A stretch of 64,000 nt of DNA, taken from the NCBI GenBank assembly GCA_963719495.1, contig CAVRCI010000006.1:32001-96000 (forward strand), written 5' to 3'. A program made the translations under genes and the position numbers. Positions 1 through 64,000 of the stretch are shown here, piece by piece. The DNA is from an uncultured Verrucomicrobiae bacterium. Its GTDB lineage: Bacteria; Verrucomicrobiota; Verrucomicrobiia; Chthoniobacterales; JAATET01. How positions within the stretch are numbered: position 1 is the stretch's first letter; each line of letters opens with the position of its first letter. The notes under the pieces were generated by a model. That model did no database searches. It was not told where the DNA came from and saw only the letters and a program-made list of their open reading frames with translations.

Positions 1-421
1 GACGGAACTTTCAAGCAGTGGGATAGTCACTGCTGGATACCCGGCTCTGGAGCTCAAACCGTAAATGTGCTCTCTCAGAAACGGATACAAAATATAAGGA
101 GCAACTTTATCTGCCCAAAGATCTAATTTTTCAACAGGGAACAGCGTGGTATTCACCTTAAACTGACCTACTAGCTCGACTAAAAGGTAGAAGGGTAGAT
201 TAGCAAAATCTTCTTCTACGCCAATCTCTCCCCGAAGGAATACATGTATCGTGTTCGAACTAGGATCCAAATCCGAATGCCTGTCACCCATTCGAAAGTC
301 GTCTTCGTTGATATTCAGGTCACTCTTTCCCCGCTTGGTAGCAACAAAGCGGACGGTCACGCGGTGATACCCAATTTAATGAGATTGGGTGGATGGAAAC
401 TGTAGAATCGGACACGCTCAA
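1..421 (-). CDS. SecB-like chaperone (runs off the window edge; probable 1-nt frameshift near 355)
   Basis: Manual translation gives ...LPFYLLVELVGQFKVNTTLFPVEKLDLWADKVAPYILYPFLREHIYGLSSRAGYPAVTIPLL, matching the SecB C-terminal pattern (P.IL(F/Y)P(F/Y).RE....L..R.G(F/Y)P...LP). The N-terminal HPISLNWV is in another frame (TTG 421 / GTG 415). Absent from the ORF track. Confidence 0.75.
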
Positions 422-430
422 TTCTAAAAA

Positions 431-691
431 TCAGGCCGCAAGAGCCAAATCCTCGTGGTCGAACGGAAGGCAATTTAGGCGAAACGTCGATGGAGAAGCC
501 TCATTGAAGAAAACCTCTTCGAGGTTGCCCTGAATATCCACGGGAATGACGACCGTGCTCGACCCGCGGAGGTCAAAATCAGGAGCGCAGGCACACTCCT
601 CGCGTGCAGATTCAAGCAGCGCTACCATTGCCTCATCCGTTGCCGAACCGAGAAAGTTATCGACGATCTCTGAAATGTTGATGGTTTCCAT
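431..691 (-). CDS. Putative antitoxin with chaperone-addiction-like tail (CmdA-like)
   Basis: 86 aa, acidic, between the ART-like toxin and SecB-like genes; ends ...DHEDLALAA (ssrA-like degron). Confidence 0.6.
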   Translation of the reverse strand: METINISEIVDNFLGSATDEAMVALLESAREECACAPDFDLRGSSTVVIPVDIQGNLEEVFFNEASPSTFRLNCLPFDHEDLALAA

Positions 692-697
692 AGCTTG

Positions 698-1201
698 TTA
701 CATGCCATTATAGCTCATGATAACGTTTTGAACACAATCAAGATTACGAACGCATATGATTATGCGGGTGTGTCGGACAAATTGAGACTCAGGAGACAAA
801 TTTCTTGGATGGTTCGGGTATTGCACCGCACGCACGCTGTCAAGCCGCCCAAGATTTGCTACCATAGTAACGGCTTGCTTGTCGGTCACAACGATCTTAA
901 ATTTTTCGGAATACGCTTTGATCAGTTTCTGGACTTCGTCTGCGTGCTCAGAAATTGTTAGGTCCAAGCAGAATCCCAGTTGCACGGTCGCTCGTAGAAC
1001 AGCGATCTTATTCTGCTTGTAGCGTTTTCGAGCCCACCACTTCACCATTGCTTCCGACCCCTCCCAGAAGTAAACGCCAGAAGCGCGAAGCCCATCGGTC
1101 TTCTTGAAGGTATCTTTTATGATTCGCTCTCCAAGGTCCCGTGAGGTGCCATGAAAAGCGTCAGGAATCTCCTTGGATGACCGACTGATGAAGGTGGGCA
1201 T
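698..1201 (-). CDS. ADP-ribosyltransferase-like toxin (CmdT-like)
   Basis: Motifs AFHGTS, GVYFWE, AVLRA..LGFCLDL, D.VRA, IICVRN..C; first gene of a toxin-antitoxin-SecB triad. Confidence 0.65.
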   Translation of the reverse strand: MPTFISRSSKEIPDAFHGTSRDLGERIIKDTFKKTDGLRASGVYFWEGSEAMVKWWARKRYKQNKIAVLRATVQLGFCLDLTISEHADEVQKLIKAYSEKFKIVVTDKQAVTMVANLGRLDSVRAVQYPNHPRNLSPESQFVRHTRIIICVRNLDCVQNVIMSYNGM

Positions 1202-1217
1202 TGGGGCAAACGGAAGG

Positions 1218-1254
1218 ATGGTGATCTAGGGACACGGAGGTTGTCAACTTGACA
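1218..1254 (-). promoter_or_regulatory. Putative sigma70 promoter with palindromic operator for the toxin operon
   Basis: TGTCAA-C-TTGACA palindrome at 1242-1254 gives a -35 TTGACA on the minus strand; weak -10 (CACCAT) 18 nt further, just before the ATG at 1201. Confidence 0.45.
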
Positions 1255-1261
1255 TTGCTCA

Positions 1262-1979
1262 GAGGAACGAGCCTCGTCACCAAGAGCCGGCCCGACATCC
1301 TCGGCGTCATCAAAATCGCGCAGACCGGGACCACCGACACCGTCACGCTCGAGGCCAGCTACTCACCCGCGAATTGGAAGACCTCGTGGCCGTGATGAAA
1401 AAGCTCATCCGCATCCGCGACGTCATCCTCACCGTCAACAGCGCCTACATCGCCTCCGCCGGCCAGGCCGACGCCTACCGCACCGAGCCGCCGTTTTTGC
1501 TCCAGGGTTCCTATCGCAACATGAACCGCCTCGCGGAAAAGATCGTCCCCGTGATGAACGATGCCGAGCTCGAAGCGCTCATCGCCGACCACTACCGCAA
1601 CGAAGCCCAGACGCTCACCACCGGAGCCGAAGCCAACCTCCTCAAGCTCCGCGAGCTCCTCGGCAAATTGACGCCCGAGGAAAAGACGCGCTGGGAGGAG
1701 ATCAAGAAAACGTTCACCCGCAACCTGCTGGTCGCGGGCGGCGACGACAACGACCCCGTCACCCAGGTCATCCGCCAACTCTCCAGCATCCAGGCGACCA
1801 TCCAGGCCGCTGCCTAAAAACCCGCGCCAGCGTCCGCGCCGCCAGCCCTCGGCAACGCAGGCGGCAATCGAGTCGCCATCAACCCCGACACCCTCCGCAA
1901 GATCTGGGACTTGATCGAAAACCAGGACGCGACCGACGCCCCGGCCACCGACACCATCATCGAAGTCCCCGAGCGCTGA
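1262..1979 (+). pseudogene. 3' fragment of a large AAA 'DNA repair ATPase' (DUF3686-type), frameshifts near 1372 and 1812
   Basis: YIASAGQADAYRTEPPFLLQGSYRNMNRLAEK...EAQTLTTGAEANLLKL; no N-terminal part present; host-like codon usage begins abruptly at ~1265. Confidence 0.6.
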
Positions 1980-2001
1980 CCCGCCAAGAATTTCTTCCTG
2001 A

Positions 2002-2131
2002 TTTGCCCGCGAATTACGAATAGCGCGAAACAATCAGCGCGGAGGGACGGCATCCTGCTGTTCCCAATAGCGTTCGGGTCCCTGCCTTCGACGCCCTCCC
2101 CCCTTCGCGCTCATTCGCGCAATTCGCGGGC
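2002..2131. repeat. Imperfect intergenic inverted repeat (cccgcgaat...cgcgaa / ttcgcg...attcgcggg)
   Basis: Arms at ~2006-2030 and ~2104-2131 are roughly reverse complements. Confidence 0.45.
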
Positions 2132-2280
2132 TCCCTGCATTTCTCACCACGATAGGACCGCGACTTGCTCGTTCGTTTTCATATATCGAATTTGATAAAT
2201 TCATCTATTGGAAGAAAAATACCCAGCCCCCTACGATCACCGCCGTCACCCAACCAACCAACACTCAACCGACTCACTTC

Positions 2281-3243
2281 ATGGATTTCCTGACCTCACT
2301 TTTCAACCCCGGCGTTCTTTTTTTTCTACTGGGTTTTATCGCCGTAATGCTCAACTCGAACCTCGAGTTGCCGGAGCCCATCGTGAAGTTCGTCAGCTTC
2401 TACCTGATGCTCTCCATCGGGTTTAAGGGCGGAGTCAGCCTCTCCGAATCTTCCCTCTGGGGGGATGGCATTCTCATGATCGTCATCGTGCTCGTGATGA
2501 GTGCCATCGTGCCGATCTACGCGTACTTTTTCTTCCGCAAGCGGCTGGGGATCGCGGACGCCGCGGCCATCGGAGCGACTTACGGCTCGAACAGCACCCT
2601 GACCTACATCACGGCGGCGGGTTTTCTGACTTCGATCGGCGTGGCCTACGAGGGCTACATGACGGTTGCCCTTGTGGTGATGGAGACGCCGGCCATCGTG
2701 TTTGCGGTGGTGATGGCCCAGATCGCGATGAAGGGCGGGGCCAAAAAGCCGACCGGATTAGTCGTCCGCGAGGCGCTGACCGACGGCACGTTGCTCCTCA
2801 TGGTCGGCAGCATGGTCATCGGCTACGTGTTGAGCCTGATGGGAACCGAAGAGACGCCGCTGGCGTCGTTCATCGGCGGGGACATGTTCACCGGGATGCT
2901 CGTCTTCTTCCTCCTCTACATGGGGATCGCGGTCGGACGAAAATTCAAGGAGATCGAGTCGTTCTCGCCGGTGCTCGTCGTTTTCGCCATCGTCGCCCCG
3001 TTGCTCAACGCCGCGATCGCGATCTCGGCCTGCAAGTTCTTCGGATTTGCCCCCGGCGATTCGCTCCTCCTGACGATTCTCTGCGCATCGTCGTCCTACA
3101 TCGTCGCTCCCGCGATTCTGAAAGACACCCTGCCTGAAGCCAATCCGGCCAATTATCTCACGATGAGCATCGGAATCACGTTTCCGCTGAACATTGTGAT
3201 CGGTATCCCGCTCTACTGGTGGGTCATCCAAAACTGGGTGTAG
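2281..3243 (+). CDS. sbtA: Sodium-dependent bicarbonate transporter family permease
   Basis: About 10 TM helices; motifs YLMLSIGFKGG, AIGATYGS, METPAI, ASSSYIVAP, ITFPLNIVIGIPLY. Confidence 0.9.
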   Translation: MDFLTSLFNPGVLFFLLGFIAVMLNSNLELPEPIVKFVSFYLMLSIGFKGGVSLSESSLWGDGILMIVIVLVMSAIVPIYAYFFFRKRLGIADAAAIGATYGSNSTLTYITAAGFLTSIGVAYEGYMTVALVVMETPAIVFAVVMAQIAMKGGAKKPTGLVVREALTDGTLLLMVGSMVIGYVLSLMGTEETPLASFIGGDMFTGMLVFFLLYMGIAVGRKFKEIESFSPVLVVFAIVAPLLNAAIAISACKFFGFAPGDSLLLTILCASSSYIVAPAILKDTLPEANPANYLTMSIGITFPLNIVIGIPLYWWVIQNWV

Positions 3244-3549
3244 CCCTGATCAGAGATCATCGCCCGACCCATTCACCGGGTCGGTGGGTCACGCCGAAGC
3301 GGTCAGCCCGGTGAGCTCGAGACACTCGTCCTTCATTCCATCGAAAAATGGATTCCACGTCTGACGCAGCATGGCCCCGGGAGAGATCAAGAGCGCGCCG
3401 CGTTCGCCACAGAGCGCGAGGTTGCCCAGGGTGGGAACTTCGCCTCCGTTGCCGCTGCCGTCGAGGGGGTCGAATTCCGTCAGGCTGCCTTTCGGAGAAA
3501 GGCTACGCACGCCGCAACGGAAGCAAGACCTTCTTGCGGACAGCCTGAC

Positions 3550-4395
3550 TCAAGCGCTCAGGAGGTGGGCGATCATCACCCCGACCAGGAGCGTGAGGAA
3601 AGCAGCGTAGGATCGTTTCAACGTGACCGGTTCCAAGCGCGATGCCAAAGCCACACCCGGAGCGGTTGCCAACAAAACCCCAGGCAGCAGTGCGACGAGC
3701 ACGACCCCATCGACGTAACCCAGACACCAGCTCGGGCGACCCACCGCTCCGATTCCGTTCCAGATCCCGCCGACCGAACCAAGCGCCGCCACCACCAGGC
3801 TCGTACCCGAGCCAATTGCCAGCGCCCGCGCCATCGGCATCGAGAAGGCCTTCAGGAACGGCACCGCCAGACTTCCGCCCGCCACACCAATCATCAAGCA
3901 ATACGCCCCGATCCCGGCGCTCACCGCCACCGTCCCGCCCGCGCGCGGAGGGTGTTTCGCCAAAACGAAGCGGTCCGGAATCAACGCAAAGTCGATCGCC
4001 ATCAACGCCAGAAACGCAACGAACGCGATCTTCAGCGCCCCCGAGCTGACGTGTGGCGTCAACCAGATCCCCAGCGCTGCCCCGACCAGCAAGCCAATCG
4101 CCCACGTCGCAAAGAAATCACGATCCAGATTTCCCAACTTCAGGTGCTTTCGCAGCGCCACGATCCCCGTCGGGACCGCTGCGGCCAACGAAGTCGCCGC
4201 CGCCACGTGCATTTCGATCCCGGCGTGAACTCCAAACGGTGGAAAGACGACCGCAAAGACGGGGATTCGCAGGATTCCCCCGCCGATCCCAAACAGCCCC
4301 GAAGCAAAACCGCTCAAAATCCCAGTCAGCACAAAGACCAGGACGTATCCCGCCAGCCGCCATTCCGACCAATCCATTCCGGAACGTACCACCAC
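3550..4395 (-). CDS. Sulfite exporter TauE/SafE family membrane protein
   Basis: GLFGIGGG..IP, AAATSLA, GVAGGSLAVP, AIGSG motifs; highly hydrophobic. Confidence 0.85.
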   Translation of the reverse strand: MVVRSGMDWSEWRLAGYVLVFVLTGILSGFASGLFGIGGGILRIPVFAVVFPPFGVHAGIEMHVAAATSLAAAVPTGIVALRKHLKLGNLDRDFFATWAIGLLVGAALGIWLTPHVSSGALKIAFVAFLALMAIDFALIPDRFVLAKHPPRAGGTVAVSAGIGAYCLMIGVAGGSLAVPFLKAFSMPMARALAIGSGTSLVVAALGSVGGIWNGIGAVGRPSWCLGYVDGVVLVALLPGVLLATAPGVALASRLEPVTLKRSYAAFLTLLVGVMIAHLLSA

Positions 4396-4830
4396 GCCCT
4401 CGGAGCCGACGAGGGCGAAGATTTGTCTACGCGCCGCCGCTCCAGCAGCCGTCGATCACAAACGTCTAGCCCGTCACCATGCTGGATTCCTCCGCCGCGA
4501 GGCAAACCGCCAACCCCGAGTTTGTCAGCCTGCTCATGTGGGAGAATCTCCACGGCGAGCGCTCCCATTCCCGACATGCCGGAAGAGACCGCCAGGAGAT
4601 ACGTCGCCGCCGACCGGTTTGCCGCCAGGAGATCCGCAACGCTCTTCGTCAACGACGACGCAGCCCACGTGATCGCGATGAGCACGCCGATCAACCCGCC
4701 CGGGATGGGGCCCGGTTCAGAGGCTCCATGCCCACGTCGCAATTCCCTCCCAGGCACTGTATTGGATTGACTGGTTAAATGGTTCTCATCAGGCGCATAT
4801 CTGACACTGTGACCGGCTTTTCCGGTTCTG

Positions 4831-4875
4831 AACGCGAAGAACCCCACCCCGGCTATCGGGGTGGGGTTTCGCGTT
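4831..4875. terminator. Hairpin terminator downstream of the DUF4394 gene
   Basis: aacgcgaa-gaaccccacccc-ggctatc-ggggtggggttt-cgcgtt. Confidence 0.6.
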
Positions 4876-4898
4876 GAGTTGCCAGTCGGGGCGTCGAC

Positions 4899-7038
4899 TT
4901 AGTCGTCGAGCGACCCGGGCGCGGGCGTGGCAGCCGGGGTGACCGGCTTTTCCCGCGTGATCACGATTCGCTTCACGCGCGACCGATTGCCCGAAGCATC
5001 GAGAGCGACGATGCGAACCGGGTTGCGACCCGGATCCAGGCGAAGCCGGAAGCGCCAGTTGCGCGTGCCGTTGGCTTCTTTGAACTTCTCACCCTTCTCC
5101 TTCACGAGCACCTGCGTGACGGTCGTGTCATCAATCGCCTTGCCACGAAGCATGAACCGGCTCCGAGCGTCGCGAACCGTCTTTTTCCGGCTGATCTTTT
5201 TGGTTACCACGCGGGGCCTGGTCGTGTCAGGTGCGATCACAACCGGGGGCGCCACCGGCAACACCGCGAGCGAGAACCCGTTCACCGGCGTGAATCCCAC
5301 CGGGAATGTCCCGATTGGCGTGCTGAGCCGGCCCGTCTGGAGATCGATCGTATTTAGGGTGTAGATCCCAGTCCCGCCCGCATCGACGGTGACGTAGCCT
5401 ACGTTGTAACCGCCGAAAGACAGGATATCGAAGCCCGAGTTGGCGTCGACATTGCTCCCCAAGGCACCCACCGCCAGGGAATCCCCGGCATTGGCAGAAG
5501 GCGAAGTGAGCAGCCGGTCGGCAGAGGCATCGAGGTAGAAGAGTCGCGTCGGGGTGACCGCCGCTCCCATTCGACCCGTGTCGCTGTTGGTGTAGGCCGC
5601 TCCACTGACTCCCGTGACGGTCGTTCCCGCAATGTTGATGTCACCATCAACGCTGGCGACGCCCCCGGTCTGATCATTCAGCCGCAGATTTGTCCCCCCG
5701 TCATCGACGAGTCGGACGCGGATGCTTCCGTCGGATTGAACGGTGGTCGGGTTGAAGTCGAAGCCAAACTGCGAAGCCGGGTCGACGCTGTAGGTCGCCA
5801 ACATGGGAACGACGTTGTCCGTATTCGGGAAACCAGCTCCGACGTTGGTCACCCCACCAGTCGAGATGTTGACCAGACCGAGTTGGGAAGCGGCGGCTCC
5901 GACCGATATCGAGAAGAGGTTGAACGTGCCGGGTCGGAAATCGAGCCCCTTCACGTCAGTGCCATTACCCGCGGGCCCAATGGGCGTGACGGCGGCGGGA
6001 TTCGTCAGTGGGAACGAGAACAGCTGGCCAGTCGCGTTGTAGGCGTATCCGGTCGCACCAGCTGGCGGGGTCAACTCCGGTGCCTCGACGATGGCAAAAC
6101 CATTGATCGGTTCGAAACCAGCGGGAAAATTGCCGAAGGAAGCCGAAACGCCCGCAGTTGGAGCCGCGATGTCACCGCCTCCGTCGACGCCTCCGTCGAT
6201 CACCGCATCCAGATCGGGAATGGTCCGGAGTTGGAAGGTCGCTCCGTTATCCTCGGAGGTGACGAGGTAGGCAAAATTGTTCCCCCCGCCCCCCGCGACG
6301 TTGCCGGTCGGCGAATAGATTTCCATGCCGCCCGCAGGACTGATGTCGATCCCCAAGGCCCCAGCGGCTCCGGATGTTACCGCCATTCGGGTTCGTCGAC
6401 CGGATCAGGACGTCGTTGTTAGCGTCGAGGTAGAAGAGCGCGGTGGGTGCGGTGGCCGTGCCAGCGCGCTCCGCGTCAGAGTTCGAGTAAGCTGCCGCAG
6501 CGAGCGACACGCCCGCCGGGGTGTCGCCGCCATTCGATCCGACGACGCCATCAACGTTGCTGACGGTGCCGTTGGCCGTCGTGAATCGGAAGTTGCTGCC
6601 GGCTGAATCGACCAGCCGGAACCGGCTGCTGCCATCCCCCTGTAGAGTGACGGGGTTGAAATTGAATCCGTATCCCATCGCCAACGGACTGATGGTGTAA
6701 GGATTCGCGTCGCCGGCGGTCCCGGAGTTCGGAATGGCTGGCCCGACGGCGGTCCGGACGCCGGTCGTTGGATTGACCGTAAAAATTTGGGTCGTCGTCG
6801 CGGTGATATCGACCGCGTAGATCGTCGACGTCCCCGGTCGGACGTCAATGCCCTTGGTGTTCGCTCCAGCCGTGGCTGGACCGATCGGGACCACTGAAGA
6901 CGGATTTGTCAAATCGAACGCAAAGAGCTGCCCGGTGGCATTGTAAGCGTAGCCGTAAGGCCGCGCGTCCGCCGAGGCGACGGCCAGGCCGATGAGCCCC
7001 GCTGCGATGGCGAAGACTGAAGAGGTAGTTAGTTTCAT
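4899..7038 (-). CDS. Secreted protein with two DUF4394-like domains and a C-terminal Ig-like domain (frameshift near 6390)
   Basis: Signal peptide MKLTTSSVFAIAAGLIGLAVASADA; two copies of GYAYNATGQLF.F.LTNP...G(I/L)D.RPGT...FNP...(F/V)RLVD..G.N.R; joins ORFs 6247..7515 and 4899..6386. Confidence 0.7.
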
Positions 7039-7129
7039 AGGGTTTTTGGGGTCACTGATTAGAATTAATTTGGGTCGATTGACTCTTTCGCGGAGTGGTT
7101 CGCCGCGCCCGACGACCCGGATCAATTTA

Positions 7130-7515
7130 TCTTCCCCGTTCCAGAAATTCTCGGTCGGAGTTCGAACCTTCCCAATCAGGAGGTGAATCGATTCGCGGGC
7201 GAGTGAGTCAATATTCTGCTGAATTCTGGTAAGCGAGGGGCGCAAGATTTCGCAGAGCGGCAGGGCATCGAACGATGCGGAGCCCACGGCAATTTTCAGT
7301 GCGCTTGATGCAATCAACGGTAGGCAGTCGGTGTCATCCGTTTCTCCCACCTCCCTCGGATCGTCACGCAGGTGGAATAATTCCCCCCACGCGCGCCCCA
7401 GATAAGCCGTGAGCTTGTAACGCTCGGTCACCACCGTCCGCAGATGAAAGGCCTCCGCGGTGTGGTGATTTTTGACGATCACGTGATCCCGCGCCGTTGT
7501 CCACGCCCCTACCAC
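7130..7515 (-). pseudogene. Fused remnants: sulfatase C-terminus and LacI-family sensor C-terminus
   Basis: RDHVIV.NHH...LRTVVTERYKLT...GELF.LRDDPRE followed in frame by FDALPLCEILRPSLTRIQQNIDSLARESIHLL. Confidence 0.5.
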
Positions 7516-7787
7516 GAGTCAAATTGATTCCGCCCCCGCGTCGCGATCAAGGTTCGGCGTCTGGATCTGCGGTCGGATGGTCGCAGTTCGCGAGTCGTTC
7601 CGGGTATGGTAGCGCTTCAACAGTAGAGTTTGCTCGAAGGACCTACCCGCGATCGCAAGCTTTCGTGACGTTTTGTGACAAACTCTTTTCGAGTCCAGCC
7701 AACTCGATGCAACTGTGCAACCGAAGGGAGTCGTCTGGAGACCCTGTAAACAAGGGTGTCTGCAGGACTTTTAGGCCTGCGATAAGG

Positions 7788-7861
<74 letters not shown>

Positions 7862-7901
7862 ATGAAACGCGAGGGACAGAATACGGATTCCCGTTGGGTC
7901 G

Positions 7902-8258
7902 TCAACTCGTTCTTTCGCGGACACAGCGCACGCCCACCCACTCGGTCTGCGGGAGGATGAACTTGCGGATTCCCACCTCGATCCGCGTCACCGCAAATTC
8001 CCGCAGGATCGTTGTCGCGATTTCTTCAGCAAAGGTTTCGATGAGCTGGCGCTCGCGCTCGGCGGCGAGGGCATCGACGCGGATCGCGACGGCGTGGTAG
8101 TCGACCGTGCCTTCGATGCGATCGCTCAACGTGTCGAAGCCGCGCCTTGGGTGCAGCGTCAGGTCGACGAAGAGTTCCTGCGGTTCGCCGCGCTCGGCGT
8201 CGGGGACTCCGATGTGCGTGCTGACGCGAAGGCCTTTGATCTCGATGGTATCGGACAT
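7902..8258 (-). CDS. folB: Dihydroneopterin aldolase
   Basis: DTIEIKGL...HIGV..ER..PQ, TVDY, LIETFAEEIA. Confidence 0.92.
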   Translation of the reverse strand: MSDTIEIKGLRVSTHIGVPDAERGEPQELFVDLTLHPRRGFDTLSDRIEGTVDYHAVAIRVDALAAERERQLIETFAEEIATTILREFAVTRIEVGIRKFILPQTEWVGVRCVRERTS

Positions 8259-8262
8259 GATT

Positions 8263-8880
8263 TTACCCGAGAAGGCGCTGCAGGGTCGGCAGGCCATCGA
8301 CGATCACCTCGGGATTGGCGGGGATCAGCTTTTCGATGGGATCGAAGCCGGTCGTCACGGCGATGCCGAGGATGCCGCCGTGGTGAGCGGTTTCGATGTC
8401 GTGGACCATGTCACCGACGAACGCCGTTTCAGTCGGATCAAGGTGGTGAATTTCGAGGATTTCCCGGATTTTTTCCCGCTTGTCCATGATGCCGACGTAG
8501 GGATGCTCGAAGCGGTCACGAACACCAAGCCGACCCGCCTGGGTGTCGAAATGGGCGGCCTGAATGGTGCTCAGCAAAAACGTCCGCCGCCCAGTGCAGT
8601 CGCAGAAGTCCAGGAAATCGACCGCGCCGGGGAGCAGAACCACATCGTCCTGCAGCCCGGCAAAATGGTGTTGGTAGAGTTCTTCGAGTCCTTCGGCACT
8701 GGCTTCCGGGAGCAGCTCGGCGTAGAAGCCGGAGAACGGGAGCCGGAAGTGATGGCGGAATTCGTCGCGAGTCAGTTCGACTTTTCCGTATTCGCGAAAG
8801 ATCGCGTTGGTAGCGGCGAGGACGGGACCGAGGTCGTCGGCGAGGGTGCCGGACCAATCGAGAAGGAGGTTTTTGATCAA
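8263..8880 (-). CDS. HAD-family hydrolase
   Basis: Motif I LLLDWSGTLADD and motif IV FVGDMVHDIETA; TTG start inferred. Confidence 0.85.
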   Translation of the reverse strand: MIKNLLLDWSGTLADDLGPVLAATNAIFREYGKVELTRDEFRHHFRLPFSGFYAELLPEASAEGLEELYQHHFAGLQDDVVLLPGAVDFLDFCDCTGRRTFLLSTIQAAHFDTQAGRLGVRDRFEHPYVGIMDKREKIREILEIHHLDPTETAFVGDMVHDIETAHHGGILGIAVTTGFDPIEKLIPANPEVIVDGLPTLQRLLG

Positions 8881-8915
8881 TTTTCGAGTCTCGAGTTTCG
8901 AGTTTCGAGTTGGAG

Positions 8916-9269
8916 TCAGGTTCGGAAGCGGAGGTCCTTGACGGTTTTTGCGCCGAATTGCGCGCGGAGTTTTTTCAGGATCTCGGGTCGCCACGTGCGG
9001 TCGAGTTCGTAGCGGACGCTGGGCTGGAGGACCTGAATGTGCAGGATGCCGTCGACCAGCCGGATCGGCGTGGAATGTTGCGCGATGAATTCGCCGACCA
9101 CGTCGCGCCAGGCAGCGAGAATGTCGCCTTCGTTGATCCGCTCGGCGAGACCGAGTCGGCTGACGAGGGCCTGGACGGCGTCCGCTGCGGTGACCGTGCG
9201 GTCGGGACGCTCGTCTTCGGGCAGTCCCCGCCACTCGCGCAAGACGAAGCGGCGGAGGGATTTAGTCAT
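8916..9269 (-). CDS. DUF721 / DciA-family protein
   Basis: AWRDVVGEFIAQHSTPIRLVDGILHIQV...RYEL. Confidence 0.8.
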   Translation of the reverse strand: MTKSLRRFVLREWRGLPEDERPDRTVTAADAVQALVSRLGLAERINEGDILAAWRDVVGEFIAQHSTPIRLVDGILHIQVLQPSVRYELDRTWRPEILKKLRAQFGAKTVKDLRFRT

Positions 9270-9305
9270 CTCAGTGGGCAAGCCGGGAGCCTGCGCGAGC
9301 GCTGT

Positions 9306-9539
9306 CTAGGTGCCGTCGCTGCCGATGGCCTCCACCGGACAGCCTTCCATGGCCTCGCTGCAGAGCGCCTTCTCTTCGTCGTTCTCGGGCTGCTTGTAGA
9401 CGTAGGAGTAGCCCCCATCGTCGCTGCGAGTGAAATTAGCCGGCGCGGTTTCGCGGCAGAGATCACAGTCGATGCACTGGTCATCGCAGTAAAAAGCGCC
9501 TGCGGCGTTTTCGGAGTATTTATTTTCGACGTCTGCCAT
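9306..9539 (-). CDS. Ferredoxin (single 4Fe-4S cluster type)
   Basis: CIDCDLC...CPVEAIG. Confidence 0.92.
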   Translation of the reverse strand: MADVENKYSENAAGAFYCDDQCIDCDLCRETAPANFTRSDDGGYSYVYKQPENDEEKALCSEAMEGCPVEAIGSDGT

Positions 9540-9629
9540 GAGATTTAGGTCCTTGGAAGGGTGGAAACTAGGAATCAGGAGCGGGATTGCAATTGTTTTT
9601 TCCGGTGAATCACCGATTTTCGCGACCGC

Positions 9630-10451
9630 ATGCAAGTCACACCCACCCCGATCCTGCCCACTGAAGGCCGCCACGTCCTCCACGTTTTTTACCGCGTCGA
9701 TTACCCAAGCTGGGATTTGCTCCCCAACGAGGATCGTTTATCGGCGAAAACGGACCTCGCCAATCTCGTAAAGGACGTCCGCGCGGAACCGGACACGCAG
9801 CTACTCACTCTGAGCATGGTGACGCCGCGGGCGGATGTCGGATTCATGCTGGTCTGCCCCGACCTGCAAGCGCTGGACCGGATCTCGAAACAACTCACGC
9901 TGTCGCTGGGGCCGGGGGTCTTGCAGCCGGAGTTCAGCTATCTCTCCATGACGGAGCGGAGCGAATACACGACCAGTGAGGAGGATTACGCCGCGTCGCT
10001 CGTGGCGGAGGACGGGCTGACCGCCGGATCGCCCGAGCTGGAGGAGAAGTTGGTGGGATTTCGCGAGCGGATGGCGAAATACGGGAAGGATCGCCTCGAG
10101 CCGAACCTGGCGGATTGGCCGGTTTTTTGTTTTTACCCGATGGCGAAGCGGCGGGCGGTGGGTCAAAATTGGTACGCGCTGGATTTCGAGACCCGGAAGA
10201 AATTGATGGCGGGACACGCGAAGGTCGGGCGGACGTATGCGGGCAGGGTCCGGCAGTTGATCACGGGGTCGACGGGGTTGGACGATGCGGAGTGGGGCGT
10301 GACGCTCTGGGCCCACACGACGAGCGAGATCAAGGCGATCGTCTACGAAATGCGGTTCGATGCGGTGAGCGCGGAATACGCGGAGTTCGGCGAGTTTTTC
10401 ATCGGGATTCAGTTGCCGCTGGACGCTTTGTTTGCGCGGATGGCCATCTGA
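9630..10451 (+). CDS. hemQ: Coproheme decarboxylase / chlorite dismutase family
   Basis: FCFYPMAKRR...NWYAL...LMAGH..GR.YAG.V.QLITGSTGLDD.EWGVTL, VYEMRFD.VSA.YAEFG. Confidence 0.88.
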   Translation: MQVTPTPILPTEGRHVLHVFYRVDYPSWDLLPNEDRLSAKTDLANLVKDVRAEPDTQLLTLSMVTPRADVGFMLVCPDLQALDRISKQLTLSLGPGVLQPEFSYLSMTERSEYTTSEEDYAASLVAEDGLTAGSPELEEKLVGFRERMAKYGKDRLEPNLADWPVFCFYPMAKRRAVGQNWYALDFETRKKLMAGHAKVGRTYAGRVRQLITGSTGLDDAEWGVTLWAHTTSEIKAIVYEMRFDAVSAEYAEFGEFFIGIQLPLDALFARMAI

Positions 10452-10457
10452 CCGGGC

Positions 10458-11093
10458 ATGAATGGCGAGGCGGCAGGTGTGAGGCGTGAGACGGGCTGGT
10501 TGGTCTGCCCGGACTGCGAATCGTCCTGCCGCGATCGCAAGTTGACGGCGGGTGAGATGCTGCGGTGTCGGCGGTGCGGCTACGCGGTGAAAAAACACCG
10601 GGGGCCGCTCGCCATGCAGATGCTCTGGGCGTTGGCGACGGCAGGATTGATCCTGGCGGTGCTGGCCAATGTCGAGCCGATCATGACGTTCGACGTGGCG
10701 GGGAATACGCAGACGAACCGGATTTTCACCGGGATCCGGGGGTTGGTTGTGCAGGGGTATTCGCCGGTGGCGGCGTTGGTGGGGTTTGGGGCAATCGTGG
10801 GGCCGCTGCTGCATTTGTCAGCGGTCTGGTACGTGGCGGCGGCTTGTTGTCTTGGGCGGCGCTGGCCGGGTTTGCCGCGGATGACGGCGGCGATCGAGAA
10901 GCTGGCTCCTTGGAATCTGGTGATCGTCTTCGCCGTGGGCGTGCAGGTGTCCGTGGTGAAGCTGGATCTGCTGGGCAAGGTCGAGTGGCGGCAGGGAGCG
11001 GTGTGGATCCTTCTGCTGGCGTTGTGCTCGATGGTGACCGTGCAGGTATTCGACCGGGTGACGGTGGATGAAGAGGTGGCGGCGCTCGGATAA
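10458..11093 (+). CDS. pqiA: Paraquat-inducible protein A / LetA, N-terminal half
   Basis: CPDC...CRRC zinc ribbon followed by a PqiA TM domain (LAPWNL, VSVVKL). Confidence 0.82.
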   Translation: MNGEAAGVRRETGWLVCPDCESSCRDRKLTAGEMLRCRRCGYAVKKHRGPLAMQMLWALATAGLILAVLANVEPIMTFDVAGNTQTNRIFTGIRGLVVQGYSPVAALVGFGAIVGPLLHLSAVWYVAAACCLGRRWPGLPRMTAAIEKLAPWNLVIVFAVGVQVSVVKLDLLGKVEWRQGAVWILLLALCSMVTVQVFDRVTVDEEVAALG

Positions 11094-11596
11094 TGAAGTC
11101 GGACGCGATGCGGGTGCAGCGGGTGACGGCGCTGGTAGCGACGGGGCTGCTGCTCTACGTGCCGGCGAACGTGTTGCCGGTGATGACGATGACGGTGGCC
11201 GGACAGGTCGAGCCGCTGACCGTGCTGGGCGGGGTGCAGGAGTTGTACGATTCGGGTCTGGCACCGATTGCGGGCATCGTTTTTCTGGCGAGTATCGTGG
11301 TGCCCTTCGGAAAATTGGCGAGCATGTGCTGGCTGCTCATGCTGCATGGCCAGACGGGGCTGCGGCGGGAGCGGACGGCGGTCCTGCGGGTGCTGCACCG
11401 CATCGGGAGCTGGTCGATGATCGATCTCTTTCTACTGTCGATCCTCGTTGCCGTTGGACAATTGGGAATTCTGGCCAGCGTGGTCGCGGAGCCGGGCGTC
11501 TTGTTCTTTGCGGGCGTGCTTGTGGCGACGTTGGTGGCGGCGGAGATTTACGAAACGCGCCTGATCTGGCAGAACGACAATGAGATGACGGAATGA
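11093..11596 (+). CDS. pqiA: Paraquat-inducible protein A / LetA, C-terminal half
   Basis: LYVPANVLPVM, FLASIVVP, IGSWSMIDLF. Confidence 0.88.
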   Translation: MKSDAMRVQRVTALVATGLLLYVPANVLPVMTMTVAGQVEPLTVLGGVQELYDSGLAPIAGIVFLASIVVPFGKLASMCWLLMLHGQTGLRRERTAVLRVLHRIGSWSMIDLFLLSILVAVGQLGILASVVAEPGVLFFAGVLVATLVAAEIYETRLIWQNDNEMTE

Positions 11597-13941
11597 CCGA
11601 CCGCGAACCCCCGAACGAACCGCGCGCCGACGAGGGCGAAGTCGTCCGCGCCTCACGGACGCGGATCTCGGTCGCGTGGATTTTCCCGATTCTGGCGGTG
11701 GCAGCAGCGGCTTGGTTATTTTGGTCTCACTGGCGGGCGGAGGGGCCTGAGATCACGATCGAATTCGCAGACGCCCCGGGCTTGCAGGCCGGGAAGACGG
11801 TCTTGATCTACCGGGGAGTGACGGCGGGGATCGTCAGGGCGATCGAATTGGATCCGAATCTGGAGGGTGTGGTGGTGACCGTGCTATTGAAGGCATTTGC
11901 TTCGGATCTCGCGCGGGAGGAGACCGTTTTTTGGATCGATCAGCCGGAAATTTCGCTCGTGGAGCTGTCGGGGCTGGAGTCGATCATTCAGGGAAATTCC
12001 CTGCAGGCCCGGATGGGCGGTGGCGCGAAGGCGACGCATTTTGTCGGTAAAAGTATGAAGCCGGTCGATTTACGGGACGCCCCGTCGGTGGTGTTGAAAC
12101 TGCGACCGCACGAGATGCCCCGGATCGTTCGGGGGGCACCGGTGTTTCATCGCGGCGTGGCGGTCGGCGCCGTGAGTGAGGCGATGCTGGACGATGACGG
12201 TGAACCGCTGCTGCAGATCGTCGTGGACGAACCTCATGGCGCTTTGGTGAGGAAAGATACGCGATTTTGGATTATGCCGCTCGCTTCGTTGAAGACGGGA
12301 TCGGGTGGGTTGAAGGTGGACGTGCCGAGTCTGGCGGCTTTGCTGCAGGGCGGGTTGGCCTTCGAGACTTATGGGGACGGCGGCGAGGCGGCGGTGGATG
12401 AGGATGAGTTCCCTTTATTCGAAACGGAGGCGGCGGCGCGCGCGACCTCACCGCCGATCCGGATCACGTTCGACGGTGGATTGGGGCTGATCGCCGGGCA
12501 GACGGAGCTGCGGTATCTCGATATGACCATCGGGCTGGTCGAATCGGCGAAGCTGAATTTCGAAACCAGCACGGTGGATGTCATGGCGCGATTTCGGCCG
12601 GGATATGAGCAATTTCAGCGGGAAGGAGCGGAGTTTACCGTCGTGCAGGCGAGAATTTCCCCGGAGGGGTTTACGGGGCTGAACACGCTGCTGACGGGAA
12701 TTTACATTGCGTGCGAGCCCGGGAAAGGCGACGCGATGCCGGGCAAATTCGTGGGGCGCACGACGGGCGAGAGTTGGATCGATCTGCCGCTGGCCAGGGA
12801 AGGTCTGAGCATCACGTTGGCCGCCCCTCAGATTTCTTCGCTGGCGAAGGGGGCGCCGGTGCTACACCGCGGTCTGATCGTGGGTCGGGTGATCGAGAAG
12901 CGGCTGGCGGCTGATGGATCGCCGCTGCTCAAGGTCGTGGTGCGGCGGGAATTTGCTTCGCTCGTGAGGGAGAATTCGCGGTTCTGGTCAGTGGATGCTG
13001 TCTCGGTCGGACTGGGCCCCGGGGGCGTGCAGGTGGCAATCGTCGGCTTTCAGACCTTGTTGCAGGGCGCGTTGGAATTTGACGCCTTCGGTGAGTCGGC
13101 GGGCGCGGCGGCGGACGGAGCGGCGTTTTCGCTCTACGAGACGGAGGCAGCGGCGCGGGCAGTCTCGCCGCCGATTCGGATTTCCTTCGCGAACGGACAG
13201 GGTCTGGTCGCAGGACGGACGCAATTGCGATTCCGCGGACTGCCGGTCGGGTTGGTCGAGTCAGTGACCGTGGAGGAGGATGGTGTGCGGGTCGTCGCGC
13301 GATTCGAGGCCGGATACGCGATGCTGCGGCGGCAGGGGAGCGTGTTCTCACTGGTGCGTCCGGAGGTGTCCCTCGAGGGGGTGACGGGGCTGGAAACGTT
13401 GGTGAGTGGGGTCTACATCGAGTGCGTTCCCGGGACCGGGGCGGAGCCGGCCGAGGAATTTGTCGCGCAATCGACGGAGGTCGCCGAGGAGGCCATCGAG
13501 GAAATTCAGGTCGCGGAAGCGGGGGGCCTCGAGATCGTTCTGGTGGCCCGGACTTCCAAAATCGGGACGAATGCACCGGTGCTTTATCGGGGCGTCCCGG
13601 TCGGGAAAGTCGTGCGGAAAGAGCTGTCACCGGAAGCGGGGCGGGTTGATTTGGTCATCGAGATCGATCCCCGCTACGCGCCACTGGTGCGGACGAACAC
13701 CCGGTTCTGGGACGTCGGCGGACTGAAGGCGTCGCTTGGATTCCTGTATCTCAAAGTCGATCCCGCTCCGCTGACGACGTTGACGCTGGGTGGAATCGCG
13801 TTTGCCACCCCCGACGACGATGATCTGGGCGAGCGCGTGGCGAGCGGAAGCCGTTTTCTCCTGCACGAGAAGCCGAAGGAAGCCTGGTTGAAGTGGACCC
13901 CTTCGCTGCCAGTCGGGGCAGCGAGCGCCATGGACAAGTGA
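11593..13941 (+). CDS. Multi-MCE (MlaD) lipid transport protein, PqiB/LetB-like, about 6 MCE domains
   Basis: N-terminal TM anchor; six repeats of (G)L..G...(Y/F/H)RG..VG.V...RFW/F. Confidence 0.85.
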   Translation: MTDREPPNEPRADEGEVVRASRTRISVAWIFPILAVAAAAWLFWSHWRAEGPEITIEFADAPGLQAGKTVLIYRGVTAGIVRAIELDPNLEGVVVTVLLKAFASDLAREETVFWIDQPEISLVELSGLESIIQGNSLQARMGGGAKATHFVGKSMKPVDLRDAPSVVLKLRPHEMPRIVRGAPVFHRGVAVGAVSEAMLDDDGEPLLQIVVDEPHGALVRKDTRFWIMPLASLKTGSGGLKVDVPSLAALLQGGLAFETYGDGGEAAVDEDEFPLFETEAAARATSPPIRITFDGGLGLIAGQTELRYLDMTIGLVESAKLNFETSTVDVMARFRPGYEQFQREGAEFTVVQARISPEGFTGLNTLLTGIYIACEPGKGDAMPGKFVGRTTGESWIDLPLAREGLSITLAAPQISSLAKGAPVLHRGLIVGRVIEKRLAADGSPLLKVVVRREFASLVRENSRFWSVDAVSVGLGPGGVQVAIVGFQTLLQGALEFDAFGESAGAAADGAAFSLYETEAAARAVSPPIRISFANGQGLVAGRTQLRFRGLPVGLVESVTVEEDGVRVVARFEAGYAMLRRQGSVFSLVRPEVSLEGVTGLETLVSGVYIECVPGTGAEPAEEFVAQSTEVAEEAIEEIQVAEAGGLEIVLVARTSKIGTNAPVLYRGVPVGKVVRKELSPEAGRVDLVIEIDPRYAPLVRTNTRFWDVGGLKASLGFLYLKVDPAPLTTLTLGGIAFATPDDDDLGERVASGSRFLLHEKPKEAWLKWTPSLPVGAASAMDK

Positions 13942-14057
13942 TTGACCGAGGCCGCCGGGACCTCTGGGGTCGGCGTTTGCAGGTGTAAGCTGGAGTTTGC
14001 CAGGGAGGGTTCGTTAGCATACGACTTCCGGTGTGTTGACTCTCCCCTGACGATCGG

Positions 14058-16013
14058 ATGGATGCCGCCAATCTTCGCTGGATTGCCGTTGTTGCGGGGA
14101 TTGCGGGCGTTGTTGGCTTTGGCTTCGGCTTCGGCTTCGGGGGGACCGAGGGAGCCGAGCCCGGCCAACCGGCGGATGAGGTCGGGCGAGGGGAAGATAA
14201 TCCGGTGACAACGATCGAGCTGTCGGGAGAATCCTTGCCTCGCGCTGGATCGTTAGCGATCCGGGTGGGAGGGTTTCTCGCCGATCTGAAAGGGGCCGAT
14301 CGTGATCAGCTGACTGCTCGACTGCGGATGCTGCGGGCGGATCGGAATCTGCCTTCGGAGATGGCGCAGTTTTTCCAGCGGGAACTGATCGAGCGATTGG
14401 TCGGACTCGGGGTGCCGCGGGCCGAGATTGTAGTAGGAACCGATCGAGAGCTTCAGGAGCAGATCGAAATGGTCGTGAAGGCTTTGGTGAGCCGTGATCC
14501 GGCTGCGGCAGAAACCCTTGTTTCGGAGCTTCCCGCTGGGCCAATGCAGAATGTCGCGCAGCGGGAATTCCTGGCCTACTTGGGCGCGAATGATCCCGAG
14601 CCCGGTCTGGAATTTTTCAGAAAACGAGGAGGCGAGGGCCGACGGCTACCCTTTTTTCGGGAGTGGGCGAAGAACGAGCCGCGCTTGGCGACGGAGACCG
14701 CGTTCGCGATGGATCGGGAATTGGACACGTCCTTTGCGCGTTCGGCGCTTTACCAGTGGGCCTTCGATGACCCGGACGCGGCCTGGGAATACATCGAACG
14801 CCTTCCACCGGACGACCGGCAAATGGGGCGCGGCGCCTACGGTAACGCGCTGGCGAACGGGGACCCGCTTGCCGCGATCGACACGATGTTGGCGAAACCA
14901 GAGTTGGGGAACTTCATGTTCCTGGATTCCATCGGTTACCGACTGGCCAGCGATCCTGAAAGTGTGAGTGCAGCGCTGGAGCGGGTGCCGCCGGGCGAAT
15001 TTCTCACGCGTCTGACGGCGGGGATCGCGAGTGGATTGCTGAGGCAGGGTCCGGAGGTGGCCTTGGATTGGGCCGACACGTTGCTCCCCGGCGAGCGAGA
15101 AGCGGCGGTGAACGATATCTTCCGTCGGCTTGCGCGTGAGGATCCGAGGTCGGCCATTGAGTTGGCCGCCACGAGGTTGTCGGGTCCGACCGGGGAGAAG
15201 GCGGCGACTGCCGTGCTGCGGGAATGGTCGAACAATGACTTTGAGGGGGCGTTCACGGCATTGAATGCCTCCTACGAAGGCGAGGCAAGGGATCGGTTGC
15301 TCCTTGGGATTTTCTCGATGAATTATTCTTCGATTGGTGCGGACTTCGGACGGCGGCTGGAGCTGCTCAGCACGCTGGATCCGGAGCTGCGCCGCCAAGC
15401 ACTCCGGGTGGCGGGGAGGAACTGGGGGAGTGTGGACGCGGATGGGCTGGCCGCAGAACTCGACGGGCTGGCCGGTGAGGATCGCATCGCTCTGGCGGAG
15501 GGCTTGGCTGGGTCGTTGCTTGATGGTTCAAAATCGTTGATCCAGCAAGTTGTCGCGGCACTGCCGCCGGACCGACAGGCCGGAAAAGCGGTGGCAATCG
15601 CGGGCGCGCTGGCGAAGTCGGACCCCGCCGCGGCGGCGAAGTTTCTCAACAATCTCCCTCGCGATGCGGCACCCCGGGAACAGCGTCGGGCGATCAATCA
15701 TCTGGTGAGTGACTGGGTCTACGACGATCCGGGCGCGGCGGGCGCGTTCGTTGCTGAAATGCCGCCGGGGGAAGCTCGCGATCGGGCGGCGCTGGCCTTG
15801 GCGAGTGAATGGCGAACCTTTGACTTGGCTGGCGCGACGGCGGTCCTGGACGACGTCGCGGGTCCGGAGGTCCGCGCCCAGTTGATCCGTCGCGTGGGTG
15901 AGTCGTGGCGTCGGGTGGATCGCGCTCGCGGGCGCGCTGCGTTGGCAACTCGGGTGCAGTCGCCGGAGGAGCGCCGGATTGTGGACGAAGTCATGGCGGA
16001 GGATGTTCGATGA
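14058..16013 (+). CDS. Hypothetical membrane-anchored helical-repeat protein
   Basis: 651 aa; N-terminal hydrophobic segment; recurring W...DP.AA...LP motif. Confidence 0.7.
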   Translation: MDAANLRWIAVVAGIAGVVGFGFGFGFGGTEGAEPGQPADEVGRGEDNPVTTIELSGESLPRAGSLAIRVGGFLADLKGADRDQLTARLRMLRADRNLPSEMAQFFQRELIERLVGLGVPRAEIVVGTDRELQEQIEMVVKALVSRDPAAAETLVSELPAGPMQNVAQREFLAYLGANDPEPGLEFFRKRGGEGRRLPFFREWAKNEPRLATETAFAMDRELDTSFARSALYQWAFDDPDAAWEYIERLPPDDRQMGRGAYGNALANGDPLAAIDTMLAKPELGNFMFLDSIGYRLASDPESVSAALERVPPGEFLTRLTAGIASGLLRQGPEVALDWADTLLPGEREAAVNDIFRRLAREDPRSAIELAATRLSGPTGEKAATAVLREWSNNDFEGAFTALNASYEGEARDRLLLGIFSMNYSSIGADFGRRLELLSTLDPELRRQALRVAGRNWGSVDADGLAAELDGLAGEDRIALAEGLAGSLLDGSKSLIQQVVAALPPDRQAGKAVAIAGALAKSDPAAAAKFLNNLPRDAAPREQRRAINHLVSDWVYDDPGAAGAFVAEMPPGEARDRAALALASEWRTFDLAGATAVLDDVAGPEVRAQLIRRVGESWRRVDRARGRAALATRVQSPEERRIVDEVMAEDVR

Positions 16014-17887
16014 GGGGCGCGGTTGCGGGCGTGTTGATCGGAGCCGTGGTCGTGGGGTCAATCCTTGGATTTGGCGTGGGTCGGTGGGCAAGAGGGAGCA
16101 ATCCGTCGAGCGGATCGTCGGATGCTGCCAAGCCGTCATCCGGGCGAATCGGATCGAGCAAATCGGCGGATGATTTTGAGAGTGGCGGGATAGCGGGCGC
16201 AGTGCTTCCGGCGGTGGATTTTCGGGATGCGGCGGGCTTTGAGGACTACGTGAGAGGGCTGGTGGCGCTGGGGGTGGACGAAAACCTCGCGAAGTGGTTG
16301 GCATTGGCCTCGCTGGCGGAGGCGGATTTCCAAGCCGCCGCGGAACTGGCGCAGTCGGAGGATCTCATCGGATGGTGGGCGTCTGGAGCGGCCCTGGTCG
16401 ATCTCGACGCGACCGTGGACGTGATCGACTCGCTCCCGGAAAAATTAGCGATTCGGGCCATCTACGCGGCTTCTGGCACGGTGGGGCGACGACAGCCCGA
16501 GCGCGGTTTTGAATTGCTGAAAAAATTGCCCCCATCCGATGCGACGGAGGCGGCGTTCCCATTCTTCGAGGAGTGGGCGTCCGCGTCGCTGCCGGCGGCT
16601 CGACGCGCGGCGATGGCGCTGGATCCCGGGAGATTTCGCGAGCGGGCGCTGGCTGGAGTTTTTCACGCGTGGAACGAAGGGGATCGCGAGGAGATGCTGG
16701 AGTGGGCGGTCGGGCAGGGTCCGGAGATTGGGCGAAAGGCCTTCTGGTCGGTCTACGAAATGGCCGGCATCCGCGATGCCGCCGCGATCCTCGAGCTGGC
16801 GCAAAAATTTCCAGCGGCGGTCGACACCATGTTGATAGCCCAATTTGCCGATGCGCTCACTGAGTTGGGATCACCCGGGTGGGAGGCGGTGATGGCATTG
16901 CCTCCTGGCCAGATGCGCAATCAGCTGCTCCTACGATACGGCGAGAATCTTGGACGAACGGATGCAGCGCGTCTTTGGGAGTTGGCGCAGTCGCTTCCGA
17001 GTGGAGAGCGGACCTATCTACTGCGTCTAGGGACCCGCAACGTCGCCAAAGCGGCACCCCGCGAGATGGCGGAACTCGCGGTCCGCGGAGAGCTGGGCGC
17101 TTCTTACGGTGTGGACAGCGTGATGGAATCGTGGGCGGCGGACGATCCGTTGGCTGCCTACGCGTGGGGCCTGGCTCGGTGGAATCAGAGGCAGGGATCG
17201 AGCGCACTGGGTTCGGTCTTATCGACGTGGTCGCAAACGGATCCGAACGCCGCGACGAGGGCTTTGGTAAAATTGCCCGATGGGCTGCGGGCAAAGTTTC
17301 TGCCGGACGTCGTCGAGGCTTGGGCGACGAACGAGCCGGAGGAAGCCTTCCGTTGGGCCTCGGGGCGACCTCCTCTCGAGCAAACGAGCGCGGTGGCTGC
17401 GGCGCTCGAAGGCTGGGCGAGCGAAGATCCTGCGGCTGCAGCGACCGCCGCGAGGGGCGTGTTGCCGGACGGCTTGAACGATGCTCTGAAGAAGGTCGCC
17501 TGGGAATACGGTCAGGTCAGCCCGGACGATGCCATGAGTTGGGCGCACGGGCTTCAGGGGGTGGACGCGCAGCGCGTGACAGTGGCGGAGGTGGCGAATT
17601 CCTGGGGTCGCCGGGATGCCAGCGCGGCGTCGGATTATTTGGCATCCCTGCCGGAGGGCGAGTTGCGGGACCAAGCGGTCGGCGGTTTTGTTTCTGCGAT
17701 CACGAATCTGGACCCGCCAACCGCTGCCCAGTGGGCGTTATCCATCGGTGACGATTCGCTGCAGGGTCAGCGGATGCAGAGCGCGTTGCGATCGTGGAAG
17801 GAGAAGGATCCCGCCGAGGCACGAGCGTTCGTCGAAGCACTCCCGGATGCGGCCCTGCGTGAAAAAATGATGGGGGTCGTCAAGTGA
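16010..17887 (+). CDS. Hypothetical membrane-anchored helical-repeat protein (paralogue)
   Basis: ATGA overlap with the previous gene; many W(A/S)..DP..A..WA repeats. Confidence 0.7.
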   Translation: MRGAVAGVLIGAVVVGSILGFGVGRWARGSNPSSGSSDAAKPSSGRIGSSKSADDFESGGIAGAVLPAVDFRDAAGFEDYVRGLVALGVDENLAKWLALASLAEADFQAAAELAQSEDLIGWWASGAALVDLDATVDVIDSLPEKLAIRAIYAASGTVGRRQPERGFELLKKLPPSDATEAAFPFFEEWASASLPAARRAAMALDPGRFRERALAGVFHAWNEGDREEMLEWAVGQGPEIGRKAFWSVYEMAGIRDAAAILELAQKFPAAVDTMLIAQFADALTELGSPGWEAVMALPPGQMRNQLLLRYGENLGRTDAARLWELAQSLPSGERTYLLRLGTRNVAKAAPREMAELAVRGELGASYGVDSVMESWAADDPLAAYAWGLARWNQRQGSSALGSVLSTWSQTDPNAATRALVKLPDGLRAKFLPDVVEAWATNEPEEAFRWASGRPPLEQTSAVAAALEGWASEDPAAAATAARGVLPDGLNDALKKVAWEYGQVSPDDAMSWAHGLQGVDAQRVTVAEVANSWGRRDASAASDYLASLPEGELRDQAVGGFVSAITNLDPPTAAQWALSIGDDSLQGQRMQSALRSWKEKDPAEARAFVEALPDAALREKMMGVVK

Positions 17888-19562
17888 CGCTGCGAGTCGG
17901 CGCTGCAGTAGCGGTGGCATGCGTCGGGGCAGCCAGTTTGGGATATCTGGGGGGGCGAGCGGAAGAGGGTGAAGCGGCCAGCCCGTCGACGCCGGAGGTT
18001 TCGAATCCCTCCTCCATCGGTCATCGCTCTGTTGCCACCGAGCCCGCCCCTCCCAATTCCGAGAATTTGATCGACGTGCTGCGGAGCGAGGATCCGGTGG
18101 AGATCATGACGCGACTGCAGGTTGTGTTGGGCGATCGGTCTCTGCCGCCGCGGGTGGCGCGGATATACCGGGATGCGCTCGTCGAGCGGATCGTGGCGGT
18201 GGGTGAGATCGCGCGCCTGCTCTCGACCAAGGGGAAGGATCGCGAGGACATCCTGGCGGTGGCCGTGCGGGCGCTGGCCGAGCGGGACCTAGCGGCGGCC
18301 GAGCACTTTGTGACGAACCTGTCGGATGAGCCCTCGAGCGAGCGCGTGGGGTTGGCGTTTTTGAGCGAACTTGCACGACAGAATCCCGCTGCGGCGTTGC
18401 CCGGATCGAGTCTGCCACGAATACCGAGAAGGAACTGCGGGCGATCTTCTCGGGCTGGGCCAAGTCGGACCCGCGCGGCGCGGCGGAGGTGGCGTTCGCG
18501 CGGGGCGAAGATTATCGATCGGCTCGGCAGGCTGTTGTCTCGACCTGGATTCAGGAAGATTCGGCTGCGGCGTGGGCGTGGGTCGAGAGTTCGGAGGGTG
18601 AGAATCGGCGCGAAACGTTGGATACGGCTTTTGGGAATACGATCTGGGCGGACCCACGGGAGGGACTCGCACGGATGGCTCGAATGCCGGAGCTGGCCGA
18701 TAATTACGGGGCACAGTGGATCGGGATGCGGATCGCGACCGACGTGGCGGGTGCCGAGGCTGCGATGGCTCAATTGCCTCCGGGGAGGGGCCGGACGCAG
18801 TTGGTCAGCGGACTGGCCGTGAGTCTGGCGGGCGAACCGGAGGTCGCGCTGAGTTGGGCGGATACCCTCCTACCGGGTGAGCGGAAAGTGTTCCTCGGCG
18901 GACTTTTCAGCGCGATCGGGACCTTGGATCCTGATCAGGCCCTGCGGCTCGCCGCCGATCGACTCACCGGTGAGGAGCGGAGCGAAGCGCTGATGTCGCT
19001 CCAGGACGGGTGGGCGCACCTGGATTTTGAAGCGGCATTTACGGCGATGACCGAGCGTTTGGACTCGGACGCCTTGGTCGAGACGATCCCGGCAATCTTC
19101 GGCTCCCGGGATCTTCGTACGCCGGAGAGCGTCCAACGGGAGATGGCGCGAGTGGACGCCTTGAATCCAACGGTGCGTCGATCCGTCCTCCGCGGGCTGG
19201 GTGAGTCTCACAGCGGTGCGAGTCCGGCGCTGATCGATCACGTGAGTGGGCTGAGTCCGGAAGATCAAGCGAGCTTCGCGGAGGGGGCGAGTGAGGGGGC
19301 CAGCTACCTGCCTCTCGAAAGCGTGCAGCGAATCGCTGCCATGCTTCCGGTGGAGAAGCGGATCGCGCGGGCGGATCAACTGGCGGATGCGATGGCGAAA
19401 GACGATCTGGCGACGGCGGCTCGGTTCGTCGTTGGACTCCCGGAGGTCAGTGATGGGGACGGGCGAGCGAGCGCGCCGATCGCTCAACCAATAGGAATTC
19501 GCAGGGTCGACTCGGCTCCGGGTGGTGGGTTCCGATTTTCGACGGTGGCCGTGCCGTGGTGA
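17884..19562 (+). CDS. Third helical-repeat paralogue (frameshift near 18395; C-terminus truncated at creC)
   Basis: Shares PEVAL.WADTLLPGER with 14058..16013; joins ORFs 17884.. and 18489..19562. Confidence 0.55.
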
Positions 19563-20914
19563 AGGGTCGCGGCCTCCCGGACGAAGCAGAGCCCGAGACC
19601 GGAGCTCTTGCGTTCGGTGCCGGGACGGGGAAGCGAGTAGAAGCGCTCGAACACGCGGGGGGCCGCGTAGTCGGGGAGACCAGGGCCTTCATCGCGGACG
19701 CTGACCTCGATCTGACCGTCTTCGGTGGGCCGGACTGCGACTTCGATGCGGCCGTCGGCCGGAGAGAATTCGGCGGCGTTCTGAACCAGATTGCGGATGG
19801 CGGTTTCCAGAAGAAATTCGTCTCCCGGAGCCAGCGCGGAGGCGGGAACGGCGAGGAGAAATTGCTGGTCAGCGCGTCGCTCGCGGGCTTCGTCAACGAC
19901 GCGGCGGACGATCCCGGAGAGGTCGACGGTGCCGGGACTATCGAGGCGTTTGCGGCTTTCGAGGGAGGCCAGGGCGAGCAGTTGCTCGATGAGCCGCTGG
20001 AGGCGGGCGGATTCGGTGCGGATGTTTAACGTGAACCGCTGGCGGCGGTCGGCGGGAAGGTCCTCGTCGAGCAGCTCGGCGGCACCGCGGATAGCCGCGA
20101 CGGGGGCCTTCATTTCGTGACTGAGGGTCTGGACGTAATTGCCAACGTAGTCGCGGTCCTCGAGCGCGACCCGCATGCGCTCGATGGATTCGCCGAGCAC
20201 TCGGAGATGTTGGCCCGGCATGGACGGCGGAGGTGGGCGCTCGCCGCGGGTGACGGCTTCCGCGTGACGGGTCAGCCGGGCGAGGGGCTCCGTGACCCAG
20301 CGGGAGAGGAGGTAGCCGAAAAGCAGGAATGCCACCGTGCCGGTGAGGCCGACTCGGAGGATGCGGCGTTTCGTCTCGAGAATGAATTCGCGGAGGGCGC
20401 GCTGGGGTTTGTAGACCGAGAGGACGCCGACGATTTTGCCGTCCACGATCAACGGCGCTCCGACGAACATGATGGAGGACAGGTCATCGGTTTCGTCCGC
20501 GCGGGAGGAGCGGGCGCCATAGCGACCCTGGAGGGTGAGGTACACGTCCGACCGATCCGAGAAGTCGAGACCGACCCGCTCGGGTTCCTCGGAATCAAAA
20601 ATCACGAGTCCCTTCTCGTCGGTCACGTAGGTTCCCATGGAGACTTCCGTCTTGAGGATGTTGTAAATCTTCGCCGTGAGCGTGCGGTCATTCACGGCGG
20701 CGAAGCCACTCGTGAGGGCGGTCGGGAGGCGGCCATGGGTGGCGAGTTCCGCCGAAACGATGGCGGCAAGGATCTCGGCGGTGTCGACCATCGGCTCCTC
20801 CGCAGCCTCGAGATACTGCCGCTCGACGCGGTCGAGAATGGGGTTGAGAAGGAGGTAGATCGCCGCGATGGCGACGCCGACGAAGCTGAGCAGGACGCGA
20901 AGGGTGAGACTCAC
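19484..20914 (-). CDS. creC: Two-component sensor histidine kinase CreC
   Basis: EE.MVDTA.ILA, DVYLTLQG.YGARSS, H-box LSHEMKAP, N-box NLVQNA.EFSP, ERFYSLPRP, SSGLGL.FV. Confidence 0.9.
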   Translation of the reverse strand: MSLTLRVLLSFVGVAIAAIYLLLNPILDRVERQYLEAAEEPMVDTAEILAAIVSAELATHGRLPTALTSGFAAVNDRTLTAKIYNILKTEVSMGTYVTDEKGLVIFDSEEPERVGLDFSDRSDVYLTLQGRYGARSSRADETDDLSSIMFVGAPLIVDGKIVGVLSVYKPQRALREFILETKRRILRVGLTGTVAFLLFGYLLSRWVTEPLARLTRHAEAVTRGERPPPPSMPGQHLRVLGESIERMRVALEDRDYVGNYVQTLSHEMKAPVAAIRGAAELLDEDLPADRRQRFTLNIRTESARLQRLIEQLLALASLESRKRLDSPGTVDLSGIVRRVVDEARERRADQQFLLAVPASALAPGDEFLLETAIRNLVQNAAEFSPADGRIEVAVRPTEDGQIEVSVRDEGPGLPDYAAPRVFERFYSLPRPGTERKSSGLGLCFVREAATLHHGTATVENRNPPPGAESTLRIPIG

Positions 20915-21635
20915 TCAATTTTCGATTTTTGATTCTCGATTTTCGATTGGGATTCTTCGGCGAGCGAGTAGCCGAAGCCGCGGTGGGTGACGATGGGGTC
21001 TTCGTCGGGGCGGAGGGCGTGGAGCTTGGCGCGGAGGGTTTTCACGTGGGCGTCGACGGTGCGGTCGAAGGAAGCCTCGGGTTCGTCCCAGGCGGCGTCC
21101 ATGAGCTGAGCCCGCGAAAAGACCCGGCCAGGCTTGGCGATCAACGCGGAGAGCAGGCGATATTCCGTTCTGGATAATTCGAGCGGGTGGCCGTGGAAAC
21201 GAATCGCGCAGCGCTCGGCGTCGATCTCGAAGCGGCCCGAGTCCGAGGTAGACGCTGCGCCGGGGCGCGCGCGGCGCAGGATGGCCCGGATGCGGGCGGC
21301 GAGTTCGCGCGGGCTGAACGGTTTGGTCACGTAGTCGTCCCCGCCGAGTTCGAGCCCGACCACGCGGTCGATTTCATCGGAGCGCGCGGTCAGAAAAGGA
21401 TCGGCACGTCGGAGTGCGCCCGGATGCTTCGGCAGACGTCGAAACCGGTGATGTCCGGCAGGCCAACGTCGAGGACAATGAGATCAAACCCGGCTTCCGC
21501 AACTGCGGCGAGGGCCTCGGTGCCGGTGCCGCAGCAGTGGGTCCGGCAGCCGTCCGATTCGAGCGGGTATTGGATCGTGTCGCGAATGGAGGGCTCGTCC
21601 TCGACGATCAGGATGCGCGGCGGCGGCGGATTCAT
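20911..21635 (-). CDS. creB: Response regulator CreB (frameshift near 21395)
   Basis: ILIVEDEPSI...LDVGLPDITGF, DDYVTKPFSPREL, winged helix DRTVDAHVKTLRAKL; directly upstream of creC. Confidence 0.85.
20918..20948. repeat. Degenerate heptamer tandem repeat (ttttcga-like); similar tract at 8881-8910
   Basis: attttcg-atttttg-attctcg-attttcg-att; and tttcgag-tctcgag-tttcgag-tttcgag. Confidence 0.6.
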
Positions 21636-21705
21636 CGTCCGCTGAATTACCCTGCGAAACTGGGACGGGCGAGGGTGGAGTTTCCCGTTGAGATCCCGGA
21701 TTCTT

Positions 21706-24756
<3,051 letters not shown>

Positions 24757-26001
24757 CTATCCGAAGATCGGAACGATGTGCCGAACAAGCAGATTGTGCG
24801 TCACGTTACGGTTCACGACTTCGGCGTTCGCTTCGAGCGCGTCGATGAACTCGTCGCCGAGCCGAGCGGCCACCTTGAAACCCACGTGAACGAGTTGGCG
24901 AAGGTGCGGGTTGTAGTCGGCGCAAGCCGGGTCGTGGCGGAGGGCGGCGGCGAACCGGTCGCCGCTCCAGCCCGCGACGTCGTCCGGGGTGGGCAACTGC
25001 GCCCGGTCGATGTCGATGACCGTCGCGTAGGGCGCGGTGAGTTCGTCGAACTTCGCGTGCGCTCCGGCGTGGATTTTCTTCGCGACTTCGAGTCCCGTGC
25101 CGCCGGATTCGGCGAGGCCGATCACTTCCTCGAGCCACGTCGTGCCGGCCGTTTTCACGTGGAGGCCGGCGTCGTGCTGGCGCACGAGGCGGTTGATGAT
25201 CGGGTAGAGCGAAAATTTGTCGCTGCCGGAATGGACGCTGAGCTTGAGCGTCTCGGGCAAACCGAATTCCGCGACGGCGTAGGCGAGCACGCTGAGATCC
25301 TGGTCGAACTCGCGCTCGAACTGCGCGAGGTCGCCGACGTAATCGACGCCCTTGTTGAATCGACCGGTGAACTTCGGCGCGATGGTCTGCACCGGGACGT
25401 TTTCGTCGGCTAGCATGGCGAGGATGAGCAGCAGCTCGACGGGGCTCTGCGGCGTGTCGGTCTCGTCGACCGAGACTTCCGTCACGAATTCGTCGCCTTT
25501 CGCCGCGGCGATGTGCCGGTGAATGCGTCCCGCCTCCTGGGCGGCGAGGAGAAATTTCTCCGCCGCGCGGCGGATCGTGTCCTCGCTGATTTCCAGCGGC
25601 TCGTCGATCCCGGGGACCGCGATACTCCCGATCAACGTCCCGTGCGCTGCGACGAACGCGTCGATGTCCGCAGCGGAGGCGGGTTTCCCGATGGAATCGG
25701 CCACGTCCAGCGTGAAGAAGTCGCTCCCAGCCAGAAAGCCATCAACCGTGCCGAGCCCGATGTGATCCGCGTCGACGTAGTAGGCGCAGTCGTAGCCGAG
25801 CGCGGCGACGGCGGCGTCCGCTTCGGCGCGGAGGTCGTCCGGCTTGGACCCGATGATCGAATGCTCGCGGTTTGATTTGTTCCAGGTCGGGCAAACGTCG
25901 ATGCCGCGCGTGCGGGCGTCGAGGACGGCGGAGAGCTGCGCTTCGCCTTGATGACCGAACCGGTCGCCGCTACCGAAGGTGAATTTCTGGATTGTTTTCA
26001 T
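24757..26001 (-). CDS. uxaE: Tagaturonate/fructuronate epimerase
   Basis: G.GDRF, DADH, EVSVDET, KLSVHSGSDKF, HVKTAGTTWLE. Confidence 0.88.
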   Translation of the reverse strand: MKTIQKFTFGSGDRFGHQGEAQLSAVLDARTRGIDVCPTWNKSNREHSIIGSKPDDLRAEADAAVAALGYDCAYYVDADHIGLGTVDGFLAGSDFFTLDVADSIGKPASAADIDAFVAAHGTLIGSIAVPGIDEPLEISEDTIRRAAEKFLLAAQEAGRIHRHIAAAKGDEFVTEVSVDETDTPQSPVELLLILAMLADENVPVQTIAPKFTGRFNKGVDYVGDLAQFEREFDQDLSVLAYAVAEFGLPETLKLSVHSGSDKFSLYPIINRLVRQHDAGLHVKTAGTTWLEEVIGLAESGGTGLEVAKKIHAGAHAKFDELTAPYATVIDIDRAQLPTPDDVAGWSGDRFAAALRHDPACADYNPHLRQLVHVGFKVAARLGDEFIDALEANAEVVNRNVTHNLLVRHIVPIFG

Positions 26002-26023
26002 GATTTTGGAAACTGGCCGCGCG

Positions 26024-27454
26024 TCAGACCTTGCCGCGTTGAGCTTCGAGCTGCGCGCGGATTTCTTCCATCCGCGCGGGACTCAGGGGATACAAGCGCA
26101 ACAGCAGCAGCGCGCAAATCCAAAAGCCCATCGGCAGGAAAACGTACCATTCCAGCATGCGTTCGAGTGTCTCGGGCGGTTGGGTCTTGCCGTATTTCAC
26201 GACGTCGAAGCCGGTCCAGACGAGGATGAAACCCGCCAGGCCGGTCGTCAGGGTGGCGGACAATTTGAAGATCCACGAGAAGATCGCGGAGAAGCTGCCC
26301 TCGCGTCGTTCGTGGGTGTGGAGCTCGTCGAAGTCGACAATGTCGGCTTGCATCGAGGGGATGAGCATCCACATCGCGACACCGAAGGCCGAGAGGAAGA
26401 CGTGCGGCAGGATCTGTAAATACGGCTGCTCCGGCGTGTAGCAGAAGTAGATGAGAATATTGGCGATGAAGCCCATCGAGAGCGTGAGGGCGAGGGCTTT
26501 CGTCTTGCCGATGCGCTCGCTGACCCACGTCCAGAACGGGACGCTGAGGAGGCCGGGGATGAAGGTCGCCGTGGACTTCCAACCCTGGATCAGCGAGGCG
26601 GTGCCGAGGTCGCCTTGGTTGATGTAATAGATGTTGAGGTAGAGGCCGAGGCTGCTGACGAGGGTGGAGCCGACGGTATTGAAGAGGACGATCCCGAGGA
26701 CGAGTTGGAAGGGACGGCAGGACAGTGTCTCGCGCATGCTTTTGATGAGCGGAATCTTCGGCTGATCCTTGGCCTCCTTCGCGTAGTAGCGCTCCTTGAC
26801 GAAAACGCCGGGCAGGATGGCGACGGACAGAATGATCAATCCCATGACCCAACCCATCACGCTCATGCCCTTGGCGATGTCGGGTTCGCCGGTGAGCGGG
26901 TCGGCGAAGGCGGGCAGCGCCGTGAGGGCCAGCATCCAGCCGCCGAGCAGGCCGACGAATTTGGAAAAGATGGTCCGCCACGCCACGATGCGGGTTCGTT
27001 CGTAGTAGTTCGGCGTCATCTCCATGCCGAGGCTGTAGTAGGGCATCGCCCACATGGTGAAGCAGGTGTAGAAAAGCAGTCCGACGCCGACCATGTAGGC
27101 GATGAGCGCCGTTTGACTCCAATCCGGCGAGGGCTGCCAGAGCAGCGGCATCACGAGGCCGGTGAGGATGCCGCCGACAACGATGAAGGGGCGGCGTCGG
27201 CCCCAACGGGAACGCGTGTTGTCGGAGATGTTGCCCATGATGGGATCCGCGAGCGCGTCCCAGAGTTGGTAGACCATGAGCACGCTGCCGATAATCGCCG
27301 GGCTGATGCCGAGGCCGATGTTGTAGACCGGCACGAACATGTTCTTGGTCACCGCATTCGACAATTGCTCGGTCATCCCGCCGAGGCCGTAGGCAATTTT
27401 GTGCCAGAAGGGAGCCTTGTCTTCTTGGCGGATTCGGGGGGGGGAAGAACTCAT
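26024..27454 (-). CDS. MFS glycoside-pentoside-hexuronide transporter
   Basis: WDALADPIMGNISDNTRSRWGRRRPF, EMTPNYYERT, ADIVDFDEL...RREG. Confidence 0.92.
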   Translation of the reverse strand: MSSSPPRIRQEDKAPFWHKIAYGLGGMTEQLSNAVTKNMFVPVYNIGLGISPAIIGSVLMVYQLWDALADPIMGNISDNTRSRWGRRRPFIVVGGILTGLVMPLLWQPSPDWSQTALIAYMVGVGLLFYTCFTMWAMPYYSLGMEMTPNYYERTRIVAWRTIFSKFVGLLGGWMLALTALPAFADPLTGEPDIAKGMSVMGWVMGLIILSVAILPGVFVKERYYAKEAKDQPKIPLIKSMRETLSCRPFQLVLGIVLFNTVGSTLVSSLGLYLNIYYINQGDLGTASLIQGWKSTATFIPGLLSVPFWTWVSERIGKTKALALTLSMGFIANILIYFCYTPEQPYLQILPHVFLSAFGVAMWMLIPSMQADIVDFDELHTHERREGSFSAIFSWIFKLSATLTTGLAGFILVWTGFDVVKYGKTQPPETLERMLEWYVFLPMGFWICALLLLRLYPLSPARMEEIRAQLEAQRGKV

Positions 27455-27515
27455 AATTTAAACAGGGAACCCGCACATTCACCGGGGTGGGTCGGTCAAC
27501 CAATCCGGGGGTAGT

Positions 27516-27525
27516 TTAACGTTAA
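27516..27525. promoter_or_regulatory. LacI-type operator-like palindrome TTAACGTTAA
   Basis: Perfect palindrome ~60 nt upstream of the MFS start; four related copies elsewhere in the cluster. Confidence 0.6.
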
Positions 27526-27571
27526 GCACTTCGACCGGGTGGCGCTCGATCGACCGCTCGGATGATGAAAG

Positions 27572-27603
27572 AAAAACGGTGGCACCCTTGGGGGATGCCA
27601 CCG
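27572..27603 (-). terminator. Rho-independent terminator after the PEP-CTERM gene
   Basis: cggtggca...tgccaccg hairpin with a U-tract on the minus strand. Confidence 0.6.
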
Positions 27604-27637
27604 CGAATCAGTGGGTGCCGTGGAACGACGACGCGAG

Positions 27638-28312
27638 TCAGGCTGCTGAGCGATTCGTCTGCCGACGGCGCAGGATGACTAGCAGGCAGCCTCCGCCGAT
27701 CAGGAGAGCGACGCTGCTGGGCTCGGGGACGGCGGTGACGTCGCCGTTGAGCACGACGTTGTCGACGCCGGAAAGGCGGGTCAAACTTGGGCTGTTAGAA
27801 TCGTCCGTGAAATAGATGCGAAATGTGATTGGAGTTGATAAACCTTGGAAGCTCGCGGAACTCAGACTGACGGATTTTGGAGTGAAGGTATTTTGACTGA
27901 CGACTTGGTTGTCTGGCGTGATAGTCAAATCGGTGTCGAAGGCAACTGCGCCAATGTCTGACCGAACAAAATAGCTCACCGGACCAACGTTCGCATTCTC
28001 GAAGATTCCGTCGAAGGTCAACGAGGTGAGGTCGACGGTGGTCAATGCGGGAATCGTGAGAGTGAAGGTGAAATAGATCTCGGCATCGAAATTCTCCGGA
28101 ACCTGTCCCGTCTGCACCGAGCGATACTGGTTGCTCGAGACCGTGCTGAAGCCCGGCGTCCAGCCCGCGTTGTCGAACGTGGAGGCGGTCGTCAGCGGTT
28201 CGCTGTCACCGGAAGCGGTGTTCGTAGTGAAGTCGTAGCTGGCCAGCACGACGGCTTGGGCGGGACTCGACGCGATCGCGACGAAGGCGAGAATGGAGAG
28301 GGCTCTTTTCAT
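27638..28312 (-). CDS. PEP-CTERM sorted secreted protein
   Basis: Signal peptide; ends AVPEPSS, TM segment, RRR. Confidence 0.9.
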   Translation of the reverse strand: MKRALSILAFVAIASSPAQAVVLASYDFTTNTASGDSEPLTTASTFDNAGWTPGFSTVSSNQYRSVQTGQVPENFDAEIYFTFTLTIPALTTVDLTSLTFDGIFENANVGPVSYFVRSDIGAVAFDTDLTITPDNQVVSQNTFTPKSVSLSSASFQGLSTPITFRIYFTDDSNSPSLTRLSGVDNVVLNGDVTAVPEPSSVALLIGGGCLLVILRRRQTNRSAA

Positions 28313-28420
28313 GGTAGGACGGGTAGGTTCGGGGTGGATGACCGGAACGAGGATCCCGGCCTTTGTCGTTGAATGGCTGAAGGTAGCCCAGCCCACCCAC
28401 CCCCGCGAATTCGTTGTCGT

Positions 28421-28430
28421 TATACGTTAA
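28421..28430. promoter_or_regulatory. Operator-like motif TATACGTTAA
   Basis: Variant upstream of the PEP-CTERM gene; overlaps the GH2 stop codon. Confidence 0.4.
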
Positions 28431-30100
28431 CCCACGCTTTTCCGAAAAACTTCCCGCACCACGGCGCAGGCGGCTTTCGGGCGGCGGTATTCGTCGAACG
28501 TTCCTTTGTTGTTGTAACCGCGCGGACGGCGGATGAGCTGCTCGTTGCGGTCGACGCGGGCGTCGGAGAAGTGCCAGATCGCCAGGCCGGCGATGGCGGG
28601 ATTGCCAACGGCTTCTTCGCAGAAGACGCGCAGGTATTCGGCCTGATACTCCTCGGTGAAAAATCCGTTGAGCGGATCGTGCCAGCCCGGGAGCGCCTCG
28701 GCACCGGTCTCGCTGATGACGTAGGGTTTGTCGAATTGCGCGACGTGGGCGAGGCATTCGTGGACCCGCGGGAGGATGAGGCTGAGCGGATCGGGGTGCT
28801 CGCCGGTGTCATACCAGCCCGGGTAGAGGTTGTGGTTGATGATGTCGACCTGGTCGTGGAAGAGGTCGTCGAGCGGGAACATGCTGGCGCAGGCGACGAG
28901 GCGGTCGGGGTCACGTTCGCGGAGCCGCGCGACGGATTCCTCGAAGATCGGGCGGGTGGATTCCTCGTTGGTGCCGGCTTCGTTGAGGAAACCCCAGATG
29001 ATCACGCACGGGTGGTTGACGCTGGCGTCGACCATTTCGTCGAGCATGCGAAGGTGGGACTGGCGGAAGTGCGGGTCGGTGAGTTGGCGCTCGCGCTGAC
29101 CCCAGCCGAGCCCCTCCTCCCAGACGAGGATTCCGAGTTCGTCGCACAGATCGAGAAACCGCTGGTCCTGCGGGTAGTGACTGCCGCGAACGAAATTGCA
29201 GCCCAGATCCTCGAGCAAATGAAGGTCGATGAGATGCTGCGCGGGCGAGACCGACGAGCCGGTGTCGGGGTGAAATTCGTGGCGGTTGTAGCCGAGGAGT
29301 TTGATCGGCTGGTCGTTGAGGAGAATTTCCCGGCCCGACGTGCGGATCGTGCGCAGGCCGAAGCGGACGATGAGGTCGTCTTCGCCAACGCGGATGGCGA
29401 GCGTGTGAAGGTGCGGCGCGTCCGGCGACCACGGGCGGGGGTCGGGGACGCTGAGCTCGATTGAGAATTCCGAACCCGACACCGCGTGGACTCCCGACGC
29501 CGCACCATCGATCGAGGTCGTCACTTCGGCTGCCGCGGCGGAGAGCCGGACCGTGACGGTGATCATCCCGGCGACGAAATCGTCCACGCGGACGTGGGCC
29601 GAGCGGACGTATGTCTCGGGCACCTCGTGCAGCCACGCGGAGCGCGTGATCCCGCCCCACTGGTAGAAGTCGAAGAATTGCTCGTGGAGCGGCGTCCGTT
29701 GCCAGTCGAAGCGGTTGTCGACGACCACGATGATCTCCGTCGATTCCCGCTCGCTGGCACCCGCGTCGCACCAGAATCCGGTGTAACCGCAGTCGTGATC
29801 GGTGAGCGCGACGCCGTCGACGAAGACGCGGCACCAGAGACTGACCGCCTCGAAGTGAAGCAGGCGGCGGCGACCAGGCGTGGTCGGAATGGAGCGGCGG
29901 TAAACGGCGACGCCACGCCGTCCCATCAGCCGGGGCAGGGAGTCGAAAGCCGCCGGGACGAGCATTCGATCCGCGAAGTCGACGGAACCCAGGTCGACGG
30001 AATCGCCATCGACGTCGCCGAGAAAGGAAAAGTCCCAACTCCCATCGAGGGAATGGACGACGCGGCGCTGATGCTGAGGGAAGGGCTTGTTGATGGTCAT
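28427..30100 (-). CDS. GH2 beta-glucuronidase-like glycoside hydrolase
   Basis: GYNRHE, NFVRGSHYPQD, WGFLNE, ISETGAEA, W.FSD, NNKG.FD.YRRPK. Confidence 0.85.
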   Translation of the reverse strand: MTINKPFPQHQRRVVHSLDGSWDFSFLGDVDGDSVDLGSVDFADRMLVPAAFDSLPRLMGRRGVAVYRRSIPTTPGRRRLLHFEAVSLWCRVFVDGVALTDHDCGYTGFWCDAGASERESTEIIVVVDNRFDWQRTPLHEQFFDFYQWGGITRSAWLHEVPETYVRSAHVRVDDFVAGMITVTVRLSAAAAEVTTSIDGAASGVHAVSGSEFSIELSVPDPRPWSPDAPHLHTLAIRVGEDDLIVRFGLRTIRTSGREILLNDQPIKLLGYNRHEFHPDTGSSVSPAQHLIDLHLLEDLGCNFVRGSHYPQDQRFLDLCDELGILVWEEGLGWGQRERQLTDPHFRQSHLRMLDEMVDASVNHPCVIIWGFLNEAGTNEESTRPIFEESVARLRERDPDRLVACASMFPLDDLFHDQVDIINHNLYPGWYDTGEHPDPLSLILPRVHECLAHVAQFDKPYVISETGAEALPGWHDPLNGFFTEEYQAEYLRVFCEEAVGNPAIAGLAIWHFSDARVDRNEQLIRRPRGYNNKGTFDEYRRPKAACAVVREVFRKSVG

Positions 30101-30158
30101 GGGAGTGGCGGGTGGGAAAGGATAGCGGGACACCGAGTGATCCCAATTCGAGGCGGGT

Positions 30159-30168
30159 TTTACGTTAA
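30159..30168. promoter_or_regulatory. Operator-like motif TTTACGTTAA
   Basis: ~60 nt upstream of the GH2 start; the 15-mer gttttacgttaagcc recurs at 42716. Confidence 0.55.
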
Positions 30169-31277
30169 GCCGTCGCGGCGAGCAGGTCGGCGGTGGCGGT
30201 GAACGCGACGTCGAGCCGACCGCGCACGGTGGTCGTGTAAGCGACGAATTCTTCCCCGAGGACGAAGCGGGGGTGCGGGTCGATGTGGTATTTCGAGCCG
30301 ACTTCACCGATCAGCTCGGGATTGTGAGCGATCTCGATCTGGCGACCGGTGGGGAGATTTTTGAACGTCACCCGCGATTCGCAGCCGCGAAAAAATTTCC
30401 CGTGGCGGTCCCCGACGAGCAGCGTGTCGTCGGAGTTGGCGTGCGTGTGCCAGGTGGCGCCGGGCCAGACGGGTTCGCGCCGCCGGGTCGCCAGATCGAC
30501 CCGGAACGTGCCGTCGCCGTCGATGGCGTAGATCGCGCGTCCGTCGGCGCTCCACCATTCGTGCGTGCAGACGGTCGGCGTCGGCAGGACGGGGCGCGGG
30601 CTTTCACCGCGCCGCAGGGTCCACATGCGGTCGTCGCACGAAATCCGCCGCCCGGTGATCGGGTCGACGTGGATTTCCTGCGAGAAAAGCACGAGGTCGG
30701 GATCGGTCGGATGAAATTGCGCGTGGTCCCAGGTGCCGTCGAGTTCCGCCCAGCAATCGAACGCCCCGGTCGCAATGGTCATCGTGCCGAGGTAGGTCTT
30801 CGCCGGGGTGCGCAGGTCGATGAAAAATTCCCGCCCGTCCGCCGATCGCGAGAGGTGCGTGACCGTGCAGGTGACGTCGCGCCAACCGATGAGATCCTTC
30901 GGGACTTCGCCGATCTTCTCGGCCCGGTCACTGGAGCGCGGTCCGCGTTTCCAGATCGCGCGCCCCGTTCCCCAGAAGACCTCGCCGGTGTCGGGGTCGA
31001 CCCATGGTGAGGCGTGGGAAAATTGAGTCTCGGGAAAATGGCGGATGTCGCCGTCGACGAAATCGATCACCCCGAGCGTGCGCCCCGCGTTCGCGTCGCC
31101 GGACGGCGGGAAGGCGCAGTAGAACCAAAAGAACCGCCGGTCTCGGGACGAGCCGTCGTTGACGTAATAGAACGTCTGCTGCTGCGGGGCGACGCGTTGG
31201 TCGAGCAGGTGGCTCGTGATGCCCGTGTCGGGATGAACGTGGGCTCGAAAAAGGGGGGATTGGGAAATCGAAATCAT
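30165..31277 (-). CDS. Oligogalacturonate-lyase-like (PL22-like) beta-propeller protein
   Basis: HAQFHPTDPDLVLF, THEWWSADG, WHTHAN.D..L.VGD, DPHPRF. Confidence 0.55.
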   Translation of the reverse strand: MISISQSPLFRAHVHPDTGITSHLLDQRVAPQQQTFYYVNDGSSRDRRFFWFYCAFPPSGDANAGRTLGVIDFVDGDIRHFPETQFSHASPWVDPDTGEVFWGTGRAIWKRGPRSSDRAEKIGEVPKDLIGWRDVTCTVTHLSRSADGREFFIDLRTPAKTYLGTMTIATGAFDCWAELDGTWDHAQFHPTDPDLVLFSQEIHVDPITGRRISCDDRMWTLRRGESPRPVLPTPTVCTHEWWSADGRAIYAIDGDGTFRVDLATRRREPVWPGATWHTHANSDDTLLVGDRHGKFFRGCESRVTFKNLPTGRQIEIAHNPELIGEVGSKYHIDPHPRFVLGEEFVAYTTTVRGRLDVAFTATADLLAATA

Positions 31278-31336
31278 CGAGCGGGCGGGTTGGAGGTTGA
31301 AAAATTTCCCGGCGGAGCGTTGGGTGCGGGTGCCCC

Positions 31337-32436
31337 ATGAACAAACGTCGAGTGACTCTGCGCGATATCGCGGAGCGAGCCAAATTGTCCCGAGCGGCGG
31401 TCTCGTTCGCGCTGCGCAATCATCCGCGGATGCCCCAGAGCACCATCGACCGGGTGCAAATAGATCGCGCGCGAACTCGGTTACGCGCCCGACCCCGACG
31501 TGTCGAAATTGATGGCCCACGTCCGCGGCAACCAATCGACTCCCTACCGGGCGACCATCGCGTGGCTGACTGCGTGGCCGACCGAGGAGGGCTGGCATCC
31601 TTATCGCAAAAACCTCCGCATTTTCGACGGCGCGCAACGCCGGGCCGAAAGCCTCGGCTACCTGCTGGAACCCTTCTGGTTGCGGGCCGAGGGGATGACC
31701 GGAAAGCGCGCCGTGTCCATCCTGCAGGCGCGCGGGGTCGAGGCCGCCATCGTGGCGCCGCTCCCCGACGGCATGACGACGATCGATTTCGAATGGTCGG
31801 CCTTCTCCATCGCGGCGATCGGGCACTCGCTCGAGGACCCCGACATCCACCGCGTCGAAAGCGCCCACGCCGACAATTTCGAATTGGCCCTGCGAAAAAT
31901 TCGTGAGCGCGGGGTGACGAGGATCGGCTTCGTCGAGACCGAGGGCACCGACTCCCGCGTCGCCCACGCTTGGACGGGAGCGTTCCTCGCGGATCAGCAA
32001 AATCTGCCGCGACAGCACCGCGTGCCGCTTGTTGAAGAAGCCGCGGATCCGCGAGCAGGACTTTGCCGCCTGGTTCGCCCGCCACGCGCCCCAGGTGATC
32101 ATCTCCAACGAATGCCCGATTCTCGAGTGGTTGAGCGGCATCGGCCTCGAGGTGCCGGGCGACGTCGGGCACGTGCGCCTGGACTGCGCCGCCCCGGAAC
32201 TCGCGGGCCGTTACAAGATGCGCGCCTCCGACACGTGGTTTTCCGGGATCGACCAGATGGCGGAAGAGGTCGGCGTCTCCGCCGTGGATCTCGTCGTCGG
32301 TCAGCTTCACATGCGCGAAACCGGCGTCCCCTCCCACCCCCGAATGGCGCTCGTGAAAGGTCGGTGGCTCGACCTCGACACGTTCGCTCCCGAGAAAAAA
32401 CGGACGCGCGCCAAATCCAAGCGCAAGTCCGCCTGA
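31337..32436 (+). CDS. LacI-family transcriptional regulator (frameshifts near 31460 and 32050)
   Basis: HTH VTLRDIAERAKLSRAAVSFALRNHP; sensor domain RIGFV, VPGDVG...SGIDQ. Confidence 0.85.
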
Positions 32437-32450
32437 GCCAGCAACCGTCC

Positions 32451-33617
32451 TCACGGCAACCCAACCTCGCGGCGCAGCCCGGTCATCGTCTCGCGGTGGC
32501 GTTCCGCGACGAAGTCCCGCGCGTGGCCGGTGGCGACCCGGGCCGCCGGCAGATTTTGCGCCCAATCGATCACGAACGCGGCGAAGCGATCCCGGTCCGC
32601 CGCCCGGTCGAAGTCGAAGAGCCAATCGCCCAGACCGATGTCCCGCCACATGAAGCCCTTGCTGGTCTGCTCCTCCCAGCGCGCGACGATTGCGGGAATC
32701 CCGTGTCCGACGGCCATGATCGGGCTGTGCATTTCGTTCCCGAAGATCCCCGCACTTCGGCGGTAGGTCGAGAGGGCTTCGTCCGTGAGCCAGTAGTCCT
32801 CCCGCCAGACGACCCGCTCGCGCACGTCCGGGGTCAGGGGTTCGTAGAGCATTTCGCGGGCGGCTTCCATCTGGGTGCGATCCTCCGGGCAGAGCAGAAT
32901 CTTCAGATTCGTCGACCGCACGATTCCGCGGATCGCGTCGCGGAGCGGCGCGTGATCCTGCTCCTTGAGGGCGTTGTTGCGAGCTTCCTTCACGAGATCG
33001 GGACCACGATTTTTCTCCGGGATCATCCAGTGCGGCGTATTCCGGTAGCGGGCGATGCAGCAGAGAAATTTTCCATCCTCCAGTTCGTTCGCGCGGAGAA
33101 AACGCTCCGCCTCGCCGTCGTCGACCAGATCCACGGCGAAGGCGGCGTCGGGCGTGAATCCCATCACCGGACACGCCACGCCGCGTTCGCGGGCCAACTC
33201 CAGCGACACCGTGTCGCGGAAATACACGAACCGCGCCGCGTCCAGCAGTTGCTTCACGGGATCGGTCAGCCGCACGGATGGCAGCGTGATCCCGTAGACG
33301 CCGTAGGGTTTTCCCGTCTCCGCCCGCCACCGCGCAACCGCATCCTCCCCCACCAGATACGGACCGGAGCCGTGCAGCAGGAAGTCGCATTCCGCGAGCG
33401 CGGCGGAGATTTCCGCCTCGGTTTGCACGATTGGCACGTCGGGAAAACGGCGGCGGAGCGTCGCCTCGACCCCGTGGCTCACGTCGCTCGGCCACAGGCG
33501 GATCTTCGCCTCCGGCAGATGGCGCTCGAGCAGGGCGAGTAATCCCGGGGAATGCCCGATGTCGCCGATGTTGAGCGTCTGCCAGGAGGACCGGACGAGG
33601 ATGGCGGGCGGCCTCAA
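32451..33617 (-). CDS. Polysaccharide pyruvyl transferase family protein
   Basis: SSWQTLNIGDIGH.PG, LHGSGP, YFRD..S, F.PDAAF, EMHSPI. Confidence 0.8.
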   Translation of the reverse strand: MRPPAILVRSSWQTLNIGDIGHSPGLLALLERHLPEAKIRLWPSDVSHGVEATLRRRFPDVPIVQTEAEISAALAECDFLLHGSGPYLVGEDAVARWRAETGKPYGVYGITLPSVRLTDPVKQLLDAARFVYFRDTVSLELARERGVACPVMGFTPDAAFAVDLVDDGEAERFLRANELEDGKFLCCIARYRNTPHWMIPEKNRGPDLVKEARNNALKEQDHAPLRDAIRGIVRSTNLKILLCPEDRTQMEAAREMLYEPLTPDVRERVVWREDYWLTDEALSTYRRSAGIFGNEMHSPIMAVGHGIPAIVARWEEQTSKGFMWRDIGLGDWLFDFDRAADRDRFAAFVIDWAQNLPAARVATGHARDFVAERHRETMTGLRREVGLP

Positions 33618-34937
33618 CGGCCCGCCTCCGACTCGACGAATTGCCGCTGCTCCCGGAGCACGTCGCGGATTTCGCGGGCTTCGATTCCTCGGGAATCGCC
33701 CGCCGCCCGGGTCGCCGCAAGCGCCGCCGCGACGCCCGCCGCCTGACCAATCGCGCTCAGCGGGGCCATCACACGATAAGCGGAGTGCGCCTCGTGGCTG
33801 CCGCTGATGCAGCGCGACCCGAGGAGCAGATTGTCGAACCCCCGCGCTCGCAGGCTCCGGTAAGGAACGTGAAAATACCCCGGCGGCGCGATGTGTTCCA
33901 TCCGCGTCCCGGCTCCAGCCGGATCGTGAATGTCCAGGTGGTAGGCGCAGGCCGCGACCATGTCGGGAAATTTCCGGGCCGACAGACAATCCTCCGCCGT
34001 GAGCACGTAATCGCCAATCACGCGGCGGCCTTCGCGCACGCCCATCCGCGTCGCGACGAAGTCCATCGTCGCGTTCGCAAAGGCGGGGTGGTGGCGGATC
34101 GATTCGAAGAACTCGGTCGCCTGCCGCCGACCCTCGGCCAGCGCGGCCTCCATCGAAGCCGCGTTCGTCGGATCGGCCCCCAATACGCGCGTTTGATTGA
34201 AAAGCAGCGCCCGCCCGTTGGGATACGGGAAGCACAGCACGTTGTCGCGCGGGTTTGTCGTCCCGCCGCTCCGCTTGAGGTCGAGGTAAAGCGGCAACAG
34301 CTCGGCGCGCAGGGACCGAATGCCCGCCCACGAACCGATGTCGGGATCGGCGAGTCGGTCGAGATCCACGCCGGAGACCTTGAAAGTAAACGTCGCCGGC
34401 TGCATTTGCCCGTCGACCTCCCGCCCCAGCTCGGTCTCCGCACCAGCCAGCGCGGAGAGGTTGCCGTCGGCCGTCGAGTCCACGAAGACCGCCGCGTGAA
34501 CGCGCCGCCCGTCAGCCAATTCCACCGCCGCCACGCGCGACCCGGAACGCTCGACCGCAGTCACGGCGGCATTCGTGAGCACCGCGAGATTCCGGTTCCG
34601 CCGCGAGAAGCTCGCGGTAGCGGCGGGCCAACTCGACCTCGTCGTAGGTCGGGACCCGGTCCCAGGGCGCGCCACCGTTCTCGGGATAAACGTCGGGAAA
34701 AAGCTCCGCGTGCAGGCCGCGATTGATCGGCTCCCGGTCGTCGTCCCAAAATCGACACACCAATGAGACGGGCGAGTGGACCCCGGTGCCGCCAATCTCC
34801 GCCGCCGCCTCGACCAGCAGCACCCGCGCGCCTGCGCGCGCCGCCCCGATGGCCGCACAGATCCCGCCGACGCCCGCCCCGGCCACCAAGACGTCGGGGT
34901 CGGAGGGAGCGGGCATCTCGGAGGCGTTCATCATCAT
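33614..34937 (-). CDS. FAD-dependent oxidoreductase (frameshift near 34590)
   Basis: DVLVAGAGVGG..AAI.AAR.G, VDSTADG, GVREGRR, VPYRSL, GRCIS-like motif. Confidence 0.85.
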
Positions 34938-35211
34938 CCATCATGCGTGCGACCCCGCCAAAGGCAACGGCGTCCCCATGTCTGTCGCGTCGGAAAAGCT
35001 ATCGATTCTGATCAGCTCGATGCCTCTTCTCTGGCGGGCGAACGGGGTCGGCATGCTCGAAATGCGTATCTTTTTGCGCGATCCACGTGACTGCGTTCGT
35101 TTGCCCGGATGGGTTTACTGCCTATACTTTCGAACTTCCGCGGTCGCCCTCCGTGCTCCGCCGTCGCGACTCCAACCCTCCAAATTCACTCCATAACCCG
35201 GCAAATCCTCC

Positions 35212-35940
35212 ATGAAAGCATCCAAAATCCTCCTCACCTTCGCCGTTTCGGTCTCCCTGCTCACTGCCGCAGGCACCTCGAGCGCCGCTGGCTTGTTCTA
35301 CTCATTCGACCAAAACAAAAACGGCAGCGGGGATGAGACGACCGGTTTCACCCTGCTAACGACCGCGATTTCGGGTTTTGCGTCATCCAGCGACGTGACC
35401 TACACAGGTAGCAGTCTGCGGACGCAAGCCGACGGCGGTGAAACGTCCTTCGTGAGTTTCGAGGGCGGCACGCCTTGGCTTGGCAGCGGCGGCAGCAGCA
35501 CTCCAGGACATTCGCTCGCTTGGAATCAAGGCAGCACCGGAAATACCTTTTCGTTCAACTTGGACACGACCGGGACAACCGATTTGGCGATTCGCCTGAC
35601 CGTGCGCTCGGCTGCGGGCGTGTCGGCGATCACCGATTTCACATCCTTCACCTACAACACTGGGAGTGGTCCGGTTGCGATCACCTCCGGAATAAGCAAT
35701 TTCACAGCTGACGCCGGGTTCAGCCAATGGTCCGCCAACTTGAGCGGTCTCACCGCCGTGGAGAATCAGCAGTCCGTCGCCTTCCAGTGGACGATTCCCT
35801 CGATTCCCAGCGGCGATAGCTTCCGGGTGGACAACATCCAGCTGACCGCAGTGCCCGAGCCTTCGACCGTGGTCCTACTCGGACTAGCGCTGGCCGCAGG
35901 TGTCGTCGTGGCGCGCCGCCGACGCGCTGTCCGCGAATAA
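35212..35940 (+). CDS. PEP-CTERM sorted secreted protein
   Basis: Signal peptide; AVPEPST, TM segment, RRRR. Confidence 0.9.
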   Translation: MKASKILLTFAVSVSLLTAAGTSSAAGLFYSFDQNKNGSGDETTGFTLLTTAISGFASSSDVTYTGSSLRTQADGGETSFVSFEGGTPWLGSGGSSTPGHSLAWNQGSTGNTFSFNLDTTGTTDLAIRLTVRSAAGVSAITDFTSFTYNTGSGPVAITSGISNFTADAGFSQWSANLSGLTAVENQQSVAFQWTIPSIPSGDSFRVDNIQLTAVPEPSTVVLLGLALAAGVVVARRRRAVRE

Positions 35941-35972
35941 TTCGAAAACTTGAAATCGATTTAGGGTTGGTG

Positions 35973-35999
35973 AAAGCCGGGCGCGAGCCCGGCTTTTTG
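35973..35999 (+). terminator. Rho-independent terminator
   Basis: aaagccgggc-gcga-gcccggcttttt. Confidence 0.8.
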
Positions 36000-36293
36000 C
36001 TGTCTAGCTCGGATCCGCAAATTTGATCCGGCAAGGGTCTCCCCGACGTCAACGCTCCGCAGCCCTACGGTTCGGTAGCGAGGTGACGAGATGGAACTGA
36101 TGCATCGAGCGTTCCGGGGGCTAGATAGCCGTGCCGTGCCCAGATTCAGTATCTTTTTGCGCGATCCGAACCAGCGCCTTCGATTGTCGGAGTCGCCCTC
36201 CGACCGTAGTCTCCTTTCAGATCGCCGATGGGACTGACGTTTTATCGGAGCATCGGTCAAACCTCCAAAATACCCAAACCCCAATCCTCCCTT

Positions 36294-37028
36294 ATGAGTG
36301 CACAGAAACTCCTCCTCACCCTCGCCGCTGCGGTTTCCATGCTCGCTGCTGCCGGCACCACGAACGCTGCCGGTTTGTTCTACTCCTTCGATCAATTTCA
36401 GAATGGAAGCGGCGGGGCGGGTAGTTTCACCCTTGGGGTGACGGCTTTAGATGGATTTGCGTCGGCGTCGGCGGTCAGTTACGCCGGTTTAAGTTTGCGT
36501 AGTCAAGGCGATGGTGGCGAGGGGTCGTTCACGGATTTTCAAGGCAATACCTGGCTCGGCAGCGGCGGGAGCAGCAACCCGGGGCATTCGATGGGTTGGA
36601 ATGCCAACAGCACGGGCAATACTTTCAGTTTCACGCTCGACACGACTGGCACTGTCGACTTGATGGTTCGTCTGGCCGTCCGATCAACCGGATCCGGCGG
36701 GGCACCCGCTGCATTCTCCAGTGTGACCTACAACAACGGTACGGGAGGACCCCAGACGATCTCGCCTTCGCTCTATTCGGGATTCATCTTCGGGACCGGG
36801 GCGTTCTCGGTCTGGACAGCGGATCTCAGCAGTTTGGCGGCAATCGAAAACAGACCGTCTGTGACCTTTCAGTGGACCATCCCGACGCTCAACAGCAACA
36901 CAAGCTTCCGCGTCGACAACATTCAGGTGACCGCTGTTCCCGAGCCTTCGACCTACGCGATCATGGGACTTGCGCTGGCCGCCGTGGTGATCGTTGCCCG
37001 CCGCCGCCGCCAGTCGGCCCAGCCGTAA
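36294..37028 (+). CDS. PEP-CTERM protein, tandem paralogue of 35212..35940
   Basis: Shared AGLFYSFDQ, WLGSGGSS.PGHS, FRVDNIQ.TAVPEP. Confidence 0.9.
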   Translation: MSAQKLLLTLAAAVSMLAAAGTTNAAGLFYSFDQFQNGSGGAGSFTLGVTALDGFASASAVSYAGLSLRSQGDGGEGSFTDFQGNTWLGSGGSSNPGHSMGWNANSTGNTFSFTLDTTGTVDLMVRLAVRSTGSGGAPAAFSSVTYNNGTGGPQTISPSLYSGFIFGTGAFSVWTADLSSLAAIENRPSVTFQWTIPTLNSNTSFRVDNIQVTAVPEPSTYAIMGLALAAVVIVARRRRQSAQP

Positions 37029-37061
37029 CCTGAGATCTCAATTCCAATGGGGGTTGGCAGG

Positions 37062-37086
37062 AGCCGGGCGAGAGCCCGGCTTTTTG
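37062..37086 (+). terminator. Rho-independent terminator (near copy of 35973)
   Basis: agccgggc-gaga-gcccggcttttt. Confidence 0.8.
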
Positions 37087-37124
37087 CTGCCGCCTTCGCG
37101 GACGATTCCGGGGTAGACTGATTC

Positions 37125-37982
37125 ATGCGGCTGACGGACTGGCGAAATCTTCGGGCTCACGTGGTGTGGGCCTACGAGGGCGTGCCGCTGGCCCCGCGGG
37201 GGACTTTTCACGACGAACACCTCGTCGCCTGGCGGTTGCTCGAGGGATCGGTGACCGTCTCCGGTCGACGGAAGACGGTGACCGCTGCGGCGGGACAATG
37301 GGTCTTTCCGCCGCGGGGTGAAGAGGTGCGCGAGTTCTCGGAGGATGCGCGGCTGATTTCGGTCCATTTCCGCGCGACCTGGCCGGATGGGCATGAGCTC
37401 TTCCAGGAAAACGAGCCGCACGTCGGCGAGCCGGACGGCTTCCCGGAGCTAGACGCCGCGGCTCGCCGCTTGGCGGAAGTCATTCACACGCGTTTCCCCG
37501 ACGTCATCGGCAATCGGCTTCCCTTCGTCGAAGCTGACTTGAAAGATTACCTGGCGCTGGAGAGCGGACTGCCGCCGTGGTTGGACGCCTACGCCACCGC
37601 CATGCAATCGCTCGGCGCCCGGATGTGGACGCTCAACACCTTCGACGAGCGGGTGGTGCATCTGAGCGAGGCCATCGACGCGCTGCCGCTCGACGCCGAA
37701 CTGTCTCTCGCGGACGTCGCCGGAGGATTTGGGCTCAGCCCGGGGCACGCGTCGCGGCTCTTCGTCGCGCACTTTGGATTCACACCTAGAGAATACCGGG
37801 AGCAGCAGCGGGTCGACGCGGCTCGTCGCCTGCTGCGCGGTTCCTGCACGCCGGTGAAGGAGATCGCCTTCAACCTCGGTTTCAAGCAGCCGACGCATTT
37901 CTCGGCGTGGTTCAAGAAGCGGACCGGCGCGTTCCCGCGAGCTTTCCGAGACGCCGTCGTGAAGCCGAGTGAGGCGATGTGA
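37125..37982 (+). CDS. AraC-family transcriptional regulator
   Basis: C-terminal double HTH: VKEIAFNLGFKQPTHFSAWFKKRTG..P..FR. Confidence 0.9.
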   Translation: MRLTDWRNLRAHVVWAYEGVPLAPRGTFHDEHLVAWRLLEGSVTVSGRRKTVTAAAGQWVFPPRGEEVREFSEDARLISVHFRATWPDGHELFQENEPHVGEPDGFPELDAAARRLAEVIHTRFPDVIGNRLPFVEADLKDYLALESGLPPWLDAYATAMQSLGARMWTLNTFDERVVHLSEAIDALPLDAELSLADVAGGFGLSPGHASRLFVAHFGFTPREYREQQRVDAARRLLRGSCTPVKEIAFNLGFKQPTHFSAWFKKRTGAFPRAFRDAVVKPSEAM

Positions 37983-38084
37983 CGGGAATTTCTTTTCTCA
38001 CGCAGAGGCGAAGAGACGCGGAGGAGATGATCTTATGACGGGTATTCCTGCGCCTTTTCGTGAGGACTCATTTCGCCGCGTCGT

Positions 38085-39188
38085 TCACGGTCGGGCGGTG
38101 GCCCATTCGTCGGCGTATTCGAGGCAGGCGAGGGCCATCATCGTCCCGAGCATGTCGCTGATTGGGTGCGGCTCGTCGCAGAGTCGGACGGAGTGGTGAT
38201 TGACGAGGCAGTGGTCGCCGTGGAAGGCGAACGCGCCGTCCGATTTGCGATACTCGCGCAGGAGGCAGTCGCAGAGCCGCCCGCCAGCCCGGACGATCTC
38301 GTCGTGGCGGTGTCGTCCGAGCATTTGAAGATCGAGTTCGCGCAGCACCCAGAGGGCGTCCCAGTTCATGCACATGTTCCGGGGGTAACCGAACTCGCCG
38401 TTGGCGGATTGGAGGTCGAGCGTGGAGTCGATGGCGGCCTCCGCGTGGGGGACCGGGCGGCCGACGGCGAGGTAGCCGTTCATGATTTTGAAAAGCCCGG
38501 CCATCGCGCGCGCCGGATCGTCGGGGCAGCCGCGGGCGGTCGGCATTCCGCTGGCCGGATCGAGCACGTCGGCTTCCAGCGAGGCGAACATGTCGGCCAG
38601 CACGGGGATCGTGTCCCGTTGGTCGTCGGCGGGCAACTCGCGCAGGTGCGCGACGATGGCCCGCGACCAAGCCTCGCCCGTGGACCAAGGATTGGACCAG
38701 GGAAGTGAGAGGGTCCACGCCCGACCGTCGACCCGCGAGAGATCGGCGAACTGCGCGGTGGGCGGAGGGAGCAGGGGAGCCGCGCCAAGGTGCGCGAGCG
38801 CGAGAAGGGTCGCGCCGTGGCGCTGCGCCCAGATGGCTTCCCAAGAGTGATGGCCGTCGTGAGTGTCCGGCGTCTCGAGCGGATCCTTGAACAATCCATC
38901 CGCCGAGTCCTGGCAGCTTTGGAAAAACGCGACCGCCGCCGCTCGGTCGTCTGCGCCGACCGAGTCGAGGGCGTCGAGGCGATGGAGGAGGTCGATCGCG
39001 ATGCCGGAGGCTTGAAGCGACCACGGTCGGGTCATCGCGGCGTGGTATCGCCAGCGTCCCCAGCCCGCCTCGTGACACCGCACCATTTCGAGCCACGCGA
39101 GGATGTCGCCGCGGACGGTGGCGACGAATCCAAGGGCCGACTCCGGGGAAGCCTCCGCCGGATGTTCGAGCGTGGCTAATTCACTCAT
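38085..39188 (-). CDS. Hypothetical protein, possible (alpha/alpha) barrel with prenyltransferase-like repeats
   Basis: Recurrent CQD..DGLF, LQS.NGEFG, RK.DGAF motifs; host-like codon usage. Confidence 0.55.
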   Translation of the reverse strand: MSELATLEHPAEASPESALGFVATVRGDILAWLEMVRCHEAGWGRWRYHAAMTRPWSLQASGIAIDLLHRLDALDSVGADDRAAAVAFFQSCQDSADGLFKDPLETPDTHDGHHSWEAIWAQRHGATLLALAHLGAAPLLPPPTAQFADLSRVDGRAWTLSLPWSNPWSTGEAWSRAIVAHLRELPADDQRDTIPVLADMFASLEADVLDPASGMPTARGCPDDPARAMAGLFKIMNGYLAVGRPVPHAEAAIDSTLDLQSANGEFGYPRNMCMNWDALWVLRELDLQMLGRHRHDEIVRAGGRLCDCLLREYRKSDGAFAFHGDHCLVNHHSVRLCDEPHPISDMLGTMMALACLEYADEWATARP

Positions 39189-39234
39189 CCGTGGCATTGC
39201 CTTCCGTATGTGTATAGCGCGGCTGTCCCGGACG

Positions 39235-39424
39235 CGGGGGGGGAGGACGTCTCGTCCTCCCGATTCGAGCGTGCGGACGAGACGTCCCCACCCCGTTTTT
39301 TCCGATCCCGAGGGAAATCGGGCATCTCCGGCCATCCAACCTCTTCGACACGCGGAATCACGCTAAACACATACCGGCTTCCAGCCGATGATCCGTAGAA
39401 CATCGGCTGGAAGCCGATGCCACG
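39235..39424. repeat. Two REP-like palindromic element pairs
   Basis: ggacgtctcgtcc...ggacgagacgtcc (39245-39287) and cggcttccagccgatg...catcggctggaagccg (39375-39416). Confidence 0.65.
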
Positions 39425-39465
39425 GACTTCGATGGCGCGTTCGTTCTGCGAGCATCGTGCCGGGA

Positions 39466-41397
39466 TCATTCTCGAGCGGCGGTGTCCGCTGTCTGCTCGG
39501 CTTCGGGTTCGGGCGTGGGTGTCGGGGCCGGTGGGACGGGGCCGCGGAAGAACGTGACCGAGTGCGGGGCAAGATTCATCTCGTCGGCGAGATTGGCGTC
39601 GGTCGACTCGGTGAGGCCGAACTCGTCAACCACGGCTTTTTCCCACGACGCGTCCGTCGGGGCGGTCTCGAGTTGCAGCGTGTTCGCGGCGGACGAACGG
39701 TTGATGACGAGGAGGCCGGCTTTCGAGTCATTCTTCGAGGCGAAGACGACGACCTGAGTCGGATCGCTGGTCTCGACCTTCACGGCGTCCCCCATCATCC
39801 ACTCGTTCGCGTAGTGAAAGACGTGGGCGGCGGGGCGAAGCGCGAAGTCCTTGTCCATCTTGCCGTAGACGCCATCGCGCTCGTTCCAGGCGTTGCTGAC
39901 TTCGAGTTGGTGCGTCGCGAATTCCACGAAGCAGAGCGCGTCGAAGACGGCACCCTTGTGGTTGAGCATGCGGGGTTCGCGGGTCTCCCAGGTCCAACTG
40001 ATCGCGTATTCGTTGAGGTGGATCGGGATGTGCCGGTCGGGGCTCACCTCGGTGAGCATGGCCTGGAGATCGGCGATGTGGTCGCCGATCTTCTGCGTCT
40101 TGTTGTAGATGCTGAAATCGGATTCCTCCAATTTGCCGCTGGCGTAGCCGTGGGCGGAGAGGAAATCGAGGTTGGGCAGGGTCGCGGCGGCGAAGCGCTT
40201 CAGCTCCGCGACGTAATCGGGCCGCATGGCGGCGGGTCCGCCGGTCTGGATCGACGGATCGACCGCCTTCATCGCCTTCGCGCAGAGGTTGTAAATGCGG
40301 GTCAGTTCGTCGAGCCGGTCGGGCTGATTTTTCTTCTGGAGGTCGACCCAGTAGAGGCCGTCGCGCTCGTTGGTGATCTCGAAGTAGGGAATGGCGAAAT
40401 CGTTGTCGACGTTCGTGATCCGCACGAGATCGGCGCAGAACGCGGCGAAGGTGTCGAATTGATCCGCGTCGAGGAAACGGTCGCCGTCGGAGTCCATCCA
40501 CTCCGGCCAGTCAGGAATGGTGAGAACCTTCTGCACGCCTTTCGGATTCCAAGCGGAGAGCGCGGCAGCAATTTTTTCGGCGTCCCAGCGCTTGCCTTCC
40601 ACGTCCACCCAACCGATCGCCTTCACGGTCGAATCGTCGATCATGTTGGTGTTGTGATAGCGGACGATGGGGACGTCCATGTAGGCGAGTCCTTCCTGGT
40701 AAGCCGGGCTGGCGGCGACTTCGGGATCGAAACCGGCGAAGATCGCGACGGAGAACGTGCCGCGCGGGATCGGGTGCGCGACTTGGTCCCAATGAACGAC
40801 GGCGGTCGCGGCGACGGGGGATTCCTCGACGGGCGCGGCGGCTTCGCCCGGGAGGGCGGCCGTCTCCTCGGTGGCGGCTCCGGCTTCGCGCTTGGGCTTG
40901 GCTTGCTTCTGCGCGGTTTTCGGAGCGGTCGCGCCTGGTGGAAGGTAGTCCGGGTCGGCTGAAACGACGACCGCGTCCAGACCCGCGCCGGGTGCGGCGT
41001 TGGGCTGGCGGATGAGGACGACGGCCTCGCCGAGTTCGTCCCGGCGGAAGGTGCCGAAGCAGCGCCACGTCCATTCGTCGGTCGGCCAATTGAAGAGCCA
41101 CTTGAGCTCGCGCTGCTTGCCTTCGGCGGATTTGGACTTGAGGCAAATGCCGTGCCCGCGCCCGCGCGCCCAGATCGTGAAGGAGTCGCCTTCCGCCGGA
41201 AGCGGGGTCGTGAAGAGAGGTAGGTAATCGCCGGGTTGCGCGACGTAGGAAGCGCCCGAGGCTTCGTCGTTCGCCTGAATCTCGACGCCGCCCGGGAGCG
41301 GCCCGCTCTCGGCCTCGACGATCGGTCCGGCGAAAGCGGGTCCCGCCGGGGCGAACGTGAGGAACGTAGCAAACTGGAAAATGGACCGGATTCTCAC
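39466..41397 (-). CDS. Secreted clan-A glycoside hydrolase (GH39-like) with N-terminal accessory domain
   Basis: Signal peptide; YFEITNERD (acid/base), KAVDPSIQTGGPA, DFLSAHGY, IHLNEY (nucleophile). Confidence 0.7.
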   Translation of the reverse strand: MRIRSIFQFATFLTFAPAGPAFAGPIVEAESGPLPGGVEIQANDEASGASYVAQPGDYLPLFTTPLPAEGDSFTIWARGRGHGICLKSKSAEGKQRELKWLFNWPTDEWTWRCFGTFRRDELGEAVVLIRQPNAAPGAGLDAVVVSADPDYLPPGATAPKTAQKQAKPKREAGAATEETAALPGEAAAPVEESPVAATAVVHWDQVAHPIPRGTFSVAIFAGFDPEVAASPAYQEGLAYMDVPIVRYHNTNMIDDSTVKAIGWVDVEGKRWDAEKIAAALSAWNPKGVQKVLTIPDWPEWMDSDGDRFLDADQFDTFAAFCADLVRITNVDNDFAIPYFEITNERDGLYWVDLQKKNQPDRLDELTRIYNLCAKAMKAVDPSIQTGGPAAMRPDYVAELKRFAAATLPNLDFLSAHGYASGKLEESDFSIYNKTQKIGDHIADLQAMLTEVSPDRHIPIHLNEYAISWTWETREPRMLNHKGAVFDALCFVEFATHQLEVSNAWNERDGVYGKMDKDFALRPAAHVFHYANEWMMGDAVKVETSDPTQVVVFASKNDSKAGLLVINRSSAANTLQLETAPTDASWEKAVVDEFGLTESTDANLADEMNLAPHSVTFFRGPVPPAPTPTPEPEAEQTADTAARE

Positions 41398-41891
41398 TGA
41401 GCGGACAGACCTTCAACCGCGCCGCCGACCGTCGGATCGAATCCGGGATCGGAAGAGATGATCACCGCGTCGAGTCCGGCGTCGTCGGCGGGCTCGCCGC
41501 CGCGGATGATCGTGATCTCGGCTCCCAGATCGGCGGCCGGGTGGGTGCCGTAGGATTTCCAGGTCCAGGTGGTTCCGGGCTTCCAACTCCACTTGATCCC
41601 CTTCTGCTTGCCGCCAACGGTCTCGGAGGACTTCAGTTGAAGGCCAACGCCGCGGGCGCGGATCCAGACGGTGTAGCTCTCGGCACCAGTCGGCATGGCC
41701 ATTTTGAAGAGCGGATTGTATTTCTTGTCGCTCATCGTGTAGGAGCCTTCGATCGCGTCGCCGTCGGCGAGCACTTTGGCTCCGGTGTTGTCGGCGGTGC
41801 TTTCGGCTTGGATGAGAATCGGGTCATCGGCCAGGAGGGTGAACGTGGTGGCGAGGGCGACGATCGAGGTCGCGAGGGTGATTTTTTTCAT
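41394..41891 (-). CDS. Small secreted protein (stand-alone copy of the accessory domain)
   Basis: Signal peptide; IQAES...YTVWIRARG...GLDAVII. Confidence 0.75.
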   Translation of the reverse strand: MKKITLATSIVALATTFTLLADDPILIQAESTADNTGAKVLADGDAIEGSYTMSDKKYNPLFKMAMPTGAESYTVWIRARGVGLQLKSSETVGGKQKGIKWSWKPGTTWTWKSYGTHPAADLGAEITIIRGGEPADDAGLDAVIISSDPGFDPTVGGAVEGLSAQ

Positions 41892-41909
41892 GAGATTCGA
41901 GGGTGGGGT

Positions 41910-42662
41910 TTAGTAAACGATCTGGAGGTGTTTGTGGAGCAGCTCGCCCTTCTTCATGGCCTCGGCGTGGCCGTCGGCGAAGAGGAAGTTGGCCGCGTTG
42001 TCGTTGCCGTGCCGGTAGCGGACCCCAGCATAGCTGACGCCATCCTTGTCCAGGCCGGGGTCGACCGCTTGCTCGGCCTTGTCTTCGTTGCGGTCGTAGA
42101 CTCCAGGCTGCTTGAACATGTAGGCCTGAACCTTCCCATTGTCGCGCTGACACGCGTCCGCCAGCAGAATCGTGGACGACGGGCGTTGGACTTGCATCAT
42201 GCTGCGGAGCTGAGTGGCGCTGCTGTATTTCGCGTCGGGCATGACGTTGGGATTCACCGTGTAAGCCATCTCGTGCTCGGCGGTGCGGATCGTTTTGCCC
42301 GGGCAATCGAAGACACCGCCGAGGTCGCGCGCCCATTTGACGTCCTGCCCGTCCTGCCCGAGGTAGGGCGCGATGGCGTCGGTCCAGTAGGCGTATGGCC
42401 CCGTCTTGAACGAGCCGGCCGGATAAGTCTGGTTGTCGGCAACGTAGAGCTGGACGCCGATGCCGAGTTGGCGCTGATTCGACAGGCAGGCCGCGTCTTT
42501 CGTCTTGGCCATCGAACCCGACAGCATCGAAAAACTGAGTGCCGCCAGGGTGCCGATGATCCCGACGACAACGAGGATCTCGATGAGCGTGAAGGCTCGG
42601 TTTGACGAGTGATGAAAGGAAGCCGCCGGGAGGCGACGCCCTGAGAGGGAGGGGGTCTTCAT
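41910..42662 (-). CDS. Prepilin-type N-terminal cleavage / H-X9-DG domain protein
   Basis: AFTLIEILVVVGII..LAAL, CLSNQRQLG, RHGNDNAANFLFADGH. Confidence 0.9.
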   Translation of the reverse strand: MKTPSLSGRRLPAASFHHSSNRAFTLIEILVVVGIIGTLAALSFSMLSGSMAKTKDAACLSNQRQLGIGVQLYVADNQTYPAGSFKTGPYAYWTDAIAPYLGQDGQDVKWARDLGGVFDCPGKTIRTAEHEMAYTVNPNVMPDAKYSSATQLRSMMQVQRPSSTILLADACQRDNGKVQAYMFKQPGVYDRNEDKAEQAVDPGLDKDGVSYAGVRYRHGNDNAANFLFADGHAEAMKKGELLHKHLQIVY

Positions 42663-42717
42663 AATGGGGATGAACGAAAATCGGTCAAAGAGGGGTTCGC
42701 CGCAAATGTCCGATGGT

Positions 42718-42727
42718 TTTACGTTAA
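42718..42727. promoter_or_regulatory. Operator-like motif TTTACGTTAA
   Basis: ~55 nt upstream of the H-X9-DG gene start. Confidence 0.55.
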
Positions 42728-42915
42728 GCCGGCTCGCGATCCCGGGTGGGACGCTCGAAAATGCGAACCTCGGCGGGAGCGACAGCGATTGGCCCGCCAG
42801 CGGGGATGTCGCCGACTGGCGGTTCGGTCGGAAGCGAGGCTGGAGGATGGACGGCACCACGCTGCTCGCGAAGCCAACAATCCGCGGCTCGGACTACGAG
42901 CAGGAAAAAGCGCCC

Positions 42916-43412
42916 CTAAACCAACTCCGAAAGCCGCCGGGCATCGGGCCGGAGCGTGACGAGGTCGTTGATCGCGATCTCGCGACCCGTCGCCATGCTT
43001 TCGTTTCCCGCGATGCCGACGAGGATTGAGGCCGCGCCCTGCTCGTGGCCGGCGGAGCGTCCAAAGGGGTCGGCCGGCGGGTTGGTGGCGAAAATTTGTT
43101 CCTGGAGTAGAACGTCGCCGCCGCCGCGGCCGCCCTCGCCCGCCCGCACCGGAACGTCGTAGGCGGGCTTGAAGTGCGGCAGGACGCGGAGGCGGTGGTC
43201 GCCGCCGTGGGCGTGCTCGTTCGCGGGAATCGTGCGGCCCGCGTCGTCGACGAGGTGCGCGCCGTGGTCCTCCTCGTACTCCAGCCGACCGCGATCTCCA
43301 GTGAACGTGACGCGGAAGCCCTCGCGGGGGCTGAAGGCGTTGAGCGTATAATTGAGCAGCGCTCCGTCACGGTAGCGGACCATCACGTTCATCGTGTCCT
43401 CAATGCTGATGC
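42916..43412 (-). pseudogene. C-terminal fragment of a Gfo/Idh/MocA oxidoreductase
   Basis: ISIEDTMNVMVRY..GA.LNY.LNAFSP.EGF...GRLE, GGGD, GA.SILVGIA.N.S; no N-terminal Rossmann domain. Confidence 0.7.
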
Positions 43413-43765
43413 GTTCAAGACAAACGGACCACCGCCCGTTAGTGTCAAATTCCCACTGCCGGTCATAATCGAATCGATCTGAAAGCTCTTGGTCTGTCCG
43501 CTTCCGCGCGAGAGGGTCATCTCCGAGGAACTCGCGGCATTGAGCCCGCCTGCCAAAATGTGCAGCGGATTTGCGTCGCCATGGGTGATCCGCCCCCCGT
43601 CTAAAATCAGATTCGAAATCGTGAAGGTGCTGGTTCCGCTCCCCTTGGTGAGCAGGCGACTGCCCGACACGATTGTAAGCGAGCCGCCTCCGAAAGTCGC
43701 ACCTCCGAAAGGCCCTCGGAATGTTTCCTCGGAAACGCCAAGATCGTCGCTGGTGAAGCAATCGT
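43412..43765 (-). pseudogene. Internal fragment of an autotransporter-like beta-strand repeat protein
   Basis: FGGGSLTI...ISNLILDGG.ITHG...MTGSGNLTLTGGG; lower GC than flanks. Confidence 0.5.
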
Positions 43766-44030
43766 TGGCGCGACGATCCCCTCGAGGTGGCCCAGTAGGC
43801 TCGGCAGGTCGGCGTAGCGCGCATCCTCGTGGGCGAACGTCTGGTCGCCCTGCTCCCGCCACCCCAGCGTCCAAACGACCTTCCGGCCCACGGCGCAGCG
43901 CACCGCCTCCTCGTAGAGCCCGAAAAGCGCGCGTTTGCGCTCCGGGTCATGCATCGGCTCCCCGGGAAACGCCGCGCCGAAACGCTTCGCGCCGAGCGGC
44001 TCGGCGTGGTGCTGCGCGATCCAGAGACCG
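43765..44030 (-). pseudogene. Internal fragment of a GH115-like glucuronidase
   Basis: YGLWIAQHHAEPLGA..F...FP...VVWTLGWREQGD resembles the GH115 HHAEP and W.LG.RG.GD motifs. Confidence 0.5.
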
Positions 44031-45130
44031 TAATCCGCGCCGAACCGCGCCGCGTAGGGCCCCGAGATCTGGACCGGCCAACCCGGCAGGAAATTGCGGA
44101 TCAACTTGTACCGCTCCGTCCGCACGCACCGCATCGGGTCGTATTCGCCGCTGTGATACGTCATTTGCGCGAAGACCGCGTCCCGCGCCGAGCCCTCCCC
44201 GGTCGTGAGAAATTTCCAGAATGACCGACCCTGACACGCCGAAGGAACGGGCAGTTCCAGCGCGGTGAGGAGCGTCGGCGCGAGGTCGAGGTGACTCGTG
44301 AGCGCGGCGACGCGAGCGCCCGCCGGGATCGCGCCCGGGAGCCGCATGAGGAGCGCGCACTCGAGGCCCGGATCGTAGAGCGTCGCCTTCGCGCGGGGGA
44401 GTTCCGGCCCGTGGTCCGTCGTGAAGAAGATGAGACTCTCATCCTCGAGTCCCGCCCGCTCCAGCGCGTCGAGGATGCGCCCGACCGCGGCGTCGGCCCG
44501 CTCGATCCGGTGGCAAAACGTCGCGAGATCCTTCCGCGTGGCGAGGTCGTCCGGCAGGTAGGCCGGGACCTCGAGTCGGTCGACGACCGCCGGATCGTAA
44601 TCGTTCGCGTAGAGCCGGTGAACGTCGGAAAATCCGACCGACAGGAAAAACGGCGTCTCCCGCAGCCGGTCACCCTCGGTGTCCAACCTCGCGACGGCGG
44701 CGTCCGCGACGAGGTGCGACTTCGTCTCGAGCGTCCACCGCTCGTCGTAGGAAAACGTGATCTCGCTCGTGCGCTCGACGTCCTTCCGCGGCCAGGCGTC
44801 GCGCGCATCGTGCCGCTCGTGCTGGAGTCCGCAGAGCATCGAGCGGTAACCGTGGCCACGCAGGATGGTGGGCAGATCCTCAACGCCGTCGGCATACTTC
44901 CAGCCGCGATGCGTCAATCCGAGGATCCCGTGCTGGGCGGAGTATCGCCCCGTCATGAGCGTCGCCCGGCTCGGCGAACACTGCGGCGCGGTGCAGAAGT
45001 GCCGGTCGAACGCCGCGCCCTCCGCCGCGAGGCGGTCGAGATTCGGAGTCCGCACCCCGCCCCGACCGTAGCAACCCAGCCAGTCGCCGAGGTCGTGCCA
45101 GATGAACTCGATGACGTTCAACCGACTCAC
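44031..45130 (-). pseudogene. Sulfatase (formylglycine type), C-terminally truncated and fused
   Basis: HDLG, TPNLDRLA.EG, CSPSRATLMTGRY, TDHG, RTERYKLIRN; the C-terminal LYDL..DP.E region is absent. Confidence 0.8.
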
Positions 45131-45161
45131 GCGGGTCAACCGAATCCGACGATCACGGGCA

Positions 45162-45674
45162 TCACTGCTCGGACAGCTCCTCGGCGGCCCCCGCGAGGTT
45201 CGGATCGAAATCCGCGTTGGGTGCGAGAATGACGGCATCGAGCCCCGCGATTTCCAAGGCATCGTTCCCCCGGATGATCACGATCTCGGCTCCGAGGTCC
45301 GCGACGGGATAGCGCCCATTTGATTTCCACGCCCAATCGTCGCCCGGCTTCCAGATCCACTTCAGCTCTTTCTGGGAGGCCCCCGGCGTCGGTGCCGCCT
45401 CGAGCTGCGTCGCCATCCCGCGCACGCGAGCTTAGACCGTGTATTCCGGCGCATCGGTCGGCGTCGCCATTTTGAAAACCGGATTGTCATCCTTCGGATG
45501 CATGGCGTAGGCCAGACCAAAAGCGTCGCCGTCCTTGGGCGACTTTGCGCCCGTCTCCCCAATCGTGGATTCCGCTTCAACGAAAATCGCGCCCTCGGTG
45601 AATTGGCCCAAGGCGGTGGGCCCCGTCAGCGTGACGCCGAGCAGAGCGAGAAGGAGAACGAAGTGGTTTTTCAC
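45162..45674 (-). pseudogene. Paralogue of 41394..41891 with an in-frame TAA at 45432-45434
   Basis: EYTV*ARVRG versus SYTVWIRARG; both halves align with the paralogue. Confidence 0.75.
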
Positions 45675-45749
45675 GGAGGGGGCGGGAGCGAGGAATCAGC
45701 TCGACGGCATGATTAGGTCAGGAATCGCTACCCGCAAACCCACGCTGAC

Positions 45750-45759
45750 TTGACGTTAA
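45750..45759. promoter_or_regulatory. Operator-like motif TTGACGTTAA
   Basis: ~75 nt upstream of the 45674 start. Confidence 0.5.
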
Positions 45760-45832
45760 GCTGATCGTCGATCGAAGGAGGAGCTGCCGACCCGCGCCGT
45801 CGGGGGAGCCGTTACGTTCAGCGAGATGTTAA

Positions 45833-45856
45833 GGCTCGGCAGGAGCCTCGCCCTCC
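45833..45856. repeat. REP-like element GGCTCGGCAGGAGCCTCGCCCTCC
   Basis: Short palindromic intergenic element of a type I recall from PVC genomes; single copy here. Confidence 0.45.
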
Positions 45857-45882
45857 GGGGGAAATACCCTCCGGGGGATGAC

Positions 45883-46930
45883 TCATTGCGGGACTTTGCG
45901 GCGTTTGCGCATCGCCGCGAGGGTGAGGAGGCCTCCGATGATCATCAAGCCCCAGGTCGCGGGCTCGGGGACGGCGGTGTAGGTGAGGTTCAGGCCCAGA
46001 CCGTCCAGGCTTTGCGCGATGGCGAAGCCGCCGGCATTTCCCGGGTCGTTCGCGAAACTCGAGGTGTCGACCCGAAACTTGTCGGCGCTGAAGGCGCTGA
46101 TCCCGCCGCTCGCTGTGGCGATTGTCCAAGTGTAGCTGGTGCCGGAAACGAAATTCGCGGCCACGCCGGGAAGGTTGTCGAAGCCGAGCGAGTGGACGTC
46201 GACCACAAAGGGGTTCGCGACGCTGCTGTTGATCGTAAGGGTGCCCCCGATATCGAGAAGGTCCCAGTTCGTTCCGGCGGTGCCGGTGGCGGAATTGATT
46301 TCCCACAGGTAGGTGCCGCCGCCGTCCCACGTCTCGGCGACCGTCGTGAGGATTCCGGGGCTGTTCCCCGGCGAAATCGTGCCAGCGATTGTGATCGGAC
46401 CCGTGACGGTGCCCGAGCCGGAGAGGGTCTGGCCCGCGCGGATGGTGGTGCCCGCCGGATTCACGGCGAAGGTTGCGCCGCTGTTTACCTGGATGCGGGA
46501 GGAAGCCAGCGACCCGGTGCTGCCGAGGGACAGGGTGCCGGTCTAGATGGTGGTGACGCCGGTATAGGTGTTCGCGCGGGAGAGCGTGAGGTCGGCGGTG
46601 CCCGATTTGATGAAATTGCCGGTGCCGCTGATGACGTTGCCGAAGTTATAGGACAGGCCACCGTAGCGCATTTCGACCTCGCCGTTGTTCGTGATGTCGC
46701 TGGCGAAGCGGGATGCTGTCGAGGTCGATGCGCTGAGGACGAGCCGACCGCCGTCGACCCGCACGTTGGCCCCGCTGATGGAGCTGGTATTGAGGGTGGA
46801 TGCGAGGTTCACCGTGGTGGTGCCCGCCCTCATGAACCGAAGCGCCCCGCCAGAACCGGCCTGACTAACGCGAATATTTCCGAGCGTGACCGCGTCGGAG
46901 CGATTGGTCCTGAGCGTCTCGCGCCAAGGC
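45883..46930 (-). pseudogene. PEP-CTERM protein with autotransporter-associated beta-strand repeat; 5'-truncated, in-frame TAG at 46543-46545
   Basis: KSGTADLTLSRANTYTGVTTI*TGTLSL, ISPGNSPGIL, AVPEPATW plus TM and basic tail; no signal peptide upstream. Confidence 0.75.
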
Positions 46931-47231
46931 GGTCAAGAAGGCTCAACGCCGCGGCAATAGGACTCATCCCGGTCACCACTCAGGTGCGTCAATTTGACGC
47001 ACCTCTCCTTCCGCTAGATCCCCAAAAGTTTTAGTTATTTAGTAAAACAGAACAAAAATAATTTCTAGGAAAAGCAATTTCAATACTTCCGTTGCGGCAC
47101 CCTTCGCCGCATGGCTCCCGACCGGATGGGGAAAAACTTTCTATGCAGGAAGATTTTTCTTGATTTTGCTTTGGCGCCGTATTACAATAAGGCGTCAGCC
47201 GGTCTTTTATCAGGTGATTAGAGACCGTTGC

Positions 47232-47550
47232 GTGAACAAAACCTAAAAGAATAATCAACCTCAAAAGCCCTGTCACTCTCACTGAACAGCAAACGAACCT
47301 GCTCCTCCTGGTCGCAGAGAATCCGTTCGCGGACTTGGAATTCCTTCGGTGGCTTCGACCAAGCTGGAGCGGGTGGATGGCCTCGGCAATGGCGTCGCTC
47401 AAAGCCGAACTCAAGCTCGTTCACATGGCGGGTCGCTGCGAATATTCGCTCACCGAATCTGGAAGACGGTTCGTCGAAAACGTTGGAGCGGAATGCCCAA
47501 CGAACGTGGTCTTCGTCAATTTCCGCTCCAACCTCGAGGAGGCGGCCTGA
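47232..47550 (+). CDS. Possible small winged-helix protein (start uncertain)
   Basis: The frame of ORF 47335..47550 extends upstream as TLTEQQTNLLLLVAENP and contains YSLTESGRRFV. Confidence 0.35.
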
Positions 47551-47551
47551 T

Positions 47552-47965
47552 ATGAGCGCGCTGACGGTTACCCAGACATTCTTGGACCGGTTGGGTCTCC
47601 CCTACCGCGCGGTCGGCGACTTCGCGTTCGAGGCGGAAGTCGAATGCAATAACGACCCCGCCGCGTGTTTGTTCATGCTCGCAGGAAACGATCTGGAAGT
47701 CGCGTTCATGCTGCCCTTCTACACCTTCGTGACCGACGAACTCTGCGCGTCCTTGGCTAACGTCAACCACCAGCTTCCAATGGGGCAATTCGTTGCCTGC
47801 GAGCAACTGAACGTCGTATCTGCCAACCTCGGTGTGCCAACGGGAAAAAACATGAGCCCCGAAATGGTGCAACTGGCCTACGAAGTGACCAAAGACCTCG
47901 TCGAGGCGTGGGCGGAAAAAGTGTGGGACGCAGCGTTGACGGCACTCGAAAATGAGGACGCGTGA
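47552..47965 (+). CDS. YbjN-like domain protein
   Basis: RBS GGAGG; 137 aa, acidic; FLDRLGLPY...LANVNHQLPMGQF. Confidence 0.5.
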   Translation: MSALTVTQTFLDRLGLPYRAVGDFAFEAEVECNNDPAACLFMLAGNDLEVAFMLPFYTFVTDELCASLANVNHQLPMGQFVACEQLNVVSANLGVPTGKNMSPEMVQLAYEVTKDLVEAWAEKVWDAALTALENEDA

Positions 47966-48227
47966 AGCGTCCGGCAAAAGCGAGGCCCGAAGTGCTCCAA
48001 CTCGAAGGAGCTTTGCGGCGGAGTCAGCGTCGTGCCAGCCCCCAACTTTGGCCTATCCCATTCACACCAACAACTCCATCCCTCCCGCTCGCACGCGACC
48101 ATTGACAGGGATTTCTGAACCAATGAACGGAATGATCCCGGAGATGCGGACGGCGAGGACCCCGGCGACGGTGAAGTTCGACTCGTCGCCTCAACTTGCG
48201 AGCGCAGAAGGAACCTGATCGGGAAAT

Positions 48228-49301
48228 TTACCGGAGCCGGATCTGCCGGGGAGGTTTCTGGTTAAACTGGGGGACTCGAAAGTCGACTTCCACCCTGCCT
48301 TCGGATTTGAGCTGTCGCAGCACGTCTTCGGAGTGCTGCCGCTTGACGCCATGTCCAAAACACACTTCGACCACCTCCATTTCATTGGCGCACTTTCCCG
48401 TCAAGATTTTCTCCCGTAGGTCCGCCGCGAATGCCCGCAGCTTTGTTGGCTCCTCGAACATCTCAAGCGAGAGAAACGGAGCGTGGTCCTGAAAATCTTC
48501 CTGGTTGATGTCGAAGTTCGCTTCGCCGTTGAGGGTGTCCTTCGTCCAAGCTGTGTTTAAGAATTTGTCCATCCCAAGAGGATGAGCACTCCCAAAAATC
48601 AACCCGTAGAGCTGCGAACCTTCCTTTTTGATCGAGAACGGCGCAAGGTAGTAGTGCAGGTTGGCGGCGATAAAGGTTCGGTAGAGCTCCACCACTGCTC
48701 GGTGGCAATGGTAGAAGCTATCCGATTTTTTGATCCGCAATCTCATCGCGGGGTGCTCACTGAATCGGTGAAGAAATGATGATGCGACGAATAACAGAAA
48801 GTCGGTGGTGGGTGCGCTGATGAGTTGTCGGAAAACTTCGTCGTCGACGTGGTTCACCCCACAGGGATCAATCAAAACGAGATTGGCAGTGTCCGAGCGG
48901 TGAAAGATCGGCAGCGCCCGCCTAAACGATTCTTCGAAAGGTATCGACCGAACATCCAGCGTTGCATGGGGAAGTTTATCTACGAGCGGACGGAGGTAGG
49001 ACTCGAGCGCCCGCGTTTTCTCTGCATCGGCATCGGAGAAATGAAAATGGAGTTTGATCTTTCCGTCGCTGAGTCGATGTCGGCATTCCAGTGCTTCCCG
49101 CACGACGCGAACGGGGCTGCCGGCCGTGCCCTCGACGTCCTGACCCGGACCAGCGAAGAAATCGAAAATGTGAACTTCGGGCCAGACCGGTTCCGGTCGG
49201 CTTAAAAATACTGGCAGCCACTCCCGGGCATAAAGCTGAAAGAGCTCCAGCTTTGCGAGCGTTCCCTGATCGAAGGGTTTCTCGTGGAAATCCGGTCGCA
49301 C
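48228..49301 (-). CDS. tcmP: Three-Cys-motif partner protein (SAM-dependent methyltransferase-like)
   Basis: T.AKL.LF..Y...WL, DFFAGPG, GSP, LIDPCG, YGLIFGS.HPLG; directly downstream of DUF5131. Confidence 0.82.
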   Translation of the reverse strand: MRPDFHEKPFDQGTLAKLELFQLYAREWLPVFLSRPEPVWPEVHIFDFFAGPGQDVEGTAGSPVRVVREALECRHRLSDGKIKLHFHFSDADAEKTRALESYLRPLVDKLPHATLDVRSIPFEESFRRALPIFHRSDTANLVLIDPCGVNHVDDEVFRQLISAPTTDFLLFVASSFLHRFSEHPAMRLRIKKSDSFYHCHRAVVELYRTFIAANLHYYLAPFSIKKEGSQLYGLIFGSAHPLGMDKFLNTAWTKDTLNGEANFDINQEDFQDHAPFLSLEMFEEPTKLRAFAADLREKILTGKCANEMEVVEVCFGHGVKRQHSEDVLRQLKSEGRVEVDFRVPQFNQKPPRQIRLR

Positions 49302-49312
49302 GTCGGTTCCTT

Positions 49313-50101
49313 CTAGGCAGCAATCAGGTCGTTAAGAAGTCGGGCACGGCTGGCGGAGGACGCAACCGGACTGGCTTCTATTTTAGGAAACTCGCTGTAG
49401 GTGCGACCATCGAGCGTCCGGCCATTCTCTGCCTTGCGGACACCGCCCCATTGCTTGAAGAAGAAGGGAACCCGCTGGGCGCGGCACTGTGCCCGAACGG
49501 ACCGAACCCATGCCGCTTCGATTGGCCGGGCTCCATGCCCACTTTCGCCGCCGACGATCGCCCAGTGAATGCCTTTGAGGCTGAACTCACCCAAATCTTC
49601 AATCAGCGGCTCGATGGAGAGAAACGCCACGGCAGGCTTCGCCTTTCGGAGCAAATCGATACGGGGAAGACCATGTGACCTGTCCTCCACACTCACACCC
49701 CACCAGATATGGGAGGCCGCAGCGGCTTTTTTGAGCTTCGTCCGTAGCAAGCGGCTCATGCGGTCCGCACGCTTGGTCAAAATCTGGTAGGTGTGCCAGT
49801 TGGCCGCCATCATCACCCGGCAGACACTCTCCACGAAATCGTCCGGCACGTCAGGGTGAAAGAGGTCGCTCATCGAGTTGACGAAAATTCGGCGAGGGGT
49901 GCTCCAGCGAATCGGATCGCCAAGTTTCTCGGGAACCAAACGCAGGTCAAAACCGAATTCGAATGGATGACCGGGAACACCCCGGAAGCGCTCAGCGAAG
50001 GTCTCGGCATAGCAATGCTTGCAGCCCGCGCTCACCTTGGTGCAGCCACGCACCGGATTCCAAGTCGAGTCTGTCCATTCGATTTTCGATTTCTCGCTCA
50101 T
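49313..50101 (-). CDS. Phage Gp37/Gp68 (DUF5131) three-Cys-motif protein
   Basis: SKIEWTD.TWNPV.GCTKVSAGCKHCYA, FVNSMSDLFH, LTKR, SIEPL, VGGESG, FFKQWGG. Confidence 0.92.
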   Translation of the reverse strand: MSEKSKIEWTDSTWNPVRGCTKVSAGCKHCYAETFAERFRGVPGHPFEFGFDLRLVPEKLGDPIRWSTPRRIFVNSMSDLFHPDVPDDFVESVCRVMMAANWHTYQILTKRADRMSRLLRTKLKKAAAASHIWWGVSVEDRSHGLPRIDLLRKAKPAVAFLSIEPLIEDLGEFSLKGIHWAIVGGESGHGARPIEAAWVRSVRAQCRAQRVPFFFKQWGGVRKAENGRTLDGRTYSEFPKIEASPVASSASRARLLNDLIAA

Positions 50102-50267
50102 GATGTTATTCTATCACACGGGGTAGGACAATTACGGTCCGCCGGGTTGAACCCTCCTGCCGCTATGTCGTCTGCGATGACAATCGGCACTCGCTGGGCG
50201 AGTAAGTTTGCACTGAGGACGGTTGCGAGCCGTGGATCAACGGAAAAGTGGGCGGGCGTGACCATAC

Positions 50268-51953
50268 CTAGGGGAGACAATTTTCAAGTCTGGCGAGGAG
50301 TTCGAGGGCTTTTTGGACTTCGTGCTCGTAGAGCGGAGAATCCCCCCCGTGGGCCCCTGGGTTGAGGACTCGCTCGGTAGTTTTGAGCACTTCGTCGATC
50401 AGAGCGACGTTCTCCATGACCTTCCAATTTTCGTCCTTGAGCAGGGAGCGAAGGTGCTTGCGGGAACTCTTGAGTCTGCCGCGGTCGGCTGGGTCGAGGC
50501 CGGGAAGCGCGTCAACGTCATCGTCGCTCGCGGGGATTAGGTGGTCACGCTGCGCTTCGGGCGTGCCGAGGAGGACGCGGGCATAGAGGCGGGCCGGAAG
50601 CTTTTCAAGCAGACGATGCCGGGCAGCGCGTAGGTTTTCGGTCAGAGAGAAAAACTCGCCGGGGGGCAGCTTTTTCTTGTCAGCCCATTCACGGTAGCGC
50701 TTGGCCATGTCGTCGGCGGCTTTACGAAGGCAGACGGCGGCTTCGTCGAGTTTGTGGCCATGCAGATAGTCTTCGGCTTTTTGAAGCTCGGTCTTTTCGC
50801 TCTGCGATGTAATGGATGTTGCGGGGTCCCCCACAAGACGAACGAAGGACCAGTCGGGGTGGCTCGGGCCGATTGTGCGTCGAAACTCTCGGTAGAAGCC
50901 GAGGTCGTGAGTGAGGATGATTTTTTGGTAGTTTGCCAAAGCCCCGTCGGTAAGCAGGATTGCAACGACCTTCATCCGGTTACTCGTGTCGAGGCTGACG
51001 AGGAGGTCGTCTAGGACGAGGAGCTTGAGATCTGACTCGTGCAGGTTAACGAGCGAGGCGGCGAACCGGACGGAAAGCGCGAGTTGTGTGAGCTTTGCTT
51101 CGTTCAAAAAGCTCTGCGGCCGAGTGATGGTCTTTCCTGGAATTTGGATTCCGAATTTGATTTCAGGCTTTGTGAATGTCCGCGAATCGAAGTCGTAAGA
51201 TGGGAGTTTTGTAACTCCAAGTTTGAGCGTTATTTTCGACTTGTCGTCGGAGGAAAAATGCTTGTCGTAGAAACGTTGTGCCTCAGTGCTGATTCCATCC
51301 ACGATACCGGGCAGGATTGCGGCGAAGGCTTGCGTGTCCGCGATAAAACGGTCGTAGGCGTATGTTCCCGCCAACCCTTTGTATGCATCGGGGTTCGGAC
51401 TCTCTGACTTGATGGCCTGCCAACTCTCCAGAGGAACCTTCCCCCCTGTCGAGACACAGAAGGGCAGGATTTCGTCCTCAAATAGCGGCCAGAGGTTCAG
51501 CTCTTTAGAATTACGGAAATGGGAGAAGCCAAAGAAGAAGCGGTATGTGATGAAGTCACTGGCTAGGTCACCTTTAAGAATGGCTGGCTGCTGCTGAGTG
51601 CCATGGACGGTTTGCCCGTTTGCATCTCTTCCAATTCGATAGGTGGTATCGGTCTTGGTCGCCATATCACGCAACGTCACAGCGATCTCGCTTGGTCGAG
51701 GGTTTGGGTCTGTTTGTTCGTGAGTGTTGAGCAGATTTTGCAAAACTGCGGGATCGAAATATTTTGCGATTCCTGTATCACCTAATGTCGGTTTACGGGC
51801 GCTTTGCAGGAACGTGTATAGAGACCAGTAGAGGGACGACTTGCCGGCTCCGTTGTCGCCGTAAACAAGGAGGTGGCGGCCTTCTAGGTTGAGCATGAAC
51901 TCGCGGAAGGCTTTAAAGTTGGTAATCTCAATTTTGTGCAAGCGGGATTTCAT
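50268..51953 (-). CDS. ABC-type ATPase with possible C-terminal HEPN domain (PrrC/RloC-like)
   Basis: Walker A GDNGAGKSS, Walker B LLVLDD..SLD, H-loop LTHD; C-terminal RVLNPGAH (Rx6H). Confidence 0.65.
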   Translation of the reverse strand: MKSRLHKIEITNFKAFREFMLNLEGRHLLVYGDNGAGKSSLYWSLYTFLQSARKPTLGDTGIAKYFDPAVLQNLLNTHEQTDPNPRPSEIAVTLRDMATKTDTTYRIGRDANGQTVHGTQQQPAILKGDLASDFITYRFFFGFSHFRNSKELNLWPLFEDEILPFCVSTGGKVPLESWQAIKSESPNPDAYKGLAGTYAYDRFIADTQAFAAILPGIVDGISTEAQRFYDKHFSSDDKSKITLKLGVTKLPSYDFDSRTFTKPEIKFGIQIPGKTITRPQSFLNEAKLTQLALSVRFAASLVNLHESDLKLLVLDDLLVSLDTSNRMKVVAILLTDGALANYQKIILTHDLGFYREFRRTIGPSHPDWSFVRLVGDPATSITSQSEKTELQKAEDYLHGHKLDEAAVCLRKAADDMAKRYREWADKKKLPPGEFFSLTENLRAARHRLLEKLPARLYARVLLGTPEAQRDHLIPASDDDVDALPGLDPADRGRLKSSRKHLRSLLKDENWKVMENVALIDEVLKTTERVLNPGAHGGDSPLYEHEVQKALELLARLENCLP

Positions 51954-54900
51954 ACGCGCCCCTCTTGTTTGATGACGGCGAGAAGATCGGGGCTGTCGGC
52001 AGTGAGGCGGAGAAGACGGTTGCGGATGGGGTGGCTGGGAGCGTTGAGGGTGGTGTGCAACCCGGTAAGTAATTCCCTCAGCGTCCTCTCGTTGGCGGCG
52101 GGGTCATAGTCCGCGAGGTGCGGGGACACGGTGTCGTGGAAGAGCAGGTCTCGTTCGGCCATGTGCTCGCGGAAGTAGCTCTCCATCACGCAGGCGTCGA
52201 TGAGGTCTTCGAGGAATGCTGCGGGGGCGGTTTCTCCCTGCGCTTTGGCGAACTGGATGAGGGGGACTAAGCACTCAAATAGGCTCACCTCGGCGGCGGC
52301 GGGTCTCTTGATGGAGATTTTGTCGAAAAAGACAGCGAACAAGCGGTATGCGTTCCCCGAATACTCAGGGAAATTGTCGCGGAAACAGCAGCGAAAAAGG
52401 TGCGAGTTTAGAACTGCTGTGAGGTAATACAACGACTCGACTTGGCTGGTCATCATCCAACAAGTGTTGTTGAAGAAAAAGCCGTCGCTTTGGTCCAAGT
52501 AAAACGGCATCTGCTGGGCGATGTCCTGGTATATAATCTTCGGCCCGCGGAACAGATTGAGATAGTCCTCTGTAGGGTTGTTGTCCAATTCGAGCCAATG
52601 GTGTTGTCCAGGAAACGGTTTGTTCGGGTCTTTTCGTTTCCGCTCTCGCCCGTAGCTGCATTGACCGCGAGCCTGAAGCTGCGGCTTGTGCTGGATCAAG
52701 TGTTGATATACGGCAGGATACTTCTGCTCAAGATACTCGTATGCGCCGAACTTTACGATCAGTTGATAGGCATCGGCCCAATTTGTCTTGTAGCGCTCGA
52801 TGTCACGACCTCGAAGCAACCTTACAATCATTTCAGCGCTAGCAGGGTCTCTGGCGATCAACTCATCACGCTGGCTCTGATTCAAATAAAACGCTTCATT
52901 GTAGCCCGTAATGATTCCTCGCGAAATCTGAAGCGACCACTTCTCAAGTGGAATGCCTTGCTTGATGACTTTTACCCGAATGGCCTGACGCTCAGGTGAC
53001 ACTACCACCCAAGGCTCTGAATTAAGGTTTTGAAGCACTACGGCGTGGCTTGCAAAGTATCCAGCAGGGTCTGCCATCGCGGCCTGATCATCTGAAACAT
53101 AGCAGGCCAATGTGGAAGATTTGGAATCTTCGTTGGCGATCTTTAGGACGCAGGTGTAGGTGGTTGCGGCACCAAAGTTCTGGGCCATGCCAAAATCCAA
53201 AACGGATTCGGTGTTCAGGGATGCAAGAAGGCCTCGCAGTGATTCGCCGTAATTGGACCGCATCCATTTATTTGATGTGATAAAACAGAGACGGCCACCT
53301 CGACAAAGAAGCTGGCAACCTTGCTCATAGAAAAAGCAATAGACATCACCTCGTGCGGCGTAGGTCGCAAAGTTCACCTTCCACTTTTCTTGGATTGGCG
53401 TTCCCGCGAATCGTTCGACCGAGATGTAGGGCGGATTGCCTATGACTATGTCGAAGCCGTCCTTCAAGGAGCGACCGAACATCCAATGCGGATCGAAGAA
53501 GTCGGCGGTCGATTGGGGATCGAAGGGATCCCAATCGGCGAGGTGGGCGGCTTTCGCGGAGTTCACGGCTCCAAGACTGCCCGCGAGCGTCTCGGCGAGC
53601 TTAATGCGCAGGCCTTTGATCTTCTTCTGCAACGCCAGCTTCTGGTCGCGCCGCTGTATGGTGAAGTGGCTGTGGTAGGCGTCTTCGATTTCCTTTTCGA
53701 TGGGGGCGATGAGGGACTCGATGAAGAGGTCTTTGTCCGAGATCGGCAGGCCGATGAGGGTGTCGGCGGCGACAAACTTCGTTTCCAGATTGGGCAGCGG
53801 ACGGATTCCGTGATTGTCCTTTTTGTTGCGGTTGGTCTTCTGGTCGCAGACGAGGGAGATGAAGAAGCGGAGTTTGGTGATCTGGATGGCGATGGGCTGG
53901 ATGTCCACGCCGTAGAGGCAGTTCTCGATGAGGTAGAGCTTGCGGCCGTAGTCGTCGTTGTTTTCGGCGAAGGCGCGTTCGAGTTCCTCGCGCATGGGGG
54001 CGGAGTCAAGCTTGGCGAGCTGGGTCTGCTTCCAGCGGTCGTTGTCGGGGTCGAGTTTGCCGAGGATATAGACGAGCTTGTGGAGGACGCCCATAGGGAA
54101 AGCGCCGGAGCCGCAGGCGGGATCGAGGATTTTCAGGGCGTCGATGGCGTCGATTAGAGCGGCGACTTCGACGGGCGTGAAGGCGTGGTCTCTCTCGGTG
54201 TAGGCGAAGAGGAGGTCGAGGCCGGCGCGGGCGTCGGATTCCACCATGCGGACCCTTTCTACGAGGGCACGGGTGAGGTGGGCTTTGAGGGACTCGTCCA
54301 CCATGTAGTCCACGATGGGGCGTGGGGTGTAGAAGGAGCCGGTCTGCTTGCGGGCGGTGGTTTTGGTTTCTTCGTTGTAAGAGGCGAGGAGGTTCTCGAA
54401 AACTTTGCCGAGGAGTTCGGGGTCGAGGGCTATTTCCTGATCGATGGGGGTGTTCTCGACGATGGTGAACTTGTAGCGGTTCAGGATGGTGATGAGGCCG
54501 GTGACGCGCTCGGCCTTGCGCTTCTTGTCGCCGTAGGCTGTGGAGAGGTCGGCAATTTCCCCACTGTCGAAGAACAGGCGGTCGGGGATGTGGGGGCGCT
54601 TCTTGGGATTGCGGGAGAAGCCATCGAGGTAAAGTTTCTTGTTTGTGCCTTCCTCGGTGCGGTCGAGGCACTCGAAGAGTCCACCATTGAGGAAAGGAAT
54701 GTCGGCGAAATGCGTGAGGGCGACGTCGGGGCCGTCGGCGAAGAGGCTTTCGTAGCGGTAGAGATTATTGACGTCGTAGGTGGCGCGGTTTTTCTGGAAG
54801 CCCTCGTCGGTTGCGAAGATGCGGTAGGGTTTGCCGTTGCTGTCCTTGCCCATGCGCTGGTTGAGCGTGGCAAAGAAGAGATTTTGCAGGATGGCCTGGT

Positions 54901-55792
54901 AGTAGGTGGAGCTGGTCTCGCTTTCGGGATCGAAGCCCTTGAGAACTTTGGCGAGATCGGTGGGGTGGAAGAGTTGCTCGGGGATGAGGCCCTTTTCCTT
55001 GAGGAACCAGCAGAAGATGAGTCGGGTGAGCAGGCGGATGAGTCCGGTGGCGCGGCGTTTCTCGTCGTCGGGTTCGAGGTCGGCGGGGAACTCGACCTGC
55101 GGGAGCGCCCAGAAATACCAGTTGGCGAGTTCCTTGTAGAAGCGCTCGTTGAGCAGGTCGACGTTGAAGATTTGCTCCCACGCGGCATGAAGGGTGTCGA
55201 AGTCGGTGATGGGCAGCTTCTTCGGATGTTTGAGTTCAGACAGCGCGAGCGAGGCGAGGATGTCTTGGTGGCCACGGTGGGGATTCGCGATGGAGATGTC
55301 GCGGATGAGGGTGGCTTTTTCGAGGACGTCCTTGCTGTCGTCGATCTTGTTCCGTCGACGGTTGATGACGGCGATGGTGAGCCGGTCGCCGTGTTTGAAG
55401 ATCACCATGACGGGCATGGGGAAGAGGCGGTTGATCTGGCGGGTGATCGCGGAGAACTTGCCGCGAGCGTAATCGGTGCCCTTCAGCTCGATGGCGATGA
55501 AGATGTAGGACTTGAGCAGGGCGCGCTGGACGGAGTCGTCGGTGAAGAGGCTGGATTCGCGGCCGAGTTCCCGATCGGTGAGCTGAAAGAGGAGGTCGGC
55601 GGATTTCCACTCTGGCACGAGGGCCTTGACTTGGTCGAACGGGTGGCCGGCGGCGAAGTCAGCGAGGAAGTCCTGCGGCTTGGAACCTGCGCCGACGAGG
55701 AATTTGTCGCTCTTGTAGCCGAGCTTCGCGAGCAGCTGGCGGGCCGCGTCTTTGAGCGGTAGGGACTGGAAATTGGCGAGAGTGGCTTTCAT
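51950..55792 (-). CDS. Eco57I/type IIG-like N6-adenine methyltransferase with TRD
   Basis: FLNGGLF, LGKVFENLL, GSFYTP, DPACGSGAF, IGNPPY, FITSNKW; lower-GC C-terminal TRD region. Confidence 0.88.
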   Translation of the reverse strand: MKATLANFQSLPLKDAARQLLAKLGYKSDKFLVGAGSKPQDFLADFAAGHPFDQVKALVPEWKSADLLFQLTDRELGRESSLFTDDSVQRALLKSYIFIAIELKGTDYARGKFSAITRQINRLFPMPVMVIFKHGDRLTIAVINRRRNKIDDSKDVLEKATLIRDISIANPHRGHQDILASLALSELKHPKKLPITDFDTLHAAWEQIFNVDLLNERFYKELANWYFWALPQVEFPADLEPDDEKRRATGLIRLLTRLIFCWFLKEKGLIPEQLFHPTDLAKVLKGFDPESETSSTYYQAILQNLFFATLNQRMGKDSNGKPYRIFATDEGFQKNRATYDVNNLYRYESLFADGPDVALTHFADIPFLNGGLFECLDRTEEGTNKKLYLDGFSRNPKKRPHIPDRLFFDSGEIADLSTAYGDKKRKAERVTGLITILNRYKFTIVENTPIDQEIALDPELLGKVFENLLASYNEETKTTARKQTGSFYTPRPIVDYMVDESLKAHLTRALVERVRMVESDARAGLDLLFAYTERDHAFTPVEVAALIDAIDALKILDPACGSGAFPMGVLHKLVYILGKLDPDNDRWKQTQLAKLDSAPMREELERAFAENNDDYGRKLYLIENCLYGVDIQPIAIQITKLRFFISLVCDQKTNRNKKDNHGIRPLPNLETKFVAADTLIGLPISDKDLFIESLIAPIEKEIEDAYHSHFTIQRRDQKLALQKKIKGLRIKLAETLAGSLGAVNSAKAAHLADWDPFDPQSTADFFDPHWMFGRSLKDGFDIVIGNPPYISVERFAGTPIQEKWKVNFATYAARGDVYCFFYEQGCQLLCRGGRLCFITSNKWMRSNYGESLRGLLASLNTESVLDFGMAQNFGAATTYTCVLKIANEDSKSSTLACYVSDDQAAMADPAGYFASHAVVLQNLNSEPWVVVSPERQAIRVKVIKQGIPLEKWSLQISRGIITGYNEAFYLNQSQRDELIARDPASAEMIVRLLRGRDIERYKTNWADAYQLIVKFGAYEYLEQKYPAVYQHLIQHKPQLQARGQCSYGRERKRKDPNKPFPGQHHWLELDNNPTEDYLNLFRGPKIIYQDIAQQMPFYLDQSDGFFFNNTCWMMTSQVESLYYLTAVLNSHLFRCCFRDNFPEYSGNAYRLFAVFFDKISIKRPAAAEVSLFECLVPLIQFAKAQGETAPAAFLEDLIDACVMESYFREHMAERDLLFHDTVSPHLADYDPAANERTLRELLTGLHTTLNAPSHPIRNRLLRLTADSPDLLAVIKQEGRV

Positions 55793-56832
55793 CGGGGTTC
55801 GTCGCTGAACTTTTCTTCGGCGCGTTGGAGGGTGAATTGGAGTTCGCGGCGAAGTTCTTCGCGGTCGGGCAGGTAGAGTTGGTATTTCTGCACGAAGAGC
55901 TGGCTGTTCATCTGGTAGGTGGCGTATTCCACGAGCAACTCATCCTTGTGTCGGGAGAGAATGATGCCGATGGGCGGGTTGTCGCCTTCGAGATTCTCCT
56001 CGGTGGCGAAGTAGCCGAGATACATGTTCATCTGGCCGATGTCGTGATGCTCCACCTTGTCCATTTTCAGGTCGAGGAGGACGAAACAGCGCAAAATGCG
56101 ATGGTAGAAAACGAGATCGACGCGGAAGTGGGTGTTGTCGAGGGTGATGCGGTATTGTCGGCCCACGAAGGTGAAGCCTTTGCCAAGCTCCAGTAGGAAC
56201 GGCTGGAGGTGGTCGCAAAGCAGACTCTCCAGTTCGGTCTCCGTAAGGTGAGCGGGTTCCGGGATTTTGAGAAACTCGAAAACGTAGGGATCGCGGAGCA
56301 GTTCCGCTGGTTGCGTCGCACTCTGCCCCTCTCGCGACAGCGCCAAAATCTCTTCCCGATCCTTTCCCGCGGCAAGCCGGAGGAAAAGCGAGGTCCGTTT
56401 CTGCCGCAGCAACTCTTTCACGCTCCATTTCTCCGCGATGGCCTGTTTCTCGTAAAAACCGCGTTCCAATCCGTCATTGATCGAGAGCAACTCGACGTAG
56501 TGCGACCAACTCAATTGTCCAGACAGCGTCTGGACTTTTGGAAAAGCCAGATAAAAGGCCTTCATCGTCATCACGTTGCTGCGGCTGAATCCCTTGCCGT
56601 GCCGGAGGGTGAGATCCCTTGCCAACGTCGCCACCAACCGCTTGCCGTATTCCGCACGAATGCTGCCGCCCTGCTCGAACTCCACAATGTCGCGCCCGAT
56701 CTCCCAATACGTCTGCGTGAGCTGGACATTGACGGCCTGGATCGCCCGCGTCTGGCCGGAGGTGTAAACCTCGGAAATCTTTCCCAGCAGGCGCTGATAG
56801 CCGGTATCGGTATCGGTGGCGAGGTCGCTCAT
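55789..56832 (-). CDS. YhcG / DUF1016 PDDEXK nuclease-domain protein
   Basis: YWEIGR.IVEFEQ, GKGFS, LSWSHY, RDPYVFEFL, LLELGKGF.FVGRQ, GQMNMYL. Confidence 0.93.
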   Translation of the reverse strand: MSDLATDTDTGYQRLLGKISEVYTSGQTRAIQAVNVQLTQTYWEIGRDIVEFEQGGSIRAEYGKRLVATLARDLTLRHGKGFSRSNVMTMKAFYLAFPKVQTLSGQLSWSHYVELLSINDGLERGFYEKQAIAEKWSVKELLRQKRTSLFLRLAAGKDREEILALSREGQSATQPAELLRDPYVFEFLKIPEPAHLTETELESLLCDHLQPFLLELGKGFTFVGRQYRITLDNTHFRVDLVFYHRILRCFVLLDLKMDKVEHHDIGQMNMYLGYFATEENLEGDNPPIGIILSRHKDELLVEYATYQMNSQLFVQKYQLYLPDREELRRELQFTLQRAEEKFSDEPR

Positions 56833-59800
56833 GTCTTGTCGTCCTTGATGACCAGCCAGGTGACGAGTTCGAGGTCGGTCTTTTCGTGGACCTGATCTTT
56901 CGCGTCGGGCAGGACAAAGCCTCGTCCGGATTGCAGACCGGAGGCGGCCCGCTTGCGGAAGGTGGCGGCGAGGGAGTCAACGGCTTTTTTCAGCAGCGCA
57001 TCGTAGGCTTTCATCTCACTTCCATGGTTGGTCTCCTGGTCGAAGACATTGCAGAGCTGGGTGTCGGCTTCCGCTTTCCCGGAGCAAAGGAGGCGGTAGA
57101 TGTCGAGAATCTGCTTCGGGTGGGCGAAGCCGAAGCGGACGTTGCCGTCGTCGAGGACGTAAACGAGGAAGTAGGGATGGAGCGGGTTGATCGACTCGCT
57201 GGGTGTGGGTTTGGTGGCGAGTTCTCCGTCGCGGTGGCCCTCCAACCGGAAGCAGAAGATAACGCCGGGGCCGATGACCTTGTAGTCGGGATGCGGCGGG
57301 ACGCAGGTGTAGAGGCCGAACGGGGCGGCTTCGAGGGCCTCCTTGTTCGCCTCGATGTATTTGAGGAGTTCGAGGCGAAAGTCGTCGAGGGTGAACTCGG
57401 TGAGCGAAACGCTGTCGCCGAGGTCTTCGAGATCGAGAATCTCGTCTTTGAGCCGAAGGAGCTGTTTGTCGCGGTAACGGAGGTCGTCGGAGATGATGTC
57501 CTCGATTTCCTCATTCTTGAGCACGTTATCTTCGAAGGTGGCGGAGAGGTCCACGAGGGCCATGCGGGCCTCGACGCGGTTCTTGAGGTTGATGTATTTG
57601 TTGAGGTCCTCGGTGGGCCAGAAGTTCACGAGGTGGACAACCGAATTGACGCTGCCGATCCGGTCGATCCGACCAAAGCGCTGGATGATGCGGACGGGAT
57701 TCCAGTGGATGTCGTAGTTGATCAGGTAATCGCAGTCCTGGAGGTTCTGGCCTTCGCTAATGCAGTCCGTGGCGATGAGCAGGTCGATCTCACCCTGTTG
57801 CGGCATGGACGGAATTTTGGCGCGGTTTTTGGCTCGCGGAGAAAAATTGGTGAGAATTTGATCGTATGCGCCCTGGCCGAAGGTAGTGCGGGTATCACCG
57901 CCGCCGCAAACGAGGGCCAGATGAATGCCGAGTTCCCCGTGGGCCCATTCGAGGAGTGACTCGTAGAGGTAGGTGGCGGTATCGGCGAAGGCGGTGAAGA
58001 CGAGAACCTTTCGGTTCGGCTCGCCGAGCTTGTTCGTCGTGGGATCTTTGACCTTGGCCGCGATGAGCTTCTTGAGGTCCGCGAGCTTGGCGTCGGTCTC
58101 GGGAGTCACGTCCTGCGCGGCGTTGTAGAGGATACGAAGTTGGTCCTTGTCGCGCTTGAGGGCTTTAAGCCAGCCGTCCTCGCCGTCTAGGCGGAGGTGG
58201 TCCAATCGAAACTTCAGATTGCCGCCCACCTGCATGGCGTCTTCGAGGTCTTCGTCGTGACCAGGGTCGTCGAGTTCCAACTCGAGGTCCTCGGATTCGG
58301 GGCTCTGCTTCGGCAATTCCTGGAAGTTTCTGATCTTCCGTTCGAGGCTCTCGATCTTGGCGATGGTGCGCTCCATCGTGATCTCGAAGGATTTCACGGA
58401 GCTTTCGAGGCGCTTGAGGAAGTTCACCTTCATCATGCCGATGAGGAAGGTTTCGCGCCCCGCCTGGGTGAATGGGAAAGCCCCCGTTTTTTCGTAGTCG
58501 GCTTTGTGCTCGGGCAACACGAAACGCGAGGGATTGAAGAGCGCGAGTTTGTAGCCGGCGATTTCGTCGTTGAGTTTGTCGTAGGAGAGGAAGCGTCCGC
58601 GGAGGTCGATCTCGGGGTAGATGGAGACGGGCTTCTCGCGCTTCGGGAAGCCGCCGAGCTGGGCGATGGTGGCCTTGTAGTATTTCTGAATGTGCTTGCG
58701 CGAGCGGGCGATGGTGACTTCGTCGAGGAGCTTGAAGAAGGCGGCGTTGAGCTTCTCCAGCAGTTCGCCGGTCCTCCGCTCGTGGGTTTGCTTTTTCGCC
58801 CAGACGGAGAAGACCTTTTGCGCGGTGGCGAGGGTTTCTTTGAGGCTGCCGACGCCGATGGATTCCGCGAAGGCGTCGTCGCGGTTCTCGGTGAGGAAGT
58901 AGAGCTGGTTGCGGAGGTCCTTGAGGTCGTTGTTGACCGGGGTGGCGGAGAGGAGGAGGACCTTGGTGCGGACGCCGGATGTGATGATGTCGTCCATGAG
59001 GCGCTGGTAGCGACTTCTGCGGATGATGTTTCCTTCCTCGTCCTTCTTGCCGGGCGTGTTGTTCCGGAAGTTGTGCGACTCGTCGATGACGATGAGGTCG
59101 TAGTTGCCCCAGTTCAACGTCGCGAGGTTGATGTCGCCCGAGTAGCCGGTCTCGCGGCTGAGGTCGGTGTGCGAAACGACATCGTAGCGGAAGCGGTCGG
59201 CGACGAAGGGATTGAGGAGGCTGTTGGCTTTGTAAACCGTCCAGTTGTCGCGGAGCTTTTTCGGGCAGAGAACGAGGACGCGCTCGTTCTTCAGCTCGAA
59301 GTATTTCATGACGGCGAGCGCCTCGTAGGTTTTTCCGAGGCCGACGCTGTCCGCGATAATGCAACCGTTGTGGCGGAGAATTTTGTTGATGGCACCCTTG
59401 GCCCCGTCCTTCTGGAACTCGAACAGCGCTTTCCAGACACCACTCTCGAAGAGGCTGGTCTTGCCGAGATCCGCGTCGGTCTTGCCCGCGTCGCCGAGGA
59501 ACTTCTCGAAGACGTGAAAGAGCGTTTTGTAGTAAATGAACTCCGGCGGGTTGTTCTCGTAGAGTTGCTTGAGGTAGTTCAGGACGTCCTCTTTGACGTC
59601 CATCACAAGGGTTTCGTTGCCCCACAGTTCCTCGAACCATTGCTTGAGTTCCTGACGGTCTCGGTTGCCGTCGACGATGAGGTTCAGCTCGATATTGTTG
59701 CCTGCGTTGCCAAGGCCGAGGCCGCGAACGGTAAAGTTCGAGCTTCCGAGAATGGCGTCCTCCACGCCGCCGGTGGCGACGTGATACATCTTCCCGTGAA

Positions 59801-60167
59801 GGAGATTGGATTGCTTGATGGTCTTGATGTCCACCTTGCGTTTGATCCAGTCGGCGCACTCCCTGGCAACGCGTTTTTGCTGGAGCCGGTTCGAAAGTTC
59901 CAAACCGTCGGCGTCGATGATGAAGGCCTTCTTCTCGGTCTTGTTCGGGTCGAGGCGGTTGACGAAGGACGGCTCACCGAAGAGGAAGTCGAGGTGTCCG
60001 ATGCGCTCGAGTTCTTCTTTGAGGGCGTCGTAGGCGCAGATCGTGAAGTAGGCGGAGACAATGGAGAGTTTCGAGCCGGTCTGCGCTTTCGTCCGCAGGA
60101 AGTCGGCGACGGTTCCGCGAGTGTGGTTGTCGCGAAGGCCCGAGTCGTTTGTTGATGAAGGTGTCAT
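56829..60167 (-). CDS. PLD-nuclease / SNF2-type helicase fusion
   Basis: LHGKMY...GSSNFT (PLD), DSVGLGKT, DESH, SATP, SEGQNLQ, QRFGRIDRIG. Confidence 0.9.
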   Translation of the reverse strand: MTPSSTNDSGLRDNHTRGTVADFLRTKAQTGSKLSIVSAYFTICAYDALKEELERIGHLDFLFGEPSFVNRLDPNKTEKKAFIIDADGLELSNRLQQKRVARECADWIKRKVDIKTIKQSNLLHGKMYHVATGGVEDAILGSSNFTVRGLGLGNAGNNIELNLIVDGNRDRQELKQWFEELWGNETLVMDVKEDVLNYLKQLYENNPPEFIYYKTLFHVFEKFLGDAGKTDADLGKTSLFESGVWKALFEFQKDGAKGAINKILRHNGCIIADSVGLGKTYEALAVMKYFELKNERVLVLCPKKLRDNWTVYKANSLLNPFVADRFRYDVVSHTDLSRETGYSGDINLATLNWGNYDLIVIDESHNFRNNTPGKKDEEGNIIRRSRYQRLMDDIITSGVRTKVLLLSATPVNNDLKDLRNQLYFLTENRDDAFAESIGVGSLKETLATAQKVFSVWAKKQTHERRTGELLEKLNAAFFKLLDEVTIARSRKHIQKYYKATIAQLGGFPKREKPVSIYPEIDLRGRFLSYDKLNDEIAGYKLALFNPSRFVLPEHKADYEKTGAFPFTQAGRETFLIGMMKVNFLKRLESSVKSFEITMERTIAKIESLERKIRNFQELPKQSPESEDLELELDDPGHDEDLEDAMQVGGNLKFRLDHLRLDGEDGWLKALKRDKDQLRILYNAAQDVTPETDAKLADLKKLIAAKVKDPTTNKLGEPNRKVLVFTAFADTATYLYESLLEWAHGELGIHLALVCGGGDTRTTFGQGAYDQILTNFSPRAKNRAKIPSMPQQGEIDLLIATDCISEGQNLQDCDYLINYDIHWNPVRIIQRFGRIDRIGSVNSVVHLVNFWPTEDLNKYINLKNRVEARMALVDLSATFEDNVLKNEEIEDIISDDLRYRDKQLLRLKDEILDLEDLGDSVSLTEFTLDDFRLELLKYIEANKEALEAAPFGLYTCVPPHPDYKVIGPGVIFCFRLEGHRDGELATKPTPSESINPLHPYFLVYVLDDGNVRFGFAHPKQILDIYRLLCSGKAEADTQLCNVFDQETNHGSEMKAYDALLKKAVDSLAATFRKRAASGLQSGRGFVLPDAKDQVHEKTDLELVTWLVIKDDKT

Positions 60168-60389
60168 TGAGCCGTGAAAGTGATCATGCGGACAATCCGC
60201 CCGTCGGGAACGGAGAAACGATCTTCAGGTTTGGCGCTAATTCCTGTCGCGGGAGATATTTTTGGCCGCGAAGAGGGGTGGGTAGTTCCAGAAAATAGAG
60301 AGCGTCCGGGAGCCAGCACAAATGCCAGACGCTGTCAAATTAAGAGTCATCTGGCGAGGAAATCCCGATGAGAGGGAGACGTGGGACAT

Positions 60390-60422
60390 AAAAAAATCCC
60401 GGGGAGCTGGGCTCCCCGGGAT
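60390..60422 (-). terminator. Rho-independent terminator
   Basis: atcccggggagc-tgg-gctccccgggat with a 7-U tract on the minus strand. Confidence 0.7.
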
Positions 60423-60481
60423 CGTTCCGCGTTATTGATGGCTGTCGTGATGTCGAGCATGATGGTGACTCGTTCGTCACC

Positions 60482-60874
60482 ATGAAACCCGGCCCCACCC
60501 CTGAAGCTCGTCTCCGCCATTGCGGCATCGATCTCGATGACGTTGAGGAGAGCTTTGCTCGCAGTAGCGGTCCAGGTGGCCAAAATGTAAACAAGGTCGA
60601 AACCATGGTGAGACTGATCCACCGTCCCAGCGGAATTGCGGTCGCTGCGTCAGAACATCGGTCGCGTGAAATGAACCGCCGGGCTGCTTGGGAACGTCTG
60701 GCAGGAAAGTTCGAGGCCTTGGACGAGGCTCGGAAGCTGGAACGAGCTGCAAAAAGATCCCAAAAACGAGCTCAATCCGGACGGCGACCGCCGGGCGTGA
60801 AGCGGAAGATGCTCGAAGCGAAACGCCGCCGAGGAGAGGCGAAGAAGCTCCGAGGGAAAGTGCAGGACGGCTAG
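60482..60874 (+). CDS. arfB: Alternative ribosome-rescue factor ArfB/YaeJ-like peptidyl-tRNA hydrolase (element-borne)
   Basis: FARSSGPGGQNVNKVET.V.L.H.PSG...RS..MNR; basic tail RRPPGVKRKMLEAKRRRGEAKKLR. Confidence 0.88.
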   Translation: MKPGPTPEARLRHCGIDLDDVEESFARSSGPGGQNVNKVETMVRLIHRPSGIAVAASEHRSREMNRRAAWERLAGKFEALDEARKLERAAKRSQKRAQSGRRPPGVKRKMLEAKRRRGEAKKLRGKVQDG

Positions 60875-62547
60875 CCGGACTTCTTTGGGGCTGATGTTGG
60901 TGGGTTGCGGACGGGGGAGGACATCAGGCGCTGTTTCATTCCGTTCCGGTATTCGATGACGACGTAGGGCCAGTCATTTGCCGGGAGGTTTTCGACCTCC
61001 GTTCCCTTGAATTCCGGCGCGTGGCCGAAGCGGAAGGCGGTTATGGATCGCACGCGGCGCCGAATTTCCATTTGCAGCGCGAGTCGGTTTTTCGGATCAC
61101 CTTCCGAAATGAGGGCTTTGAACTCCACGATGCCTTCGGCGACGGAATTACGGGCGGCAGCCATGTGGTCCCGCTGCTCGTATAGATCGTTCAGCTTGGC
61201 TTCGGTGTCTTCAAGTTCCTGGGCTGCGGCGGCGGCCTTTACCTTCGCGGCTTTCAGCAGCGGGTCCGGCATGTCGGCCATGTTATCGAGAAATTTACCG
61301 ATGTCGGCCTGGAGCTTGGCGGTGTGCATTTCGGTCTCGGCGATTTGGGCATCGAGCTTGTCGCACTCATCGTCTGGGCCTTGGCGGACAAGAGTCGCCC
61401 AGTCGAGTTGCTTTAGATGGTTGAGGACGATCTTTTCAAAATGCGCGTAAGGCCAGAATTGGCTCTTGGTGCCGTCGTGAAGGCTTACATCGGACCGGAG
61501 GTAGCGTTGATCTCCACGGTTGCGAGCCTGGCCCCTTGAAGACTTATCTATATAGTGCATCTTGTTTCCGCTGTAACCGTCGATGACGAGGCCGGAAAAA
61601 AGGTTGTTCGTCCTCAATCCGCGAGGGCCGGTGGGAGCCTTCGGGCGGTTGTGAGCGCCTTGCCAAAGCTCGGGTGAAATGACGGCGGGGTAATATCCCT
61701 CAATGGGAGGTCCATCCGGGATACGGCTGCGGGTTTCGGAGCCGAGGCGGTGAGGCTGGTAGATTCCGAGGGCGGCTTTGTTGTTTAGAAAATACAGGAT
61801 GTTGCTCGACGCTCAACGCGGGCCGTCTCCCCATGTCTGAATGCCTTCGTTGTTGAAGGTCCGGGCGATGAGACGTTTTCCGAGTCCTTTTCCAGCAAGT
61901 TCGAACATCCGAACGAGCAGCGAAGCGCGGTCGGAGATGACGCTGTAGGCCTTGGTGCCGTCCTCAGATTTCGTCAATTCAAGCCAAGCGGGGCAGAGTT
62001 TGCTCTGCGGCGTTTTAGTTTCGGCTGCCACGAGACGCTTTTTTGCCCAGGCTTTGGCGACGCGGTGGCCTTTCATGGCTGACTCCTCATGCGCCCGCAC
62101 CATCATCAGAATCGAGAGAATGAGGTCAGTGGGATTTTGGTTGATGGCGTCGCGGTTGTAAGCCTTCTCGTCTGCCAGCGTAACGATGGTGATGCTGGCC
62201 CTGATGATGTTGGTGAACAACGCAAGCGCGTCCAAGATCTCGGTGCGGCTCAACCGGTCGAGTGATTCCACGAGAAGGGTCGCCCCAGCGGGAATGCGCC
62301 CGGTCTCAATGGCAGTCATGAATCCCGCGAGGGCTCCTTCGGTAGCATTGCGGCCCCGGTATGCACTGACTCCGAGGTCCCTGAGATTCAGGCTGTAATC
62401 AAGGCGAAGCCCGATTACGGCGGCGTATTCCTCGCTTGCTTCGGTTTGGCGCCGCAGGCTGTCGCCCTGCATCTGCTGCAGCGATGAGAAGCGGATATAC
62501 GAAAAGGCTAGGGACCTTGTTTTTGTCGGATGGGTACGATTCTCCAT
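60871..62547 (-). pseudogene. Large serine recombinase with an in-frame TGA at 61813-61815
   Basis: YIRFSS..Q..GDSLRRQ, LVESLDRLSR, RAHEES..K..R; the frame continues past the stop (PR*ASSNILYFLNNKAALG...YYPAVIS.ELW...NLFSGL) into ORF 60871..61617. Confidence 0.85.
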
Positions 62548-62621
62548 CCTGAGCTTCTCCTGTCCTCGCTGGGGCAGGTGAAGCGCTATTTTCTGAGAAA
62601 GTAAACTTTTTTGGAGGATTG

Positions 62622-62647
62622 GGCCAGCACCTGTTGACGTGCTGGCC
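62622..62647. other. Putative attachment (attL/attR) site
   Basis: GGCCAGCAC-ctgttgac-GTGCTGGCC: 9-bp perfect inverted arms exactly where arfB homology stops. Confidence 0.65.
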
Positions 62648-62746
62648 ACCCGGTCCGCTGGCCCGCGCGATGAGGACGTGCAGATCGTCCTCGCGCACGC
62701 CGAGGCGCGCGAGGCGGGGTGCGAATTCATCCGGGATGATGGGCAT
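62633..62746 (-). pseudogene. arfB: 5' fragment (38 codons) of the host arfB, interrupted after GGQHVN
   Basis: MPIIPDEFAPRLARLGVREDDLHVLIARASGPGGQHVN followed by unrelated sequence; high-GC host-like codons. Confidence 0.8.
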
Positions 62747-62836
62747 CGGGCGGAAACTAGCAGACAATGGCCGGGACGAAAAGGGACGCCGTCGTTGACG
62801 CTGGCCCGGCGCACCTGCTACGTCGATTAATCAACG

Positions 62837-63778
62837 ATGCCCGCCACCCACCAAATCGAATCCGACGCCGCCGGGACCCACGACGTCCTGAAGAACGCCG
62901 ACGCCGGCATTCGCCTCGTCGTCGCCCGCACCGGGGCGGAACCGATCAGCCTGGCACGCCGCGCCGCCGATGGGTCGTGGGTGGGATTCCTCCATCGCGA
63001 CGGCGAGACCGGGAAACCGGCGGACGGGTGGGCGAATCACGCGACGGTGATGGGCTACTACCTCCACCGGCTGGTCGAGGAGCGGTCGACGTATCGCGAC
63101 GCGGTCATCACGGGCGGGAATCACGGTTTTCTCCGCAGCTTTGCGTTCGCCGAGCCGACCTTCGACGCCGGGCGCGGCTCGCTCACCTACCACGTGGCCG
63201 CCGCGGACGTGCCGCCAGCCGCTTATCCTCTGCGGGTGGCGCTCGATCTGACCTACCGGCTCGACGGTGAGGCGCTGCGGGTGGAATTCGAATTTCGCAA
63301 CGAAGAACCCGCGACCGAGGCCCACGTGAGCTTCGGGCTGCACCCGGGGTTTGCGGTCACGTCCGTGCTCGACGCGGACGTCATTTTTCCGGCGGGGACC
63401 TTCGTTCGCCACCGCGCGCCCGATAATTTCCTCGATGGCCACACGGAGCGCATCCCCTACGGTGGTGGGCTGATGCCGCTCGCCAAGGACGACCTGCCGG
63501 GCTCGTTCCTGCTGGGACTCGACGAGGTGCCCGACCCGCGGTTCACGCTCCGCGACGAACGGGCGGGACGCGAGGTCGTTTGCGATTTCGCCGGCTGCCC
63601 CTACGTCACGATCTGGAGCGACCTCGGCCCCTTCATTTGCATCGAACCTTGCTGGGGATTGCCCGACAGCCGACCGCAACGACCTTTCGAGGACAAGATC
63701 GGCATCCAACGCATTGCGGCGGGCGGCTCGCTGCGGGCCGGCTTTTCGATTCATCCGCGACTTCTCGACCGATCATGA
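62837..63778 (+). CDS. Aldose 1-epimerase family protein
   Basis: NHGFLR, YP......Y.L, FGLHPGF, FICIEPCWG. Confidence 0.8.
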   Translation: MPATHQIESDAAGTHDVLKNADAGIRLVVARTGAEPISLARRAADGSWVGFLHRDGETGKPADGWANHATVMGYYLHRLVEERSTYRDAVITGGNHGFLRSFAFAEPTFDAGRGSLTYHVAAADVPPAAYPLRVALDLTYRLDGEALRVEFEFRNEEPATEAHVSFGLHPGFAVTSVLDADVIFPAGTFVRHRAPDNFLDGHTERIPYGGGLMPLAKDDLPGSFLLGLDEVPDPRFTLRDERAGREVVCDFAGCPYVTIWSDLGPFICIEPCWGLPDSRPQRPFEDKIGIQRIAAGGSLRAGFSIHPRLLDRS

Positions 63779-63924
63779 TCGTCCAGCTCCTGCTCAAGTT
63801 TCTTCTACTCGTGATTCTGACGTTTCTCTTCGTCGTGCTCTACGACAACGGGACGACCGATTACGCGGCCGCACTGGGGCGCAATTTCGAATCCCTCGTC
63901 GCTAGCTTGGAATCCGGTTCGTAA
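63775..63924 (+). CDS. Small membrane protein
   Basis: ATGA overlap; MIVQLLLKFLLLVILTFLFVVLYD single TM helix. Confidence 0.55.
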   Translation: MIVQLLLKFLLLVILTFLFVVLYDNGTTDYAAALGRNFESLVASLESGS

Positions 63925-64000
63925 AGCTGGACGCCGCCCGAGTTCGAAATTGCTTCCAAACGCCGATTCCGGCAACCTCACCTCAAAGAACGTGAAGACC

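Follow-up and report, generated by a model that had tools for sequence, protein, structure and literature searches.

A defence island of Chthoniobacterales, very probably mobilised by a large serine recombinase, in a split arfB-class gene

Why should a ribosome-rescue gene break off just after its catalytic motif and be followed by a recombinase gene and by a second, complete gene of its own kind? This arrangement lies near the right end of the window, by which we mean the whole stretch of 64,000 nucleotides that was analysed here, and its parts are collected in Table 1. A preliminary description of this DNA held that a host-like arfB 5' end stops after SGPGGQHVN, that a large serine recombinase (LSR) begins about 85 nt further on, and that a diverged, full-length arfB of lower third-position GC lies tail-to-tail with it. 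Each of these features is present as described; the complete gene overlaps the LSR stop by 4 nt and has a GC3 of 0.58, compared with 0.84 in the stub and 0.82 in the epimerase gene. We conclude with considerable confidence that the window contains a defence island of Chthoniobacterales, site-specific and mobilised by an LSR, which follows a disrupt-and-replace strategy on an arfB-class gene.

Table 1. Features of the arfB-LSR module and its surroundings (window positions).
Feature	Position	Strand	Remarks
Host aldose-1-epimerase-family gene	62837..63778	+	conserved flank, divergent from arfB; Pfam PF01263
Host arfB 5' stub	62633..62746	-	38 codons, ends GGQHVN; 89% aa identity over 38 aa to intact G004 gene
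Chimeric ORF	stub frame continues to 62399	-	ORF list
attL	62618..62647	-	9-bp host arm 62647-62639, 8-bp spacer 62638-62631, 13-bp element P' arm 62630-62618
Open stretch in LSR frame, P' arm to conserved ATG	62548..62630	-	putative remnant of att-spanning N-terminal extension
LSR gene	60871..62547	-	TGA in frame at codon 245; has catalytic YxRxS motif, lacks zinc-ribbon cysteines
Carried full-length classical-ArfB/C12orf65-like gene, inverted	60482..60874	+	130 aa, RF-1 domain; att-core Val codon GTA at 60587-60589
Promoter-like motif of carried gene	60435..60463	+	two hexamers 17 nt apart, 8/12 sigma-70 matches
Terminator-like hairpin	60395..60423	-	13 pairs and a T run; would end LSR-direction transcription ahead of cargo
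Defence cargo	48228..60167	-	Pfam, NCBIfam, PADLOC

The stub must first be shown to be the remainder of a gene that was once whole. Three of five genomes of the same genus (G001, G003 and G004) possess an intact gene divergent from the epimerase gene, the empty site that the preliminary description had called for, and in the remaining two the gene is located elsewhere. In family f9 the same divergent pair is present at 16 of the 30 arfB loci examined, and the epimerase flank is matched in 40 of 61 relatives. Because the intact gene of G004 occupies the same place, and because an identical 13-bp arm follows the stub in two further genomes, G013 and G072, the junction is not a chance resemblance. 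These data also bear on the suspicion that the source genome, G000, is here an assembly chimera or contaminated. The insertion lacks its far end, another in-frame stop is close by at ~46543, and the public reads listed comprise no RNA run and one low-depth DNA run, possibly from the source sample, in which no piece among those listed bridges position 62630 (55 further pieces fall outside the listing); this run weighs in neither direction. Such an artefact is scarcely credible, since the same junction and 13-bp arm recur in two genomes of different genera and the module shares 71% DNA identity with that of G013 over 2.4 kb. The same run covers the internal stop of the LSR gene and no difference is listed there.

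Neither the 3' half of the host arfB nor an attR was found in G000 by tblastn, blastn or pattern search. The usual right flank of host arfB consists of purC and xer, and in G000 purC is on contig C12; the missing 3' piece and attR may have been lost or may fall in an assembly gap. If contigs C6 (1-94600) and C12 (90516-124097) join, about 128 kb of extra DNA would separate the stub from purC, and the arfB site would be a large accretion hotspot. In G000 the island is immobile.

The ends of the element can be read from the sequences that adjoin the two halves of the target. The P' arm stands behind the stub in G000, G013 and G072. The arfB 3' halves of G013, G270 and G416 have its reverse complement in front of them, as do, allowing one mismatch, those of G015 and G413; in G148 and G341 this reverse-complement arm survives with no 3' half directly following. 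The arms of attL form an inverted repeat. Since the same arm follows the stubs and its reverse complement precedes the 3' halves, attP would consist of a 13-bp inverted repeat around an 8-bp spacer. Judging from these element ends, crossover would take place two to three codons beyond GGQ, at Val-Asn. The original proposal that the element targets the GGQ codons therefore holds in that arfB is split and fails in that the junction lies beyond GGQ itself. The proposal that the element uses the most conserved DNA of the gene may also need qualification: GGC-CAG-CAC resembles the att arm of this LSR clade, and the target may have been chosen for that likeness and not for its conservation; sister LSRs have the arm in common and insert elsewhere.

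Searches with these sites had a limited yield. Class-wide, the attL pattern matched in 4 of 401 genomes, and two of these matches (G045 and G751) looked like chance. The arm pattern matched in 14 of the 102 genomes of f9 (control, 3), where 4 places were already known, only G413 was real of 6 further places inspected, and 6 others lay outside the inspection. Viral sequences gave 0 matches to the attL pattern and 2 to the attR arm, neither of them near an arfB half or an LSR gene. A strict form of the arm pattern, applied to LSR loci, found 3, missed known cases and was set aside.

The recombinase itself matches the Pfam Resolvase family (PF00239, E 3e-17), above the cut-off, and has the catalytic motif YIRFS. 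The Recombinase family (PF07508) is matched by its broken half at E 0.002, below the cut-off, and its homologues carry both PF07508 and PF00239; the Recombinase domain and coiled-coil C-terminal part typical of LSRs were accepted as present on this basis. The zinc-ribbon position reads LVIDGYSG, and PF13408 is absent from the closest homologues except P0016. The stop at codon 245 falls in a column that is invariant across 27 other aligned proteins; a recoding of TGA was considered and rejected, given the intact LSR relatives and the ordinary TGA stops of neighbouring ORFs. The closest homologue with DNA context, P0003 of G013, is intact and 66% identical; another, P0004, is 62% identical. P0004 and P0149, a carried-type arfB protein, both have 4749 nt given as their longest contig and may share it.

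It had been suggested that homologues of this enzyme would recurrently neighbour one intact and one split arfB. This is so in G013 and, as a relic, in G072, and is not so at 185 of 187 LSR loci: only G013 and G000 have an RF-like neighbour, many of the loci being short, and the LSR of G013 is the one intact enzyme with context that is arfB-linked. A scan of the genome collection with the LSR gave 1 locus, and an alignment scan found no arfB-linked LSR among the best 80 of 514 metagenome loci or the best 80 of 413 viral loci. Six sister LSR loci (47-62% identity) have a similar arm and no arfB. The count of 2 in 187, taken with the sister LSRs at other sites, indicates on sequence grounds that arfB targeting is a trait of a narrow LSR subclade. 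Four of the sister LSRs (L070:3006, L089:1501, L071:3102 and L098:208) are immediately preceded by a TAGAGC..TTTCAAG motif, which may be the terminus of a repeat or IS element serving as target; the longer form of this motif has no exact copy in G000.

The DNA between the arm and the LSR gene has a further property. From the arm to the inner ATG it is in frame with the LSR and free of stops in 8 of 8 close LSR loci, and its length takes six different values, all separated by multiples of three. On the other side, an ATG in the LSR frame is located 31-34 nt upstream of 6 of 8 attR arms, one of these six (G015) having a stop in the arm, and in G013 the frame can be joined across both element ends without a stop over 40 codons. 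These frames suggest that attP probably lies within an N-terminal extension of the LSR frame of about 40 codons. All of the LSR domains are downstream of attL. Integration would then strip the LSR of its own start and place it behind the host arfB promoter.

What kind of gene does the island carry? Its product matches PF00472 (E 1e-24), and GGQ is invariant in 47 of 47 aligned rows. In a structure model the fold matches domain 3 of release factors, with a predicted basic helix at residues 106-128 that contains invariant K/R, with no codon-recognition domains, and with strands at 42-47 and 53-56 that have no alpha-i helix between them. By sequence, C12orf65 ranks above YaeJ for this protein, and against the NCBIfam model NF006718, with its cut-off of 100, the carried copy scores 64 bits and the intact host gene of G004 57 bits. 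The gene thus fits the classical ArfB/C12orf65-like class rather than class 1 (E. coli YaeJ/ICT1); the available part of PMC6514570 groups "classical ArfB" with C12orf65. The name arfB was apt insofar as this is an RF-1-domain, rescue-factor-like gene and misleading insofar as it denotes E. coli-type ArfB, since the protein fails the NCBIfam ArfB cut-off and belongs to the class that lacks alpha-i.

Carried-type copies, at least 63% identical, occur in 10 of 401 genomes of the order, and 44 protein clusters are at least 64% identical to the carried type. A tree of both arfB copies, proposed in the preliminary description, places the carried copy outside the host clade. Ten copies from families f1, f2, f8 and f9 are mixed in the carried clade (99/86), the mixing of families being the informative part of the tree, as the carried group was picked by similarity; eight host genes of f1 form a separate clade. 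A second tree left out three long-branch rows and did not include G419. This placement contradicts the idea that the LSR flips the DNA between two inverted GGQ stretches, so that the full copy would be a rearranged host gene, and that idea was rejected. The two GGQ stretches, on either side of the LSR gene, do make up an inverted repeat of 28 nt and 79% identity, as might be seen in an invertible segment. G013 and G072, however, retain both halves of the target besides the carried copy, no chimera of a host 5' and a carried 3' part was recognised in the loci examined, and no such joint is present among the low-cover read pieces listed. We regard inversion as highly improbable.

The carried gene appears to be maintained and may have signals for its own expression. 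For carried copies dN/dS was 0.05-0.12 in 13 of 21 pairs, dS being saturated in the other 8, and for host controls it was 0.10-0.26. By these ratios the carried-type genes are under purifying selection, as is expected of any sole copy, and in 10 of 10 genomes that hold a carried-type gene it is the only uninterrupted one (among these ten, the copy of G350 runs off its contig, and the genomes G338 and G350 have a completeness of 82-86%). Both upstream hexamers are invariant in G000, G013 and G072; a sigma-70 promoter scan found 0 promoters, the motif with its 8/12 matches falling under the 9/12 threshold of the scanner. Stems similar to the hairpin are located at the same place in G013 and G072.

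A complete arfB in the element would itself offer the LSR a target, and the codon usage of the att core is of interest in this respect. In 5 of 5 inverted in-element copies the core begins with the Val codon GTA, whereas GTA is used at 0 of the 38 other Val codons of these five copies and in the att core of 3 of 57 host copies. Among carried-type copies without a host stub, 5 of 7 read GTC (G017 and G323 keep GTA), and the re-invaded carried-type copy of G013, described below, reads GTC-AAC. Of the 16 positions of arm plus core, in-element copies match 11.2 on average and host copies 14.1. Fisher values of ~1e-5 to 1e-6 overstate the case for GTA, because the copies come from just two lineages: one clade accounts for four of the five GTA copies, and GTA arose about twice independently. 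A better argument is that this rare codon has been kept across saturated dS. On balance we favour the view that the GTA core is a selected self-immunity of the element against its own LSR. In G013 a target with a poor resemblance to the host-side arm (GGG CAG AAT) was nevertheless used, and so arm mismatch alone is not protective.

These observations may be weighed against another possibility: an ordinary LSR island that entered a dispensable gene and that, through a single aberrant excision, picked up the full arfB as a passenger, since retained through drift and linkage and with its GTA merely inherited. Since tmRNA and smpB are present in G000, an arfB-class gene is probably not essential in these bacteria, and 24 of 102 f9 genomes have no arfB match at E 1e-16. 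(In G011, at L055:3838-4213, the host arfB is frameshifted in the absence of any element.) The concentration of most GTA copies in one clade would also suit a passenger, as would the serine-recombinase elements that disrupt dispensable genes, described in the accessible portion of PMC5704250. A passenger is nevertheless unlikely, because GTA persists at dS values from 0.9 to saturated with none at the 38 other Val codons, because GTA is found again, next to SNF2 relics, in a second lineage of arfB (G014, with G323), because the upstream motif is conserved, and because the copy has outlasted the LSR in G072 and G285.

Comparison with other genomes strengthens the disrupt-and-replace interpretation and suggests a history for it. 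In G013 the element is complete: over 22 kb it comprises an unbroken LSR gene, a carried copy of 82% identity, cargo of type I RM, and attL as well as attR. The 5' half of its target is 88% identical to the carried type rather than to the host type, and the split target gene points toward the epimerase gene, as a carried copy would after loss of an old LSR and stub. As these sequences indicate, the island has in this genome re-invaded an older carried copy. G072, a member of another family, holds a relic that consists of a stub, the arm, the last 42 residues of the LSR, a 79% copy and a host 3' remnant, with SNF2, methylase and DUF5131-TcmP genes as cargo. In G285 there are a stub and an inverted copy with no LSR, in G338 only a co-directional copy, and in G014 an inverted copy of the second arfB lineage, with an SNF2 relic and a 3' stub of the host gene next to it. 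The arrangement of G013, the relic of G072 and the empty sites together bear out the earlier proposal that the element splits arfB and would compensate with a whole second copy. The relics may be arranged as stages, of which the order is our reconstruction: insertion, LSR decay, loss of the host halves, domestication and re-invasion.

Not every locus can be arranged in this way. Five genomes (G015, G148, G270, G341 and G413) have an intact forward arfB followed by cargo, with an attR arm 1-6 kb on and no LSR, and part of them have an extra arfB 3' half; G416 has two tandem 3' halves. An intact arfB with small cargo (TetR, efflux, HxlR-like), an attR arm and no recombinase was recorded at L063:3645-9736, L324:8076-13313, L326:8060-12827, L287:9771-11870, L357 and L332. 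Such loci may be satellites that repair the gene classically or relics brought by recombination; the pattern in the five genomes is unaccounted for by the disrupt-and-replace model.

The remainder of the island is defensive in character. Its cargo comprises a PLD-SNF2 helicase, a YhcG nuclease, a type IIG-like methylase, an AAA ATPase and a DUF5131 plus TcmP pair. The helicase and methylase, with YhcG in the middle slot, occupy 51950-60167 (-), and the SNF2 piece is 96% identical in protein to the relic in G014. The ATPase gene (50268-51953, -), which has AAA_13 and SMC_N matches and a 77% relic in G014, adjoins the methylase gene and its product ends in R-x-x-N-x-x-x-H, an arrangement that resembles the architecture of RloC/PrrC-like anticodon nucleases. 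The DUF5131-TcmP pair (48228-50101, -; PDC-M30 in PADLOC) belongs to a block with 83% DNA identity to the G072 element, up to 48175, and such identity across families implies recent exchange. Further to the left are a 160-aa ORF with no Pfam match at the low-GC island edge (47483-47965, +) and an autotransporter-repeat/PEP-CTERM gene (45883-46833, -), which has an in-frame TAG near 46543 and is 83% identical in DNA to a repeat gene that adjoins the element of G013.

Could the carried arfB mainly serve this cargo by freeing ribosomes that tRNA- or mRNA-cutting effectors have stalled in the course of a phage attack, with gene replacement a side effect? The cargo is of defence type in G000, G013, G072 and G285, the ATPase of G000 has its putative likeness to a nuclease, and PMC6514570, in the part available, ties rescue factors to such conflicts. 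The idea is very improbable in view of the inconstancy of the cargo, with type I RM in G013 and a DUF4011 helicase in G285, beside a constant arfB-LSR module. Further, among the 187 LSR loci no arfB copy was seen beside LSRs that target other sites.

Returning to disruption and replacement, we propose the following mechanism. The attP of the circle, two 13-bp inverted arms around the 8-bp spacer, would recombine with the H-V-N codons after GGQ; the splitting of the gene there is shown by comparison of occupied and empty sites. The island carries a whole foreign arfB tail-to-tail with the LSR, furnished, as the alignments indicate, with its own conserved upstream motif and the terminator-like hairpin. 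The carried copy would restore peptidyl-tRNA hydrolase rescue activity at once, with no need of excision, and the synonymous recoding of its att core (GTA for GTC, plus arm mismatches) would block self-insertion by the LSR. The LSR would then decay, states of which are seen as a stop in G000, a deletion in G072 and its absence from G285; the host halves would erode and the carried copy would become the resident gene, which, when it again reads GTC-AAC, would be open to re-invasion as in G013. In its widest form this proposal describes a natural "break-and-rescue" selfish element, in which an LSR hits the DNA of a rescue factor's catalytic loop and carries a functional, self-immune copy, producing repeated xenologous replacement across families of Chthoniobacterales, with domesticated copies that regain susceptibility and are re-invaded, and with an attP in the LSR frame that would make the enzyme a bacterial serine counterpart of suicidal integrases, under control of the host arfB promoter once integrated. 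We consider the arguments for and against this full form to be evenly balanced.

If the model is correct, a mobile element may treat the gene that it hits in a third way, by supplying a whole and probably self-immune substitute, besides rebuilding one end or excising on demand. It would also provide a visible mechanism for the xenologous displacement of a translation gene, with the intermediate states preserved in genomes, and the island's copy is now the sole arfB-type gene of several related soil and water bacteria. Selection is indicated on an unstudied bacterial rescue factor that resembles C12orf65/MTRFR, in cells equipped with tmRNA as well; a gene involved in human mitochondrial disease is related to this class. 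For the recombinases, an intact LSR is available in G013 with deduced attB and attP, in a clade that has one att arm in common and has switched targets.

How does the island compare with known systems? SXT at prfC and e14 at icd are elements with tyrosine integrases that restore an end of the gene they target. As with these and with elements at the 3' ends of tRNA genes, the arfB island supplies target sequence and function would survive, and SXT also hits a release-factor gene. In the end-rebuilding elements, however, the gene is restored at the junction, whereas the arfB island leaves its junction broken and brings in a whole gene of foreign origin, which stands apart in inverted orientation. 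Homing endonucleases are associated with cleavage-resistant alleles, and cleave-and-rescue drives have been built synthetically. There too a conserved catalytic motif is the point of attack of a selfish element, which brings along a functional version recoded so as to be spared; in contrast, the arfB island involves neither nuclease nor gene conversion, would spread by site-specific integration, and its probable immunity is read from one codon. Among LSR elements, integration inside protein genes is described for comM/Mg-chelatase, prolyl isomerase, rumA and mutT in the available parts of PMC10083194, PMC5704250 and PMC4701971. These share with the arfB island the LSR architecture, a short crossover core, a conserved internal target that is disrupted, and an LSR co-oriented with it; they differ in that the target is left broken or is restored by excision, and those parts mention no carried whole copy. 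Neither arfB nor RF-1 appears in the accessible portions of Durrant et al. and its 8 supplement files, and no element that both targets and carries arfB was found in the literature covered, which was mainly open-access and partial, most subscription journals and bioRxiv supplements lying outside it. With classical ArfB and C12orf65 (MTRFR), as the part of PMC6514570 at hand describes them, the carried protein shares a single GGQ domain, a basic C-terminal helix and no alpha-i insert; its bacterial lineage differs in travelling on a mobile element and scores below the cut-off of the E. coli-type ArfB model. Suicidal integrases of the SSV1/pTN3 type, according to the available part of PMC8371274, are tyrosine recombinases exclusive to archaea, with attP inside the integrase frame. 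The likeness to them, an attP within the enzyme's reading frame that integration splits, is for our LSR deduced from frames; the arfB-island enzyme differs in being a bacterial serine recombinase from which integration would remove no more than a short leader, leaving a downstream ATG and every domain in place. What sets the island apart from these systems is thus the probable combination, in one LSR-borne defence island, of a disrupt-and-replace design, likely self-immunity and serial displacement of the target gene.
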